This document shows, piece by piece, positions 1 through 64,000 of a stretch of DNA of 64,000 bases (the first letter of the stretch is position 1; the number at the start of each line of letters is the position of its first letter). A program made the position numbers and the translations under genes. Under the pieces are notes generated by a model. It was not told the DNA's origin. It made no database searches and worked only from the letters and a program-made list of their open reading frames with translations. The stretch is from an uncultured Nitrospiraceae bacterium. Its GTDB lineage: Bacteria > Nitrospirota > Nitrospiria > Nitrospirales > Nitrospiraceae. The stretch spans positions 768,001 through 832,000 of the forward strand of contig CAVSTP010000003.1 of NCBI GenBank assembly GCA_963730935.1. The letters run 5' to 3'.

Positions 1-192
1 TTCGACGCCCGGAATCACTTCAATGCCCAGCTCCTGGCCGGTCGCCATGGCCTCAGGAATTCCGCTCGTGATGTCGTGATCCGTGATCGCCAACGCCGTG
101 ACGCTGGCTTTCCCGGCCAACTTCAGGACTTCGGCCGGCGGGAGGCTTCCGTCGGAATGGGTGGTATGGAGATGAAGATCAATGCGGCTCAC
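1..192 (-). CDS. PHP-domain metal-dependent phosphoesterase (5' part only; runs off the window)
   Basis: Manual translation from GTG at 192: MSRIDLHLHTTHSDGSLPPAEVL...ALAITDHD...EVIPGVE, which has the PHP HxH, SDG, TDHD and GxE motifs. GTGA overlap with the upstream stop. Confidence 0.85.
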   Translation of the reverse strand, partial: MSRIDLHLHTTHSDGSLPPAEVLKLAGKASVTALAITDHDITSGIPEAMATGQELGIEVIPGVE

Positions 193-1148
193 GGCGACTC
201 GTGCGTGGGAACGGCCTGACGAGGCTTTTGCGCCACTAACTGCGCAGTAAAGACGGACCCCATGCCGGGGCCTCCTTCATGTTCACCCTCGTCATAGGAG
301 AGAACGCGGAGGGAGGATGTTAGCCGAAGTAACTCGTTCTGCGCCAGGCAGAACTCCCAGCGACGGGGATGGCGATAGCGTACGTAGTTGTCGATGGTGA
401 ACGTTTCATACAGCAGGACCCCCTGCGGCTTCAAGGCCTCAACGAGCCAAGGGAACAACGGTCGGTGGAGGTAGAAGCAGACCACGATGGCATCGTACGT
501 GTTCGCGGGAAATTCTGGCCGATCGTCGGTGCGCCGTTCCAGGTCGACCTGCTTGACGGTGAGATGTGGGAGGCGCCGCTGGGCGGCCGCGGCCGAAACC
601 TTTGCGAGATTTTCGTGGTCTCGATCGATCGCCTCGACCTCGAATCCATGAGCGGCCAGATAGAGGGCATGACGTCCATTTCCGCAGGCGACATCGAGCG
701 CACGCCCTTTCGGGAGGCGGTAGAGCTGTTGGGTGACAAAGCGGGAAGGCACCGGATCGGTGGCCTGAGCATGGTGAGCGGCGCGTGGCCGGTCGATCTT
801 CACACCGACGGACCCCGTCTTTTGTGCAATCGGAGGTGCCAATTTCCGAAGCCAAAGGCGTGCGCGGCTGACCGGAAAGTCTGTGAAAAGCAGGGTCAGT
901 ACTTTCTCGCCGAGGGTTTCCACAAGGGCGCAGACTTCCTTGCTCCCAAGTTCGACGATCCGCTCCGCAACCTGAGCGTAATCAACCGTGTCGCTCAAAT
1001 GACCGGAAGTGGCGGCCGAGGCTGTTTCGCAGTCCAGTTCAAGGTCGATGGCCATGGGTTGGGGCCGCTGCCGCTCCAAGGGCGTGATGCCGCACCGCGC
1101 TTGAAATTCGAGGCGTTCGATAACAATTTTGTCGGGCATTTCGGTCAT
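189..1148 (-). CDS. folB: Dihydroneopterin aldolase fused to a class I SAM-dependent (TehB-like) methyltransferase
   Basis: N-terminal ~120 aa: ERQRPQPMAIDLEL, DTVDY, VETL, LRKLAPPI (FolB). C-terminal: ALDVACGNGRHALYLA, YDAIVV, LKPQGVLLYETF. The true start may be ATG at 1139. Confidence 0.85.
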   Translation of the reverse strand: MTEMPDKIVIERLEFQARCGITPLERQRPQPMAIDLELDCETASAATSGHLSDTVDYAQVAERIVELGSKEVCALVETLGEKVLTLLFTDFPVSRARLWLRKLAPPIAQKTGSVGVKIDRPRAAHHAQATDPVPSRFVTQQLYRLPKGRALDVACGNGRHALYLAAHGFEVEAIDRDHENLAKVSAAAAQRRLPHLTVKQVDLERRTDDRPEFPANTYDAIVVCFYLHRPLFPWLVEALKPQGVLLYETFTIDNYVRYRHPRRWEFCLAQNELLRLTSSLRVLSYDEGEHEGGPGMGSVFTAQLVAQKPRQAVPTHESP

Positions 1149-1176
1149 TGTCCGGGATGAAAAGAGAGGCTGTCAA
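1147..1176 (-). promoter_or_regulatory. Candidate sigma-70 promoter for the folB fusion (possibly leaderless)
   Basis: Minus strand TTGACA-N18-GACAAT, then 7 nt to the ATG at 1139. Confidence 0.4.
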
Positions 1177-1262
1177 CCTGTCGTTAGATGGGTAACGAGA
1201 GGAAGGCGCAAGCGTTCAAGCTATTCAGTTCCGCCGCACCAACCTCATCATCCCTATCTCTA

Positions 1263-1292
1263 TTGACTCACTCTTTCACCCCCTCATATAAT
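1263..1292 (+). promoter_or_regulatory. Sigma-70 promoter of the moa operon
   Basis: TTGACT-N18-TATAAT about 40 nt upstream of moaC. Confidence 0.65.
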
Positions 1293-1333
1293 TACCGGTC
1301 GACGCAATCTAACCGACTGATTCAGCGGGGAAA

Positions 1334-1864
1334 ATGGCTGAGTTTACACACTTCAACGAGTCCGGCCGCGCGCGGATGGTCGATGTCGGTGGGAAGGCTC
1401 AGACCGAGCGGGTCGCAACTGCGCAAGCCAAAGTCTATCTCCGACCGGAAACCCTGGAAAAAATTCAGCGGGGCAAGATCGCCAAAGGGGATGTCCTTGG
1501 CGTCGCCCAGGTGGCGGGTGTGATGGGCGCCAAGAAGACCCCTGATCTCATTCCCATGTGCCATCCTCTATTCCTCACGTCCGTCGACATCTCCTTCAAG
1601 GAAGAACCTCAACCGGACCAGGAGGGCCGCTGTTCGATCCTCGTGACGGCAACCGCCAAAACCAGCGGGCAGACCGGAGTCGAGATGGAGGCCATGACCG
1701 CCGTTTCAGTTGCCGCGCTGACCATTTACGACATGTGCAAGGCAATCGACCGGGGAATAAGCTTTAGCGATGTATGGCTGGTCTCAAAGTCGGGTGGGAA
1801 GTCCGGCGCCTACGACCGAGAGAGTGGAGCCTCACGGCATCGCGGCGAGGACGGGGACGAATGA
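1334..1864 (+). CDS. moaC: Cyclic pyranopterin monophosphate synthase MoaC
   Basis: FTHFNESGRARMVDVG, LIPMCHPL, TGVEMEAMTAV, IYDMCKAIDR, KSGGKSG. Confidence 0.97.
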   Translation: MAEFTHFNESGRARMVDVGGKAQTERVATAQAKVYLRPETLEKIQRGKIAKGDVLGVAQVAGVMGAKKTPDLIPMCHPLFLTSVDISFKEEPQPDQEGRCSILVTATAKTSGQTGVEMEAMTAVSVAALTIYDMCKAIDRGISFSDVWLVSKSGGKSGAYDRESGASRHRGEDGDE

Positions 1865-1874
1865 GTCGAAACGC

Positions 1875-2249
1875 ATGATCACCGTGAGACTGTTCGGCAT
1901 GACGAAGTCGCTTGCGGATAACCAGTCGAGCCTGACGCTGGCCTTGGGAAAGAACCAATCCGTGAGAAATGTTATCGAACTGGTCAACAAGCGTTATCCC
2001 AAGATCGGCGAGTTGATATACCAGAAGAAGATCCTGGTGTCCGTGAACCAAGAAATCGCCCACGACGATACCAAGGTGCAGGAAGGCGATGAAGTGGCCC
2101 TGCTGCCTCCGTTTGCAGGAGGAACGCCGGCCGGCCGATTGCAAAGCGATCGGGGTGAAAATGTTCGCCGAGGTGGGTGGGTGAGCTCGGGTGAGGCGCG
2201 TCTTGGCGTGCTGGGGTGGGCGGGTGAGAATAAACGCGAGGTCGAATGA
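1875..2249 (+). CDS. moaD: MoaD/ThiS-family sulfur carrier with a 41-aa extension after the Gly-Gly motif
   Basis: MITVRLFG...VSVNQE...EGDEVALLPPFAGG (GG ends at 2123), then the frame stays open to TGA 2249. Lies between moaC and moaE. Confidence 0.9.
   Translation: MITVRLFGMTKSLADNQSSLTLALGKNQSVRNVIELVNKRYPKIGELIYQKKILVSVNQEIAHDDTKVQEGDEVALLPPFAGGTPAGRLQSDRGENVRRGGWVSSGEARLGVLGWAGENKREVE
2135..2230 (-). repeat. Dispersed GC-rich repeat copy inside the moaD 3' extension
   Basis: GGCGCGTCTTGGCGTGCTGGGGTGGGCGGGTGAGAA is the reverse complement of the core at 5745 and 10792. CGATTGCAAAGCGATCGG...GGTGGGTGGGTGAGCTC matches 30371-30436. Confidence 0.75.
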
Positions 2250-2689
2250 GCACGGTCGAGCAGAATGAACTGTTGGTTCGCGTGCAGCGCGAAGACTTTT
2301 CCGTCGATGCGGAGATCAATCGCGTGCGAAGCCGCTCCAGGCGGATCGGCGGCATTTCCATTTTTCTCGGCACGGCCCGGGACCATTCCAAGGGACGTGA
2401 CGTCGATGGGATCACTTTTGAGCATTACGAGGGCATGGCCCAAAAGAAGCTGCGAGAGATCCGCGAGAGAGCGCTGAAAGATTTTGACATCCTGGAATTG
2501 TTGATCGTTCACCGGTACGGCGAGATCACGATCGGAGAAAACATCGTGTTGATCATTGCCGGAGCAGAACATAGAGCGGACGCGTTCCGCGCCTGCAAAT
2601 GGGCCATCGATGAGTTAAAGCAGATCACCCCGATCTGGAAGTTGGAGCATACGCCGAGCGGGGAGGTCTGGGTCGAAGAACACCCGTGA
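2246..2689 (+). CDS. moaE: Molybdopterin synthase catalytic subunit
   Basis: GGISIFLGTARD, EHYEGMA, HRYG, HRADAFRAC, LKQITPIWKLE. Confidence 0.96.
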   Translation: MSTVEQNELLVRVQREDFSVDAEINRVRSRSRRIGGISIFLGTARDHSKGRDVDGITFEHYEGMAQKKLREIRERALKDFDILELLIVHRYGEITIGENIVLIIAGAEHRADAFRACKWAIDELKQITPIWKLEHTPSGEVWVEEHP

Positions 2690-2842
2690 GGATGGTGAAA
2701 ATGCAGCAGTTCACACCCACCCACCCCGCCGTGCAAGGCACGTCGTGACCCGGGCTGCGTTCTCACGCTGCGGCCTTGTTTCGGGTGAGGCGCGTCGCGC
2801 CGGGGCGGGCGGGTGAAAACTGACACCATTTTGACCATCCTC
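2688..2842. repeat. MITE/REPIN-like element with 16-bp terminal inverted repeats
   Basis: GAGGATGGTGAAAATG (2688-2703) pairs with CATTTTGACCATCCTC (2827-2842) with one mismatch. Inner inverted repeat CACCCACCCACCCCG / CGGGGCGGGCGGGTG. Confidence 0.7.
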
Positions 2843-2878
2843 TCAATGAATGTAGTTTGACCATGATCTCTGGAGCCG

Positions 2879-3952
2879 ATGGAAGCCACTACTCACCATA
2901 GCGATAGCGCCGCTATAGAAGCCGTCGTCGATGTGTTTGGGCGTCCGCTGAAAAGTCTGCGGCTCTCCGTGACGGACCGGTGTAACCTGCGATGCTCCTA
3001 TTGCATGCCGGAGGAGGAGTATGTCTGGCTTCCCCGTGAGGATGTGCTGACGTTCGAGGAAATGGCGGCGCTCTCCGGCTATTTTACGGATCTTGGCGTC
3101 GACAAGGTGCGGCTCACAGGAGGAGAGCCGCTCCTGCGGCGTGATCTGCCCAGGCTCATTCGGCTGCTGCTTCAGAACCACAACATCAGGGAAATTGCAC
3201 TCACGACGAACGGGATTCTGCTGTCGGACCATGCGGAAGCGCTCTACCAGGCCGGTTTGAACCGGGTGACGGTCAGCCTGGACACGTTGAGGCCGGAGCG
3301 GTTCAGACAGTTGACCCGCCGCGACGAGTTCGCGCGGGTCTTGGAAGGGATTGAATCAGCCGGCCGTGCCGGGTTTACCGGGCTCAAGCTCGATACCGTC
3401 GCCATCCGCGGGTTCAACGACGATGAGTTGGTTGGGCTGATCGAGTTCGCGAAGCATTTCCAGGCCGAGGTGCGCTTCATCGAATACATGGATGTCGGAG
3501 GCGCCAACCGGTGGGCTCCCGAACAGGTGCTCTCGCGTGAAATGATGCTGACGAGCTTGGGCAAGTACTATGGGTCCATTGAACCGTTGCCAGAACGCGG
3601 ATCGGCTCCTGCGCAACGATTCCGGCTCCCTGACGGCGCCACGTTCGGCATCATCCCATCCACGACAACGCCGTTCTGCTCGGCATGCGACCGGAGCCGC
3701 GTGACGGCCGACGGAATGTGGTACCGCTGCTTGTACGCGACCACAGGCACGGATTTGCGCAAACCGCTTCGCGAAGGCGTTGCGGCTCACGAAATGCTGG
3801 CGCTCATTCGAGCCGGCTGGGAAGCGCGCCGTGACCGGGGCGCAGAAGAACGAAAGGCGCTGGAGCGTACGGGGCTGCGTGAAGGCGGGCTGATCGGCAT
3901 CGATCGCTTGCGCGAGGATCCGCATCTCGAGATGCACGCACGCGGCGGATAA
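2879..3952 (+). CDS. moaA: GTP 3',8-cyclase (radical SAM)
   Basis: LRLSVTDRCNLRCSYCMP, RLTGGEP, PFCSACDRSRVTADG..C, C-terminal GG. Confidence 0.97.
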   Translation: MEATTHHSDSAAIEAVVDVFGRPLKSLRLSVTDRCNLRCSYCMPEEEYVWLPREDVLTFEEMAALSGYFTDLGVDKVRLTGGEPLLRRDLPRLIRLLLQNHNIREIALTTNGILLSDHAEALYQAGLNRVTVSLDTLRPERFRQLTRRDEFARVLEGIESAGRAGFTGLKLDTVAIRGFNDDELVGLIEFAKHFQAEVRFIEYMDVGGANRWAPEQVLSREMMLTSLGKYYGSIEPLPERGSAPAQRFRLPDGATFGIIPSTTTPFCSACDRSRVTADGMWYRCLYATTGTDLRKPLREGVAAHEMLALIRAGWEARRDRGAEERKALERTGLREGGLIGIDRLREDPHLEMHARGG

Positions 3953-4052
3953 CAGCAGGCAATCTCCGTCCGGTTCGTGTCTCGCTCTCTCGTGCAAATC
4001 ATGCAACACATCTCCGTCCTGAACGCCTTCGGCGAATGGCTCTGGGTTCCGC

Positions 4053-4760
4053 GTGGCTGATTCTTCCTATCTCACCGTTCTCGGGCTCGGTTTTATCCTT
4101 GGGCTGCGTCATGCCTTGGATTCGGACCATCTTGGTGCTGTCTCGACGGTGCTCGCCGAGCGGCCCTCATGGCGCGCTTCGGGCCTGGTGGGTCTGAGCT
4201 GGGGAGTGGGCCATACCGCTGTCCTGCTCTTCGTGGGAGCGATCGTCCTCGTGCTCCGTGTGCCGATTCCAGAGCCGCTTGCGGCGGCGGCAGAGGGCCT
4301 CGTCGGCGTCATGCTGATCGTCCTCGGCGGTCTGCTCGGCATGAAATTGATTCGGGAACGGTGGCATCTCCATCACCATGATCACGACGGCAGGAGCCAT
4401 TTGCATCTTCACAGCCACTGCGATTCCCAGAATCACGGTCATGCCCATTGGTGGCGAGAATCACTGCGGCCGCTCTGCATCGGGATGGCTCACGGTCTGG
4501 CTGGTTCCGCAGCGCTGCTGCTGCTGGTTGTGACGTCGGCGGACAGCGTGATCGACGGACTGATGTACATCGCGGTGTTCGGCTGCGGTTCGATTCTGGG
4601 CATGATGCTGATCGGTCTTGCGCTGAGTCTTCCGGTGATGTGGTCTTTGCGGCTTGGGCGGCCGCTCTTCCTCGCTGTGCAGGGATTGGCGAGTGTGGGA
4701 AGCATCGCGCTGGGCTGTGCGATCGTGTATCGCATCTTTCTGGCCGAGTCGCTGTCGTAA
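4053..4760 (+). CDS. NiCoT/UreH-like His-rich metal permease
   Basis: LGLRHALDSDHL, WGVGHT, His-rich loop HLHHHDHDGRSHLHLHSH, GMAHGLAGSA; about 6 TM helices. Confidence 0.8.
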   Translation: MADSSYLTVLGLGFILGLRHALDSDHLGAVSTVLAERPSWRASGLVGLSWGVGHTAVLLFVGAIVLVLRVPIPEPLAAAAEGLVGVMLIVLGGLLGMKLIRERWHLHHHDHDGRSHLHLHSHCDSQNHGHAHWWRESLRPLCIGMAHGLAGSAALLLLVVTSADSVIDGLMYIAVFGCGSILGMMLIGLALSLPVMWSLRLGRPLFLAVQGLASVGSIALGCAIVYRIFLAESLS

Positions 4761-4885
4761 TGAGAGATGCAATGTTCCCACGAGCGGGAAACTACGTGCG
4801 CAGACGAGCCTGCTGTGCTATTCTCCAGCACGCTCCTGAATGTATCGAGTCACCGTGGCCGATTGAGCGGTGAAAGGAGTCGGGG

Positions 4886-5722
4886 ATGGCGTGGTTCAAG
4901 AAGCAAAAGGGTGCTGAGCCGGATGTCCCGAAGCGGTCCAAGGTGGCCGAGGGGATGTGGCTCAAATGCAACCACTGCCGTGAAATCGTCTACCGTAAGG
5001 AAGTCGAGCGAAACAGCAAGGTCTGTCCGAAGTGCGACTACCATTTTCCGATTTCGGTGATGGAACGCATCACGCTCCTCGTGGATTTCGGAACTTTCAA
5101 GGAGTGGGATGCCGACCTGGGGCCGCTGGATCCACTCAATTTTCACGACACCAAATCCTACAAGGAGCGCGTCAAGGCTCAACAAGAAAAGACTGGGCGA
5201 AAAGACGCCATCATGATCGGCGAGGGCTTGATGAACGGCCACCGAGTGGCGCTCTGCGTGTTCGATTTCGGATTTATGGGCGGCAGCATGGGGTCGGTGG
5301 TGGGTGAGAAAATCTGTCGCGCCATCGATCGTGCCATTGAGGGCCGCTTGCCCGTTGTGCTCGTGACGGCGTCCGGTGGCGCCCGCATGCAGGAAGGAAT
5401 TCTCTCGCTCATGCAGATGGCCAAGACATCCGCGGCTGTGGCCAAGCTTGGCGAGGCCAAGCTTCCGTTGATCTGTCTGCTGGCCGATCCGACCTTCGGG
5501 GGCGTCACGGCCAGCATTGCCATGCTGGGTGACGTGATCCTGGCCGAGCCGAAGGCATTGATCGGCTTCGCCGGTCCTCGGGTGATCGAGCAAACCATCA
5601 AGCAACAGCTCCCCGATCAATTTCAGCGTGCGGAGTTTCTTCTGGAGCACGGGATGATCGATATGATTGTCGAGCGCAAGCAGCTCAAAGAGACTCTCAG
5701 CACTCTCGTCGCCCATTTCTAG
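4886..5722 (+). CDS. accD: Acetyl-CoA carboxylase carboxyltransferase beta subunit
   Basis: C4 zinc finger, [35 protein letters not shown]. Confidence 0.98.
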
Positions 5723-5790
5723 CAGGGTGATGAAAGAGCCTTTTCTCACCCGCCCAACCCTGGCGCGCCAAGACGCGCCTTTCCCAGGCG
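5723..5790 (+). repeat. Dispersed GC-rich repeat copy
   Basis: TTCTCACCCGCCCAACCCTGGCGCGCCAAGACGCGCCTTTCCC just after the accD stop. Confidence 0.8.
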
Positions 5791-6031
5791 TCGTTTCCTC
5801 GTCGCCTAGAGCACTGCTGAGAACAAGGACTGCTCCCCAGACGATGGGAAGACGGATCAAGGAGGTTCAGCTACGAGGCCCCGTGTCGTGACGGCAGAGC
5901 GGCGTGCCGGGAGAAAAGCACCGGTCAAGTTCAGGCCGGATCGTCAAGGACGTTGGTCTGTGAGGGGTGATGCTCGGAGTCCGAAAACGAGTAGCTCCTA
6001 ATGTACTCGTGGCCATGCTCCCGACCATACC

Positions 6032-7327
6032 ATGACCTACACTGCAGCTGTTTCCTACCTCTACAGTCTCCAAAAGCACGGCATCAAGCTTGGATTGGAC
6101 ACCATGACGGCTCTGGTAGGCCGTCTTGGTATGCCGCAGTCTCGATATCGAAGTCTCCACATTGCCGGTACCAACGGCAAAGGCTCGACGGCCGCCCTGA
6201 CGGCCACCATGTTTCAGACGGGCGGCTATCGGGTGGGATTGTACACCTCGCCGCACCTCGTCGAATTCGGGGAACGCATCCGAGTGGACGGCCGCATGAT
6301 TTCCGAATTGGATATTGCGCGGCTGACGAACCTGGTGAAGGGCATTTCCGAGCCGGACCTGTCGCCGACGTTCTTCGAGTTCACAACGGCGATGGCGTTG
6401 CAGTATTTCGCCGAGTCGCAAGTCGACCTGGCAGTGCTGGAAGTAGGACTTGGAGGCCGGTTCGACGCGACCAACGTAGTGTCCCCCCTGGCATGTGCCA
6501 TTACGACGATCGCGTTGGACCATCAGCAATATCTGGGCAGCACCCTGGAGTCCGTTGCGTTCGAGAAGGCCGGCATTATCAAGCCGAACGTGCCAGTGAT
6601 CCTCGGCCGTCTCCCAGGCGAGGCTCGCGACACGATCGAACGAATCGCGATTGACCGGGATGCGCCGGTCTTTTGTCTGGGCCGTGACTTTGAGGTCGAA
6701 GGCGAGACGCCGGCGCGATTTAGATATTCCGGGTTCGGCGTGCGGTATGACGATTTGTCCTGTCCCTTGCTCGGAACGCATCAGCTCGAGAATTGCGCCT
6801 GCGCGTTGTCCCTGGTGGAAACCTCCCGTCGCGACCGGCTCGCGGTTGGAGAGGTTGCCATCCGCAAAGGGCTCCGGGAGGTCCAATGGGAAGGGCGTTT
6901 GGAGGTCGTGGCACGGGATCCGATGACCGTCCTCGACGGGGCCCATAATCCTGCGGCGGCCAAGGCCCTGGCTGATTACCTCCGCACATTTCGCCTCTCG
7001 AATCCCATGAGCCGGGTCATCCTCGTACTGGCCATGATGCGCGACAAGGATCATCGCGGATTCGTCGAGTTCTTCAAAGGACTCGTGGACGAGGTCGTGG
7101 TGACGCAGGCAGATTTGAAGCGGTCTGCTACGGCGGACGAACTGTTGCCGCTCGTCGTTGAAACCTGGCCACGGGCGAGAACGAACGCACGGGTCTCGGG
7201 GGCGCTCGGCGCCGCCAAACAGCTTGCACGCCCACAAGATTTGATCTGTGTGACCGGCTCCTTGATGCTCGTCGGTGAAGTGAAAGCATCGTTGCGCGGC
7301 TGTGGGCTGTCCCGGCTGCGGGGTTGA
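6032..7327 (+). CDS. folC: Bifunctional folylpolyglutamate synthase/dihydrofolate synthase
   Basis: HIAGTNGKGST, YTSPHL, EVGLGGRFDATN, EKAGIIK, LDGAHNP, VTGSL. Confidence 0.97.
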   Translation: MTYTAAVSYLYSLQKHGIKLGLDTMTALVGRLGMPQSRYRSLHIAGTNGKGSTAALTATMFQTGGYRVGLYTSPHLVEFGERIRVDGRMISELDIARLTNLVKGISEPDLSPTFFEFTTAMALQYFAESQVDLAVLEVGLGGRFDATNVVSPLACAITTIALDHQQYLGSTLESVAFEKAGIIKPNVPVILGRLPGEARDTIERIAIDRDAPVFCLGRDFEVEGETPARFRYSGFGVRYDDLSCPLLGTHQLENCACALSLVETSRRDRLAVGEVAIRKGLREVQWEGRLEVVARDPMTVLDGAHNPAAAKALADYLRTFRLSNPMSRVILVLAMMRDKDHRGFVEFFKGLVDEVVVTQADLKRSATADELLPLVVETWPRARTNARVSGALGAAKQLARPQDLICVTGSLMLVGEVKASLRGCGLSRLRG

Positions 7328-7328
7328 T

Positions 7329-9782
7329 ATGGCGGGAGTCGTGACGCGAGTCATTGACCGCCTAATGCGAGCGCTGCTGGTCACTCTTTTATCGATGCCG
7401 CCGTTGGCGGCCGCGGCCGCTTCGCCTGGTCAGTCCGGTTCCGGATCCCCGCCGCTCGACGTAAAAGCTGAACGCATCGACTATCTTCAAGAACAGGAAA
7501 TCTACGAGGCGGACGGGTCCGTCGTGATCGATCAGGGGGCGGTGCACCTCACCGCCGACCACGTGACCATCCAGGCGCTGCCAGGCGTCATGATTGCCAC
7601 CGGGCACGTCCGGTTGACGGATCCCAAAGCCGACATTGTCGCTGAGCGGTTGGAGTTGAACGTCAATACCGAGGCGGGGGTCGTCACCCACGGGGAAGTG
7701 TACATCAAGGCGTCCAACACGACGGTCGACGGACGTCTGATTCAGCGGTTTTCGGAGGACCATTATCGCTTTAAGGAAGGCCGGTTTACCAACTGCGATG
7801 CGCCGGAAGGGGAAACGCCCGCCTGGCGCTTTCGGTTCAAAGATCTGGATCTCAACGTGGGCGACAGTCTCGCGTTCAAAGGGAGCTGGTTCTGCGTGGC
7901 TGATGTGCCGGTGATTCCGTTTCCCACGATGACCTATCCCCTGTCGCCTCGCCAAAGTGGATTCTTAATCCCCACCCCGGCCTACGACAACCGGTTCGGG
8001 TTCCATTACCAGCAAGGGTACTATTGGGCCATCAATCCAAGCCAGGATCTCACCATTTCGCCGTCGTATTACTCGAATTTGGGATACGGTAGCGATTTTG
8101 AATACCGCTACGCGCTAAACCGTGTTGCAAGAGGACAATGGTTTGTCAGTTATCTCCAGCAGACGACGCTGCCGAATGTCTCGGGAGTGACCGATACAGG
8201 CCAGAGTGCGAAGGAGGCGCGGGCGCTGATCACCGGCACCCATACCCAGCAAGTGACGCAGGATCTCCTGTTGCGGATCAACGCCAATCTCGTGAGCGAC
8301 CCCCAGTACCTGCAGCAACTCAGCAACTCGGGTGCGCAGCGTGCGCTTCCCAGTAACGAATCGAACCTTTTCGCCAACCAGCGCTTGCGCTATGGGAACG
8401 CGTATCTGCTCGGTCAATATCTGCAGCCGTTGCTGGCCGGCGGCGCAGACACTTTCCAGCGCCTTCCTGAGGTCGGCTACAGTCTACCGAACCTCGCGCT
8501 GTTCAATTCACCCTTGTTGTTCGGGGGAGACACCAACGCGGTGTATTTCTTCCGGGAGGAGGGATTCACGGAGAACCGCTTTGATGTCGTGCCCGGGCTC
8601 TCGACCGACGTCCTCGATGTGGGCCATGTGGTGGGGTTCACGCCTCAGGCCAAGTTTCGTGAGGTCTATTATTCGCGCGGCGCGCAGGAGACCAGCAGTC
8701 TGCACCGGGAAACGTTCTGGGCGGCCCTCGATGCGACCTCTAAAATGAGCCGTCGCTTCAACCGGGATGACGGCGATGCCATGATGCATACGATCGAGCC
8801 GAGTGTGATCTACGAATACGTTCCGGCGACGGATCAATCGCAAATAGCGCAGATCGATCAGGTTGACAACCTGCCGAAAAAGAATCTGTTGACCTATATG
8901 GTAAGGAGCCGGCTGCTGGAACAGGACGGGGACAAAAGCTTCAATTGGCTGGATTTCACGCTGGCCCAGAGTTACCACGTCGGCGCCGTGCAGACGGAGG
9001 CGAGGGATTTTGCGCCGGGAGCCGTGCCTCCGCTCGGCACCGTGACGCAGCCTTTGCAGCCGGCGACGGTTCCGATCGCCGGCAAGAAATTTTCCGACGT
9101 CTGGCTGCGTGCGGTCATCGGCAACAATGAGCCCCAACTCGCGGTGGCCCAGCTGGCCGGCCCGGTATTCGGGCGCGGCGCCGGCGCCGTCTCGCTCGCC
9201 AAGCCCCCCATCAACCGGTACGTGACGGTGGACGCCTTTTTCGATCCCTATAGCGCCGGTCTCAGTCAGTTCAATACCGACTTTCGGCTTCAGCAGTCCA
9301 ATGAGTGGTATGTGGAAGTCGGGCAGCGCTTCTCGAGGAATGGGAACCGGGTACAACGGGGAGACCTCTGGAACCCCATCTCGTTCAATCAGGTGTTCAA
9401 TCCCACTGAGGAAGTCCAGTTTGTGACGGCTGGCGGCGCGTTTCGGACACCCTTTGGATGGCTGGTCGGCGCGAAAGGGTATTACGACATCAATAATCGC
9501 CGGAGTCCGGAATACGACGTGGTCGCGCTGTATCAGAATCCGTGCAAATGCTGGTCGCTCGGGTTGTTTTATCTCCAATTTCCCGACCGGGCGCAGTACA
9601 ATTTTATGCTCAGTTTGACGGGAATTGGCTGGACCGAGAATTATGGCACGAATGTCGTGAAACAGATCCTCAGTCCTCTCACGTGGGGCGAGAAAGGATT
9701 GCCATGGGCTTCGCCGGGTGGACACTATGGTCACTTGGAAACCGCTCAACCGCAGCCGGGTGTCGGCGGAGCTCCGCGATGA
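7329..9782 (+). CDS. lptD: LPS-assembly outer-membrane protein LptD
   Basis: N-terminal beta-jellyroll, FTNCD, RQSGFLIP, YYWAINPSQDLT, QRLPE, C-terminal CKCW. Follows folC. Start uncertain (7302/7329/7365). Confidence 0.88.
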   Translation: MAGVVTRVIDRLMRALLVTLLSMPPLAAAAASPGQSGSGSPPLDVKAERIDYLQEQEIYEADGSVVIDQGAVHLTADHVTIQALPGVMIATGHVRLTDPKADIVAERLELNVNTEAGVVTHGEVYIKASNTTVDGRLIQRFSEDHYRFKEGRFTNCDAPEGETPAWRFRFKDLDLNVGDSLAFKGSWFCVADVPVIPFPTMTYPLSPRQSGFLIPTPAYDNRFGFHYQQGYYWAINPSQDLTISPSYYSNLGYGSDFEYRYALNRVARGQWFVSYLQQTTLPNVSGVTDTGQSAKEARALITGTHTQQVTQDLLLRINANLVSDPQYLQQLSNSGAQRALPSNESNLFANQRLRYGNAYLLGQYLQPLLAGGADTFQRLPEVGYSLPNLALFNSPLLFGGDTNAVYFFREEGFTENRFDVVPGLSTDVLDVGHVVGFTPQAKFREVYYSRGAQETSSLHRETFWAALDATSKMSRRFNRDDGDAMMHTIEPSVIYEYVPATDQSQIAQIDQVDNLPKKNLLTYMVRSRLLEQDGDKSFNWLDFTLAQSYHVGAVQTEARDFAPGAVPPLGTVTQPLQPATVPIAGKKFSDVWLRAVIGNNEPQLAVAQLAGPVFGRGAGAVSLAKPPINRYVTVDAFFDPYSAGLSQFNTDFRLQQSNEWYVEVGQRFSRNGNRVQRGDLWNPISFNQVFNPTEEVQFVTAGGAFRTPFGWLVGAKGYYDINNRRSPEYDVVALYQNPCKCWSLGLFYLQFPDRAQYNFMLSLTGIGWTENYGTNVVKQILSPLTWGEKGLPWASPGGHYGHLETAQPQPGVGGAPR

Positions 9783-10321
9783 ACCGAGTTGTCGGCCTCA
9801 ATCCCGGCTGGTCTGCCGGCTGCGTAGTCGCCGCCGCCCTGTGGGTGACGGGTTGCAGCACGTCGGCGATGACCGCTGCTTCCACGCCGCCCACCCACTT
9901 ACAGCGTGCAAAAGTCTTTCTCGCAGCCGGAGATTATCGGCGGGCCGTCGAAGCCTGTCGGCAAGAGGTTCAGGAACATCCCTCCGCACGGAGCTATTTG
10001 TACCTGACCTACGTCTATCAAGCGCTCGATGCGCATGTGGAATCGCTGGCGAAAGCGGATCAATGGGTGGCGATGGAGCATCTCTATCTGAATTTGAGCT
10101 CGGGCGGGCCGGAAGAGCTCCTGGATCCTCCCAACGTCCTGGCTCGTATGGCGAAGGAGATGATTCAAGCGTCGGCACGACAACAGGCAGACGTTACGTC
10201 CGAACTCGCTACGAGACTCGATCCGTCCGTCGTCGCGGTTGTCTGGCCTCAGCAAACGGCTTGGCGGAAAGCCAAACAAGAGGGTTGGTGGTTCACGGTT
10301 CCCCCTGAATGGGCGTGGTAG
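9779..10321 (+). CDS. Putative lipoprotein with a TPR-like segment
   Basis: Lipobox-like LWVTGC; TPR-like AKVFLAAGDYRRAVEAC; ATGA overlap with lptD. Confidence 0.7.
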   Translation: MNRVVGLNPGWSAGCVVAAALWVTGCSTSAMTAASTPPTHLQRAKVFLAAGDYRRAVEACRQEVQEHPSARSYLYLTYVYQALDAHVESLAKADQWVAMEHLYLNLSSGGPEELLDPPNVLARMAKEMIQASARQQADVTSELATRLDPSVVAVVWPQQTAWRKAKQEGWWFTVPPEWAW

Positions 10322-10419
10322 ACCGGTGTGGCATGCCGGTTTGACTCCTCGAAGAAGGCTGGGGTACGATGATTTCCCATTCATTCCTGCGATTCAATTG
10401 ATTTTCAAGGAGGATAGAC

Positions 10420-10767
10420 GTGGCAGGTAATGCGTTGAAGGTCGAGGATGCGAGCTGGGATTCCGAAGTCATGAAGGCCCCGGAGCTGGTGATGGTGGAT
10501 TTCTGGGCGGTCTGGTGCGGACCTTGCCAGATGGTCGCTCCGATCGTGGACGAATTGGCTAACGAGTATGCAGGAAAGGTCAAGGTTCGTAAGCTGAACA
10601 CCGATGAAAATCCCGAAGTGGCTGGACGCTACCAGGTCATGAGCATTCCGACGATTCTCTTCTTCAAAAACGGCCAGGTCGTGGAAAAACTCGTGGGCGC
10701 CAGGCCGAAGCGGCAGTTCAAGGAAATGATTGATCAGCTCTTGGCGCAACACGCCGGCTCCGCCTAA
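10420..10767 (+). CDS. trxA: Thioredoxin
   Basis: VDFWAVWCGPC, SIPT; RBS AGGAGG. Confidence 0.97.
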   Translation: MAGNALKVEDASWDSEVMKAPELVMVDFWAVWCGPCQMVAPIVDELANEYAGKVKVRKLNTDENPEVAGRYQVMSIPTILFFKNGQVVEKLVGARPKRQFKEMIDQLLAQHAGSA

Positions 10768-10768
10768 C

Positions 10769-10840
10769 AGGTTGGTGAATAAGGCCTCTGTCTCACCCGC
10801 CCAACCCCGGCGCGCCAAGACGACGCGCCTTGCCCCGCGC
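10769..10840 (+). repeat. Dispersed GC-rich repeat copy
   Basis: TCTCACCCGCCCAACCCCGGCGCGCCAAGACGACGCGCCTTGCCC just after the trxA stop. Confidence 0.8.
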
Positions 10841-10908
10841 TTCGTTCTCGCGTCGCGGGTGCAAAGGGTGAGCACCGCGATTACTCGAGAGGTTCCTCAC
10901 TCGTAACG

Positions 10909-12594
10909 ATGCTTGCCGAGCTGCGCATTGTCAATTTTGCTCTCATAGAACAGCTCCACATTCAGTTCCAGTCGGGATTTACGGTGCTCACCGGCGAAAC
11001 CGGCGCCGGCAAATCGCTGCTCATCGACGCCATCGCCTTACTCGTGGGCGGAAGGGGCTCGGTTGAGCAGATCCGATCCGGTGAAGAAGAGGCGCAGCTC
11101 GAAGCCTCATTTCACCTTCCTGCAACGCATCCGCTGCTCGGGCAACTGCAGGCGATGGACCTGCTGGGCCCTCACGACCGTGACCTCGTACTCAAGCGGA
11201 TTCTCTCCAGATCAGGACGGCATCGGGTTTATGTGAACGGGGGGCTCAGTTCCCTTCGCGTGCTCGAAGAGTTGGGGGGTACCCTCGTGGACGTACACGG
11301 CCAGCACGAGCAGCAGTCGTTGTTGGCGCCTGTCAAGCAACTCGATGCGGTGGACGCGTTCGGATCTGCTCAGTCCATGCGGGATCTGTACGAGGCGGCC
11401 TACCGAGACTGGAAAAATTTGGAAGGGCAGCTTGACGGCCTGCGCCGGCTGGGCGCCGATCGCGCTCGGCTCGAAGAGCTGTTGCGTTTTCAAGTGCAGG
11501 AGATCGAGCAGGCGGCGTTATCGACTGCTGAAGAAGATCGGTTGCAAGCGGAACGACAGCGGTTGGGGCACGCCCATCGACTCCGAGAATTGGCGGAGAC
11601 CTCTTATGCCGAGTTGCAGGGTGACGACCAGGGGATTTTGATGCAACTCGCCCGGGTCGGGCGCCTGCTGGGAGAATTGGCACAGACCGATCCGGGGATG
11701 AGAGATTGTGAACCTCAGGTCCGCGATGCAGCGATTCAACTCAAGGATCTCTGCGGCCGTCTTCGGGATTATGCGGCCGATCTGGAGGCTGATCCGGCGA
11801 GACAGGGGCTGGTCGAGGACCGGCTCGAGTTGATTCAACGGCTCAAGGCCAAATACGGAGGATCGATCGAGGCGGTTTTGGCCACAGGCCTGCGCGCCCG
11901 ACAGGACCTGCAGGCCATGGAAGATCATGAGAGTCGGATCGCCGATCTCACCAAGCGGCTCGAAGTCTCGGAACGTTCCGTGTTGGAGAGGGCCGATCAG
12001 TTGACAAAAAAGCGCCGGGAGGCTGCAAAGCGGTTGACGGCTCTTGTCATGAAGGAATTGGCTGCGCTCAAAATGGAACACACCGCGTTCGATATTGCCG
12101 TCTCGACAGAAGAAACGGTGGCTCGGTTCGGACCGACGGGGCGTGACCATGTCGAATTTCTGCTGTCCAGCAACGTCGGAGAGCCGCCGCGCCCCCTGAA
12201 CCGCATCGCGTCCGGTGGAGAACTTTCGCGCATCATGCTTGCGCTGAAGACCGTCTTGGCAGAGAGAGATCATGTGCCAGTGCTCGTGTTCGACGAGGTG
12301 GACACGGGTGTCGGCGGCGCAGTGGCCGCAGCCATGGGGACCAGGTTGCGGAAGCTGGGGGCCTACCACCAGGTCTTCTGCATCACCCATCTGCCTCAGG
12401 TAGCTTCCCAAGCCGAACACCATCTGTTGGTGGCCAAGGGCCAGGATGGCAAGAGGACCACCACGTCGGTGAAACCCCTGGCCGGTCTTGGCCGCGAGGA
12501 GGAGATCGCACGCATGATTGGTGGGGAAACGGTCACCAGTAAGGTGCGGGCTACCGCGGCGGAGTTGATTGCGGGCGCGAAGACAAAACGCTGA
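10909..12594 (+). CDS. recN: DNA repair protein RecN
   Basis: LTGETGAGKS, HGQHEQ, coiled coil, ASGGELSRIMLALK, FDEVDTG, CITHLPQVA. Confidence 0.97.
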   Translation: MLAELRIVNFALIEQLHIQFQSGFTVLTGETGAGKSLLIDAIALLVGGRGSVEQIRSGEEEAQLEASFHLPATHPLLGQLQAMDLLGPHDRDLVLKRILSRSGRHRVYVNGGLSSLRVLEELGGTLVDVHGQHEQQSLLAPVKQLDAVDAFGSAQSMRDLYEAAYRDWKNLEGQLDGLRRLGADRARLEELLRFQVQEIEQAALSTAEEDRLQAERQRLGHAHRLRELAETSYAELQGDDQGILMQLARVGRLLGELAQTDPGMRDCEPQVRDAAIQLKDLCGRLRDYAADLEADPARQGLVEDRLELIQRLKAKYGGSIEAVLATGLRARQDLQAMEDHESRIADLTKRLEVSERSVLERADQLTKKRREAAKRLTALVMKELAALKMEHTAFDIAVSTEETVARFGPTGRDHVEFLLSSNVGEPPRPLNRIASGGELSRIMLALKTVLAERDHVPVLVFDEVDTGVGGAVAAAMGTRLRKLGAYHQVFCITHLPQVASQAEHHLLVAKGQDGKRTTTSVKPLAGLGREEEIARMIGGETVTSKVRATAAELIAGAKTKR

Positions 12595-12599
12595 ATGGC

Positions 12600-13751
12600 T
12601 CAGGCGTCTGAGCGGCTGGAGGGATTGGTCGCAATGGCCATCGCGGGCAACGACGCCTTGCATTCCTGCACGACCTGGGTGAACAAGACGGTGAGCGCGG
12701 GGTCGAAATAGGTCCCCGCCCGTTCGGTAAGAAACCTGCTGGCGTCGTCGATCGAGAGCGCGGTGCGGTCCGGGAGTTCGGCGGTGAGGTGGTCGAACGC
12801 TTGGGCCAGGCTGACGATTCTCGCCAGGATCGGAATGCCTTCCCCTTTCAGCCCGTGCGGATACCCTGAGCCGTCCCACCTTTCGTGGTGATAGGCAATG
12901 ATCTGCCCGGCGGCTGCGGGCAGGCCGAGGGGGCCCACCATCTTTGCACCGATTTCCGGGTGCGCACGCAGCTCGTTCTCGCGGTCTCTCGCCACGATTT
13001 CATCGTCGGCAAAGCGGTACGGCTCTTTGCCGATCTTGCCGATGTCATGGAGAAACGCGCCAAGCGCCAGTGATTTCTGCTCGTCCACGGTGAGATTGGT
13101 CCGGTTGGCAAGCAAGGTGGCGTAAAAACTCACGCGGCTGCAATGGTTTAAGAGCTGACGGTCTTTGGCTTCAAGGAGATCGGAGAGCATGGGCAGCAGA
13201 TCCGCAGTATCGTCTCCCCATGGCAGGGTCGGGCTGCCTGATCGACCGATGGCCTCGTACCCGGCCCGTAGCTCCTGCCAGGCCTGTGCACATTGGGCTT
13301 CAGACCCCCACAGAGCATTGGACGCCTGAAGATAGCGGCGAAGATAGTCGAGCCGCTGTTTCTTTTCCAGCGTCTGATTGACCAGGGTAATGAGTTCCGT
13401 GACGTTGAAGGGTTTGAGCAGATACCCTGCGGCCCCATGCCTGATACCTTCCATCGCAGATCTGAGACTGCCGTATCCGGTAATGATGATGACTTCGATA
13501 TCGGCATGATCTTGTTTGATTTCCTGCAGTAGATCGAGGCCTTGCCGATCGGGAAGCTTCTGGTCCAGCGTAATAAGGTCGATCTGCTGCTGATTCAGCA
13601 CATCGATGGCGGCTTGGGCCGATTCGGCGGATTGAATGTTGAAGAAAGGACGGAGGATGACTTTCAACGCATCGCGTGGTCCTGCCTCATCATCGATGAC
13701 CAAGACGGTGGGCTTCTGCGTGGCCCTGTGCGGCTCGAAGGACGTTGCCAT
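12600..13751 (-). CDS. Response regulator with HD-GYP cyclic-dinucleotide phosphodiesterase domain
   Basis: REC (IDDE, LD, TGY, KPF) plus LHDIGK and HHERWDGSGYPHGLKGEGIP. Confidence 0.9.
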   Translation of the reverse strand: MATSFEPHRATQKPTVLVIDDEAGPRDALKVILRPFFNIQSAESAQAAIDVLNQQQIDLITLDQKLPDRQGLDLLQEIKQDHADIEVIIITGYGSLRSAMEGIRHGAAGYLLKPFNVTELITLVNQTLEKKQRLDYLRRYLQASNALWGSEAQCAQAWQELRAGYEAIGRSGSPTLPWGDDTADLLPMLSDLLEAKDRQLLNHCSRVSFYATLLANRTNLTVDEQKSLALGAFLHDIGKIGKEPYRFADDEIVARDRENELRAHPEIGAKMVGPLGLPAAAGQIIAYHHERWDGSGYPHGLKGEGIPILARIVSLAQAFDHLTAELPDRTALSIDDASRFLTERAGTYFDPALTVLFTQVVQECKASLPAMAIATNPSSRSDA

Positions 13752-13787
13752 ATGTTGTTCATGTACCCCGATGTACCTATTCTGTCA

Positions 13788-13803
13788 AGCAAAACGTATT
13801 CCT
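13788..13803 (-). promoter_or_regulatory. Candidate sigma-54 (-24/-12) promoter for the HD-GYP gene
   Basis: AGGAATACGTTTTGCT has GG-N10-GC with a TTGC -12 box, about 37 nt upstream of the ATG. Confidence 0.5.
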
Positions 13804-13956
13804 TTTCAGCTATTTATGCGTGGAAATTCTAGTGGATGTGGTGATGTGGCGCGATGGCCCTATATGTAGTTTCCACGTATGTGGCTCTACGTAGATTGGA
13901 ATTACGAAAACGCATGAAATGCTGCAGAATTCACGCAGTTCGAAACGCGGAGTGTG

Positions 13957-15405
13957 TTATTCCTGCCCGACAGGTTCAGGTTCAGGAGGGGTTGTGTCAT
14001 TGTCCGGACGGCCGATACCCAGTGTATCCATCCGGTACTTGAGCATGCGCCTGCTGATCCCGAGCTGGGTCGCGGCGTGGGTTTGCACATAGTTGTTCTT
14101 TTTCAATGCGTCAAGAATGATCTCCCGCTCGAATTCCATCACGGCCTTTTCGAGCGAGAGGCGGCCGGCTAGGGTGTCGTCTCGTAAAGAGGAGGACCGG
14201 GTGTCGTTGCGAAGGATGGTCGGAAGATGTTCGGGGGTGACGGCCTCTGAGCCCTTGGACCAGATGAACGCCTGTTCGATGATGTTTTCCATCTCTCGCA
14301 CGTTACCCGGCCACGGGTACCGGGTCAGGAGCTCAATCGCCTCCTTGGAGAACTCCTGGTTGGGCCGGCTCTCCTCCTCGATCCGCTTGGACAGGAAATG
14401 TTTCGCCAACAACGGAATATCTTCTCCTCGATCGCGAAGCGGGGGCAAGTACAACGCGATGACATTGATTCGGTAGTAGAGGTCCTCGCGGAACTGCCCT
14501 TTCCGGACCAGATCCTCGAGGTTCTTGTTCGTCGCGGCGACGATGCGAACGTCGACTTTGATGGCCTGTACGCCGCCGATGCGCGTGAATTCGCGTTCTT
14601 GCAGAACCCGCAGCAGCTTGGCCTGCGTCATGGGACTGAGGTCCCCGATTTCGTCGAGGAACAAGGTGCCGCTGTTGGCGAGCTCGAATTGACCCACGCG
14701 GCGAGCCGTCGCATCGGTGAACGAGCCCTTTTCGTGGCCGAACAGCTCGCTTTCGATCAACGTCTCGGGGAGGGCGGCGCAGTTCAACGCTATGAACGGG
14801 CGGTCCCGCCGTCCGCTGTTGTAATGCAGGGCCTTGGCGACCAGTTCCTTGCCGGTGCCGCTCTCACCGGTGATCAGCACCGTTGTCCTGCTATCGGCAA
14901 CCTGTTCGATCTTGCCGTAAATCTCCTGCATTGGCCGACTTTTGCCGATGAGGTTGTGGAACGCATATCGCTGAGTCACCTGCGCGCGCAGCTGTTTGAC
15001 TTCGCGCTCGAGCTCCTGAGAGTTGAGCGCGCGGTCCACGACGATCCGCAGTTCTTCGACGTCGAACGGCTTCGAGAGATAGTCTGCGGCTCCCAGCTTC
15101 ATGGCGTCGACCGCCGTTTTCACGGACTTGGTGCCGGTCAGCATGATGACGGGGGTCGGATTCTGCTCCGTCCGTAGCGCCTGGAGAACGGACAACCCGT
15201 CGGTTCCGGGAAGAATGACGTCGAGCAGCACGACATGCGGCGCTTCTTTGTGGAACAGATCGAGGCCTTCCTGCGCGTCGGCGGCCTGAATCACCTCATA
15301 CACCGGCTCGAGGACGGCCTTGAGCGACGCCCGGACACGGGCTTCGTCATCGACTAAGAGCACGCGCTTCTTCACACTCGACTCACTGCCGTTTTTTGAT
15401 GTCAT
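13957..15405 (-). CDS. Sigma-54-dependent response regulator (NtrC/AtoC family)
   Basis: REC; GESGTGKE; ESELFGHEKGSFTDA; FREDLYYR; WPGNVRE; Fis-type HTH. Confidence 0.95.
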   Translation of the reverse strand: MTSKNGSESSVKKRVLLVDDEARVRASLKAVLEPVYEVIQAADAQEGLDLFHKEAPHVVLLDVILPGTDGLSVLQALRTEQNPTPVIMLTGTKSVKTAVDAMKLGAADYLSKPFDVEELRIVVDRALNSQELEREVKQLRAQVTQRYAFHNLIGKSRPMQEIYGKIEQVADSRTTVLITGESGTGKELVAKALHYNSGRRDRPFIALNCAALPETLIESELFGHEKGSFTDATARRVGQFELANSGTLFLDEIGDLSPMTQAKLLRVLQEREFTRIGGVQAIKVDVRIVAATNKNLEDLVRKGQFREDLYYRINVIALYLPPLRDRGEDIPLLAKHFLSKRIEEESRPNQEFSKEAIELLTRYPWPGNVREMENIIEQAFIWSKGSEAVTPEHLPTILRNDTRSSSLRDDTLAGRLSLEKAVMEFEREIILDALKKNNYVQTHAATQLGISRRMLKYRMDTLGIGRPDNDTTPPEPEPVGQE

Positions 15406-16661
15406 GATGGGATCGCTGGGAGGTTGACGAGAAATGTCGTGCCGGCGCCGGCAACGCTTTTGACCTGTATGTCGCCATGGTGCTCTTCGATGATCTGGTG
15501 CACGATCGTCAAGCCGAGGCCGGTGCCTTCGTGTTCGCCGCTCTCGTGCTTGGTCGTGAAGAACGGATCAAAAATATGTTCGAGATTCGCCTCGGAAATC
15601 CCCTGTCCTGTGTCCTCGGTTTCTATTTGCACCCAGGGCCTGCCGCCAGGCTTGGCCAGCAACCTCGTCCGAACCCGCAGCACCCCGCCCTTTTCGCTCA
15701 TCGCATCCAAGGCGTTGAGAAACAGGTTAAGAAACACCTGCTTGATTTGCTGACGGTCCAGCATGACACGAGGGAGGTCGGGTGCCAATTCTTTTTCGAT
15801 CTTGATCCCGCGGCTGTCCGCCTTGACCTCGATGAAATATAAGCAGGAAGACACGATGTCGTTGACATCCTCCTCCGTTAGCTTCGGCTCCATGTAACGG
15901 GCGTAGTCGAGGATTTCCTCGATGAGGCGTTCGATCCGATACACGTCATCGAGCACGATGCGGCTGAATTCACGGATGAAATCGGCATCGTCTTTCCGTT
16001 CAGGGGCCAGCTGGATGAAGGTCTTGATGGAGGTCAGCGGATTGCGGATTTCGTGCGCAAATCCTCCAGCGATCGTTTCCAGCGACCTCAAGCGGTCTGT
16101 TCGCTTCATCAGGGCGTGCGAGCGGTGCAGGTCTTCCAACAGCATGCTGGTGTCGAGCGCATTGGTGGCGGTTTGAGCGAGCGCGTTGAGCAACGACACG
16201 ATAGACGTCGTGTCGTGCTCCTGGGTCCGGTTTCCTCCGAGGAGCGAAAACGCGATGAGCCGGCCGCGGCTGACATGCGGCAGGTTCCGCTCAGCTCGCA
16301 TAGCTGCGAGCGCATCAGCCAACGCCGTGCGGCACCCGTTGTGCGGCTCGGGGACCGTTTGGAGAGAAGACGACAGATGTTGCGGGATGGTGTGGGTCAG
16401 TGGGAGCGTACCGGGAAAACAGGACTCGGCGGCCAGGCCGACCAGGCCCGCACGACGAAAATGTTCATGCTCACGATCCAGGAGATACAGGGCGCCGTGA
16501 GTGGTGCCGCCCACACGGCAGAGTTCCTGAATAATGCGTTCGGACAGGGCGCCGAGATCGGTCATCGCGCCGATTTCGGTGGAGAAACGAGTCACCAAAT
16601 CCAGGAGATGTATGGGTGAAGCCGTCGACGCTGAGGCCATCTCGGTCGGTCGTACGCTCAT
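15402..16661 (-). CDS. Cytoplasmic sensor histidine kinase with GAF-like domain
   Basis: AHEIRNPL H-box, NLFLNALDA, DTGQGI, DPFFTTK, GTGLGL; no TM segment seen. Confidence 0.93.
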   Translation of the reverse strand: MSVRPTEMASASTASPIHLLDLVTRFSTEIGAMTDLGALSERIIQELCRVGGTTHGALYLLDREHEHFRRAGLVGLAAESCFPGTLPLTHTIPQHLSSSLQTVPEPHNGCRTALADALAAMRAERNLPHVSRGRLIAFSLLGGNRTQEHDTTSIVSLLNALAQTATNALDTSMLLEDLHRSHALMKRTDRLRSLETIAGGFAHEIRNPLTSIKTFIQLAPERKDDADFIREFSRIVLDDVYRIERLIEEILDYARYMEPKLTEEDVNDIVSSCLYFIEVKADSRGIKIEKELAPDLPRVMLDRQQIKQVFLNLFLNALDAMSEKGGVLRVRTRLLAKPGGRPWVQIETEDTGQGISEANLEHIFDPFFTTKHESGEHEGTGLGLTIVHQIIEEHHGDIQVKSVAGAGTTFLVNLPAIPS

Positions 16662-16723
16662 AGAGAGAAGGACGCGCCCCTATGCATGAGTCATCGCCGA
16701 CAGGAACGGGTTAGGTCATCATG

Positions 16724-16739
16724 TGCACATGAATGTGCA
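16724..16739. promoter_or_regulatory. Palindromic operator candidate
   Basis: TGCACAT-GA-ATGTGCA, a perfect 7-bp inverted repeat upstream of the kinase gene. Confidence 0.4.
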
Positions 16740-16770
16740 AACTTGTACAGAGAGGGGAGTATACACCGGC

Positions 16771-19700
16771 CTATCCAAGGGAGCCAGAGGAATTCTGTTT
16801 GCCGACAATGGCGACCAACGCCTGCCCATCGAAGATGGGAAGGATTCGGAAGGAGACGATTCCGCATTGTCTCAAGAGCGCCCCAAGACCCGCTTCATCG
16901 AATGTATGCAGGATGCCGTGACGGATCGCTTCTTGTAGCCGGGCAAAGTAGTGAAGCAGCGGTTGCGCTTGGGCACTGAACTCGTCCTGGTTGGCCTGCC
17001 GCAGATGCCGCCGATAGACAGGAGAAAGATCCGTGTTCGGATGGAAGACGGTGAGAATCAGGCGGCCATCGGGATGTAGCACGCGGTGCCATTCCTTGAG
17101 GGTGGCGAGCGGGGAAGGCACATAGGGGAGTGCAAAGTTGCAGACCAGCCGGCTCACAGAGCCGGTCTTAAACGGGAGCGCAGACCTCCGATCGGCCTGA
17201 AGCCAGGCGATGGCAAGCGGCGGCATGGCAGACAGCCGGCCGACAAAGCCCGTCGCGAGCTCGCGTTGCAGCACCAGCACCGCATGGCGGGCCTGCCCGA
17301 TCCGCTCCCGCGACCGTCCGACGCCGACCATCAGCGGCGAAGGCCGGTCAGTCCAACTGGCCTTGCCGGCGCGGTACGTGTGATTGACCAGCGCAGTGCG
17401 GGTCAAATCACTTTGGCCGACGCCCGCATCGACCAGCAAGGCACCCGGCTCGAGCGGGCTCATCAGGCCATAGAGATCATCCAGCAGTTTTCGGTACTCA
17501 TGCAGGTTGCCCAGATGCGGCAATTGCGCGAGATGGGCCGCACAGAGCGCCTCTCGGTTGATTTGCGAACCGTCATGCCGCAGGAAGTTGTATTCCTGCT
17601 CGATGCGGTGTTGTCGCGCGACATAGGGCTGTGCGGCGATTTCCTGTTGAGGTGACATGGTCTGCACCGAAATGACGGAACTGATCTGCTTGAGCAGCTG
17701 TGTGAAGGCGGCGGGTGGCGCTCCGTGGACGTCGAGATGCCGGTCAGTGACCGGAGAGGAAAGGTTCACCAGCCTCGTATGGGTGCCCAACGCGGTCATG
17801 AATGCGTGCGGCAGATCGGTAGGCGGTAAGGCGGTGGAGTCAGCGGGGCTTGTGGCAATGCAGAGCGGCGAGCGAATCAACCGGAGATCTTCCAGGGTCG
17901 ATTCGAGATCGGCACACCGGCCGGCGAGTAGATCGCTGACGAACTGATCCACGTTGACGTTCAAGCCCAGCAGGTTACAGACGCCGCGCCGCAACCCGAA
18001 CTGGTAGTCGGCGAGGAGATCATGTCCATGGACCGCCATGAGGAGGCTCGCCACATCGATGGCTGGATTCACCAACAGGAGCAAATCCAGGGGGCGCGTA
18101 TGAGCGGCGATCTTCAATGCAGCGCGGGCAGCCAGATCGCCGGCGATCACCACGATCGGCGCTTGCGGCCAGGTGTGCCGTACAAACTCCAACACTTTTT
18201 CGAGATCATGCTGCATGCTGCGCAATGTTGTCTGTTGGAGTTCGCCCTCGCTGTTCCCGAGGTGATTGGTCGGATCGTAACGAAGCACGCGGAACCGATG
18301 TTGGGCCAAGTAGTAGCTGAAGGCCATATAGTCCGAGGCCGTTTGCCCATACCCCGGGGCAATGATGATCGTGGGGCAGTTGGGATCGGATAATTGACTG
18401 AGATGGTCGTCCGTGATCGCGATGGTCTGACCACGAGCGTTACGGCATTCGCGTGGCAGGCTGATCACCGGCGCCGCCGTTGAAAACGCTTCGCCGGATC
18501 GCTGGGCGCGGAGATGTTGTCTGATGACTCGGTTCAGCTCGCGCTCGGCATAGGGGGTCAGCGGCTCAAACCGGAGTCCTGCCCGTACCGCACTGGCCTG
18601 GTCCGCCGTATGGAATGCGCTAGGCGCCGTCGGATCGGCTGCCGTCCAGACGACACGCGCTGCGAGCGTGGTATCCGGCGCTCCCGGCTCATGTGACCCT
18701 GGCTCGCTGCGATGGGCGGGGGCGAAGTGAATTTCGACGCGTTCTCTCAGCGCCTCGGACCGTTCCCGCGTCAGGATGCATGCGCCGGAGCGGCTGAGAT
18801 TCATCACCTGTGCCTGAAGGCGAGTGCCGGCTTCCTGCTGGGAAGTCGTCTCCAGGCGGGCGGGTAAGGCCGTCGATACGCGAACTGTTTCCCGGCGGTC
18901 ATATTCGGCGAGCTCGAAAGAAAGGGGCCGATCAGTCTGCGGCAGAGTGACCGGGGTGGGGAGGTGGATGTCCAGTGTGAAGGCAAGTGCTCGCTCATGA
19001 GCGGCCGCGATGAGCGAGGCAAGGACTGCCGTCTCCGTCTGATTCGGCCCAGTAAATTGCACGATAAGTTGAATGTCCGGCTGAATCGACAGCTGGATCC
19101 CTGACGCTGCGGCGGTCCGTGTATGAGCCTGACCGCCAAGCTCCAATGTGGCGACAGCAGTCGTGATCCGGATGACCGCTTCCTGGGATGAGAGAGGTGG
19201 AAAGTCACCCTGTACTCGTATCCCAGCTCCACTCACACTGACGTTCATGACCGTTCCTTCCCAGACGGACGATCCTCTGGTGATCTTTGCCGGCAACGCC
19301 GTCTGGATCCGTGCGTTGCTGCGGCGCTCGGTGCGCGCGGTAGTGGCCAGGTCCTGGTCCGCCGAAGGGCTCACGGATGACGGCGCTTCGGCGGTTCGCT
19401 CGATGGCCGCCGCGTCAATAACCTGCGGCTGAAGGGATGCAGGAGCGTGCCCCGTCGGGAGGCGGACGATCATGCGAAACGGCCCTGAGGCCGGCGCGGA
19501 CACATCGAGCGTTGCTCCGAGCGCTCCGGCCAGTCGGTAAAGGCTGTGGACATCAAGGGTGTCGGTCAACGAAGGCAGGATGCGGCCTGAGGGGTTCACG
19601 GCCTCGGTTTCAGTGATGTCCAGATGGATGTGCGTGGCGGAAGCCACGGGAAACAGTGTGGGTGTGTCAGCCGAATCGCCCGTTTTGATGGAGAGGAGAT

Positions 19701-20955
19701 GAGGCCGAGCGACCGTTGCCAGATACGCGCCTGCATAGGCCAGCAACTGTCGGAATAAGCGGGCGGTGGTCTCGCGATCGCCGCTGTAGTCGGGAAGGGC
19801 CGAGGTGAAATCTGTCGTGAAGCCGCTCGATCCGGCGGCCGTCGATGCCGATTGTAACACCTCGTCGAGAAGGCGATTGATGATGTGCGCGGTTCCCGCC
19901 GGACGGGCCAGGCGCATCAATTGCTGAACCAGTTCTGCCGAGGCCGTGGCCTGGCCACGTAACGCTTGGAGACGGTCGAGGATGCGGGATTCGAGGAGCG
20001 TATCGGCGAGTTGCTGTGATTCGTGCACGAGAGTGGAGAGCGGCTGCTCGAGCTCCTGCGAGAGTTCAGCCATCTGCCGAATGACGGTCTGGAGTTCTTC
20101 TGCTCGCTGCCGCTGCTCGATGAATGCCTGCTGAGCGGTCTGCTCTTTTCTGCGGTGAGACACGTCTCGAATGATGCCGATGGTGCCGAGGAAGCGCCGC
20201 GACGCGTCGTACAATCCACGCGCAGTGACGGAGGCGAGCATGTGGCCCATGCCCTCGGCCGTCTTTCCTTGAAGTGTCACTTCAAATTCACTGACCGCCC
20301 GGTCGCCGGCGCGCCGCTCGTTGAAGCGAAAGTGTGCAAGCCGTTGCTCGGCCTCGGAAAACAACGTGGAGTATGAACGGCCGATCAGTTCTTCCGATCG
20401 GTAGCCCAGCGATGCCGGCAGATTGCGGCTCAGCGAGAGAAACCGTCCATCGGCGTCGAGTTCGTACAGGACATCCCCCAGGGAGTCGACGACCCAGGAA
20501 TGCCGGCGCTCCGCGCGTTCCGCCGCCAACCTGCTCTCACGTCTGTCGATGGCCTCCCTCGTGCAAAACAAGAGCTCGGTCAAAAACGCCGGAGAGTGTT
20601 TGTAAAGGAACAGGTCTGCGCCCATCTGAAGCGCCTCGAGCGCCGCCCCGGAATCGGTTCGGGACGTCTGTAAGATGATTGAGGCGTAGGGCATCCGATG
20701 CTTGAGGGCAGAGATGAAAGTTGAAGGCGGATCGGGCAGGGAGCTCTCGTCGACGAGTGCCATGGCCCACGCTTGCGCCGGGGCCTGAATCATTCGGTCG
20801 GCCTCCTCGGCGGAATAGGCGACTTCGATGCGGACGTCGGCAAAGAACCCGCGCAGGCTGATAGTGACGAGTTTGATCTCTTCGGCGTTCTCGTTGACGA
20901 GAAGGATGGTTATGGGTTCGCTCTGCGGCATCGGACCGGTATCCAAAGGAAACAC
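16771..20955 (-). CDS. Multidomain signalling protein: REC-PAS-pseudo-HisKA/HATPase-PilZ-PilZ-LuxD-like alpha/beta hydrolase-SAM methyltransferase
   Basis: PAS (DVLYELDADGRF...GTIGIIRDVS); SQELEQPL (H-box lacking His); ERRSNAR/NVSVSG and DRRETVR/NLSRSG (PilZ); IIIAPGYG...VLRYDPTNHLGNSEG (LuxD-like); VDAGVG, LPF...HRVLHPDGRL (methyltransferase). Confidence 0.8.
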   Translation of the reverse strand: MFPLDTGPMPQSEPITILLVNENAEEIKLVTISLRGFFADVRIEVAYSAEEADRMIQAPAQAWAMALVDESSLPDPPSTFISALKHRMPYASIILQTSRTDSGAALEALQMGADLFLYKHSPAFLTELLFCTREAIDRRESRLAAERAERRHSWVVDSLGDVLYELDADGRFLSLSRNLPASLGYRSEELIGRSYSTLFSEAEQRLAHFRFNERRAGDRAVSEFEVTLQGKTAEGMGHMLASVTARGLYDASRRFLGTIGIIRDVSHRRKEQTAQQAFIEQRQRAEELQTVIRQMAELSQELEQPLSTLVHESQQLADTLLESRILDRLQALRGQATASAELVQQLMRLARPAGTAHIINRLLDEVLQSASTAAGSSGFTTDFTSALPDYSGDRETTARLFRQLLAYAGAYLATVARPHLLSIKTGDSADTPTLFPVASATHIHLDITETEAVNPSGRILPSLTDTLDVHSLYRLAGALGATLDVSAPASGPFRMIVRLPTGHAPASLQPQVIDAAAIERTAEAPSSVSPSADQDLATTARTERRSNARIQTALPAKITRGSSVWEGTVMNVSVSGAGIRVQGDFPPLSSQEAVIRITTAVATLELGGQAHTRTAAASGIQLSIQPDIQLIVQFTGPNQTETAVLASLIAAAHERALAFTLDIHLPTPVTLPQTDRPLSFELAEYDRRETVRVSTALPARLETTSQQEAGTRLQAQVMNLSRSGACILTRERSEALRERVEIHFAPAHRSEPGSHEPGAPDTTLAARVVWTAADPTAPSAFHTADQASAVRAGLRFEPLTPYAERELNRVIRQHLRAQRSGEAFSTAAPVISLPRECRNARGQTIAITDDHLSQLSDPNCPTIIIAPGYGQTASDYMAFSYYLAQHRFRVLRYDPTNHLGNSEGELQQTTLRSMQHDLEKVLEFVRHTWPQAPIVVIAGDLAARAALKIAAHTRPLDLLLLVNPAIDVASLLMAVHGHDLLADYQFGLRRGVCNLLGLNVNVDQFVSDLLAGRCADLESTLEDLRLIRSPLCIATSPADSTALPPTDLPHAFMTALGTHTRLVNLSSPVTDRHLDVHGAPPAAFTQLLKQISSVISVQTMSPQQEIAAQPYVARQHRIEQEYNFLRHDGSQINREALCAAHLAQLPHLGNLHEYRKLLDDLYGLMSPLEPGALLVDAGVGQSDLTRTALVNHTYRAGKASWTDRPSPLMVGVGRSRERIGQARHAVLVLQRELATGFVGRLSAMPPLAIAWLQADRRSALPFKTGSVSRLVCNFALPYVPSPLATLKEWHRVLHPDGRLILTVFHPNTDLSPVYRRHLRQANQDEFSAQAQPLLHYFARLQEAIRHGILHTFDEAGLGALLRQCGIVSFRILPIFDGQALVAIVGKQNSSGSLG

Positions 20956-21075
20956 GGTTCCAGAGCGAGAGAAGTCACCATCCCGCGCCTCAACAAGTCG
21001 GACGGAACGGTCCCAGGCGTGGGTAGACGAATATCTACTGCTCGGGTCGGTAAGTGATTAGCACAGGTGTGCGCA

Positions 21076-21160
21076 AGAAACCCAGCCTGGCTCTGGGGGA
21101 AAGAGCTCCTACTTTCGTAGGGGACTGGGTGGCGTCCCGAAGGAAGTGCACCGGGTTTCT
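21076..21160 (-). other. Structured element: 10-bp closing stem plus three hairpins (four-way junction)
   Basis: Minus strand AGAAACCCGG/CTGGGTTTCT, GGAC/GTCC, CCTAC-GAAA-GTAGG, GCTCT/AGAGC. Confidence 0.55.
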
Positions 21161-21170
21161 CGTTAGACGG

Positions 21171-22166
21171 CTACCGGACGCTCGCCGTGGCGGGGGACGG
21201 ACAGGTTCCCGGAGTCATGTACAACAGGTAATTGCCCATGCCGTGCTGCGGATCCTGTTTCTGCAGGGGATGATGATGCACCATCACCATCTCGTAGTCG
21301 TCGTCCTTGGTGACAGGAAACCCTTGGGCGTCTTTGTAGACCTGATGCGGTTGAAACTCGAGGAAGGTGCCGTCGCGCATGACGTCCGGCACAGTGCGTA
21401 GGAGCGTCTGGTGTTTCGTCTTGTTCTCGAGCGCGATGAGCAGCAGCTCGTCGTGGCCGTGCGGATAGGCGAATTTCACGCAGCCATCCATGGCGAACTT
21501 CAATGGTGCGGTGTGGACCTGAACACCCGGCTTGATTTCGATGCCTTCGTCGGTCTGGTCCGGGCCACGCTGCGCGAATTTGCTGTAACACACGACGTTG
21601 ACGCCCACCTGGTAGACGTCCATCTCCTTCACCGGTTGATCCTCGGGCGCCATGTACATAGTGAAACTGGCCATCACATGCTTGGTCGGAGGCGCCTTAT
21701 GATAGAACGCCACGACCGACATCAGGTGTTGACCCTTGGCAAGCTTCACGCCGTAGCCTTCCGGGAATTTCGCTTCCGTCATCTCCAGTCCCGCTCCACC
21801 GAAAAACAGCGGCTCGCCGGGACAGGACACGCTGGGCTTGTCGTTGTTGAGCATGAGAATATGGTGCAGATAATTCCGGGGAAGCGCCTTCCCTTCCTGA
21901 GTGAACACCGCGGATTTGAAGCCCACCATATACATGTCTTTTGGAAGTTGGAAAATGTGCTTGGGCATCGAGGCGGCCAGGTCGCCTTCATGGCCTGAGG
22001 GAAGATCGATCGGTCCGAACGTCAGGGTGACGGCATTGTCTTTGATCGTGACGACGGTAGTAATCTGATTCTTCAGTGTCGGTACCGCATGGTGAGCATG
22101 GCCGCCGTCGGCAGAGACCGTAGAAGGCCACAGCCAGAGGGCTGCGAGAAGCACGATCCAACGCAT
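21171..22166 (-). CDS. Exported protein resembling copper type II ascorbate-dependent monooxygenases (PHM/DBH fold)
   Basis: Signal peptide MRWIVLLAALWLWPSTVSA after RBS GGAGGA; motifs YLHHILML, FPEGYGVKL, FAYPHGH, HGMGNYLLY. Confidence 0.6.
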   Translation of the reverse strand: MRWIVLLAALWLWPSTVSADGGHAHHAVPTLKNQITTVVTIKDNAVTLTFGPIDLPSGHEGDLAASMPKHIFQLPKDMYMVGFKSAVFTQEGKALPRNYLHHILMLNNDKPSVSCPGEPLFFGGAGLEMTEAKFPEGYGVKLAKGQHLMSVVAFYHKAPPTKHVMASFTMYMAPEDQPVKEMDVYQVGVNVVCYSKFAQRGPDQTDEGIEIKPGVQVHTAPLKFAMDGCVKFAYPHGHDELLLIALENKTKHQTLLRTVPDVMRDGTFLEFQPHQVYKDAQGFPVTKDDDYEMVMVHHHPLQKQDPQHGMGNYLLYMTPGTCPSPATASVR

Positions 22167-22262
22167 AGTTCCTCCAAAACGACGTGAGTTCATCGAAGCT
22201 TGACATCTCGAGCGTTTAGCATGCGCCGCCTGTGCCTGAGCAGTCTGTTCAATTCTGATCAA

Positions 22263-23162
22263 TCACGGGGCTACGGGCACCGGCGTGATCCGCTTCCATT
22301 GATAGGTGCCGCCGTGTTCGCGCGGCGGGATGTTCTTATGGTTGCCGACTCTGGTGTACCACCAGACGCCTTTGGCTTCTTTCCCGTCCTCTGAAAGCAG
22401 GACCTCGAAGCCGCCTTCGCGATCGTTGCCCGGCTGTTGCCAGGTTCCCTGCCATAGACGATTAGTGAACTGTGTGGTGACGAAGCGGCCGCCGTGCTGC
22501 GTATAGGGACCATTGCCGCCTTTGTCCAACGTCGCCCGATAGCGCTTATCGTCCTCTACCTCAAGGATTTCCCATTCTCCGCTCAAGTCGGGTGCGACCT
22601 GAGCTGTGGCTGACGCCGTCAACGTGAGCGCTGGCGGCGATGGCTGTCGATCGTTCAGTGTCACCGCGCTTCCTGCATTGCGAAACGACTCGTGCCAGGA
22701 CAGGAGGACCCACTGTCCGTCCCTACGCTCCAAGACGCCGGTTTCGCGCAGCGGAAGCAGCGCCCGCTGGGGGTCGTTGCCATCGGTCACGGTTCGAATG
22801 TAGTCGAGCTCCATGGCGTACCAGGCGAGGTCGCCTTTGGTCCACACCTTCAACTCCCGGATGGAAATCTCAATGGTGGCCGCTGAATCGAATTCCTCCC
22901 GTAGATCCTGCTCAAGACGCGACCAGCCGACGTATTTTCTGCCTCCTATCGTGTAGCTGGTGATGTCCGCGTCGTGCGCCATCATCCGCGACATCGTCCG
23001 CATGTCCTTCTCGACATTGGCCCGTATGAGGGCACGCACGGCGGCTTCCGCACTCTGGTCGTCGGAGGCGAGGCTCACACAGGCCGGTGCCGCCAGGGCC
23101 GTTACGCAGAGGACCCAGCAGACAAGGGAACCTCGAATTAACAACATCTTAGATCGCTCCAA
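22263..23162 (-). CDS. Exported SnoaL/NTF2-like domain protein with a C-terminal beta-rich domain
   Basis: Signal peptide; GW..L, RETGVLERRDGQWVLLSWHES; second domain starts DLSGEW. Confidence 0.7.
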   Translation of the reverse strand: MERSKMLLIRGSLVCWVLCVTALAAPACVSLASDDQSAEAAVRALIRANVEKDMRTMSRMMAHDADITSYTIGGRKYVGWSRLEQDLREEFDSAATIEISIRELKVWTKGDLAWYAMELDYIRTVTDGNDPQRALLPLRETGVLERRDGQWVLLSWHESFRNAGSAVTLNDRQPSPPALTLTASATAQVAPDLSGEWEILEVEDDKRYRATLDKGGNGPYTQHGGRFVTTQFTNRLWQGTWQQPGNDREGGFEVLLSEDGKEAKGVWWYTRVGNHKNIPPREHGGTYQWKRITPVPVAP

Positions 23163-23214
23163 CTAGTCGATATCACGGATGGCGCGCGAAGGAGTGTGTG
23201 GCTAGATTCTGAGG

Positions 23215-24024
23215 CTACATTGGCGGTAGGGTCTTGTCAATGGCCAGACTTCCGACTTTCCCAGGCGTCGTGTACGCGCAGACGATGACGGTCACATTGT
23301 CTTCGCCTCCCCGAGCCAAAGCCTCTTCCACCAGGTCGTGACATGCGCGTCGGGGATTGCGTTGTGTTTGCGCGAGGATGGACGCTATGTCCGCATCATC
23401 GAGCATTTTCGTAAGTCCGTCGCTACAGAGCATCAGGACATCATCGTCCGTCAGCGCCGTCGAAGTGACCTCCGGCGTCATGTCGAGTCCCATCCCCAGC
23501 CCTTTGGCGAGCACGTGCCGATCCGGATAGGCGCGGGCTGTCGCGTCGTTGATCAAACCGCGCTCGAGCAAGAGGGCGACCAGCGTGTGATCGCGGGTGA
23601 GCTGGGTGAGGGTGCCGGCATGAAACCGATACGCGCGACTGTCCCCCAAGTGGGCAATGTGGGCCACCGGCGGAGACGTCGGCGCAATGGTCATGGCGAC
23701 GATTGTCGTGCCCATGCCCTTGAGGGCCGGCTCGTCCCGTATTTTCTCATGAATGGCGCGATTGGCCTCCGTAATCGTTTCGGCCAGGTGTTTCTCCAGG
23801 ACCTCCGGTGCCTGGTCCTTCGCGGCAAGCACCGCCTTCGCCCGTTGCGTGGCCACGTGAACCGCGAGATGAGCGGCCACGTCTCCGGCAGGATGCCCCC
23901 CCATCCCGTCGGCGACGATCCAGAAATTGCAGCTGTTGATCGCGGCGAAGACGTCCTGGTTCATGCTGCGCACATACCCGGTTTCCGTTCGGCCGACGCC
24001 CAACCATCGCGGAGATTTTTTCAT
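23215..24024 (-). CDS. PP2C-family Ser/Thr protein phosphatase
   Basis: R.NQD, VADGMGGH, GMGTT, HLGDSRAY, CSDGL, GGEDNVT. Confidence 0.93.
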   Translation of the reverse strand: MKKSPRWLGVGRTETGYVRSMNQDVFAAINSCNFWIVADGMGGHPAGDVAAHLAVHVATQRAKAVLAAKDQAPEVLEKHLAETITEANRAIHEKIRDEPALKGMGTTIVAMTIAPTSPPVAHIAHLGDSRAYRFHAGTLTQLTRDHTLVALLLERGLINDATARAYPDRHVLAKGLGMGLDMTPEVTSTALTDDDVLMLCSDGLTKMLDDADIASILAQTQRNPRRACHDLVEEALARGGEDNVTVIVCAYTTPGKVGSLAIDKTLPPM

Positions 24025-24827
24025 GGGGTCACCGCTCCGCCGATCGGCGCAGGCCGATCAGCGGGGCCCACCGAAGCCGGGCCGTAACGCCCCGCCATCT
24101 GCTGGAATAGAAGTTCGGCCAAAGGTTCCAGGTTTCGGGCATCGGCGGCATTGTAGCGCAGCAGGAGATCGAGCGCTGCATCCTCGCCGCCCCGCCATCG
24201 ATGCCAGAGACGGACCGCATCCCAGCCATCCAGGCCTTCGATGGTCTCCTCCCGGTGGATCTGCAGCTCACGCTCGATGAACTTTAATCCGCCTTGCAGT
24301 CCCAGTCGACGGGCGGCGAAGCACAAATCGAAATGCGGCTTGTTGAAATTCAATCGGGGAAACGCCGCTTGGAGATAGGGAATGTCGAAGACGCTGCCGA
24401 AAAACGTGACGAGCAGATCGGTCTGCTCGAGGGCCTCGCGCAGGCGGTCTTCGGTCAGATTTTCGCCGCGGACCAGACTCTCCATGCGTCCGTTCCGATA
24501 CAGCCCCACCACGGTCACGAATCCCTCGCGGGCAGAGTGGCCCGTGGTTTCGATGTCGAGATACAACGCGCGATGACGGAAGGTGTCGAACAGGCGCCAA
24601 TGGTCGCTGCCCTTGAGGCACGTTCGGAAGAAATCCACCCCGCCGACCGCCAAGCGTGATTGTGCCGTGGCGAGCGCGTCGTCATACCAACATTTTCTCA
24701 TTGAGGAAATGTAGGGAATCACTGGTCGGTTGAGAAAGGCGGACCAATCGGCGATGCCATCCTGCCACAGCCGTCGTTCGGTTGCAGGACCGATTCCTTT
24801 GAGAAGAACGAAGGTGGAGGTCAGCAT
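24021..24827 (-). CDS. RNase H-like (YprB/RNase_H_2) exonuclease-family protein
   Basis: GIGPATE HhH-like start, YLDIETTG, FDIPYL, HFDL, GGLK, RYNAAD. Confidence 0.85.
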   Translation of the reverse strand: MLTSTFVLLKGIGPATERRLWQDGIADWSAFLNRPVIPYISSMRKCWYDDALATAQSRLAVGGVDFFRTCLKGSDHWRLFDTFRHRALYLDIETTGHSAREGFVTVVGLYRNGRMESLVRGENLTEDRLREALEQTDLLVTFFGSVFDIPYLQAAFPRLNFNKPHFDLCFAARRLGLQGGLKFIERELQIHREETIEGLDGWDAVRLWHRWRGGEDAALDLLLRYNAADARNLEPLAELLFQQMAGRYGPASVGPADRPAPIGGAVTP

Positions 24828-24881
24828 CGTGACAGCTGATTGTAGCCTTGATTTCACCGGTTAAACAAGCTAGAGTCCGCG

Positions 24882-25310
24882 ATGGGAGCGGGTTTTGTCT
24901 CGTTGCAGAAAGAGAGCGTTCCGTCGTTGGCTGACCCGGTCAGGAAAATTCGCATCACGGTCGGAGCCGTGCAAGTGGAAGCTGAGCTGAAAGGCAATAA
25001 AACGGCTCAGGAGGTATACGCGGCGCTCCCTGTGGAAGCTCCGGTGAATACCTGGGGTGAAGAGTTCTATTTCAGGCTCGACGGCGTCAAGGATTACCGG
25101 GAGACGGCAACCAATCAGGTGAAGATCGGTGATGTTGCCTTCTGGGGGGCGGGGCAGGTGTTGGCCATTTTTTTCGGGCGCACGCCGATGAGCATGGGAC
25201 CCGACCCTGTTCCGGCGGACCGCGTCAATGTCATCGGCCGCATCTCGGGCGATCCCACGGTCCTGCGGCGGGTAATGGAAGCGCCGCGGATTCGGGTCGA
25301 ACGGGTCTGA
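24882..25310 (+). CDS. Cyclophilin-like fold protein (DUF369-type)
   Basis: NTWGEEFYF, GDVAFW, LAIFFGRTP, VNVIGRI; start uncertain. Confidence 0.75.
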   Translation: MGAGFVSLQKESVPSLADPVRKIRITVGAVQVEAELKGNKTAQEVYAALPVEAPVNTWGEEFYFRLDGVKDYRETATNQVKIGDVAFWGAGQVLAIFFGRTPMSMGPDPVPADRVNVIGRISGDPTVLRRVMEAPRIRVERV

Positions 25311-25313
25311 GCG

Positions 25314-25595
25314 ATGCGGCTGTCCAAGGAGCGGGTCAGGCATATGGCTGAAGCCCTGGTGGCGCGGTTGGTCCAAGAAGGTCATATCTCGCTGACGGGA
25401 ACGCCGAAGGCGTTTGTGGAGGCGCTGAATCAGACTGTCACCGACGAGTTATCGATAGAGGACCGGTTGAACGGCGAGGTCCGCCAATTGCTCAAGGCCT
25501 ACGAACGTGAGATTGAAGCTGGTCAGGTCGATTATCAGAAGATGTTCACGATGATCAAGCAGAAACTGGTCCGTGAAAGAGGCATCATTTTGTAA
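25314..25595 (+). CDS. DUF507 family protein
   Basis: MRLSKERV...DYQKMFTMIKQKLVRERGIIL. Confidence 0.8.
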   Translation: MRLSKERVRHMAEALVARLVQEGHISLTGTPKAFVEALNQTVTDELSIEDRLNGEVRQLLKAYEREIEAGQVDYQKMFTMIKQKLVRERGIIL

Positions 25596-25624
25596 GAGTG
25601 GATCATACGAGCGACGAACCACAG

Positions 25625-25897
25625 ATGCTTTCCGAAGACAAGGTCAGCCACCTCTCGCATGTCATCCTCATGGTGGTGAAGAAAAGCCCGCTGGTCCAGG
25701 TGAAAACCGAGGATGGACGGATCTTAAAAGAGATCAAGCGGGTGCTTGCCGGCGAGCTGGCGCAAGAACAGGACATCGATCGAAAGGTCCGTGCCAAGCT
25801 GGGGTCATACTCTCGCGGAATCGTGGAGGGCAGTCCGGAATGGGAGGTCCTGTATCGTAAGACGTTTGAGGAAGAATCCAGGAAGCATGCGAAGTGA
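25625..25897 (+). CDS. DUF507 family protein (second paralog)
   Basis: MLSEDKVSHLSH...SYSRGIVEGSPEWEVLYRK. Confidence 0.8.
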   Translation: MLSEDKVSHLSHVILMVVKKSPLVQVKTEDGRILKEIKRVLAGELAQEQDIDRKVRAKLGSYSRGIVEGSPEWEVLYRKTFEEESRKHAK

Positions 25898-25925
25898 CGA
25901 GTTGACTGTTGCAGGGAGGAACAAC

Positions 25926-26360
25926 ATGAAAGCGTGGTTATTGGTCCTGGCGCTCGTGGTCATCGTTGGTCTCGCAGGCTGCGCGAAAAAGGGGAGGCCG
26001 CTCGCGCCACTGGCGCTGGACCGCGGTGCGACGCCGCAGGCTGTGACGTTGACGGAACAGGGAACGCAAGCCTATCAAACCCGACAGTTCGACGCGGCGA
26101 AGCAGTATTTTTCGCAAGCCCTGACGGCGGATCCGCAGTCCGGTCAGGCCCATTACAACTATGCGCTTGCGCTCAATGCGTTGGGCGATGTCGATGATGC
26201 GAGGCAGCATTTCATCGAGGCGGCCAACCTGGCGCCCGGCGATAAGACAATTTGGGATTCGCCCGCCCTGCATCAGTATGGCAATCCGCAGACGGAAAAG
26301 GTGTCTAAAGAACATAGGACGACGAACAGCCGCCCGACGTTCGGCGGTGGGCCTCGGTAG
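25926..26360 (+). CDS. TPR-containing lipoprotein
   Basis: RBS GGAGG; lipobox LAGC; TPRs (AHYNYALAL). Confidence 0.8.
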   Translation: MKAWLLVLALVVIVGLAGCAKKGRPLAPLALDRGATPQAVTLTEQGTQAYQTRQFDAAKQYFSQALTADPQSGQAHYNYALALNALGDVDDARQHFIEAANLAPGDKTIWDSPALHQYGNPQTEKVSKEHRTTNSRPTFGGGPR

Positions 26361-26371
26361 AGAGGATCAGC

Positions 26372-26842
26372 ATGGCCACAGAGCTCACGGTGGGAGACCC
26401 TGCGCCAGACCTGTCGCTACCTGACCAGCAGGGCAAGTCGGTGACCTTGAGAAGTTTCCGAGGAAAGCAGGTCGTGCTGTACTTCTACCCGAAGGACGAC
26501 ACGCCGGGCTGCACCAAGGAGTCGTGCGAATTTCGTGATGTGGAGTCCCAAATTGTGAGAGCGGGTGGGGTAATCCTCGGGGTGAGTTTGGACGACAAAG
26601 AATCCCACCAAAAATTCATCAAGAAATTCGGGTTGCCCTTTCCGCTGTTGAGCGATGAGGACGCCGCCGTGTCCAAGGCGTACGGTGTCTACAAAGAGAA
26701 AAATATGTACGGAAAGAAATACTGGGGGATCGAGCGCAGCACCTTTGTCGTTGATCCAAATGGCAAACTCAAGGCTGTGTTCAGGAAAGTAAAAGTCGAC
26801 GGGCATGTCGATGAAGTCCTGACAGCGCTCCGGTCCTCCTAG
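26372..26842 (+). CDS. bcp: Thioredoxin-dependent thiol peroxidase Bcp
   Basis: YFYPKDDTPGCTKESC, GIERSTF. Confidence 0.95.
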   Translation: MATELTVGDPAPDLSLPDQQGKSVTLRSFRGKQVVLYFYPKDDTPGCTKESCEFRDVESQIVRAGGVILGVSLDDKESHQKFIKKFGLPFPLLSDEDAAVSKAYGVYKEKNMYGKKYWGIERSTFVVDPNGKLKAVFRKVKVDGHVDEVLTALRSS

Positions 26843-26884
26843 CGCCACTCCGCTCTGCAACCATCGACGTTCCGACTCCACCCG

Positions 26885-27754
26885 ATGCAGTCCCGCCGAC
26901 GCATAGCCCACGCAACCTTCTTCCTGTTACTCGTGCTCCATTGGTGCAGCGATGGCGCCGTGAACGCTGCAGACAAGGTCTCCGCGACGGTCCTGGTCAA
27001 AGACAGTCTCGCGGCACCCAGGCAAGAGGCGACCATCGAAGCCAAACTGTTGGCGAAGGGGATTCTCCATAATTCGCCGTTGGGCGGAGAGCCCGTGGAA
27101 CTCCTCGTGAATGGCGTGGCGGCGGCGACGAGCATGACGGGTGGCGACGGCAGGGCTCTCCTGCCGTTCGTTCCGACCGGGAAGGGCATCGTGCAGGTTC
27201 AGGTGCGTGTGGGAGCGAGCCCCCGCGTATCGGCCGCGGAGGCCCACGCCAATCTGGTGGTATGGGAGCGGCGGACTCCCGTGCTCGTGGTCGAGCTGTC
27301 GTCACTGATCGAAGACGCTCGCTCCGAAGGGCCGTTGTCTGGCATTAGCTCCGGTCTCCAGCAGGACCTGAAGCCTATGGCCGATGCTGCCGAGGAACTG
27401 GCCAAACTGAGCCAGTTTTATTACGGGATCATGTACGTCGCAACGGTGCCTTCGGGCGCCGATGCATTTGCGATCAGCACTGACACGAGGAACTGGCTTG
27501 CGACGCACAAATTTCCTCCTGGTTTCGTACTGACGCTTCCGCGAGGAGAAGACGCGCTTGGGGCGAAAATCGATGAACTCCACGAGGCGGGCTGGAAAAG
27601 CGTGAAGACCGGAATCGGTCGCTCCAAAGTCTTCGTCGAAACGTTTCTTCGCCGCCGCCTCGAGGCGATCATGATGATTGACCCCTCCAGTGGCGACGCA
27701 CCCAGAAAGGCCAAGGTGGCGAAGAACTGGAAAGACGTACGGAAGAAGCTGTGA
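26885..27754 (+). CDS. Exported hypothetical protein: Ig-like N-terminus plus degenerate LNS2/HAD-like domain
   Basis: Signal peptide; C-terminal pattern IMYVAT...TRNWLATHKFPPG...TGIG; no DxD motif. Confidence 0.55.
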   Translation: MQSRRRIAHATFFLLLVLHWCSDGAVNAADKVSATVLVKDSLAAPRQEATIEAKLLAKGILHNSPLGGEPVELLVNGVAAATSMTGGDGRALLPFVPTGKGIVQVQVRVGASPRVSAAEAHANLVVWERRTPVLVVELSSLIEDARSEGPLSGISSGLQQDLKPMADAAEELAKLSQFYYGIMYVATVPSGADAFAISTDTRNWLATHKFPPGFVLTLPRGEDALGAKIDELHEAGWKSVKTGIGRSKVFVETFLRRRLEAIMMIDPSSGDAPRKAKVAKNWKDVRKKL

Positions 27755-27764
27755 CGGCATGTCC

Positions 27765-27946
27765 AGGAATGCCGGATGCTTCCTCACCTCCCGGAGCGAC
27801 CCTTCCGGACTCAGCCGAGTGGAAGCCTCCTGGAATTCCTTCGACTGCGGTCGTTGACCGCAGTGTCTCAGTCAGTTCCAGCTTTCCTCCTCGGCCGAGT
27901 CTCGGTGGGACCCCGCTCCTTCGGCGAAGTTGCATCCGGCATTCCT
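27765..27946 (-). ncRNA. 182-nt rod-shaped hairpin (6S-like ncRNA or MITE candidate)
   Basis: Nested inverted repeats: a perfect 15-bp closing stem, several inner stems and a 9-bp apical stem; G-U wobbles favour the minus strand. Confidence 0.4.
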
Positions 27947-28077
27947 AGCCACGCGCTTTGCTTTGGAGAGAGCGGTATGAAAGAAAGCGGCCAATAAGAG
28001 CGAGGCCTTCCTTCCTTTTAGTCTAGACTTTCCTCTATTATAAGGGCCGTCACATCTCTTTGGGGCTCACCAAAATC

Positions 28078-29439
28078 ATGAAAGCAAAGTCCGTCTTTTC
28101 CTGCCAGTCCTGCGGGCACCAATCTCCGCGGTGGCTGGGGCGCTGCCCGGATTGCGGCGGCTGGAACACCATGAAGGAAGAGCGTCAGGCTGCTACCGGC
28201 AAAGGACGTCCGGTTGCCCTCAAGAACTTGCAGGCGAAGCCGACCCCGATTGGAGAGATCGAAGTCATCGGCGAAGACCGTCGGCTGACCCGTATTGGTG
28301 AATTTGACCGTGTGCTGGGTGGAGGCGTGATTCCGGGTGCCGTGATCCTGATTGGTGGGGACCCGGGAATCGGAAAGACCACTCTGCTGTTACAGGCATT
28401 GCCCCGCCTTGCGTCGAGCACAGAGCCGGTCCTGTATGTCTCGGGCGAAGAGTCGCCCAGGCAGATCAAGATGCGGGGACAGCGGCTGGGGGTTGAGCAT
28501 CCACATTTACTGATTCTGGCCGAAACCTCGCTCGAAGAAATCTTGAAAGCCGTCCAGGCGATCCAGCCGGCGGCCATCGTCATCGATTCCATCCAGACGG
28601 TCTATACGGAGCAAATAACCTCGGCGCCAGGCAGCATCAGTCAGGTGCAGGAAGTGGCTGGACAACTCATGTGGTTCGCCAAGCGGGCGGGCATCCCGGT
28701 GTTTATCATCGGACACGTGACCAAGGAAGGGGCAATTGCAGGTCCGCGCTTGCTGGAACACATCGTCGACACGGTGCTGTATTTTGAAGGTGACAAGGGA
28801 CACAGCTATCGCATTCTCCGCGCCGTCAAAAACCGTTTCGGGTCCACGAACGAGATCGGTGTGTTCGAGATGAAAGAATCCGGCCTCGAAGAAGTGGCCA
28901 ATCCGTCTCAGTTGTTCTTAGGCGAGCGCCCGCAGCGGAGCACGGGTTCGGTCGTCGTGTCGAGTCTCGAAGGCTCGCGCCCCATCCTGGTCGAGTTGCA
29001 GGCGCTGGTCTCTGCGACAAGCTATGCGATGCCCAAGCGGATGGCCAACGGCGTGGACTTGAACCGGGTGTCGCTGCTGTTGGCCGTCATGGAGAAGCGG
29101 CTGGGCATGCATCTGTCGGGACAAGACGTCTATGTGAACGTGGTGGGCGGCATGCGCATCGACGAGCCTGCGATCGATCTGGGGATCGTCGCTGCCGTGA
29201 CGTCGAGTTTACGCGAAGTGGCGATAGAACCTGGTTTGCTCGTGCTGGGAGAAGTGGGGCTTGGAGGGGAAGTGCGGGGCATCACCCAGGCTGAATTGCG
29301 CATCCGCGAGGCCGCGAAGATGGGCTTCAAGCGTTGTCTCTTGCCAGAGCGGAATCTCGCGAAACTTGAAGCCATCGAGGGCATGGACCTGGTAGGAATC
29401 AGCGAAGTCGGGGAGGCGTTGGATGTGGTGTTGGCTTAA
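28078..29439 (+). CDS. radA: DNA repair protein RadA/Sms
   Basis: C4 zinc finger, GGDPGIGKTT, VSGEES, KNRFG, Lon-like C-terminus. Confidence 0.98.
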   Translation: MKAKSVFSCQSCGHQSPRWLGRCPDCGGWNTMKEERQAATGKGRPVALKNLQAKPTPIGEIEVIGEDRRLTRIGEFDRVLGGGVIPGAVILIGGDPGIGKTTLLLQALPRLASSTEPVLYVSGEESPRQIKMRGQRLGVEHPHLLILAETSLEEILKAVQAIQPAAIVIDSIQTVYTEQITSAPGSISQVQEVAGQLMWFAKRAGIPVFIIGHVTKEGAIAGPRLLEHIVDTVLYFEGDKGHSYRILRAVKNRFGSTNEIGVFEMKESGLEEVANPSQLFLGERPQRSTGSVVVSSLEGSRPILVELQALVSATSYAMPKRMANGVDLNRVSLLLAVMEKRLGMHLSGQDVYVNVVGGMRIDEPAIDLGIVAAVTSSLREVAIEPGLLVLGEVGLGGEVRGITQAELRIREAAKMGFKRCLLPERNLAKLEAIEGMDLVGISEVGEALDVVLA

Positions 29440-30256
29440 ATCGCCGACCGGGCGCTCTCCGAGCTTCTGGCATCTTCTTGTGTTCTGTGTACTCATCGCC
29501 GGCTGTGCGACGTCCGCGCCGCGCGAGGATCTTCAGCTGAAACGGGCCACGGTGGAGGAGTTGACGGCGCTGCTCCGCCAACGTGAATCGGCCATTCAGA
29601 CGATGAAAGGCCTCTTTAGCGCAAAAGTCCGTGGCGGGATCCTCCCGATTGCGACCCGCGTTGAAGGCACCATGTATTATCGACGTCCGAATGCCATGCG
29701 GCTTCGTGGCTTCACGGCCATCGGCAGCGAGTTGTTTGAATTCGTTCAGGGTGACGACCAGTTCACCTTGCGCCTTCCCACCATGGGCCGGGTGCTTACC
29801 GGCCATCCTGCCGACATGAGCGAAATGGGCAAACTGGCCCGACCGTTCCAATTGAGTGTGTGGGCAATGCGGGGGGTACTTGGAACCGGCACGATCGGCG
29901 TCAACGAAACGGCTCAGGTGGTCGAGGATGGGGATCAGTACCGGCTCGACATCTCCGGTCCTGCGCCCAATGGCGGATTACTGGTCCATCGCCGGCTTTG
30001 GTTCGACCGGCAGACTCTCTTGGTCGTAAAAGAGGATCGATTGACGGACACCGGCGAGATCGACGCCATCATCCAATATGAAGATTTCCGCGCGGTAGGT
30101 GAATCGGCCGGTGTTTCACTCGTTCCTGACGGCCGCTTGCTGCGTCCCTTCAAGATCTTGCTGGAAGATGGGCGAGGGCAGGGAAGCGTCCAGGTGACGT
30201 TTCATGAGTTAATCCCTAATACCGTCCTCAAGCCGAGCGAACTCGCACAAGGATAA
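29423..30256 (+). CDS. Lipoprotein, LolA/LolB-like fold
   Basis: Lipobox IAGC; YYRRPNAMRL; RLWFDRQTLL...IQYEDFR. Confidence 0.6.
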   Translation: MWCWLKSPTGRSPSFWHLLVFCVLIAGCATSAPREDLQLKRATVEELTALLRQRESAIQTMKGLFSAKVRGGILPIATRVEGTMYYRRPNAMRLRGFTAIGSELFEFVQGDDQFTLRLPTMGRVLTGHPADMSEMGKLARPFQLSVWAMRGVLGTGTIGVNETAQVVEDGDQYRLDISGPAPNGGLLVHRRLWFDRQTLLVVKEDRLTDTGEIDAIIQYEDFRAVGESAGVSLVPDGRLLRPFKILLEDGRGQGSVQVTFHELIPNTVLKPSELAQG

Positions 30257-30299
30257 CCGCCTCGTACCGGCGCCTCAGCTCGCATCTCAAGGCCCTGCG

Positions 30300-30436
30300 G
30301 GAAAAGGGCGCGTCTCGGCGCGCCCAGGGTTGGGTGGGTGAAATGCGGAGAAGGGCGCGTCGCGGGCGATCGATTGCACAGCAATCGGTGGGTGGGGGCG
30401 GGTGAAAAGATCGCGCAGGGTGGGTGGGTGAGCTCA
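30300..30436 (-). repeat. Dispersed GC-rich repeat cluster
   Basis: GGGCGCGTCTCGGCGCGCCCAGGGTTGGGTGGGTGAAA (reverse core) plus two more GGGYGGGTGA units. Confidence 0.8.
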
Positions 30437-30440
30437 AATC

Positions 30441-31223
30441 ATGAAGGTGCTTGCAGTCGAAACCGCAACGGCCTGGCAAAGCGTCGCCATTCTTAGTGGT
30501 GAACGGGTTCTTGCCCGTTGCGACCAGGCTGCGGCCGGCTCCCATGCTCGGCTGCTGCTCCCCGCCATCGACCGAGTTTTGTCGGATGCCGGCGTCCTGC
30601 CGGGAAAATTGGACGGGCTTGTCGTGTCCATCGGACCGGGATCCTTCACTGGGCTGCGAGTCGGCCTCTCCGCGGTGCTCGGTATCCGCACGGTCACGCA
30701 GGTGCCTCTGGTTGTCGTACCTACCCTCGAAGGGATGGCGTGGAACCTGCGCGATGCGGCCATGCCAGTCTGTCCAGTCATCAATAGCCGGCGCGGCGAA
30801 GTCTATTGGGCGCTGTTTCAATGGCGAGGCAACGACCATCTGGAGCGGCTCGTGCCGGAGCAGGTCGGCACCGCCGAAGCGTTGGGAAAACAACTCAGCG
30901 GCCGCGTGATCGTCTATGGTGAAGGATGGGAGACGGAGAAGGCGGCCATCAAGGCAGCCGTCGGGACCGCCGTCATCATGGAGGCCGCTGAGCAGATGAG
31001 ACCGTCGGCTGTGTCGGTCGGCTTGGCAGGACTGCTCCGGCTGTCTCGCGGCGATCGGGCCGGGCTGGGAATCAGTCCGCTGTACATTCAGCGCCCTGAA
31101 GCTGAACTCAAGTATGAACAGGCCGGAGGAATCTCACCGGTGATAAGGCGGCAGGAAAAGGTCGCGCAAAAACTCAAACGCCGTCTGGACAAGAAGCTGG
31201 CTCGTCCCAGGCGGAAGGCATGA
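30441..31223 (+). CDS. tsaB: tRNA t6A biosynthesis protein TsaB
   Basis: LAVETAT, GPGSFTGLRVG, RRGEVY, PLYIQ. Confidence 0.93.
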   Translation: MKVLAVETATAWQSVAILSGERVLARCDQAAAGSHARLLLPAIDRVLSDAGVLPGKLDGLVVSIGPGSFTGLRVGLSAVLGIRTVTQVPLVVVPTLEGMAWNLRDAAMPVCPVINSRRGEVYWALFQWRGNDHLERLVPEQVGTAEALGKQLSGRVIVYGEGWETEKAAIKAAVGTAVIMEAAEQMRPSAVSVGLAGLLRLSRGDRAGLGISPLYIQRPEAELKYEQAGGISPVIRRQEKVAQKLKRRLDKKLARPRRKA

Positions 31224-31756
31224 CGGCTTGCAATTGGTCCATAGAACCCGCAACCCTTGGATCTCTTTCAGATATTTTAAAGATAGAAGAAGCTTGCTTC
31301 TCGGCACCGTGGACGCGCAAAATGCTGGAAGCAGAGCTGAGCGGCAACCCCTTCGCGCATTTCCTGGTGGCCAGGCAGGAGGGGAGGACCGAGGTCTTGG
31401 CTGAGACGATAGTCGGGTATCTCTGTTATTGGATCGTCTTCGAGGAACTCCGGCTGATGAACCTGGCGGTCATCGAGTCGATGCGGCATCGCGGGATCGC
31501 CAGATCCCTGGTTTCCACCGCACTACAGACCGGTCTATCCCAATCTGCCCATCGTGCGGTTCTTGAAGTCCGGGCCTCGAACCAGGCCGCCCAACGGTTA
31601 TACGAAGGGTTCGGCTTTTCTCAAACGGCCATTCGGCCGAAGTATTATACCAATCCAGAGGAAGATGCCGTGCTCATGGAGTTGGACCCGATTGTCGTCA
31701 AGCCTGCCGGTTCGCCGGTGTGCCATGACGAGGAAGGACACCAGCCACTGCAATAA
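31220..31756 (+). CDS. rimI: Ribosomal-protein-alanine N-acetyltransferase
   Basis: PWT, NLAV, LEVRASN.AAQRLY..FGF, RPKYY..PEEDAVLM; follows tsaB. Confidence 0.92.
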   Translation: MTACNWSIEPATLGSLSDILKIEEACFSAPWTRKMLEAELSGNPFAHFLVARQEGRTEVLAETIVGYLCYWIVFEELRLMNLAVIESMRHRGIARSLVSTALQTGLSQSAHRAVLEVRASNQAAQRLYEGFGFSQTAIRPKYYTNPEEDAVLMELDPIVVKPAGSPVCHDEEGHQPLQ

Positions 31757-31779
31757 TCACTCAACCAGGAGGTACAACA

Positions 31780-32022
31780 ATGCTGACGGACAATCTGATC
31801 GTGGAGCGGCTCCGCCAATCGAACACAGAATTCCGCGAACTGGAAGAGTCCCACCATCGCCTCGACCTGGAATTGAATGAGTTGCAAAAACGCCATGTGT
31901 TGACGCCGACGGAAGAATTAACCAAGAAGCAGATGCAGAAGGAGAAACTTGCGAAGAAAGACAAGATGGCGGAGTTGATCCGCATCTATCGCGATCACGA
32001 TACGCACGCCACCGCCCACTGA
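31780..32022 (+). CDS. YdcH/DUF465-family small coiled-coil protein
   Basis: RBS AGGAGG; EFRELEESHHRLD...KEKLAKKD. Confidence 0.75.
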   Translation: MLTDNLIVERLRQSNTEFRELEESHHRLDLELNELQKRHVLTPTEELTKKQMQKEKLAKKDKMAELIRIYRDHDTHATAH

Positions 32023-32067
32023 GGAGCGTCATTGTGGGCCCGACTGGCCATAACCGGAACGCCGTTC

Positions 32068-32841
32068 ATGCCCCCGATCATCAATCCGCTGGCCGCACAC
32101 ATTCAGACCATCAAACGGCGCTTGATTATCATCGGAGTTACGCTGCTCGCGTCGCTGATGGTTGCCTTCGCCTATTCGGCCGAGATGGTGGCGTGGTTGA
32201 ATCGTCCCTTCCCCAATCCGCTGGTGTTCTACGGCCCGACGGAAGCGCTATTCGCCTCGATCAAGGTGTCGTTTCTTGCGGCGGTGCTAGTCAGCCTGCC
32301 GGTCGTGTTCTATCAGTTCTGGAAGTTCGTGCAACCGGCGCTGCTCCCCAGGGAGCAGCGCTGGGGCATTCCGCTGATCCTGCTTGCCGGGGTGCTCTTT
32401 AGCCTGGGACTGCTGTTCTGTAACCTCGTTATCCTGCCGCTCGTCATCGATTTCTTCGTCAGCTTCGGCATGGATCGGGACATTACGCCAGAGCTGAGCG
32501 TCGGCACGTACATCGATTTCAACGTCAAGTTTCTGCTGACGTTCGGGTGTGCGTTTGAATTGCCGCTGGTGCTCACCATCCTGGCGCGCGTCGGAGTGGT
32601 ATCCGCGCAGCAACTCGCGAAATATCGCAAACACGCCATTCTCAGTGCCTTGATCATCTCGGCCATCATCACGCCGGATGCCACACTTTTTACCATGATG
32701 CTAATGGCCGTTCCGTTGATGGTCCTGTACGAGATCGGCATCCTTGGCGCCCGGCTCTTCGGTCGCGATCAACCCACCGACGTGGATCTTCCTCTGGATC
32801 CCGACTTACCGATCGGGACAGCAGGGCATCGAGTTCGATAG
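32068..32841 (+). CDS. tatC: Twin-arginine translocase subunit TatC
   Basis: YQFWKFVQPAL, AFELP, AIITPD, LYEI. Confidence 0.93.
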   Translation: MPPIINPLAAHIQTIKRRLIIIGVTLLASLMVAFAYSAEMVAWLNRPFPNPLVFYGPTEALFASIKVSFLAAVLVSLPVVFYQFWKFVQPALLPREQRWGIPLILLAGVLFSLGLLFCNLVILPLVIDFFVSFGMDRDITPELSVGTYIDFNVKFLLTFGCAFELPLVLTILARVGVVSAQQLAKYRKHAILSALIISAIITPDATLFTMMLMAVPLMVLYEIGILGARLFGRDQPTDVDLPLDPDLPIGTAGHRVR

Positions 32842-32850
32842 GATAGTCCC

Positions 32851-33864
32851 ATGACGAGACGAGTGGTTACGGCGGTCATGACGTTGCTCTTGCTGTCGCC
32901 GACCTATCCGGCGTCCGGCCAACCCGGTCCGTTTGATCCACAGGCCGCCAGTATTCAGGCCCTGACAGTGGTCGGGACGGATGTGCTCTACGCAGGGTCC
33001 TTCGGGCTCGGCCTGTTTCGCAGTGAAGACCGCGGCACGACCTGGATGAAGTCCGGTGAAGGCGTGAGCGACCCGTTCATCTTGTCTCTGGCGACGGCAA
33101 AAGACGGAACAGTGTATGTGGGCACGTTTCGAGAGGGAGTGTTTCGAACCACGGATCAGGGCAAGAGCTGGCAATCCGTAAATGCCGGGCTCAAGCGCAA
33201 GGAAGTGAAGACCTTGCTGGCCGTTGGGGATCAGATGTATGCGGGGACCGCCGACGGCGCGTACCGGTTAAATCGGGTCGATGGCCGGTGGACGGTGGTG
33301 ACCAGCGGCCTCGATGAGATCCTCGTCCATGCGCTGGCGCAGTCGGCGGACGGCACGTTGTATGCTGGCACTTCCGGCAAGGGGGTCCTACGCTTCAAAG
33401 CCAATTCCAGCGGGTGGGTGCGTTTGCCCCATGGATTGAAAGATCACGAAGGAATGATCGAGAATTTCATCCGCGTCCTGACCATCGATCCCGAGGGCGG
33501 CATTTACGCCGGGACATTCGACGGCGGGGTTTTTCGAAGCAATGACGGCGGCACGACTTGGCGTCCGATCAGCCGCGCGTTACCGAATGATTCCATACGA
33601 GGGATCGTGTTCAACAGCCGTGGCCTGTTTGTCGCCACGGGCCACGGGATCTTCAAAACTACGGACAAGGGGCGGCAATGGGTTCCGCTGAACAACGGCT
33701 TGAGCAGCATGGCCATACAGGTCCTCGTCGAGTCATCCAATGGATCGCTGTATGCCGGGACCAACGCCGGCGCATTTCGCAGCGACGATGATGGGAAAAG
33801 CTGGAATGCCATCAATGCGGGGCTAGAAGGGGGCGTCGCTCCGCCGCCATTTCTGTTTCGGTAA
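32851..33864 (+). CDS. Exported BNR/Asp-box beta-propeller protein
   Basis: Signal peptide; repeated YAGT..GVFRSxDxGxTW units. Confidence 0.85.
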   Translation: MTRRVVTAVMTLLLLSPTYPASGQPGPFDPQAASIQALTVVGTDVLYAGSFGLGLFRSEDRGTTWMKSGEGVSDPFILSLATAKDGTVYVGTFREGVFRTTDQGKSWQSVNAGLKRKEVKTLLAVGDQMYAGTADGAYRLNRVDGRWTVVTSGLDEILVHALAQSADGTLYAGTSGKGVLRFKANSSGWVRLPHGLKDHEGMIENFIRVLTIDPEGGIYAGTFDGGVFRSNDGGTTWRPISRALPNDSIRGIVFNSRGLFVATGHGIFKTTDKGRQWVPLNNGLSSMAIQVLVESSNGSLYAGTNAGAFRSDDDGKSWNAINAGLEGGVAPPPFLFR

Positions 33865-33906
33865 GATACGCGCTGTTCAACAGATGATAAGAAAGGGAAG
33901 GGAGCC

Positions 33907-34416
33907 ATGGCTGACGTGACGGAGAAGACTAGAGCCACGATTTCGATCACCAGTAAGGGACAGCGAATCGGAGATATCGTCCTCCGATTCTTTCATGATG
34001 TCGCGCCCGGCCATGTGAAAAACTTCATCGACCTGGCCCAAAAAGGGTTTTACAACGGCACCACCTTTCATCGAGTAATTCCAAAATTCATGATCCAGGG
34101 GGGCGACCCGAACAGCAAGAATCCCGACCGCTCCTCTCATGGCATGGGCGGCCCCGGACACAAGGTCAAAGCAGAGTTCAACAGCAAACCGCACAAGCGG
34201 GGCGTCCTCTCGATGGCGCGCGCCAACGATCCGGACAGCGCCGGGTCCCAATTCTTCATCTGTGTGGCCGATTCGCATTTTTTGGATTGGCAATATACGG
34301 CGTTCGGCGAGGTCGTGAGCGGGATGGAGGTGGCCGATGCCGTCGTCGCCATGAAGCGAGACGGCCGGGACAACCCCCTGGAGCGGGTTGAGATGACGGT
34401 CACCATCACCGACTGA
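33907..34416 (+). CDS. Cyclophilin-type peptidyl-prolyl isomerase
   Basis: FHRVIPKFMIQGGDP, LSMARANDPDSAGSQFFI, YTAFGEV. Confidence 0.96.
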   Translation: MADVTEKTRATISITSKGQRIGDIVLRFFHDVAPGHVKNFIDLAQKGFYNGTTFHRVIPKFMIQGGDPNSKNPDRSSHGMGGPGHKVKAEFNSKPHKRGVLSMARANDPDSAGSQFFICVADSHFLDWQYTAFGEVVSGMEVADAVVAMKRDGRDNPLERVEMTVTITD

Positions 34417-34417
34417 C

Positions 34418-35167
34418 GTGATGATGGCGGAGGCCGCACAGGAATGCGGATGGAACCGGCTCGCAAGGGGCGGCTCCTCCTTGACACTGTTCCCGCAACT
34501 TCTCGTTTGGCTCCTGGTCGCCGGCTGTGCCATTCCGTACGTTCCCTACCGCACGATCTACGAAGACCCGGTCAATTACGTCCGCTTGGAGGAAGATGAC
34601 GCTGTGCTCCCGGAATGGCCACCGGGGCACCATGCCCATCCAAAGGCCTTCACCGTCGATCAGGTGACACGCCTGCTCAACGGCATGACCGTGAAAGAGC
34701 ATCGCATCTGGCTTCAAAAATTGTTCCAAGGTGAGGCGCCGCTCGTCCCCGTCTTTAAGGATGAGGAGGTGGCATTACTGGCTCCCCAACTGGCCGAGGC
34801 CTTTGCTGTCTCGACATACAACGAACGGGTCACCTTTTATCTGAGCCAGCCCCAAACGTCGGTCAAGCGGGTGATTACGTCAGGCGGAATGTACGTGCAC
34901 GGAGACCAGTTGCACGTCCTCCTCGGCAACTGGCAGATTGTCTACGGGATTCCGACGTACGGCATGATTTACGACCGCCGGTACCCGATGCGTCCCACGG
35001 CGGCCAAGGGATTTGATCTGTATTTTGAACCCTCCGAAGCGGTGGTGAGGCAAGGCAGCAGCGTGTGGGACACCATCTTCGCCAACACGAAGGATGAACT
35101 CGTAATCGACATGAGCCGCTGGCACGCGTCGGTGGACCCTCGGTCCGTCCGCAACCACGCTCCATGA
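34418..35167 (+). CDS. Hypothetical lipoprotein (paralog of 60077-60802)
   Basis: Lipobox VAGC; shared motifs HP, F..EE..LLAP.L, ERV.F.L, TSG. Start uncertain. Confidence 0.7.
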   Translation: MMMAEAAQECGWNRLARGGSSLTLFPQLLVWLLVAGCAIPYVPYRTIYEDPVNYVRLEEDDAVLPEWPPGHHAHPKAFTVDQVTRLLNGMTVKEHRIWLQKLFQGEAPLVPVFKDEEVALLAPQLAEAFAVSTYNERVTFYLSQPQTSVKRVITSGGMYVHGDQLHVLLGNWQIVYGIPTYGMIYDRRYPMRPTAAKGFDLYFEPSEAVVRQGSSVWDTIFANTKDELVIDMSRWHASVDPRSVRNHAP

Positions 35168-35188
35168 TCACGATCCCGCGACGGCTAT

Positions 35189-36559
35189 CTACCGTATGGT
35201 GGGATCCACCGCGAGTTGTGTGCCGCCTGCCGAGGCATAGGCAAGGGTCACTTCGGCAATCTTGTAATCATATTGGGCTTCCGCCAGCTTCGTCTGCGCA
35301 CCCGTCAGCGCCACTTCCGCCTGGGTCACCTCCACGATCGAGCCCAACCCCAATTTATATCGTTGCTTGGCAAGGCTTAGTGCCTCCTGAGCGGTTTTCA
35401 CCTGTTCCTCGCCGAGTTTGATCTGCTGGGCGAAGGAGATCGTGTCGAGATACGAATTCGTCACCTGCTGCGTCAGGGCCTGCTCGATGTTCAGGCTGGC
35501 GGCCTCGGCGGCTGCCTTCTGGGCTTTGGCCTCACGGACTTGGTTCTCGATCATGAAGCCCGTAAACAACGGCATTGACACGAATCCCCCAGCTGCCCAC
35601 CAGCCGCCAGTCTGGTTGGCCTGGGCCCGCGTGTTGTCATATACCTGGAAGTCGCCGCCGCTCGCATAAGCGGACACGGTCGGCAAGTATTGGCGTTTGG
35701 TGGCGGTGATTTTGGCGTCCGCCGACGCGGTCAGTTCCTTGGCTTTGCGGAATTCCGGATGGGAGAGGCTGTCGCTGACGAGCGAGTCGAGCGGACGCTG
35801 GGGACGCACTTCGATCGGGAGATCCTCCAGGACGTAATCCTCCGCTCCCATGATGCCCATCGCCCGGTTCAAATTGGCGAATCCGGATTTCAGTCCGTTC
35901 CGCGCCCTCACGAGCAGGGACTCGGCGTTGGTCAACTCCACCTGCACGAGATCCACGTCCAATTTCGATTTGAGCTGTTGTCGATAGAGGGCCTCGATTT
36001 GGCCCTTGATGATGCCGCGTTCACGGACGGTTTCCTCTGCAATCTGCACCAATCGCTGGTGTTTCAGACTGATGAGATAGGCCGTCCGCACGTTGAGTAC
36101 CACGAGCGCCTGCCGCGCGCTGATGTCCTGCTCCTGTGCCCGTTCGACCAAGTGGGCGGAGTCCACGGTGTGTTGCGAGAATCCGAAGTCAAAAATCCGC
36201 TGGCTCACCGACACGCCCCCGACGTATTGACTCAGATTTTGTTGGACCAGGAATCCGCCGACCAAAAAGCGGGGATTGAGCCGACCTGCTCCTGCCGCCG
36301 TATCGAAGTTTGCTTCGATGCGTGGATAGTAAATGGCCCGCGCCTGGTCCGTTCGCGCGCTGGCTGCCTTTAAGCTGGCGCCGGCCTCCTGCACGAGGGG
36401 GTGATTGTCCAGCCCCAATTCAATCGCCTGTTGCAGACCCAAAAAACTTCCGCGCGGCGGCGGTTCCGAGGCGCGCGTCGCCGGTTGCGACCGTGTGAAA
36501 GCGGGGGTGAACAGCGCGATCAGGACTACGAGGAGCGACACTCGCATGATGGCAGACAT
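35189..36559 (-). CDS. TolC-family outer-membrane efflux protein
   Basis: Signal peptide; YYPRI, YLPTV, RYKLGLGSIVEV; third gene of the RND operon. Confidence 0.92.
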   Translation of the reverse strand: MSAIMRVSLLVVLIALFTPAFTRSQPATRASEPPPRGSFLGLQQAIELGLDNHPLVQEAGASLKAASARTDQARAIYYPRIEANFDTAAGAGRLNPRFLVGGFLVQQNLSQYVGGVSVSQRIFDFGFSQHTVDSAHLVERAQEQDISARQALVVLNVRTAYLISLKHQRLVQIAEETVRERGIIKGQIEALYRQQLKSKLDVDLVQVELTNAESLLVRARNGLKSGFANLNRAMGIMGAEDYVLEDLPIEVRPQRPLDSLVSDSLSHPEFRKAKELTASADAKITATKRQYLPTVSAYASGGDFQVYDNTRAQANQTGGWWAAGGFVSMPLFTGFMIENQVREAKAQKAAAEAASLNIEQALTQQVTNSYLDTISFAQQIKLGEEQVKTAQEALSLAKQRYKLGLGSIVEVTQAEVALTGAQTKLAEAQYDYKIAEVTLAYASAGGTQLAVDPTIR

Positions 36560-36592
36560 GATGAATCCTCCTGGGTCTAGTAGATGCTGACT

Positions 36593-37810
36593 CTACGGTT
36601 TTAGGGTCGGGTCAGCCTTGGGCGGTACGGGAGGCTGCTCTCCCGCGGCACGCCGCTCGAATTTCTGTTGAGCCGGTTTGGCTTCAGGCAACCGGAAGGG
36701 AGACGCCCGCACCGGACTTTCATCCAGGAGTTGCCGTTTCCCAACGACCACCACATCTTCGTCTCCCCGGAGACCGTCGGTGATTTCGATCCACTGTCCG
36801 TCCGTGATGCCCGTGTGGACCGGCACGGCTTTGGCTTTGCCTTGTTCGACGATGAAGACGGATTTGCCCTTGGCGCCGGTAGTGATCGTTTGGGGAGGCA
36901 GCGCCAGGGCCTGAGGGATCTCCCGCAGAGCAATGGCCAGTTCGGCGAAGGTACCGGGCCGCAAGTCGTGGTCGGGGTTCGGGAGGTCGACTTCGACCAA
37001 CAAACTGCGCGTCGAGGGATCGAGCGCCAGCGTCGACCTGGTGATGGTGCCGCTGAAGGAGCGCTCCGTCATTTCCTGCACTCGTACGGTGGCCTTCGTC
37101 TGTCCCGGGCGCACCCATGGCGAGTCGTCCTGGGGCACATTGGCATAGATGCGGACCGTGTTGAGATCCATGATGGTGAACAGCGGGATCGCCGTCGTGG
37201 CCGACGAGGTGGCGATTTGAATCAAGGCGCCGGGATCAGCGAACCGCGCGGTAATGGTGCCGTCGTACGGCGCGCGTACCTTGGTGTAATCACGCAACAC
37301 GGCGCGTTGCTGCATGAGCGTCCTCGCGCCTTCATAGGCGGCTTCGGCCACATCGACATCCTGTTTGGCGATGACATCCGGCGACTCTTTCCAGACACTC
37401 CTCAGCCGGTCAAAGGTGATTTTTTTGATTTTGTAATCGGCCGCCGACTGCAGATATTGCTCTTCGACTTCAGGGGCGTCGATGATGGCCACGATCTGCC
37501 CCTTCTTGACCTGATCTCCTTTGTCCGGACCGATCCATTTGAGGTACCCCGACACTTTCGCATACAGGGTTGTCTGGTAGAGCGGCGCAATATTCGCCGG
37601 CAGCGTAATCGTGTAGGCGAGATCCTTTTTCAGGGGCTTCGTGACCTGCACGTCAACCGGCTGATTCTCAGAGGGAAGCACGTTGTTGTCGTCGTAGGTG
37701 CCGTTCACCGGCGGCTCCGCCTTCTTGGCTGCCCGTTGTGGCTCTTCGGGCTGGCAGGCCGCCAGCATCACCGCCAGTGCCAGAGCGATCGTGACGAACG
37801 GGTGGCCCAT
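36593..37810 (-). CDS. RND efflux periplasmic adaptor (MFP)
   Basis: Lipobox LAAC; AKVSGY, GDQVKKGQ, RAPYDG, DPSTRSL, LRPG. Confidence 0.93.
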   Translation of the reverse strand: MGHPFVTIALALAVMLAACQPEEPQRAAKKAEPPVNGTYDDNNVLPSENQPVDVQVTKPLKKDLAYTITLPANIAPLYQTTLYAKVSGYLKWIGPDKGDQVKKGQIVAIIDAPEVEEQYLQSAADYKIKKITFDRLRSVWKESPDVIAKQDVDVAEAAYEGARTLMQQRAVLRDYTKVRAPYDGTITARFADPGALIQIATSSATTAIPLFTIMDLNTVRIYANVPQDDSPWVRPGQTKATVRVQEMTERSFSGTITRSTLALDPSTRSLLVEVDLPNPDHDLRPGTFAELAIALREIPQALALPPQTITTGAKGKSVFIVEQGKAKAVPVHTGITDGQWIEITDGLRGDEDVVVVGKRQLLDESPVRASPFRLPEAKPAQQKFERRAAGEQPPVPPKADPTLKP

Positions 37811-37813
37811 GGC

Positions 37814-40800
37814 CTAGATTTCCTTCGCAGAGGCGGCAGGCGTCGCCGAAGTCTCTTTGTGAGTCCGAGCCGACAGCACCAGCGCATGCATGACCGGTAC
37901 GACGAGCAGCGTCATCATGGTGGAGACGGCGAGGCCGCCGACCACCGCACGGGCCAGCGGCACCATCGTTTCATTGCCTTCGCCGAATCCCAGCGCTAGC
38001 GGGAGCAGGCCCAGGATGGTGGCGAGCGCCGTCATGACGATCGGACGGATCCGCCGTCGTCCAGCTTCCAAGACCGCCTTCTCCGCTGTGGCTCCGGCCC
38101 GCACCATTCTGTTGGAGAAATCCACGAGCAGGATGCTGTTCGAGACCACGATGCCCATCATCATGAGCGTTCCGATCATCGACTCGACGTTCACCGAGGT
38201 CTCGGTCAAATGCAGCAACAGTACTGTGCCGATCCATCCCAACGGGACCGCCACAAGAATGATGAGGGGATCGACCATCGAGCGAAACAAGCCGACCATC
38301 ACGAGATAGATCAGGAGCACGGCCAGCGGGAGGGCGAGGGAAAAGTTGTTGAACGCCGCACGCATGTTCGCCACTTCCCCTTTGACGTCGATGGTCACGT
38401 CTTTGGGCAGCGGAACGGTTGCCAGCGCCTGTTCAATGTCCCTGGCGACCTGCCCAAGGTCATTGCCGAGGGGCGTCACCAGCACATCGATCAGCCGAGA
38501 CAAGTCGTAGTGATCCACGCTGTCCGGGCCTGTCTTGATCTCGAGTGAGGCGACGTCTCGAAGAAGCACGGGCGGCCCACGCCGGTCATCGGCGGCGAAA
38601 AATCCAGCGGACAGATCGAGATTGCGGCCGGCGAAGGGGGTGTTTTGGAGGGCGATTGTCGAGCCGGTGGATCCGGCCGTCGTAAGCGCCGAAGTGGGAT
38701 TCAACGCCGTGCGCGCGCCGATGATCGGGATGTTCAGCAGATCCTCGGTCTTCGTGAGCGATTGTTCCGGATATTGCGCCAGCAGGAAATAGCCGTTCGC
38801 CGTCTTGGGATCGAGCCAGTAATTAGGCGACAGGGCCAGATTCGAGCTGATGCCGGTAATCACGTCCACGATGACACGGTCCTGTGTCAGGCCGTAGTAG
38901 GCGGCCTTGGTCCGGTCGACGTTCACATGGAGTTCTGGATAACTCTTGCCTTGTTTGATGCGAACGTCGGTTGTATTGGCCACTTGCGCCACTTGCTGCC
39001 GGATGCGCTCGGCCACCGGGCGAATGAGATCGAGGCTCGGCCCTTTGACCTGGATGTCGATCGGAGCCCGCAAGCCGAAATTCAGGACGTCGCTGATGAT
39101 GCCTCCGGTTTGAAAACTGATCTCCACGCCGGGAAGGGCCTTCCGGGTCTTTTGGCGCAAGGTCTCGATGTAATCGTTCGTACGGCCCTCGTGACCGGTG
39201 ACCAGGTTGACCAGCACGAATGCCGTATGATTCCCGGTGTTGGGAGCAAAGCGGGCCGCATCGCCGAAATAGAGTCCGGTATTGGACACAACCTCTTCGA
39301 GTTCCTGCTTCGGGATCGTGTCCTGGATCAGCCGTTCGATTTCCGCGACGATGGCGGTTGTTTTCTCGATTCGGGATCCTTCGGGTGCGATGATCAGCAT
39401 TGTAAAATTTCCCGCGTCCACTTTCGGAAAAAATTCGGTGTGCAGTCGGGGCAGTAGCAGCGCCCCGACGATGAGCAGGGCGAGCAGCGCTGCGACGAGC
39501 ACCAGGAATTTGAAGCGGAGGCCGATGCGAAGCACTTTGTCATATCCCGCCAACACGAAGCGGAACCAGCCCTCGGCAGCCGAGCTTTCCTCCTGAGACC
39601 CGTCGCCGTGGCCACGGGTATAGAGGCGGGCCAGCACGACCGGTGTCACCGTCATGGAGACGGCATAGTCCGCCAGCATCGCGAAGGCGACCGTCAGCGC
39701 CAGAGGCACGAACAGGTACTTGACGATCCCGGCGAAAAAAATGATCGGCAGATAGACGATCAGGATGCAAATCGTCGCGACGAAAATCGGAAGGGTCAGT
39801 TCGGTTGCGCTGTCTTCCGCAGCTGATCGACCGTCTTTGCCCATCTCAAGGTGACGATGCAAATTTTCCTGGACGACGATGTTGTTGTCGAGGAGCGTGC
39901 CGATCACCAGGGCCAACCCTCCAAGGGTCATGATATTGACGGATTGGCCGCTGAGAAAGAGCGCAACAAGCGCCGCTGTCAATGAGAGGGGAATGGCGAG
40001 GCCCACGACCAAGGCTGCCTTGAGGCTCCGCAGAAAGATGAAAATCATCAGGCCGGCAAGACCGGCCCCCAGTAACCCTTCCTTCTGGAGATTGGCGATC
40101 GCCTGCCGAATGTAGAGCGATTGGTCGTAAATGAATTTCACGGAGGTGCCGGCCGGGATTTCCGTCAGTTTGTGCAACTTCGCGCGGACGCCGTCCGTCA
40201 CTTCCAGAGTATTGGCGCCTTCCTGTCTCGTGATCGGCAGGTAGGTCGCTTCACGACCGTTGACCCGCACGATGGACGTTTGGATGGCGGCGCTGTCGGC
40301 TGCGGTCCCGATGTCGCGGACGAGGATGGGCGTTCCGTTGACGACTTTGATGGGAATATCGTTGATCTTCTCCACCGGCCCGACGAGGCTGTTGGAGTAC
40401 ACATAGTAGTCCAGGTCGCCGATTTTGATGTCGCCGGCAGGGATGATCGCGCTTTGCGCATTGATCGCTTTGACGACGTCGGACGGTGAAATGCCGCGGG
40501 CCAGCATCCGCTGCTGATCCATGAAGACGGTGATCTGACGGACCTTGCCTCCCAGCGGCGGGCCGAACGAGATGCCCGGGATGCTGGCGATCTGGTTCCG
40601 CACCGTAAAATAGGCCAGGTCACGAATCTCTTTGGGGCCCAGGCTCTCGCTGTTAATGGACAGGAAGCCGATCGGCAGGCTGGCGACGCCGAACTTGTAG
40701 ACGGAGGGCGGATAGACGCCCGGTGGCAACAGCCGGATGATGCTGTAGGCGAGACTGGTCAACTCCGATTGCGCTGCGTCGATGCCGTATTCGGGCTGAA

Positions 40801-41080
40801 AGAAGACCTTGATATAGCTCATCCCGGCGAGCGACTGCGATTCGATGTGTTCGACGTAACTCGCTTCCACAAACCGCTGCTCCATGCGGAGCGTGATCGC
40901 GCCTTCCATTTCGCTCGGGCTCATGCCGCGGTAGAACGTGGTGACGAGAATGGTTGGAATCTTGATCTCAGGAAAAATATCGACGCGCATCTTCTGGTAC
41001 GAGACCCCACCGAGCACAAGCGCGATCATGCACAGGGCAAACACGGCGTAGGGATTCTTCAGGGCGGCTCGCGTCAGCAT
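37814..41080 (-). CDS. RND efflux permease (AcrB/AcrD/AcrF family)
   Basis: VNIMTLGGLAL, FFPKVD, RIRPIVMTALA, PLARAVVGGL; about 12 TM. Confidence 0.95.
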   Translation of the reverse strand: MLTRAALKNPYAVFALCMIALVLGGVSYQKMRVDIFPEIKIPTILVTTFYRGMSPSEMEGAITLRMEQRFVEASYVEHIESQSLAGMSYIKVFFQPEYGIDAAQSELTSLAYSIIRLLPPGVYPPSVYKFGVASLPIGFLSINSESLGPKEIRDLAYFTVRNQIASIPGISFGPPLGGKVRQITVFMDQQRMLARGISPSDVVKAINAQSAIIPAGDIKIGDLDYYVYSNSLVGPVEKINDIPIKVVNGTPILVRDIGTAADSAAIQTSIVRVNGREATYLPITRQEGANTLEVTDGVRAKLHKLTEIPAGTSVKFIYDQSLYIRQAIANLQKEGLLGAGLAGLMIFIFLRSLKAALVVGLAIPLSLTAALVALFLSGQSVNIMTLGGLALVIGTLLDNNIVVQENLHRHLEMGKDGRSAAEDSATELTLPIFVATICILIVYLPIIFFAGIVKYLFVPLALTVAFAMLADYAVSMTVTPVVLARLYTRGHGDGSQEESSAAEGWFRFVLAGYDKVLRIGLRFKFLVLVAALLALLIVGALLLPRLHTEFFPKVDAGNFTMLIIAPEGSRIEKTTAIVAEIERLIQDTIPKQELEEVVSNTGLYFGDAARFAPNTGNHTAFVLVNLVTGHEGRTNDYIETLRQKTRKALPGVEISFQTGGIISDVLNFGLRAPIDIQVKGPSLDLIRPVAERIRQQVAQVANTTDVRIKQGKSYPELHVNVDRTKAAYYGLTQDRVIVDVITGISSNLALSPNYWLDPKTANGYFLLAQYPEQSLTKTEDLLNIPIIGARTALNPTSALTTAGSTGSTIALQNTPFAGRNLDLSAGFFAADDRRGPPVLLRDVASLEIKTGPDSVDHYDLSRLIDVLVTPLGNDLGQVARDIEQALATVPLPKDVTIDVKGEVANMRAAFNNFSLALPLAVLLIYLVMVGLFRSMVDPLIILVAVPLGWIGTVLLLHLTETSVNVESMIGTLMMMGIVVSNSILLVDFSNRMVRAGATAEKAVLEAGRRRIRPIVMTALATILGLLPLALGFGEGNETMVPLARAVVGGLAVSTMMTLLVVPVMHALVLSARTHKETSATPAASAKEI

Positions 41081-41505
41081 GTGGTTTCCACCCAATACGG
41101 CGTTCGATTCCTCGTCAGCCAATACCGGCAGATATCTCCGACGCAGAGCACAAGATCCTCGAAGGTCTCCGGTTTGACGACGTAGCCGTTCACGGCGTTC
41201 GCATAGGCGGCTGAGAGATCGGTTCCGTCATCCGAGGTGGTAAACGCGACGACCGGAATCGCCGCGCACCGTGGTTCTGAGCGGATACGCTTGAGGAAGA
41301 CATCGCCGCGTTCATGGGAGAGATGCCAATCGAGCAGGATCAATGCAGGGAGTTCACCCCTGTGTCTCAAGAAATGCAGGGCCGCCTCGGCATCCTGCTC
41401 CGAGTAGAGGACAATATCGAGACCGGTGCGTAGCAGCGCCTGGCGGAAGAGTTCCCGCTCGCCCGGACTATCGTCGATCAAGAGGACAGAGGCATGACGG
41501 TGCAT
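41074..41505 (-). CDS. Single-domain response regulator (Rcp1-like)
   Basis: LIDD, ILLD, IPVVAFTTS, NGYVVKP; overlaps the RND start. Confidence 0.88.
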   Translation of the reverse strand: MHRHASVLLIDDSPGERELFRQALLRTGLDIVLYSEQDAEAALHFLRHRGELPALILLDWHLSHERGDVFLKRIRSEPRCAAIPVVAFTTSDDGTDLSAAYANAVNGYVVKPETFEDLVLCVGDICRYWLTRNRTPYWVETTC

Positions 41506-41518
41506 GGAGAAGCACTTC

Positions 41519-41534
41519 AGCAGAGACCATGCCG
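41519..41534 (-). promoter_or_regulatory. Sigma-54 promoter of the RR-RND-MFP-TolC operon
   Basis: CGGCATGGTCTCTGCT fits GGCA-N8-GC; paired palindromes TGGAAAACCTCCA and TGGAAGTTTTCCA lie about 100-130 nt upstream. Confidence 0.55.
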
Positions 41535-41692
41535 GGATAGACTAAAAGAAGGAAGGGGTTGACTTGTTTCGAGAGATCAATTGCTTAGCGACCAGACCCC
41601 GCTACAATCATGGTGGTGGGAAGAGGGGAGCCCTGGAAAACCTCCATAGGACCATGGAAGTTTTCCATAGCTGCGGCTCATGGAGAACACCC

Positions 41693-41962
41693 ATGCTGCT
41701 CCTGACATTATCCGTTCTGGTGATGCTTGTGATGGTCGGTTCCATCGCCTGTTTCCGATTATCGCGGAATGCGGCGCTATGGGTGGCCGCGAGTTTGTGG
41801 CTGCTCTACATTCCCTACGAGTACCTGATGTATCGCCGTGTGCTGTGCTCCGGCGAGTGCAATATCCGCGTCGATCTCCTGGTCATTTATCCAACGCTGT
41901 TGTCCGTCACGCTCGCGGCCTTGGGGCGGGCGTTCTGGACACGGTGGCAACGTCAGCAATAA
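41693..41962 (+). CDS. Small membrane protein
   Basis: Three hydrophobic segments, CSGECNIRVDL loop, RBS GGAG. Confidence 0.6.
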   Translation: MLLLTLSVLVMLVMVGSIACFRLSRNAALWVAASLWLLYIPYEYLMYRRVLCSGECNIRVDLLVIYPTLLSVTLAALGRAFWTRWQRQQ

Positions 41963-41987
41963 TTCGCAGTCCCGTGAACGACATCGC

Positions 41988-42884
41988 TCACTGCTGTTGA
42001 GCGAACGGCATTTCCTTAGCCGCACCGACCGGCGGAAGATGCGCGACGGGTGCCTTATCCGCTTTATTGTACAGTGCGAGGGCTTCGGGCATCTCTTCGG
42101 TGAGTCGTTTAATTCTTGTCTCGTGCCCCGGGTGGGTCGACAAAAACTCCTGCGGCTGTTTGCCGTCGGATGACTGCTGCATCCGTTGCCAGACGCGAAC
42201 GGCTTCCTGGGGATCATAGCCGGCGTCCGCCGCCAGCAGCAGGCCGATGTAGTCCGCCTCCGATTCGTGGGCCCGGCTGAATGGCAACAGCACGCCGACC
42301 TGCGTGCCCACTCCCAGCGCGGACATCGCCGCCTGGCTGGTCACCGGACTGAAACCTTGGGTTTGCATGGCGATTGAGGCCCCAACTAGACCGATCTGTG
42401 CCAGGATCCCCTGACTCATCCGTTCAGATCCATGTCGGGCGAGCGCATGGACGACTTCATGCCCAACGATGGCGGCCAGTCCGGACTCATTGTCAGCTAC
42501 CGGAAAGATTCCGGTGTAGACGGCGATCTTCCCTCCCGGCAAGGCAAAGGCATTCTTCGTACCGTCGTCTTTTATCACTGTGACTTCCCACTTGAATTCG
42601 TTTGCCGCCTCGGCGTACTTCGACCGCTTGGCCGCCTCGATGATGCGGGCGGCGATCCTCTGAACCGGCGCGACCTCGGAGGGATTCTGGGACATCTTGA
42701 CCTTCGGATCACTGAGGACGTCCTGATAGGCTTGAGCGCCTAGATTTGCCTCGTACGATCGGGGGACCATGAGCAATTGCCAGCGCTTGGTATAAGGATT
42801 CGTCGCGCAGCCAGTTGCCTCCAAGAGGATGAACGGAAGAAGAAGTAACCAAGGTGATAGCCGAAACGTCATTTCAGCCTCCAT
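41988..42884 (-). CDS. M48-family metallopeptidase (lipoprotein)
   Basis: NAFALPGGK, GHEVVHALARH, ESEAD, LSTHP. Confidence 0.95.
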   Translation of the reverse strand: MEAEMTFRLSPWLLLLPFILLEATGCATNPYTKRWQLLMVPRSYEANLGAQAYQDVLSDPKVKMSQNPSEVAPVQRIAARIIEAAKRSKYAEAANEFKWEVTVIKDDGTKNAFALPGGKIAVYTGIFPVADNESGLAAIVGHEVVHALARHGSERMSQGILAQIGLVGASIAMQTQGFSPVTSQAAMSALGVGTQVGVLLPFSRAHESEADYIGLLLAADAGYDPQEAVRVWQRMQQSSDGKQPQEFLSTHPGHETRIKRLTEEMPEALALYNKADKAPVAHLPPVGAAKEMPFAQQQ

Positions 42885-43051
42885 GATTCACAAGACTACC
42901 CACTACAGAACATTGTATGTGGCTCTGAGCGGCCATCGTGATTAGGACATTCCCTAGAAGACTCTCGAGAAGGCAAGGGAGCGCCTTGACACGTTCACTC
43001 GGGGGCACTACCGTGTCAGGACGTACGAACCCATTGCGAGGGAGGCTCAAG

Positions 43052-43276
43052 ATGAATCAGAAAAGACGCTTGCATGATGCCATTGTCGGCCTGCTGGTCA
43101 CGATTGGCGTCGCATTGGGACATTACGTCAGCGCCCACTGGCTGCTGTTGCCAGCCGCCATCGGCCTCACGCTGCTCCAAAGCGGAGTGACCGGCTTTTG
43201 CCCGGTGTACTTCGGGTTGGATCGTCTCCTGCCTGCTGAAGGCGGGACCGACTCCGCCAGTTGTTGCGCGAAGTAA
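43052..43276 (+). CDS. DUF2892/YgaP-like membrane protein
   Basis: RBS GGAGG; LLQSGVTGFCP. Confidence 0.8.
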   Translation: MNQKRRLHDAIVGLLVTIGVALGHYVSAHWLLLPAAIGLTLLQSGVTGFCPVYFGLDRLLPAEGGTDSASCCAK

Positions 43277-43283
43277 CCGGCCG

Positions 43284-45107
43284 CTACGAGGTCTGGTTGG
43301 CCTGGATGATGCGGAAGCGTACTTCGTCCGCTTGCGTGTAGGCGGAGGTCCGTTCGCCGGCGAACAGGCCGCAGCGGTAGAGACCAGGCGTCCAACCCCG
43401 TTCAGGAGCCGCCAATCGGAAATAGCCTGATTGATCGCTCATGGCCATCAGCACCTGGTCCTGCGCGATCATCCGCGGATGTCCCATCGCTTCAGCAGTT
43501 TCCAGGAAACACTGGGTGGCGAGAGGCACGGCGTCATAGGAGTCGGACACGAGCCGGAAGACCAGATAGATTTCTGCCTGTGTGGTGGGAAAACTGTCGC
43601 TAGGATTGAGGGGAATAAAGTCATGCTGGCCGGTGGGCAGATCATCGCGCATCACCTTGGCTGCCGGAATGACGAAGCGAAACCAGCTGAAATCAGCATC
43701 CCGTCCCACCAATGTCCCTCCCGTATCCAACGCCCGCTCGGGTTTGAGCCGGTTCAGCACTTCCTCCACTTCCTGCTTGGTTGCGCCTGCGTCAGGATTC
43801 GTGCGGTTCTGAGGTGAACTCGATTGCAGTTCCACTCCGGTCTCCAGAGCGGCCATTTCGGCCGGTACGTGCGGGCGGACCTTTTCCAACCAACGTGAGA
43901 TTTTGTTCTTGTCTAACACGCGGGTGCCCGGGGGAAGCGCGTTGTCTTTGTTCTGAAGCTCGAACAGCACGGCCTTCTCATAGAGGGTGTGAAAGTGCAA
44001 GTAGGCCTCGTCCCACCTTCCCAATTCCACGAGACACTGTCCCATCCGGAAGACGATATCCGAGTACTGGTCTTCCGTCGGATCGAGATCGGAGACCTTG
44101 CCGAAGACGGGGAGGGCCTCTTCGCATTTGCTCAGCTGCATCAGGGTCAGGCCGAATTGATGGGTGGCTGATGGATCGCGAGGATTCAATTCCAGCAGCT
44201 TACGATACATCGGCTCGGCTTCTCTGTAGCGGCCGGCGACAAACAATCGCCATGCGTCCGCGCGCATGAGCGCCCACTGTTTCAGTTGATCCGGAGTGAT
44301 GTCCTTCGGTGTAAATACGGGATCGAAGCGCCGCCCGCGGTCCTGCGAATGTCCATGGAAAACCGTCACGAGCGTATGAGCCGGTAGTTCCAGCGGTGAG
44401 CCCGGCGGGATGCGATCGAGGACGTATTGCACATCGCTCGCAGCGCCTTCGTAATCCAGGACGTCAAAGCGGGCACGCGCCAAGGCCAATCGCCACGCAT
44501 GCATCTCCGGCGCGAGGGCGACCGCCTGTTTGTATGATTCAAGAGAGGCCTCGAGGCGGTCGAGCTTGCGGAGTTCGCGTGCAAGGCGAAAATGAATCAG
44601 AGGATTCTGGGCGTCGATCGACGCAATGCGTCGAAGCTCCTCAATCGACTCGTCCCCGTATCCGGACCGGACCAACAGGCTCCACTTGGCCCATCGCACA
44701 TCCAGGGCTGTGGGCTGTCGGCCAAGCACGGTGTCATAGGCTTGAAGGGCTTGCTGGGAAGCGCGAGAGGTCGTCAGGATGTCGCCGCGGAGCTTGTGAA
44801 GCGTCACCGCATCGGGATTCGCCTCGATGCCTTGATCGAGCGCTTCAAGTGCAGGCGTGATCGCCCCGCTCTCCCAATCCGTCTTTGCACGATCGACAAT
44901 CTGCCGGTCTGAGAGCTCCTGCGAGTCGCCCGAGATTACAGGCGGTGCGGGCAGAAATGACCACAGGCAATAGAGTGGCAGCCACAGCAGTCGGCTTCGG
45001 AAGAACGCTTGATGCGTCCGCGTGTATGGCATGTCCATTCCAGCGTGGTGAAGGGTTAGAAACGTTACAGTATCATTATATCGTAGGCATCGCCTGTCGC
45101 CTACCAC
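43284..45107 (-). CDS. Exported TPR protein with a C-terminal beta-sandwich domain
   Basis: Multiple TPRs; C-terminal EIYLVF...GWTPGLYRC...EVRF. True start probably near 45030. Confidence 0.8.
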   Translation of the reverse strand: MVGDRRCLRYNDTVTFLTLHHAGMDMPYTRTHQAFFRSRLLWLPLYCLWSFLPAPPVISGDSQELSDRQIVDRAKTDWESGAITPALEALDQGIEANPDAVTLHKLRGDILTTSRASQQALQAYDTVLGRQPTALDVRWAKWSLLVRSGYGDESIEELRRIASIDAQNPLIHFRLARELRKLDRLEASLESYKQAVALAPEMHAWRLALARARFDVLDYEGAASDVQYVLDRIPPGSPLELPAHTLVTVFHGHSQDRGRRFDPVFTPKDITPDQLKQWALMRADAWRLFVAGRYREAEPMYRKLLELNPRDPSATHQFGLTLMQLSKCEEALPVFGKVSDLDPTEDQYSDIVFRMGQCLVELGRWDEAYLHFHTLYEKAVLFELQNKDNALPPGTRVLDKNKISRWLEKVRPHVPAEMAALETGVELQSSSPQNRTNPDAGATKQEVEEVLNRLKPERALDTGGTLVGRDADFSWFRFVIPAAKVMRDDLPTGQHDFIPLNPSDSFPTTQAEIYLVFRLVSDSYDAVPLATQCFLETAEAMGHPRMIAQDQVLMAMSDQSGYFRLAAPERGWTPGLYRCGLFAGERTSAYTQADEVRFRIIQANQTS

Positions 45108-45116
45108 GTCTCGCGC

Positions 45117-46478
45117 TCACAATTCTTTCGACCAGAAGATAAAAAACCCGTTACGCCCCGGCAGCGGTGGACCACCCCCATGGTCGCTGTAAATCCCAAA
45201 ATTGTAGCTATAGTTGATTTCTATTTGTGAGCGCCACGGCGCTCCAGTCACGACGCCGCCGCCCACCGCGGGCATGGCATCCATTTGAAACTTGATAGAG
45301 CCGTCAGGCTGAAATCGCGCCTGTTCCACGAGGCCCCAGGAACCGCGTATGTAGGGATAAATAAAGAAGATCGGTTCGTAGCGGTATTCGAGATGCCCGA
45401 TGGCGTATTTTCGTGGATATAATTCGTTGAAAGCGACGCTGGGCATCATGGGCAGGGCCAGGGCCTCCCATTCATACCCGGTTGGCCGTCCAGGTAGGCG
45501 GAAGGTCGAAAACCGGTCAAGGTGCTGTCCGATGCCCCCATAGACCGAGGCCACCAGCCGATGCCGCTCACTGTTGACGAACGGCACACCGGCTGCGCCG
45601 ACGGCAAACACGCTTCCCATCAAGTACTCGTGCTCGTCTGAAAGCCCGAGCGGAGGTCCTCCCCAAGCGCTCCACTTGGCGCGGTGCCCGTAAATAAAAT
45701 CGCCGCCAAATGCAAAGCCTCGATGCGGGAGTTCCATCAGATTGCGTTCCAACGCATCCCGGCGGACACGCGCGTGCACGCGCCCCTCATAGGTATCTTC
45801 GGGAACGATGAAGTTCGGGCTCGATTTGCTGGTGCCCTTGAACCACCGATAGCCCGGTTCATAGGTTAAGGACAGCTCCAGCGCGTTGTCCTGATGTCCA
45901 GGATCCAAGAGTCTCCGATAGGCGATCCCCAACCCTCCGAACACGTAACTCCATTCCACTTCGACTTCTCGGATGATTTGTCCTTCGACATATTCCGATC
46001 GACCGAGCGGAATGATCATCGTATTCAATGTCATCCGAAGCTCCCAGCCGCTGGATGAGTGTGACCCGACGTTGTACGTCAAGTCGTTCACCGGACCGGA
46101 AAAGGTTCCGCGAAAGCGCTGTTTCAAATCATCCGAATTGCGCCACACATACAAGGCGCCGAACGGCAAGACCTGATAAAAAGTCGGGCCATTGGGAAGG
46201 TACTCCACCCCGAAGCTTGCGGCAGTGACATTTTTACGATCCCGGGCTTGCACTTTGACAGGCTCGCCCATCACTTCGGTATCGAACTCCTCCCCGGCCA
46301 GCGGCGTCGGCGTCTCTTCTTCCTGGCCATAAGCCGGGGAATTGAAGACAAACACAAAGACAGCTATTAGAAAGGCGACATGTGCGAGGGGAAGTTGGAG
46401 CCTATTGGTGGCGAGCTGACCTGGAAACAGCAGCTTGTTCATCGATTCAGCATCCGTTACGGTAGGAACCTCAGACAC
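45117..46478 (-). CDS. Putative outer-membrane beta-barrel protein
   Basis: Signal-like segment, amphipathic aromatic beta strands, C-terminal FFIFWSKEL. Confidence 0.6.
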   Translation of the reverse strand: MSEVPTVTDAESMNKLLFPGQLATNRLQLPLAHVAFLIAVFVFVFNSPAYGQEEETPTPLAGEEFDTEVMGEPVKVQARDRKNVTAASFGVEYLPNGPTFYQVLPFGALYVWRNSDDLKQRFRGTFSGPVNDLTYNVGSHSSSGWELRMTLNTMIIPLGRSEYVEGQIIREVEVEWSYVFGGLGIAYRRLLDPGHQDNALELSLTYEPGYRWFKGTSKSSPNFIVPEDTYEGRVHARVRRDALERNLMELPHRGFAFGGDFIYGHRAKWSAWGGPPLGLSDEHEYLMGSVFAVGAAGVPFVNSERHRLVASVYGGIGQHLDRFSTFRLPGRPTGYEWEALALPMMPSVAFNELYPRKYAIGHLEYRYEPIFFIYPYIRGSWGLVEQARFQPDGSIKFQMDAMPAVGGGVVTGAPWRSQIEINYSYNFGIYSDHGGGPPLPGRNGFFIFWSKEL

Positions 46479-46558
46479 TAGGGAGCGCCCTAGGTGGGCA
46501 TGGCAATGTGACTTTGCCAGTGAAAGAGGGGCCGGGCAACCATCGGAGGAAAAGCAGC

Positions 46559-47023
46559 ATGTTTGACGTCATCCTCTATCAGCCGGAGATTCCACCAAAT
46601 ACGGGCAACATCATACGGCTCTGTGCCAATACCGGGGTGCGACTCCATCTCGTAAAACCGTTGGGATTTTCTCTAGACGACCGGCAGATGCGGCGGGCGG
46701 GCTTGGACTATCACGAGTATGCGACGGTCGAGGTTCATGACGATTGGCCGAGCTGCGCGGCGCACTTCCTGGAGAGACGGCTGTTCGCGGTCTCAACAAA
46801 AGGTGCCCAGCGCTACGATCTCAACCGCTATGGCGCCGGCGACGCTTTCTTGTTCGGCCCAGAAACCAGAGGATTACCGGCAGAGTTGCTCGCGCAGTTT
46901 TCCCCTGAGTGTCGTATCCGCCTGCCAATGCTGATGGACAGTCGCAGTTTGAATCTCTCCAACGCGGTGGCGGTGATCGTCTATGAAGCCTGGCGGCAAT
47001 TGGATTTCGGAACTGCGGTCTAA
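46559..47023 (+). CDS. trmL: tRNA (cytidine/uridine-34 2'-O)-methyltransferase
   Basis: PEIPPNTGNIIRLC, RAGLDY, FGPETRGLP, RSLNLSNAV. Confidence 0.96.
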   Translation: MFDVILYQPEIPPNTGNIIRLCANTGVRLHLVKPLGFSLDDRQMRRAGLDYHEYATVEVHDDWPSCAAHFLERRLFAVSTKGAQRYDLNRYGAGDAFLFGPETRGLPAELLAQFSPECRIRLPMLMDSRSLNLSNAVAVIVYEAWRQLDFGTAV

Positions 47024-47037
47024 TTGACGATGGTTCT

Positions 47038-48270
47038 TCAAGACCCAATCGCGCGTGCGTCGGTGAGTTGGAACTGTCCCCGTGCCGTCACGGGATAGAG
47101 GGAAAAGATCGGCGTGTGGGCGGGCACGACGGCCGTGGTCACATTCGGCAGCAATTGAAGATGCATGTTCACGTAGTTAAAGCTCAAGCCATCCTGCCAC
47201 GGTTGGCTGCCGGCTCCCGCATAGGTGGCGGTTTTTTCCGAGGCGTACGTTCGCGTGAGTAATCCCGCTCCTCCCTCCAGCCCGTATTCATGCAAATCCG
47301 GCGCGCCCTGGACCAGCAAGCTGACGGCGTTGGCATCGAACCACACTTTGATGTTGCAGCCGACCTGGACATAGGGGCCCAGTGAATTCGTCCCGTCAAG
47401 GAAGGCGCGCGGCAGCCCGATCTCGTAGGGAACGTCGTCAGGCACTGGCCGATCCACCTTGCCGAGATTGGTTTCCTGCAGCGGTCCGACCGAGACGAAC
47501 AGCAGGTGCGGATCATTCATTTCGATATCAAGCACCTGGTCATCATAGTAGCTGCAGAGCCGTCCCATGTCGTAGCGAAGCGGAAACGAGTACCCGATCT
47601 TCGCGTACCAGATGCGCAAGGCGGCGTCCAACGGATCTTCCGGAGAACGGCTGATTTTGAGATCAAACGGCAGCATCACATACCACGCTCCGGTTCTGGC
47701 GGCGACGAAAGGGGCGCAGGCTCCCGGGAATTCCTTCTGGACGGCCGAGGTCTCGGGCTCGAACCTGCGGGTGGCGGCGGTGAAGTGTTGGGCGATCTTC
47801 GATTCCTTCGAGAGCCGATACTTTTCCTGATAATAGGCGGCAGCTCGCTGCTGGGCAATGGACAGGTAATAGTCCGGCATGTCGGTCTCGACGATGATCC
47901 GTTGGGGTGGACTGCCTGACCCATGACGTTCAGGCTTCATTGCCGCTGAATATATGTCCAGCTCGGCCTTCAGCCGCTGGATGTCTTGATGGATCTGACG
48001 AGCCAGTGCCGGATCGAAAAAGCTTGTCCCCGGCAGGATGTCGAGCGCTTTCTGCAGGCAGTCCAACTTGTGGGTGTAGCGCTTTGGCTCGTCGGCAAAG
48101 GCCTCGGCGGTCGCGACGAGCAAATTGAATTGTTCTTCCGGCACAAGGCCCAAGCTGTTCAGGTTGTGGTCTTTGATGAACGCAAAGGCCAATGGGCCGA
48201 AGGTCTCAGCCTTCCTGATGCACAGCGTCAAGAGGAAATTGTACTGGGCGCGCGCCTCATCCCGCGTCAT
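47038..48270 (-). CDS. Hypothetical protein; C-terminal half DUF6065/dUTPase-fold-like
   Basis: 410-aa ORF; CAPFVAARTGAWYVMLPFDL and VPAHTPIFSLYPV. Confidence 0.6.
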   Translation of the reverse strand: MTRDEARAQYNFLLTLCIRKAETFGPLAFAFIKDHNLNSLGLVPEEQFNLLVATAEAFADEPKRYTHKLDCLQKALDILPGTSFFDPALARQIHQDIQRLKAELDIYSAAMKPERHGSGSPPQRIIVETDMPDYYLSIAQQRAAAYYQEKYRLSKESKIAQHFTAATRRFEPETSAVQKEFPGACAPFVAARTGAWYVMLPFDLKISRSPEDPLDAALRIWYAKIGYSFPLRYDMGRLCSYYDDQVLDIEMNDPHLLFVSVGPLQETNLGKVDRPVPDDVPYEIGLPRAFLDGTNSLGPYVQVGCNIKVWFDANAVSLLVQGAPDLHEYGLEGGAGLLTRTYASEKTATYAGAGSQPWQDGLSFNYVNMHLQLLPNVTTAVVPAHTPIFSLYPVTARGQFQLTDARAIGS

Positions 48271-48606
48271 GGCCGGCCATCATAACGGGGCTGCATTCGA
48301 GGGGGCAAGGGCCGGAGTCGGCGAGACACTCGATGGAGTTGGTGTGAAACTTGGGCAGCCGGCAACCAGCGAAGGGCGCCTTGGTGGCGGTGCAGAGGCA
48401 CAGAAAGAACCGATCCAAATCTATGCGTATTATGGTCGTATAACCCCAGTAGATTGACAGCGGAGGGTGTCATTAGTAGTCTAAGCGCCCTGTCATTCCC
48501 GCCCGGAGATGATCGTATGCTCCCCTTCAGGTTTGATGCGGTGAAACCTTGTTCGACCATCAGGACGATACGACAAATCTGCGGCCTGACCTGGCGCAAA
48601 CCAACG

Positions 48607-49851
48607 ATGCGCATGCTTCTTCTGCCACTGTTTTTGTGGGCACTCATCGCCAATTCTACGGCAGCCGACAGTTTTCTTGAGACAGAGTGCCTCCACAAGG
48701 CGCCGGCTGGCATTGCGCTGACCGACCATATCGCCAAGGCCAAGACGGGCAATGTGCAATCGATGTTCTGCGCGGGGGCCATAAAGCTGTACGTATCTAA
48801 GGAATATGACAACGCGATTCCCTGGTTGGAACGAGCCGCCAATGCCGGGCACATGCGAGCGCCGCTTGTCCTCGGTATTCTTTATGAGCAGGGGAGTGGC
48901 GTGAAGGAGGATCCGGCGACGGCAGCCAAGTGGTACCAGAAGGGAATCGATAACGGCAACGCTGCCGCGGCGAGGCGGCTCGCCAATCTCTATCATCTCG
49001 GCACAGGCGTTCCTCACGATGAAGCCAAGTCGAATGAACTACTGAAGAAGGCGGTCGAGATGGGTGACAAAGCGGCTCCTGCTTTTATCGAGAAGCGGGA
49101 ACAGGATCTGAAGGACACGAGGCCCGGTATGACCATCAAAGCGGAGGCATACCGTTTATACAAGCAGAAACAGTTCGCGCAGTCAGCCAAACTGTATCGA
49201 CAATGCGCGGATATGGGAAATGACGCCTGTCAACTTGCGATGGGACAGTTGTATGAGTTCGGCGATGGTGTGCCCAAGGATGAGCGTCAGGCCGCGGCGT
49301 GGTATCGCAAATCTGCGGATCAAGGTAACCCCATCGGTCAAAAAACCCTCGGACTGCTGTATGAACTTGGCAAGGGCGTTCCCGAAAATTGGGCCGAAGC
49401 CGCTCGACTCTATGCCAAGAGCGCTGATCGGTATGGAGAGTCGGCGTTTCTCATGGGCCGTTTGTATGAGTTCGGCATGTCGGTTCCGCAAAACCGCGCC
49501 ATCGCAATCGAGTGGTTCAAGAAAGCCGATAAGATGGGCCATCCCAAAGGCGCCTATTGGGCCAAGTGGCTCAACGATTACAGCAACTGCATAGGCTTTC
49601 GAAATCAGCAGGAACAGAATGAGATACGAGGTTTGCGCTGCCCTGCCGATCCGGTGGGTGTCATATTTCACACCAGCGGCGAGCGGACCGCCTACATTCG
49701 ACAGATGGCCAAGGAGTTCGATCGGTTCGATGCGGAGCGGGCAAGGGAGCAGGCGGCTCTCACCAACGCCACCACCGACACCGCCTGCACGATGGCCGGC
49801 GGCAGATGGACACCGGACAGGCAGGCCACCTTCGGCGGTTCCTGCAATTAG
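48607..49851 (+). CDS. Exported Sel1-repeat protein
   Basis: Repeated LG.LYE.G.GVP.D...A..WY.K.A..G units; signal peptide. Confidence 0.9.
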   Translation: MRMLLLPLFLWALIANSTAADSFLETECLHKAPAGIALTDHIAKAKTGNVQSMFCAGAIKLYVSKEYDNAIPWLERAANAGHMRAPLVLGILYEQGSGVKEDPATAAKWYQKGIDNGNAAAARRLANLYHLGTGVPHDEAKSNELLKKAVEMGDKAAPAFIEKREQDLKDTRPGMTIKAEAYRLYKQKQFAQSAKLYRQCADMGNDACQLAMGQLYEFGDGVPKDERQAAAWYRKSADQGNPIGQKTLGLLYELGKGVPENWAEAARLYAKSADRYGESAFLMGRLYEFGMSVPQNRAIAIEWFKKADKMGHPKGAYWAKWLNDYSNCIGFRNQQEQNEIRGLRCPADPVGVIFHTSGERTAYIRQMAKEFDRFDAERAREQAALTNATTDTACTMAGGRWTPDRQATFGGSCN

Positions 49852-49933
49852 CCGGCAGAATCGAGTGCAGCAAGGAAGGTACGTTGGCGCAGCGTCGGAG
49901 GTCATGAAGATGCAGAGCTGTCTCGCCGCCGCC

Positions 49934-50449
49934 TTAATCCCCGCGGCTTTGATAGGGCGTGGGATAGAGCAGCCTCAACAGCGAGATGTCATGGTGCCAG
50001 AACCATACTCCGGCAGCAGACACGAGCAGAATGGTGGGAAGGAGAAGCAGCGCCAGCGCCGTGATGTCGCGGAGCGACAACGGCTTCGTCAACAAGTCGC
50101 AGTGTCCGTCGTCGCCGTGCTTGATGGACCGGACCAACAAGGCCGCATTGAGTTGATGGCTTTTGAACACGAATGAATAAAAATCGCCGAGGAGTGGAAT
50201 GGTGCCGATCAGCCCGTTCTTGAAGAGATTATAGGCCATACGCAGCTGCACCTCCCAGGGGACCTGCAGCTGCCGCGCCATGACCAGGATTGCCGCGCCG
50301 CCAATCGTCGCCATCGTATCGCCCACGATCGGAAACAGGCCGACCACCGGGTCGAGGCCGATTTTGGGACGCAATCCTGGGAGGGCCATCGCATTGTCGA
50401 GCACTCGAGCGATGGTTTCCGCTTGTACTTCCTTGTCGCGAACGTTCAT
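49934..50449 (-). CDS. DUF4112 family membrane protein
   Basis: IGLDPVVGLFPIVGD, GTIPLLGD. Confidence 0.85.
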   Translation of the reverse strand: MNVRDKEVQAETIARVLDNAMALPGLRPKIGLDPVVGLFPIVGDTMATIGGAAILVMARQLQVPWEVQLRMAYNLFKNGLIGTIPLLGDFYSFVFKSHQLNAALLVRSIKHGDDGHCDLLTKPLSLRDITALALLLLPTILLVSAAGVWFWHHDISLLRLLYPTPYQSRGD

Positions 50450-50512
50450 CCAGGCAGCCTAGGCCGTCCGGAGCGGGGCCTGACACTGGTCAAACCCCCA
50501 GGGAGAAGGTGA

Positions 50513-51115
50513 TTACTTCATCTTGTTCGGATCCTGGTAAATCATCAAATGCGAATACGGACTGTCCTCGAACATGATGTAGACGCCTGAGGGATTGGGA
50601 ACGGTCGGCAGGTGAGAGGCGTTGGAATCAAACGGCCACATGACCATCCAGTGCGGCGGTTCCTTGACCACTTTCGCACCTTCGCCCGCCATGACAACTT
50701 TGCCGTTCTTTTCAAGGTGGGATCCCCCCCGCGCCATATAGGCAATGCCAGGCACCGTATTGGACGGTTTGGGAGCATTATTCATTACGTCGGTCATCCA
50801 TTGGTTGCTGGCGGCATCCATACAAATGGGATCGGGGACCGGCAGGTTCATGACCGTGGGAATACAGGTAAAGCCATTCGTCCCCTTTTTCGCTTCCGTC
50901 AGTTTGCCGTCAGCGCCATAGATCATGACACCGGCATCCTTCGAGATGCGGGCAGGGGCCGCGCTGAGCGCCAACGCCGTCTGATCTTTTTCGGACATCG
51001 TCTTGACGTCCTTGACGGTGGATTTTTTGTGGGAGGGCTTGTCGCCAGCCGACGCGACTGCAGGGACAAGGAGCGAGCACGCTATCAAAAGGCTGAAGGC
51101 ACAAAAGCGGATCAT
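50513..51115 (-). CDS. Exported conserved hypothetical protein (Met/His/Cys motifs)
   Basis: RBS AGGAGG; signal peptide; GTNGFTC, PICMD, GIAYM, PPHWM, SHLMI. Confidence 0.75.
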   Translation of the reverse strand: MIRFCAFSLLIACSLLVPAVASAGDKPSHKKSTVKDVKTMSEKDQTALALSAAPARISKDAGVMIYGADGKLTEAKKGTNGFTCIPTVMNLPVPDPICMDAASNQWMTDVMNNAPKPSNTVPGIAYMARGGSHLEKNGKVVMAGEGAKVVKEPPHWMVMWPFDSNASHLPTVPNPSGVYIMFEDSPYSHLMIYQDPNKMK

Positions 51116-51160
51116 GTCTCTCCTCCTGGGCCGGGGTGAACTGCTTTCATCTGAAGCTTG

Positions 51161-52525
51161 TCATTGATCATGCGCGCTCTCGCTCGTGAGGCCGTACTTC
51201 TTGAGCTTGCTCAAGAGTGTTTTGTAGTCGATCTCGAGCGTTTTGGCGGCCTGACTCTTGTTCCCGTCATGCGCCTCGAGGACTCGTTCGATATGCCAGC
51301 GCTCGATGTCTTCGAGGGAGCGCTTGGAAAGCTGACCAGTCTCAGAATCGCGTCTAGGCGCCGGCAGCACCGCCCTGACTTCCTCGCCCGAGATGGCGGC
51401 CGTTCCGGTTCCCATCAACATCAACCGTTCGATGACGTTGCGAAGCTCACGGATGTTGCCGGGCCAAGAGTAGGCGCAGAGCGCGGCAGTGGCCTCTAGA
51501 GACAGCGTTCGTGTCAAAGATCCCGCGGCGCGAAGATTGTGGAGAAAATGTTCCGCCAGCCCAGGCACGTCTTCTTTGCGCTCTCTGAGCGCTGGGACGT
51601 GAAGCGTCACGGCGTTGATGCGGTAGAACAAGTCCTCGCGGAAGCGGCCTTGTGCGACGAGCGTCTGAAGATCCTGATTGGTGGCTCCCACGATGCGAAC
51701 GTCCGCATGAAACATGCGCGTACTCCCAACCGGTCGATACTCACCCCGATCCAGGAACCGCAGAAGACTGACCTGCATGGGAGCCGGCATTTCGGCCAAC
51801 TCATCGAGAAAAAGCGTACCCCCACAAGCGGCCGTCACGAGCCCCGTCTTCGCTCCAACGGCACCCGTGAATGCGCCTTTGTCATGACCGAACAACTCGC
51901 TTTCCAGCAGTTCGCGGTTCATGGCGCCGCAGTTGATTGCGAGGAACGGTCCTTGAGCCCTGCCGCTCAATTCGTGAACGAGACGTGCCACGACTTCCTT
52001 CCCCGAACCGGTTTCCCCCTGGAGGAGCACAGGGGCTTTCGAGGAGGCGGCTTTGCCAATGTGGGTTTTCAGCGTTTTCCAGACCGGACTGAAACCCTCG
52101 ATGATGACATCGCGTGTGTATCCGCCCCGGCGTGCAGCCAGGTTTTCCTGTCGCAAGGCGCGGACCGTCCGGAGTTTCGCCAGAGCCGCTTTCACGGCCG
52201 CTCCGTCAAATGGCGTATCCTTGATGAGGAAGTCCCAGGCGCCTTGCTTCATCGCTTCGACCGCATCCTTCACGTCGCCATGCCCGGTCAGCATCACCAC
52301 CTCGACTCCCGGCTGATGATCAGTCACCCATGCGAGGACGTTCAATCCATCAATACCTGGCATACGCAGATCCGTAATCACGCAGTCGAAGGTCTCGCCT
52401 TGAAGCGCGGCAATACCCGCTTTCCCGTCTGAAGCGACCACGACATCGCAGCCTTCTTCCCGCAGGGTATGTTCGAGCACAAGTCGCACATATTGTTCGT
52501 CGTCGATGATCAGGGCCCGCATCAC
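51161..52525 (-). CDS. Sigma-54-dependent response regulator
   Basis: REC; GETGSGKE; GAFTGA; WPGNIREL; HTH. Confidence 0.95.
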   Translation of the reverse strand: MMRALIIDDEQYVRLVLEHTLREEGCDVVVASDGKAGIAALQGETFDCVITDLRMPGIDGLNVLAWVTDHQPGVEVVMLTGHGDVKDAVEAMKQGAWDFLIKDTPFDGAAVKAALAKLRTVRALRQENLAARRGGYTRDVIIEGFSPVWKTLKTHIGKAASSKAPVLLQGETGSGKEVVARLVHELSGRAQGPFLAINCGAMNRELLESELFGHDKGAFTGAVGAKTGLVTAACGGTLFLDELAEMPAPMQVSLLRFLDRGEYRPVGSTRMFHADVRIVGATNQDLQTLVAQGRFREDLFYRINAVTLHVPALRERKEDVPGLAEHFLHNLRAAGSLTRTLSLEATAALCAYSWPGNIRELRNVIERLMLMGTGTAAISGEEVRAVLPAPRRDSETGQLSKRSLEDIERWHIERVLEAHDGNKSQAAKTLEIDYKTLLSKLKKYGLTSESAHDQ

Positions 52526-54039
52526 GAGGCTCCTTGCGGCAAGACGAGCGAAAAGGTACTGCCACGCTCCGGCGCCGAATCGACGATGACCCGGCCTCCG
52601 TGCTTGTCCATCACGAGTCTCACAATCGCCAAGCCGACGCCGGTGCCTTCATATTCGTGGGGACCGTGCAATCGTTCGAACAACCCGAAGATCTTGTCCG
52701 TCTGAGCCACGTCGAATCCGATCCCGTTGTCCGTGATCCGCAGGATGCACTCCCTGTTGTTCCGCGTTCCATCGATCCGGATGTCCGGTTTCGGCCGGTT
52801 CCGGGAAAACTTGACGGCGTTGTCGAGCAGGTTGGCGAGGGCCTGTCGGATGCTGACCGGCTCGCCGTAGAGCTCGTCGAATGTCAACTCAACGTGAATG
52901 GCCGGCGCTGACTGCTGCGTCGAACTCATCCGGTCGTTGAGGAGGCTGGTCATCATTTCTCGCACGTTGAACCACTGTTTTGGCAGGGCTTGCTGTTCCA
53001 GCCGCGAGTATTTCAAAAGTGCGTCGATCATGTGCGTGAGGCGCAATGCGGACTGCCGGATGACGCCGATGTGATGTCTCACCTCTTGATCGCCGGTTTC
53101 TGAAAACTGCTTTTCGAGCAGGGAGGAAAATCCCTCGATCTCTCGGAGCGGCCCCTTGAGGTCGTGGGCGATCGAATAGGTAAACGCTTCCAGTTCCTTC
53201 GTTTTGCGCCACAGAGAGGTACTGTGTTCACGCAAGCTCGCGAGCATTGTTGTCAGCGAGCCTGCAAGCGTGCCGACCTCATCGCGACTGGGCCAAGAGG
53301 GGAACTGCGCTGACAGATCGTGATGGGCCACGCGGTCGGCGGTGGCGGCCAGACTCATCAAGGGGCGGACGATATGTCTAGTTGCGAGCCCGTAGGTGGC
53401 TGCGATGACCAGACCCAATAGGAGGGCGAGAGACAGAGCGATGAGGCGAGCATGCCCCAGCAGGCGATCGCCCTCATGCTTCATTTCAATATCGATCTTG
53501 GTATGTGCATCGACGAGTTCATCGAGGGCGGTCGTTACATGTGCCATCAGGCCGTCAGTGTCGGACATCGCCATCGTTTTCCAGTCTTTGGTCAATGCGG
53601 CCAATGAGGTGGCAATGGTTTCGATCGCACGGTCTTCCTGCTCGGCAAGATCGAGCCGGTGGTGATCCGCCAACATCCCGTACAAAATCGGATGCGTGCG
53701 CGCCGCGTGTGTATCTTTGTAGACGTCAAGTTGAACTCTGATGAAGGTAGTATGACGGTCAAAGCTGGCAGACACCTCCTCGCTCGGCTTTGAACGGTGA
53801 TTACCGGAGAAGTGCAGGGTGAACTTCAAATCATATGCCTCGCGCCGCATGTTGGCCGCCGTGACGATGGCCGGAACAGTAATGCGCTTGTGTCGGTCGA
53901 CATAGCTGTTGATCCTGGCGAGATAAAAGAGCAACGCCGTCAAGCTCAATGCGAGGAGGCTGAGAATGAGTCCAAACGAAATGAGAAGCTTCTGGCCGAT
54001 CGACAGGTGGCGAAACCACCCGGTGGGAGAGCGGTTCAT
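52522..54039 (-). CDS. Membrane sensor histidine kinase (periplasmic sensor, HAMP)
   Basis: Two TM helices, HAMP (RDEVG.L), AHDLKGPL, NAVKF, DNGIG, GTGVGL. Confidence 0.93.
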   Translation of the reverse strand: MNRSPTGWFRHLSIGQKLLISFGLILSLLALSLTALLFYLARINSYVDRHKRITVPAIVTAANMRREAYDLKFTLHFSGNHRSKPSEEVSASFDRHTTFIRVQLDVYKDTHAARTHPILYGMLADHHRLDLAEQEDRAIETIATSLAALTKDWKTMAMSDTDGLMAHVTTALDELVDAHTKIDIEMKHEGDRLLGHARLIALSLALLLGLVIAATYGLATRHIVRPLMSLAATADRVAHHDLSAQFPSWPSRDEVGTLAGSLTTMLASLREHSTSLWRKTKELEAFTYSIAHDLKGPLREIEGFSSLLEKQFSETGDQEVRHHIGVIRQSALRLTHMIDALLKYSRLEQQALPKQWFNVREMMTSLLNDRMSSTQQSAPAIHVELTFDELYGEPVSIRQALANLLDNAVKFSRNRPKPDIRIDGTRNNRECILRITDNGIGFDVAQTDKIFGLFERLHGPHEYEGTGVGLAIVRLVMDKHGGRVIVDSAPERGSTFSLVLPQGAS

Positions 54040-54114
54040 GGCGCTACGGTACCACAGGGAGTCAAAACGTACCACTGCTCTCTCATCCAACTTGCACGGC
54101 GTATTTGTCAAGAT

Positions 54115-54218
54115 TGTTGGCTGAGCAACACAGCAGACGCATCTTTTGTTCCTTCAGCAACAGCGCATGCTTCTGTGCTCCTAAATTCCTTGCAAACTGG
54201 AAAGGCACGCGTTCTGCA
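54115..54218 (+). promoter_or_regulatory. Sigma-54 promoter with two TGT-N10-ACA upstream activator sites
   Basis: TGTTGGCTGAGCAACA (54115), TGTTCCTTCAGCAACA (54147), AGGCACGCGTTCTGCA (54203-54218). Confidence 0.7.
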
Positions 54219-54277
54219 CTGACGTCATCTGCAGGCGGTTACTAATTTACTCACAACGGCAAGAAAGGATGGTTGTC

Positions 54278-54643
54278 ATGGCAAAGTCGTTAGATGAATT
54301 GCTCAAACTCAAAGGTGTTGTTGCGTCCGGAGAGTTTTCTGCAGATGGCAAACTCATCAATCTCCGGTCGAATAACAATCAGCTGTCGAACGAGGTGGCC
54401 GATCTCACGGCACAGTTTGCTGCGGCCGTGAGTCAACTGCTGGGCGCGCTGGCTTCAGCGCATTCCAAAATTAGCGGTTACAACTGGTTGCCGGAACATG
54501 GCTGGACCTATTCGGGCGGGGACCTCACCATTGCGGTGGGAGGGAACCGGGGGGTCTTCGTCAAAACTGCCGAGGCTGATTTTAAACAGCTCTTTGAGGC
54601 GCTGATTCAGTCGCAGCAACTGGCTCATGCGGGCGCTCGGTAA
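54278..54643 (+). CDS. DUF2173 family (roadblock-like) protein
   Basis: LDELLKLKGVVASGEFSADG...WLPEHGWTYSGGD...GVFV...ADF. Confidence 0.8.
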   Translation: MAKSLDELLKLKGVVASGEFSADGKLINLRSNNNQLSNEVADLTAQFAAAVSQLLGALASAHSKISGYNWLPEHGWTYSGGDLTIAVGGNRGVFVKTAEADFKQLFEALIQSQQLAHAGAR

Positions 54644-54736
54644 GCACGAGTTCACGCACTGCCTTGGATACAGGCACAACCAATCAAGCGACGGCTCGGG
54701 CGCATCCGGGCCGTCGCTGGAGGTAAGGAGAAGCAG

Positions 54737-54943
54737 ATGACGTTTCGCACCATTCCACAATCCATACTCCTGTTGGAGCAGCAGTCCATCGACGATCGTA
54801 TCCTCGAGATTTTGGACAGAACAGGGGGCTCAATCACTCGACTATTTGGACAAGAGTCTCCCGGACGTCGGAAGTACACCGTTATTGTTTGCTATCGATC
54901 GTTTGAGCCGGACGGGGAAAATCTCGATCGGACCTCCCAGTAA
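54737..54943 (+). CDS. Small hypothetical protein
   Basis: 68-aa ORF with strong RBS TAAGGAG. Confidence 0.5.
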   Translation: MTFRTIPQSILLLEQQSIDDRILEILDRTGGSITRLFGQESPGRRKYTVIVCYRSFEPDGENLDRTSQ

Positions 54944-55053
54944 AGGAGAATATCTTGTGTCGGCAACGCCCGTGACGCGTTCCGTCTATACAGCATTTTG
55001 AAAACATTCGTGCCATCGGTATGCGAGAAGAGGTGATGCGAACGTGAAACGTA

Positions 55054-55503
55054 TTGGAGAAGGCGCTGACATTTCGACTGCCCGCCATGATGGATGGAGG
55101 TTTGAACTTCATTGATCCGGACGAATTCCTGGGACAATGGGTCGTCCTGAGCTTTGTACTGGCGCTTGGGGAATTCGATTCGGCGCTTTGGAATGAGCAG
55201 GGAAAGGAGATGGAGTCGCTCGGAGCGACGCTGCTTGTGGTTCCATGGGAAGCGAAGATGCTTCACGAAGGGCAGCTCAATCCACCTGACAAAGAACATT
55301 TCACGATTGTAGGAGATCCACTCAGGCGGTTGCAGCGTCTCTATGGTAATCCGACGCTGCTGTCATCCGGACGGGCACGTACATTTTTGGTCGATCCTGA
55401 CGGATGTCTTCGATTTCACGTCCTTCACAGCCTTAGCGAGAGAGGAATGGGCGTGGTCATGGAACTGCTTCAAACATACCAGACTGAAGAAATCCCGGCC
55501 TGA
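55054..55503 (+). CDS. Peroxiredoxin-fold protein lacking the peroxidatic Cys motif
   Basis: GQWVVLSF, IVGDP, RTFLVDPDG; no PxxxTxxC. Confidence 0.7.
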   Translation: MEKALTFRLPAMMDGGLNFIDPDEFLGQWVVLSFVLALGEFDSALWNEQGKEMESLGATLLVVPWEAKMLHEGQLNPPDKEHFTIVGDPLRRLQRLYGNPTLLSSGRARTFLVDPDGCLRFHVLHSLSERGMGVVMELLQTYQTEEIPA

Positions 55504-55655
55504 TCACGGAGCGATTATTCCATGAATATCTGATCGGAGTGCACGAGTGGGCCCCTTGTTTTCGGCGTGGTCCTGTTGATGATATCGATCGGGCGTGATT
55601 ATGGTTGAGCTGGACAGGGAAGGAGTAGGGGGTTGGCCACGAACGAGAGTGTTGG

Positions 55656-56720
55656 TCACGAAGGTTTGATTATCCTGTATCTCATCAACCGGTCACGTAC
55701 GATGTTTCGGCTGATGCCTAACAGACGGGAGGTTCGGACTTGATTGCCCTCGCAGTACTCATACGCGACACGAAGCACCGTCTCGTCGATCCGCTGATAA
55801 AGATTGGGCGTGTTGGCATTAAAAAGCGCTTCGAGAACGTCCTCTAAGGACTTCGTGGAGCCGGTCGACGGTGCTCTTTCGAGAAGCCGTTCGGACCGAG
55901 GAGTAGGAAGGCGGAGGTCTTCGAAGCGCACGCTCGTGCCGGCGCACACGAGAAGCGCATGATGGATTGAGTTTTCGAGTTCCCGAATGTTGCCGGGCCA
56001 TTGGTATGAAAGGAGTGCTTGGACAGTTTCGGGCGCCAGTTCAACGCTGGCATACCCGAGGCGGGCGCCGTACACCTTCAGAAAATGCTGAGCCAGCGGT
56101 AGGATATCGTCGGGGCGTTCGCGCAACGGGGGAAGGTGGATCGACGCCACGTTCAGCCGGTAATACAGATCTTCGCGAAAACGGCCCGCGGCGACGGCTT
56201 CATCCAGTTTGACGTTGGTCGCAGTGATCAGCCGCACATCGATGGCAATCGCTTGACGTGAGCCGACCCGCACCACTTCTCGTTCTTGAATCACACGGAG
56301 TAGTTTGGCCTGAAGGGGAGGCGGCAGGTCGCCGATTTCATCGAGAAATAGCGACCCTCCTTGCGCGGTTTCGAACCATCCGGCCTTGGCGGTGACAGCG
56401 CCGGTGAACGCGCCGCGCTCGTGACCGAAGAGTTCGCTCTCCATGAGTGACTCGCTGATCGCGGCACAATTGAATGCCACGAATGGACCGGATCGACGAT
56501 CACTCAGTTCATGGATCTGTCGCGCGATCAACTCCTTTCCGGTCCCGGTTTCTCCGATGATGAGGGCAGTGGCCTCGCTTGGTGCGATGCGCTGGACTCG
56601 CTCCAAAAGGGACTTCGATGCAGGATCCTCAAAGACGAGACAACTGGCACGGACGGATAGAGCCAGGGCGTGCGGATCGGCAGCTGTGACAATCTTGATT
56701 GGGTCTTGAGTGGGAGGCAT
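55656..56720 (-). CDS. Sigma-54 activator without a sensory domain (SfnR-like)
   Basis: N-terminal SVRASCLVFEDPAS...APSEATALIIGETGTGKE as in SfnR-type proteins; GAFTGA; HTH. Confidence 0.85.
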   Translation of the reverse strand: MPPTQDPIKIVTAADPHALALSVRASCLVFEDPASKSLLERVQRIAPSEATALIIGETGTGKELIARQIHELSDRRSGPFVAFNCAAISESLMESELFGHERGAFTGAVTAKAGWFETAQGGSLFLDEIGDLPPPLQAKLLRVIQEREVVRVGSRQAIAIDVRLITATNVKLDEAVAAGRFREDLYYRLNVASIHLPPLRERPDDILPLAQHFLKVYGARLGYASVELAPETVQALLSYQWPGNIRELENSIHHALLVCAGTSVRFEDLRLPTPRSERLLERAPSTGSTKSLEDVLEALFNANTPNLYQRIDETVLRVAYEYCEGNQVRTSRLLGISRNIVRDRLMRYRIIKPS

Positions 56721-56773
56721 TGTAATGGTGTGAAGATATTACGATGATATGAAGCGGGCCTGTGAGGCCACCG

Positions 56774-57544
56774 TTACTGCTGGGCTGTCCCCCATCGCTG
56801 GTGCATGAAGCGTTCGGTTGGGGCGAACAGTGATTTGTCGACTGCCAGGCCAATGAAAATGATGATGAGGATGACGCCGATGACTTGGTCCATGGCATGG
56901 AGTTCCCGACCATAGTGCAGGAGTTGGCCAAGGCCGAAGCCGCTCAAGATCGTCACGTAAATTTCTGCCGCCATAAGCGAACGCCAGGCGAATGCCCAGC
57001 CCTGTTTCATGCCACTGAGTAAAAAGGGAAGCGCCGCCGGAACGACGACGTGAGTCCAGGTATGCAGGCCGGTGGAACCCATGGTGCGGGCTGCGCGGCT
57101 GTAGATCGGCGGAATAGTCCGCACGCCATTATCCGTGGCGATGACCAAGGACCAGACCGTACCCATGACCACGACAAAGAGCATAGCGGCCTCAGTCTGC
57201 CCGAACCACAGCAGAGCCAACGGCACCCAACAGACACTTGGGAGTGTCTGGAGTCCTAAGGCGAGAATGCCAATTGTGTCATGGCACCATCTGAATGATG
57301 CGGTCAAGAACCCAAGTGGAAGTCCCACGAGAATACCCAATCCATAGCCGATGAGCAGCCGTCGTACCGTGACTACGGTGGCTTCCCACAGCGTGCCGTC
57401 CTGCGCGGCAGTTCGCAGGTACTCGAAAACGCTCGCAGGCGAAGGCAGCAACAGAGGCGACCAGATTTGGGCTTTAACGACCAAATGCCACGCCACCACG
57501 AGACCCACGAAGAATAACGACGCAGCCAACCATCGTGTGATCAA
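56774..57544 (-). CDS. ssuC: Sulfonate/nitrate-type ABC permease
   Basis: LLPSP, QTLPSVCWVP, AARTMG, AWRSLMAAE. Confidence 0.8.
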   Translation of the reverse strand: MITRWLAASLFFVGLVVAWHLVVKAQIWSPLLLPSPASVFEYLRTAAQDGTLWEATVVTVRRLLIGYGLGILVGLPLGFLTASFRWCHDTIGILALGLQTLPSVCWVPLALLWFGQTEAAMLFVVVMGTVWSLVIATDNGVRTIPPIYSRAARTMGSTGLHTWTHVVVPAALPFLLSGMKQGWAFAWRSLMAAEIYVTILSGFGLGQLLHYGRELHAMDQVIGVILIIIFIGLAVDKSLFAPTERFMHQRWGTAQQ

Positions 57545-58347
57545 CCAGCCACCTCCGGCTGAACGTACCCTTTCAAGACACGCGTGATCTCCGTGGCGTA
57601 ACGGGCAAGATCCACACTGTTGATGTCACGCGGCCGGGGGAGCGGGATGCTGAATTCTTCGCGGATACGCCCGGGGTGGGGTGAAAAAAGAATGACGCGA
57701 TCTCCCAAACAGACGGCTTCGCGCACGTTGTGGGTGACGAACACGATGGTTTTCCGATGTTGGCTCCAGATCCGTTGGATGTCGCCGTAGAGTTGCTCAC
57801 GTGTCAATGCGTCCAAGGCCCCGAACGGTTCGTCCATCAACAGCACGCTCGGATTGGGCGCCAGAGCCCGCGCAAGCGCGACGCGTTGTTTCATTCCTCC
57901 CGACAGCTCATGGACATTCGAGTGCATGAACCGCTTGAGTCCCACGAGTTCGAGAAAATACTCCGCTTTTTCCCGGCGTTCAGGGGCGCTCAGACCATTG
58001 CTGAGTTTCAGGCCGAAGAGCACATTCCCGAGAACCGTGAGCCACGGAAACAGTGCCGACTCCTGAAACATCATCAGCCGGTGGGGACCGGGTTCATTGA
58101 CAGGCTTGCCGTCGGCCTGGACGATGCCACGATCAGCATGGTCAAGCCCGGCAATGATGTTCAGTAACGTGGATTTGCCGCAGCCGCTCGGCCCGACCAA
58201 GCAGACGAACTCTCCCTCTGCAATGCGGAGGGTCACATCATCGAGGGCGTGCACGTGCAACGAGCTCGTTTGGAACCATTTCGAAACATGTTCAAGGACC
58301 AGCTTGGCGGCCAGCGATGGTGCTGGCGGGTGCTCAGTCGTCAACAT
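57541..58347 (-). CDS. ssuB: Sulfonate/nitrate-type ABC ATPase
   Basis: GPSGCGKST, LFPWLTV, LSGGMKQR, MDEPFGALD. Confidence 0.82.
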   Translation of the reverse strand: MLTTEHPPAPSLAAKLVLEHVSKWFQTSSLHVHALDDVTLRIAEGEFVCLVGPSGCGKSTLLNIIAGLDHADRGIVQADGKPVNEPGPHRLMMFQESALFPWLTVLGNVLFGLKLSNGLSAPERREKAEYFLELVGLKRFMHSNVHELSGGMKQRVALARALAPNPSVLLMDEPFGALDALTREQLYGDIQRIWSQHRKTIVFVTHNVREAVCLGDRVILFSPHPGRIREEFSIPLPRPRDINSVDLARYATEITRVLKGYVQPEVAG

Positions 58348-58348
58348 G

Positions 58349-59317
58349 TCAGTTGAGCCTTTCGATCAGGCGGGAGAGGTCGGGAGCCGACCGGATGAAA
58401 CCGGCTCGTTGCGCATCCGCGACGAAATGCCGGTACTCCTCTATGGAGGGATCATTGGTCAGCACGATCCGCTTCCATGCTTGAGCAATCAGATCGGGCG
58501 ACACGTCGGCTTTCGTTTCAGCGGCCAGTTCCTGCCTGACCATTTGTTTGGCCTCGTCCGGATGCGAAAGGATCCATTCCGTCAATTCACGATGGGCACG
58601 GACGAACTTCGCCGCGAGGTCTCGCTTTTTCTTGAGAAACTTGACGCCCGAGACCAATACCGTGATGCTGTCCTTGGACTGCTCGACGAGGACTTTTCCA
58701 CCAGCATCACGCTCTAAACGCGACACCCAGGGTTCGACTGTCCACACGGCATCAAGCTTCTTGTTTTTGAACAAGGCAAGCTGATCCGGGTTCGGTGTTG
58801 GAATGATGAAGGCATCGCCTCCAGTCTGCGTAATCTTCAGTCCACCGTTGCTGAGCCAAGCCCGGCAGGCAATGTCCTGCGTGTTGCCCAGTTGGGGAGT
58901 CGCAATCGTCTTTCCCCTAAAGTGAGCGGGCTCCTTCAGCCCTGACTCGGGCTGTACGACCAGCGCTGCCCCTCCCGCGGCGGCGGCGGCGACTATTCTA
59001 ATCTCTTCACCATTGGATTTTGTATAGGCATTCAAGGCGGGGCTCGGCCCCACATAGGTCAGGTCGATGGAATCCGCGAGAATGGCTTCCATGGCGCTCG
59101 GACCGGCGTTATAGATGTACCACTCGATTTTCACATCCGGGCCCAACCGGTGCTCGAACCAGCCGCGCCCCGTACGGGACAAATGGTGCGCGACCAGACC
59201 TTGGACATGCGTGACATTGGGAAAATGGCCCACTCGGATCGTGTCCCCTGCTGCAGCGAGAGACGGAGCAGTGGCCATGAAATACGCGAACAAGAGGCTC
59301 CACATTATGATGTGCAT
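58349..59317 (-). CDS. ssuA: Aliphatic-sulfonate-type ABC substrate-binding protein
   Basis: VGHFPNVTH, YVGPSPA, TPQLGNTQD, EPW. Confidence 0.78.
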   Translation of the reverse strand: MHIIMWSLLFAYFMATAPSLAAAGDTIRVGHFPNVTHVQGLVAHHLSRTGRGWFEHRLGPDVKIEWYIYNAGPSAMEAILADSIDLTYVGPSPALNAYTKSNGEEIRIVAAAAAGGAALVVQPESGLKEPAHFRGKTIATPQLGNTQDIACRAWLSNGGLKITQTGGDAFIIPTPNPDQLALFKNKKLDAVWTVEPWVSRLERDAGGKVLVEQSKDSITVLVSGVKFLKKKRDLAAKFVRAHRELTEWILSHPDEAKQMVRQELAAETKADVSPDLIAQAWKRIVLTNDPSIEEYRHFVADAQRAGFIRSAPDLSRLIERLN

Positions 59318-59337
59318 GCGTTCACCTTGATTATGAA

Positions 59338-60063
59338 TTATGGGATTGAGACCAGAAGGGAAGTGGTCAATGCCGCGGTCGCCAAAAGCCGAGTAGAATC
59401 CAACAGCGGAAGACTCGATGGCCGCTCCTCTGACAGCAGTAATGGCAGCTCAGTGCAGCCCAGAATGACGGCCTCCGCGCCGCTCGCCGCCATCGTCGAG
59501 ATGATGTCCTGCACATGCGCCCGAGCTTGAGGCAAATAACGTCCTCGAATGAGTTCGGTTCGGATGATTCTGTCCAGTTCAATGCGCTTAGGAACCGGCG
59601 GCAGCACGATTTCGATTCCATGATGTTCAAAGATCGGCTGGTAGATAGTTCCCTGCATGGCCACCTGAGTGCCAAGCAATCCCACTCGCCGGTAATTCCG
59701 GCGGGTCGTTTCGGCCACAACCGCGGCGGCGATGTGCACCCATGGCACAGGGGACACGACGAGATCGAACGCTCGATGCAACGTATTGTTCGGGCAGATG
59801 ATCAGCTCCGCTCCGGCCTGTGCCAGGAGCGAAGCCGATCGGGACATCAGCGCGGCCACGCCGGGCCAATCACCAGCGTCGATGGAGGCCAGGTAGGCCT
59901 CGAGCGGCAGTGCGTGCATCGTGATTTCAGGATAGGCATGTCCGCCTGTAAGCCGTTCGGCTTCATGGCACAGGGTTCGATAGCAGAGCGCCGCGCCGTC
60001 TGCAGTTCCCCCGACGATGCCGATATGGGGCATGTGGTTCAACCGTCCTTCCGTCATGAACAT
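59338..60063 (-). CDS. Asp/Glu racemase-family protein
   Basis: IGIVGG, ICPNNTLH, VGLLGT, ILGCTELP. Confidence 0.88.
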   Translation of the reverse strand: MFMTEGRLNHMPHIGIVGGTADGAALCYRTLCHEAERLTGGHAYPEITMHALPLEAYLASIDAGDWPGVAALMSRSASLLAQAGAELIICPNNTLHRAFDLVVSPVPWVHIAAAVVAETTRRNYRRVGLLGTQVAMQGTIYQPIFEHHGIEIVLPPVPKRIELDRIIRTELIRGRYLPQARAHVQDIISTMAASGAEAVILGCTELPLLLSEERPSSLPLLDSTRLLATAALTTSLLVSIP

Positions 60064-60076
60064 TTCCTCATCTCAA

Positions 60077-60802
60077 TCACGGTTTGTTTGTGAGACGGGG
60101 CTCGAGCCCCGGAAATCCTGGAAGCGCGGACAGCGCCTCGCGATACTTGATATAGAGTTCTTCCCGCTGGTCCGGAGCGAACAACTTTCCTCCGGACTTG
60201 ACCTTGATCAGGTATTCCTCCGGCTCAAAGGTGACATCAAACGCCGACGACCGTTCCGGTACGTTCGGCATCTGTCGGTCATATTTGCTGATATCCGGTT
60301 CGGGCCCATGACGGTCATGGACCTCGCTGAGGGCGAGCACCAACGTCTCCTGCCGGATCGAGAGCCATCCAGACGTGCTCTCCTCATCGCCCTGCTCGGT
60401 CGCATGACTGAGATGAAAATAGACACGTTCGTCCGGCGAGGCCTGCGCCAGTGCCTTCGAGAGCGCAGGCGCCAGGAATGTAATTTCTTCATTACGAAAC
60501 GCTCGAGTCTTTTCGGCCTCTCCCGAAAGCAATCGATGGATGAAGTTGCGGCTTTCCCAACTACGAACACCTCGCAGTAAGGTGCCAATTTCTTCGGGCG
60601 AGAGATTCGCCGGGTGGCCGTTGGTCGTGACCTCGGGGTCTTTCTCGAGCCAAATCTGGTTTCTCCCCGATTCGTAAATGATCTTTGTCGGTGGGTGAGG
60701 AGCGCCCGCGCAACCAGCACCGCCCATCAATCCCATCATGACGAACAGCGGCCAGATGAACCAGCCGACACGTTCATTGTGCGATATTGTCCAGCCCTTC
60801 AT
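60077..60802 (-). CDS. Hypothetical lipoprotein (paralog of 34418-35167)
   Basis: Lipobox GAGC; shared family motifs. Confidence 0.7.
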   Translation of the reverse strand: MKGWTISHNERVGWFIWPLFVMMGLMGGAGCAGAPHPPTKIIYESGRNQIWLEKDPEVTTNGHPANLSPEEIGTLLRGVRSWESRNFIHRLLSGEAEKTRAFRNEEITFLAPALSKALAQASPDERVYFHLSHATEQGDEESTSGWLSIRQETLVLALSEVHDRHGPEPDISKYDRQMPNVPERSSAFDVTFEPEEYLIKVKSGGKLFAPDQREELYIKYREALSALPGFPGLEPRLTNKP

Positions 60803-61623
60803 GGTCTGACCTCCTGCCGCAATACCAACCCGGTTTTGTCTAACGCCTGATCGAACCCATACTTTTTCAATTCATCCTGAGTGCGTGAAGAAAGAAGGAA
60901 TTCGATAAAATCTCCGGACCCCGAAATGTTCCTCGCCGTCCAAACAATGGCAACCCCGTACTGAATCGGCGAATGGGATTCGGCTGGCGCCGTATCCAGA
61001 ATGCGCACGTGGCTGTCCGTGATGGCGTCCGTCCGGTAGACGACGCCGATTTCGGCCTCGCCTTTCGCGACAAGATCCAGCACAGCACGAGAATGTTCAC
61101 CGTAGACGTATTGGGACTTAAGTGCAGGATCGAGCTTGCTGAATTTGAGAAACTGCGACGCGACTTTCCCCACCGATGAAGTCTTCGGATCGCCGACAGC
61201 AATACGCCGGACGGGAATCGTGCGCAAATCTTCGATGGAACGGATCGGAGCGGGGAGCACGGGACCTGTGATCAAGACCAGCGAAGTGCCGGCATAGATG
61301 CGTTTGGTGCCTTGAATGATCAACCCTTTCTTGTCGAGTTGATCAATCTCCTCGGACAGTGAGGGCAGAAACACATCTACCGGCGCCCCTTCCTCGATTT
61401 GTTTGCGGAGAGACTGTGAGGGACCGTAGATGACACGCACCGTCACTGCCGGGTGCTGCGATTCGAACGCAGGAAGCAGCGTGCGGAGGGCATCTTTGAG
61501 GCTATTCGCCGCCGCAATGGTCAGAGTTTCTGGCTGTGCAAAGGCACGATCGGGAATCCATGCCAGCACGGCAAGCAGACTCAGCACGATGATAGACAAG
61601 TGAAACACGCGATGCTTTTTCAT
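60799..61623 (-). CDS. modA: Molybdate ABC substrate-binding protein
   Basis: AAANSL, QIEEGAPVDVF, IAVGDP, GVVYRTDA, PIQY, KYGF. Confidence 0.85.
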   Translation of the reverse strand: MKKHRVFHLSIIVLSLLAVLAWIPDRAFAQPETLTIAAANSLKDALRTLLPAFESQHPAVTVRVIYGPSQSLRKQIEEGAPVDVFLPSLSEEIDQLDKKGLIIQGTKRIYAGTSLVLITGPVLPAPIRSIEDLRTIPVRRIAVGDPKTSSVGKVASQFLKFSKLDPALKSQYVYGEHSRAVLDLVAKGEAEIGVVYRTDAITDSHVRILDTAPAESHSPIQYGVAIVWTARNISGSGDFIEFLLSSRTQDELKKYGFDQALDKTGLVLRQEVRP

Positions 61624-61636
61624 GGTGTCCTCGCTG

Positions 61637-63271
61637 CTAGAAATAGAACTGGTATTGGACGTTGATGCGGTTTTCGACCAGCTTCTGGCCGAATCCCGGT
61701 TGCGATTCAAATGGAAAGCGATCAGGGGCTCGCCCGCCGCTTCCCATGGTGATGTTGGAGTAGTCGATCACCAGTCGGTTGTTGTACGTGCCGTCGAAGC
61801 TGTAATTGAGAGCGGCACCGAATTCATAGGTGAGGTCATGTGTTTGCTTCGTTGAGGGATCGAGCACCCCATAACGGAGAGCGAGTTCGATTTTGCGGGG
61901 GATGATGTATTTCCCACCTTGGACATACCAGCCCCATGCCTGACCCAAATCTACCGGAGGGCCCTGGATTGCAGTTGACGGGATCGTTGTCAGATCGAAG
62001 GGTTGAGTCCCGCTGTCTTTGTTCCGGACTCGTTGATGCCGGTAATAGACTTCGCTATGTAAAGACCATCCCTGATATTTGGCGACGAAATCCACTTCGT
62101 AGGTCTGAAAATCGTAAATGCCTCCGCCGAGGAGTCGGCCATTCATAGCCTTCGTGACGGCTTGACGGTAGGCACGGTCGACGATGTCAGAACGTGTCGA
62201 GCTCAGATAATTCTGTGCGGGATCATAGGCATAGCCGAAGCCAATGGCGGACTGAGGAGTGCGGGAGTTTACAATGTCTCCCCAACCGTAACCCGGGTTG
62301 CCGGCGATCTTGTACAGCAGACGAGCGGTGTACATGAGTTCCCCGCTCATGAAGCGAGTGTCATAGTTATACGTACGCGTCACTCCAGAATTGACTCCAC
62401 CGCCTCCCGTTGGCGGCAACACATTTTGGCTCACGGATGTTCCGTCCCGTGCCAGGTTTGGCCCGACGCCGCCCCACACGCCGAACGCGTAATTGAACTT
62501 GTATTGCTCCTCGTCGCTCAAAATGCTAATGCCGATGTCGCGCGTGTTTTGAAGGTTGGCTGCAAACATATTCTGGACGATCATGTTGTCCGAAAAACTT
62601 GACGTGGCGACTGGGCTGATGAGCGCGCGATTGAACCACACCTTTTGTTGCCCGATTTGGATGTTGGCCCAGGGGATGTGCCAGGACGACACATAGGCGT
62701 CCAGGAGTCCGGCTTTGCCGTTGCTTCCTTCTTGATTCGATGGCGTCGAATCCATCTGCAGGGAGACGTTGTAGCGAAAATTGGGGTCAAAGGCATAACC
62801 CATGAATTGAAGACGGGCGCGAGGAATCAAGAATTGGCTAGAATCGGATTCCCGCCTGAAGGCCCGAAATTCGACCTGACCTCCCAGGATTTCTTCATTC
62901 CGTGAGTCACCGATGGATCCCCACGCCTTATTATAGGTGCTGTAGGTGTAGCGAGTCTGCACCAGCAGCCGCATTTTCAAAAAGAATCTGTCACCGACAC
63001 GGATGTTCAACCCATTGTTGACATCAATATTGAAATTCGGTTTTGCGAGACGCTCCTTCGTTTCCAATGTGCGAAGGCCTTTGTTGTACTCTTCCTGTGA
63101 GATGATGCCTTTGAGATAAAGGTATTTCAGTCCTGGATCCTCGCTCGAAGAGTATTCCCATTTCCCTTCTTTTTTGACGAACTGGCCCTCTTCAACTGCC
63201 CAGGCAGCGCCGAGGTGAGCGAACAGGATCGTTCCTGTCACGATAAACATAAACCATCCGGAAATTCTCAT
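61637..63271 (-). CDS. Anion-selective porin (OprO/OprP-like)
   Basis: Signal peptide; LYLKGIISQEEY; RARL, LLDAYV, IQIGQQK, RDIG; C-terminal YQFYF. Confidence 0.8.
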   Translation of the reverse strand: MRISGWFMFIVTGTILFAHLGAAWAVEEGQFVKKEGKWEYSSSEDPGLKYLYLKGIISQEEYNKGLRTLETKERLAKPNFNIDVNNGLNIRVGDRFFLKMRLLVQTRYTYSTYNKAWGSIGDSRNEEILGGQVEFRAFRRESDSSQFLIPRARLQFMGYAFDPNFRYNVSLQMDSTPSNQEGSNGKAGLLDAYVSSWHIPWANIQIGQQKVWFNRALISPVATSSFSDNMIVQNMFAANLQNTRDIGISILSDEEQYKFNYAFGVWGGVGPNLARDGTSVSQNVLPPTGGGGVNSGVTRTYNYDTRFMSGELMYTARLLYKIAGNPGYGWGDIVNSRTPQSAIGFGYAYDPAQNYLSSTRSDIVDRAYRQAVTKAMNGRLLGGGIYDFQTYEVDFVAKYQGWSLHSEVYYRHQRVRNKDSGTQPFDLTTIPSTAIQGPPVDLGQAWGWYVQGGKYIIPRKIELALRYGVLDPSTKQTHDLTYEFGAALNYSFDGTYNNRLVIDYSNITMGSGGRAPDRFPFESQPGFGQKLVENRINVQYQFYF

Positions 63272-63411
63272 GTCGGGACTCCTTCATGACATGGGAACTT
63301 CCGGTGGTCCGGTCAGTCCGTAACGTAAATTGTAGGTCCATCTCGATCACCACCTTTAGTTGTCTGGCAGGCGGTGAGTTCCTTCCCTAAACGAACAGGT
63401 CAATGCGACGC

Positions 63412-63585
63412 TCATCCAACAAGTGATGCGCGGCGCGACGGCTCCAGCTCCACGCGCACCTTTTCTCTGCGCTCGATCTGGACGACCTTCGAATCGTGGA
63501 CGATGATTTCCACCGATCCGAAACGCAGGTCTTTCAACGCTTGCAAGATGGTTTGTTCGATTCTGTAACCGTCGTCAGATCGCAT
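63412..63585 (-). CDS. YezD/DUF2292 small protein (sulfur-operon associated)
   Basis: LRFGSVEIIVHDSKVVQIERREKVR; RBS GAGG. Confidence 0.88.
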   Translation of the reverse strand: MRSDDGYRIEQTILQALKDLRFGSVEIIVHDSKVVQIERREKVRVELEPSRRASLVG

Positions 63586-63759
63586 AAAGAACCTCAACTC
63601 AAATGGCGTGAAAAGCGGTTAATCTACAGTATTCCGCTAGATTTTATGTGCTATATATAAATTAACATTATCTACATTGTCAACAATTATTTTACGACCC
63701 TTGTTGCTGATCTAATCAAGAACCCATGTCAGATAGGACCTACCGGGATGAGAGGACAG

Positions 63760-63783
63760 TATACTTGACTAAAAGCAAGTATA
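63760..63783. promoter_or_regulatory. Palindromic operator overlapping a sigma-70 -35 box
   Basis: TATACTTG-N8-CAAGTATA containing TTGACT, about 20 nt upstream of the XRE gene. Confidence 0.6.
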
Positions 63784-63804
63784 AATGGTATCTGGTCTGC
63801 CAAC

Positions 63805-64000
63805 ATGGGTCAAAACAACCAGGCCGAACCTGCTCATTTCTTTCAGAATCGTCTGAAGAACGTCCGCATCGCCAAAGGATTCTCGCAAGCGGAACTTGCC
63901 GCGAAATCCGGAATCACCAGACAAGCCGTCTCTGCCATTGAATCTGAAGTCTATCTTCCCACCACCGCAGTTGCCCTGCGATTGGCTTCCGTTCTCGCGT
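63805..64000 (+). CDS. XRE-family helix-turn-helix regulator (5' part only)
   Basis: Manual translation: MGQNNQ...NRLKNVRIAKGFSQAELAAKSGITRQAVSAIESEVYLPTTAVALRLA. Confidence 0.88.
   Translation, partial: MGQNNQAEPAHFFQNRLKNVRIAKGFSQAELAAKSGITRQAVSAIESEVYLPTTAVALRLASVLA

Follow-up and report, generated by a model that had tools for sequence, protein, structure and literature searches.

Four co-oriented genes lie side by side in the window (the whole 64,000-nucleotide stretch of Nitrospiraceae DNA analysed here), and their domains raise the question of whether a fatty-acyl signal is produced at this locus and linked to the turnover of c-di-GMP, as a sequence-only reading had proposed. The gene arrangement and the domains named in that reading were borne out by the minus-strand coordinates and by domain searches (Table 1). 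Its statement that the proteins lack transmembrane segments also held, as no segment was convincing by hydropathy: the highest 19-residue value was 1.82, within the hydrolase core of the giant protein, and the kinase maximum was 1.05. The synteny check that it had suggested came out in its favour, with the identical gene order at 23 of 27 loci in the genus, the remaining 4 being interrupted by contig ends. Outside the genus the order was kept at seven of nine loci, with mostly different flanks.

The giant gene is single copy in the genome and likely starts at the ATG at 20931 rather than the GTG at 20955, since the ATG is conserved in the alignment. The kinase stop codon overlaps the activator start. 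The genome also carries seven GGDEF and two EAL genes. A genome-collection scan covering 3 of 64 parts returned 57 loci, 2 of them true family members, and plasmids gave no family match covering 80%. Contigs from four RNA-library runs gave a flat coverage indistinguishable from DNA, and hence no evidence for transcription or for start sites. No description of the locus was found in open-access text on Nitrospira LuxD, PilZ/c-di-GMP, HD-GYP or quorum sensing.

Table 1. Genes, domains and candidate cis elements of the cassette, numbered from the first letter of the window.
Feature	Position	Strand	Basis or detail
REC-HD-GYP protein	12600..13751	-	Gln199 and Gln317 in place of the PmGH metal ligands E185 and D305
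TTGACA directly next to the -12 element, possible sigma-70-type promoter with poor -10	13783..13788	-	19/29 spacers
Sigma-54-type -24/-12 site preceding the HD-GYP gene	13788..13803	-	Spacer conservation
Degenerate second NrdR-like box, 31 bp nearer the promoter	13829..13838	.	Outer bases conserved, centre not
NrdR-box-like palindrome upstream of the HD-GYP promoter	13857..13872	.	Core 13860-13869
Candidate enhancer motif over the activator's stop, some 160 bp before the -24 element	13954..13966	-	57/63 spacers
REC-AAA+-HTH sigma-54 activator	13957..15405	-	Domain searches; Asp62, GSFTDA loop
Soluble GAF-HisKA-HATPase kinase	15402..16661	-	His203 and ATP boxes intact; related to HisKA_7TM kinases, truncated
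Imperfect, operator-like palindrome just downstream of TATACT	16734..16748	-	24/34 spacers; only 7/34 in other genera
TATACT right after the giant stop, likely internal -10 for kinase and activator	16758..16763	-	25/34 spacers; 34/34 further loci
Giant gene: REC-PAS-(kinase-like remnant)-PilZ-PilZ-LuxD-like pseudo-thioesterase-degenerate methyltransferase	16771..20955	-	ORFs, domain searches
Class I methyltransferase fold	16786..17628	-	Gly1213 (codon 17317-17319) in place of the motif II acid; Ser in place of the last motif I Gly
LuxD-like alpha/beta fold	17671..18468	-	Asp940 (codon 18136-18138) in place of the nucleophile Ser; remodelled acid and His region
PilZ 2 of the giant protein	18502..18909	-	Both c-di-GMP motifs, 28/28 rows; Pfam E 1.9e-16
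PilZ 1 of the giant protein, RxxxR and [DN]x[SG]xxG	18961..19341	-	Both motifs, 25/28 rows
Possible dead histidine-kinase remnant, His position occupied by Gln300	19441..20100	-	Weak assignment
Atypical receiver, phospho-Asp69 present, first acidic pair replaced by Asn/Ser-x	20551..20916	-	Alignment, weak Pfam match
Near-palindromic DNA box CCTAC-N4-GTAGG before the giant gene	21107..21123	-	23/26 spacers

What the sequence-only reading overlooked is that the catalytic residues of the LuxD-like and methyltransferase parts are gone and those of the HD-GYP protein partly so. The hydrolase part has a predicted LuxD-type fold (pLDDT 88.7, best structural match LuxD 1THT), but the Ser-Asp-His triad is missing, and the alignment showed none of the three residues to be conserved across the degenerate clade. 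A His sits two residues off the catalytic column in this copy and is absent from near relatives, among them L033, L038 and L039. The hydrolase core and cap are nevertheless the best-conserved parts of the giant protein, at 66-67% identity among distant members of the genus, compared with 35% in the acid/His region. The invariant Asp940 could serve other chemistry; an Asp-nucleophile hydrolase is unlikely because the conserved His is missing, although it is possible for L055, which has Asp-Asp-His at the triad positions. The methyltransferase domain lacks a complete motif I Gly loop and the motif II acid, while its motif I Asp and two Gly are still present.

Both PilZ domains of the giant protein carry the motifs of c-di-GMP receptors, and its receiver keeps its Asp in 24 of 24 rows, with a DD/ED pair in none. 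The presumed kinase remnant gave a weak AtoS match spanning residues 151-408, with no confirmation by hhalign (probability 0.4); it is absent from L102 and L055 and was gained inside the degenerate clade. In the HD-GYP protein, six of the eight PmGH metal ligands remain, together with D183, K225, D308 and GYP, while R314 is lost and D305 is retained in 1 of 31 rows. With two of eight metal ligands changed, c-di-GMP turnover is doubtful, even if the PmGH single mutants E185A and D305A retain reduced activity according to PMC4159591.

We then compared this copy with its relatives. Of 102 family rows, 64 have Ser-Asp-His and 32 have Asp in place of Ser. A 7TM kinase comes next in 56 of the 64 triad rows, none was seen in 8, and a TM-less kinase follows in none; of the 32 Asp-type rows, 31 are followed by a TM-less kinase and 25 have lost the SAM-binding acid. 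The intact triad aligns with that of LuxD 1THT and is invariant among 32 diverse family members. Dead copies formed one branch nested within the intact family (SH-aLRT 98) in a tree made by a quick method without bootstrap, in which 32 of the 102 rows had been thinned out by hand and the long branches L116, L099 and L112 were placed unsurely. The tree places the combined loss in just one or two events, so it gives no statistical correlation.

Two relatives, L102 and L052, have the four genes in intact form: a thioesterase-methyltransferase gene is followed directly by a 7TM kinase gene, and the activator and HD-GYP genes are those found here; L052 also has the same flanking genes. In the copy here, no membrane sensor kinase stands beside the synthase, as the kinase has neither a transmembrane segment nor a HisKA_7TM domain, and its membrane part was lost secondarily. 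The cassette appears to descend from a membrane receptor paired with a probable lipid-signal synthase. The family forms a graded series, from L102 and L052 through the sensor-less Ser-to-Asp forms L055 and L109 to the fully dead form here, which opens the change from signal enzyme to regulator to direct testing. The intact members suggest an acyl signal not yet described and, for HisKA_7TM, a possible class of ligand; the text seen on that domain names none. All 12 genomes of one sister genus carry an intact-type copy alongside a giant one (three intact-type loci and one giant locus were read), so the giant protein is not a spare synthase. Related Nitrospira genomes retain the dead cassette almost universally, and it therefore probably controls something that they need.

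The genome's only HisKA_7TM kinase is an orphan whose phosphotransfer helices are 74% identical to those of the kinase here, the next best of 19 reaching 38%. Its gene, at C3:433413-435626, follows an acyl-ACP-reductase-like gene at 10 of 10 loci. It was found in only 8 of 32 other genomes of the genus (a ninth has a different one), and the same query did not find it in four near-complete genomes of the genus. Comparing receivers gave only a weak signal: among 135 of them, that of the HD-GYP protein agreed at 12 of the 22 kinase-facing positions, tied for first place with two unrelated receivers; the giant receiver agreed at just 5.

Turning to the cis elements, the -24/-12 site of the sequence-only reading was found in the proposed place and is conserved, with GG-N10-GC retained in 22 of 29 orthologous spacers and 28 of 34 further ones, but taken alone it is within chance (34 of 100 shuffles match). 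The genome encodes RpoN, and the site has the form of a sigma-54 promoter. The GG, at 13801-13802 here, is missing from 6 of 29 spacers that retain TTGACA, and a sigma-70 scan returned no sites, TTGACA being below its threshold. The predicted activator has Walker A and B motifs and a GAFTGA-type loop, in the form GSFTDA in 33 of 38 orthologues; NorR G266D, with Asp at the second Gly of the loop, is active according to PMC2941729. In the candidate enhancer motif, CAC follows the activator stop in 50 of 63 spacers, and part of the conservation may reflect the encoded C-terminus.

The elements before the giant and kinase genes were less well predicted. The putative structured element folds weakly (z -1.70, equalled by 9 of 200 shuffles), shows no compensation in its conserved core and has no significant Rfam match, so we rejected an RNA element in favour of a DNA box, whose spacing to a weak promoter-like stretch is constant. 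The palindrome that the sequence-only reading had noted ahead of the kinase gene, taken to lie at 16722..16739, recurred in none of 33 other spacers. The kinase-activator pair seems to own a promoter and need not depend on the giant gene. A whole-genome regulon search with three boxes gave no clear additional targets.

NrdR is an ATP/dATP sensor of nucleotide reduction. The core of the NrdR-like box is identical to a box that precedes the class II ribonucleotide reductase gene of this genome, and an NrdR gene scored above its cut-off. A matrix from ribonucleotide reductase promoters gave 10.2-20.6 bits in 25 of 31 spacers, and the box ranks 14th in the genome. At the second box the outer bases C, A, T and G are kept in 24, 22, 24 and 24 of 25 spacers, with a negative matrix score in all 25. 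A box pair at 31-32 bp was found in 16 of 39 spacers of other genera at a lax cut-off and in 0 of 25 of the genus-level set; PMC12051234 gives spacings of 14-17 or 24-27 bp, and PMC4409342 gives topA as a single-box target outside nrd genes. The box resembles the NrdR regulon in matching the ribonucleotide reductase boxes of this lineage, and differs in lying upstream of the sigma-54 site of a c-di-GMP gene, with a second box that fails the matrix in the genus. An NrdR site at such a gene would extend the regulon.

Taken together, we hold it somewhat probable that the dead synthase is a c-di-GMP-binding regulator of the sensor-less kinase and that the cassette is an internal switch rather than a signal maker. 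In intact relatives, ACP would give up an acyl chain that is then methylated and recognised by the 7TM domain. The PilZ pair of the giant protein here would bind c-di-GMP, its core and cap might hold an acyl ligand, and the protein would control the kinase by contact. The kinase would phosphorylate the activator and HD-GYP receivers but not the giant protein's own, the activator would drive the HD-GYP gene from the -24/-12 site, and the HD-GYP protein would either work slowly as an enzyme or act as an effector that binds c-di-GMP. In genomes that have one, a second enzyme-plus-7TM-kinase cassette at another site would feed the same receivers. Contact regulation of the kinase and the HD-GYP role are the weakest steps. 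A broader version, which seems to us distinctly unlikely, sees a quorum-sensing-type circuit redirected to internal use. In it, synthase and membrane receptor would have decayed together, the regulator would be gated by c-di-GMP and acyl ligands while bound to the kinase, and NrdR, acting at the output gene's sigma-54 promoter, would tie DNA-precursor status to c-di-GMP signalling across Nitrospiraceae.

An ordinary two-component module, in which the kinase senses an input with its GAF domain and drives the activator and the HD-GYP gene, and the giant protein has merely stayed in place as a separate receptor for c-di-GMP, is an unlikely but still credible account. It accords with the separate promoter-like elements before the giant, kinase and HD-GYP genes, the recN, trx and lptD flanks that are just as syntenic inside the family, the poor kinase-facing match of the giant receiver, and L116, which has the giant, activator and HD-GYP genes but no kinase gene. 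It fits poorly with the adjacency of enzyme and kinase genes across the family in unrelated contexts, including one archaeal contig, with a kinase GAF region that varies while the core is nearly invariant, and with the loss of signal-related parts from synthase and kinase on the same branch.

The originally proposed loop would have c-di-GMP control the synthesis of a methylated fatty-acyl signal by the giant protein, the soluble kinase detect that signal, and a working HD-GYP enzyme bring c-di-GMP down. It could appeal to the intact fold, the invariant Asp at the nucleophile elbow, the surviving motif I residues and HD-GYP ligands, and the nearby His. With the acyl-processing and methylating sites degenerate, that His gone in close relatives, the SAM-binding acid mostly lost, the sensor missing and both E185 and D305 replaced by Gln, we judge it highly improbable for this copy. 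It is also improbable that the activator and HD-GYP receivers are a fixed output of mobile enzyme-plus-7TM-kinase cassettes, with the soluble kinase mainly a phosphatase or baseline and the giant protein an acyl-ligand sink. The helix identity with the orphan kinase, the sister-genus intact pairs with no adjoining regulator, and an HD-GYP orthologue lying apart from the pair in four of four genomes of another family speak for such a hub; against it, the cassette persists where the query found no such kinase, and the activator orthologue was not found in five of five distant genomes with the pair (best 47-48%).

The internal switch that we favour can be set beside several known systems. For Ralstonia Phc quorum sensing, PMC11960443 describes a phcBSR operon with the PhcB methyltransferase, the PhcS kinase and PhcR/PhcQ. 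A methyltransferase-type signal maker encoded with a sensor kinase and receivers appears alike in the intact relatives, by gene arrangement, so the proposed Phc analogy suits their synthase and 7TM kinase but not the copy here, where enzyme sites and sensor are lost. Further differences from Phc are the fusion of a LuxD-type thioesterase and PilZ domains to the methyltransferase, the HisKA_7TM-GAF type of sensor, and an output made up of a sigma-54 activator and an HD-GYP protein. LuxD of Vibrio harveyi (1THT, PF02273), a myristoyl-ACP thioesterase, is the best sequence and structure match, although the giant protein scores 48.7 against an NCBIfam cut-off of 420, has fused domains and no adjoining lux genes, and has lost the triad. 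PrsK/PrsR (PEP-CTERM) and AtoS/AtoC, which pair a membrane-GAF kinase with a sigma-54 activator, are among the top NCBIfam matches, all below cut-off (PrsK 100 of 300, PrsR 435.7 of 502.6, AtoC 525 of 714).

The HD-GYP protein shares the HD, HH and GYP motifs of PmGH (4MCW), and by alignment it has the same Gln for the last metal Asp as the first HD-GYP domain of V-cGAP3 (5Z7C), which is a pseudo-domain. The DSF system likewise keeps an acyl-ACP-processing enzyme, a kinase and a REC-HD-GYP protein together as RpfF-RpfC-RpfG. The locus here differs from it, as the crotonase-family (DSF synthase) domain is absent from all four proteins by Pfam, the kinase is not a hybrid and the HD-GYP protein is partly degenerate. 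In DSF, RpfF holds RpfC in check through contact, which sets a precedent for an enzyme acting as a regulator.

All four co-oriented genes proposed by the sequence-only reading were present on the minus strand, and no convincing transmembrane (TM) segment was found in any of the four proteins, as that reading had held. Pfam and NCBIfam assigned PAS, two PilZ, LuxD-like and methyltransferase domains plus a weak receiver to the giant protein, GAF-HisKA-HATPase to the kinase, REC-AAA+-HTH to the activator, and REC-HD-GYP to the product of the last gene. The giant gene is single-copy in its genome, and homologues carry names from Nitrospira/Nitrospirota. We then analyzed linkage in other genomes, the check that had been proposed, in 36 loci (27 from the window's genus, 9 from other genera or families). 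The four genes occurred in order in 23 of the 27 genus loci, the remaining 4 running into a contig edge, and together in 7 of the 9 others, two of these with one inserted gene; the recN flank was retained in only two of those 7. Of 351 genomes sampled from the phylum, 63 contained the thioesterase-methyltransferase part. One genus carried two copies in 12/12 genomes: the giant copy sits in a four-gene cassette, and behind the shorter one lies a membrane kinase gene that has no regulator gene beside it. The cassette is real and conserved, and it is undescribed in the open-access literature searched, where no description of the locus was found; the available portions of PilZ surveys do not mention fusion with LuxD-like/methyltransferase domains.

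Coordinates of the cassette and of related features (C3 and C4, contigs of the window's genome; L, loci read from genomes)
Feature	Location	Strand	Observation
Giant gene	window 16771-20955	minus	
Kinase gene	window 15402-16661	minus	
Activator gene	window 13957-15405	minus	
HD-GYP gene	window 12600-13751	minus	
-24/-12 site	window 13788-13803		
Conserved Nitrospirota gene	window 21171-22262	minus	Immediately upstream of the giant gene wherever the place is covered (26 loci of the 36); no Pfam family; Atlas hints at SURNod19 or copper monooxygenase-like proteins as distant relations (0.90-0.92), no more than a lead
Best NrdR-matrix score of the genome	C4:1646871-1646918		20.6 bits; weak partner 31 bp off; no identified nrd gene behind it
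Match to giant gene's CCTAC box	C4:465452 region		20 bits, in ribonucleotide reductase gene leader; may be chance
Acyl-ACP-reductase-like gene, then directly HisKA_7TM-GAF kinase	C3:433413-437351 (L096:9414-13352)	minus	PigE N-terminal and AAR matches of the enzyme do not reach the cut-off; upstream, a divergently oriented FadL-type porin gene; downstream, a type I secretion set on the opposite strand
Orphan REC-HD-GYP paralogue	C4:62813-63946 (L097:6814-7947)		50% identical to window's; Gln at last metal-ligand position, as there
Other PilZ-fused enzymes (iron-redox/CADD-like or KAS III) just before 7TM kinase	L051:6801-8150; L054:7158-8756; L117:6933-8498		L051, L054: thioesterase without Ser, reading as enzyme replacement within one cassette
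Candidate for same slot	L053:7116-8468		Start resembles L051 gene
Distant version, other families	L113:6382-13486; L115:6203-14305		Acyl-CoA dehydrogenase, PilZ-hydrolase-methyltransferase, receiver-bearing membrane kinase containing two kinase cores
Genes just downstream of cassette	L055:330-4072 (genome G034)		FeeM-type N-acyl amino acid synthase with cNMP domain, ThiF, nitroreductase-like

In the window's copy of the giant protein, Asp940 occupies the nucleophile position, the stretch around the acid and His has been remodelled, and Gly1213 stands in methyltransferase motif II; the motif II acid is missing in 25 of 32 Asp-type members. The hydrolase fold is retained (pLDDT 88.7; best structural match 1THT), and conservation within the protein is highest in core and cap (66-67% versus 35% for the acid/His region). 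PilZ motifs are retained in 25/28 and 28/28 members for the two domains. Outside the window's clade, the hydrolase Ser, Asp, and His align with LuxD 1THT, the triad is invariant across 32 diverse family members, and the methyltransferase retains the acid of motif II along with motif I. In a quick, unbootstrapped tree of 70 of the 102 members, the degenerate copies formed a single branch within the intact family, locus L055 being unsettled, so the catalytic residues would have been lost in one or two events.

The kinases followed the same division. Those of the relatives carry one or two HisKA_7TM domains. We tallied 102 aligned members, with 20 duplicate loci and fragments of <440 residues left out. 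Among the 64 that kept the triad, a 7TM kinase lay within 2.5 kb in 56 and none was seen in 8 (5 near a contig end); none of the 64 had a TM-less kinase beside it. Asp replaced Ser in 32 members, 31 with a TM-less kinase and one that ends too soon. Two lacked Ser with the 7TM kinase still there, and each had another PilZ-fused enzyme gene (KAS III, or iron-redox/CADD-like) between the thioesterase and the kinase genes; the last four were locus L116 and three distant members whose His alignment is uncertain. The thioesterase-methyltransferase and kinase pair also occurred on an archaeal contig, and two loci (L102, L052) held intact versions of the four-gene cassette.

The match of the -24/-12 site before the HD-GYP gene is not significant alone, and what holds up is its conservation: GG-N10-GC was kept in 22/29 and 28/34 orthologous spacers. 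An abutting TTGACA was kept in 19/29, and at least one of the two in 28/29. The palindrome reported before the kinase is private to the window's genome; the conserved features there are TATACT after the giant gene's stop and an operator-like box. The supposed structured element before the giant gene turned out to be a DNA box at fixed spacing, with no RNA fold. Given separate promoter-type elements for the giant, kinase, and HD-GYP genes, the cassette probably comprises three transcription units. Upstream of the -24 element, at a distance of 66 or 76 bp, lies a box whose core is identical to that of a box before the genome's ribonucleotide reductase gene. An NrdR-type matrix built exclusively from 10 ribonucleotide reductase promoter boxes scored it at 10.2-20.6 bits in 25/31 spacers (rank 14 in the window's genome). 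NrdR needs a partner box spaced 31-32 bp, according to the available text of PMC12051234; at that distance a score >0 was found in 16/39 spacers of other genera and in 0/25 of the genus-level set, the latter conserving only the outer bases. On these sequence grounds, the chances that NrdR binds the predicted box are roughly balanced, the rival being that such boxes are sites of the neighbouring activator. A second candidate enhancer is a motif that spans the stop codon of the activator gene (57/63 spacers).

The activator loop reads GSFTDA in 33/38 orthologues, and NorR stays active with the equivalent Gly-to-Asp change (PMC2941729, available part). Relative to PmGH, the HD-GYP protein keeps six of eight metal ligands, with Gln standing at the E185 and D305 positions and R314 absent; Asp was found at the D305 position in 1 of 31 members covering it. 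Since single alanine mutants of PmGH at E185 and D305 keep reduced activity (PMC4159591, available part), the protein is predicted to have low activity or to act by binding. Its REC-HD-GYP orthologue persists in four genomes of another family (L273, L275, L276, L277) away from the enzyme-kinase pair, with Asn at the last ligand and no close activator orthologue. At 22 kinase-facing positions compared across 135 receivers, with the activator's as reference, the HD-GYP receiver was a tied best match (12/22) and the giant protein's scored 5/22, which weakly suggests that the kinase has two receiver substrates, not three.

We lean modestly towards reading the cassette as an internalised remnant. 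The dead synthase, the giant protein, would bind c-di-GMP, perhaps an acyl ligand too, and set the activity of the sensor-less kinase; this would phosphorylate the activator and the HD-GYP protein, and the activator would induce the HD-GYP gene. Judging by the joint history of enzyme and kinase, and with RpfF-RpfC as a precedent, the giant protein would do so through contact with the kinase. That it is an independent neighbour seems unlikely. Somewhat less probable still is a relay hub for distant 7TM kinases. The cassette kinase has a nearly invariant core and a variable GAF domain, and the phosphotransfer helices of the one HisKA_7TM kinase in the window's genome, an orphan, are 74% shared with it (next best kinase, 38%). 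This orphan lies behind an acyl-ACP-reductase-like gene in 10/10 loci, the two on C3 being a candidate second signal enzyme-receptor pair; it was found in just 8/32 other genus genomes, and is therefore an optional input at most. The active acyl-signal loop of the sequence-only reading is the least probable, given the residues changed in the window's copy. As for the intact family members, they and Phc-type signalling have a common layout (PMC11960443, available part), and by this analogy a synthase-receptor role is likely for them.
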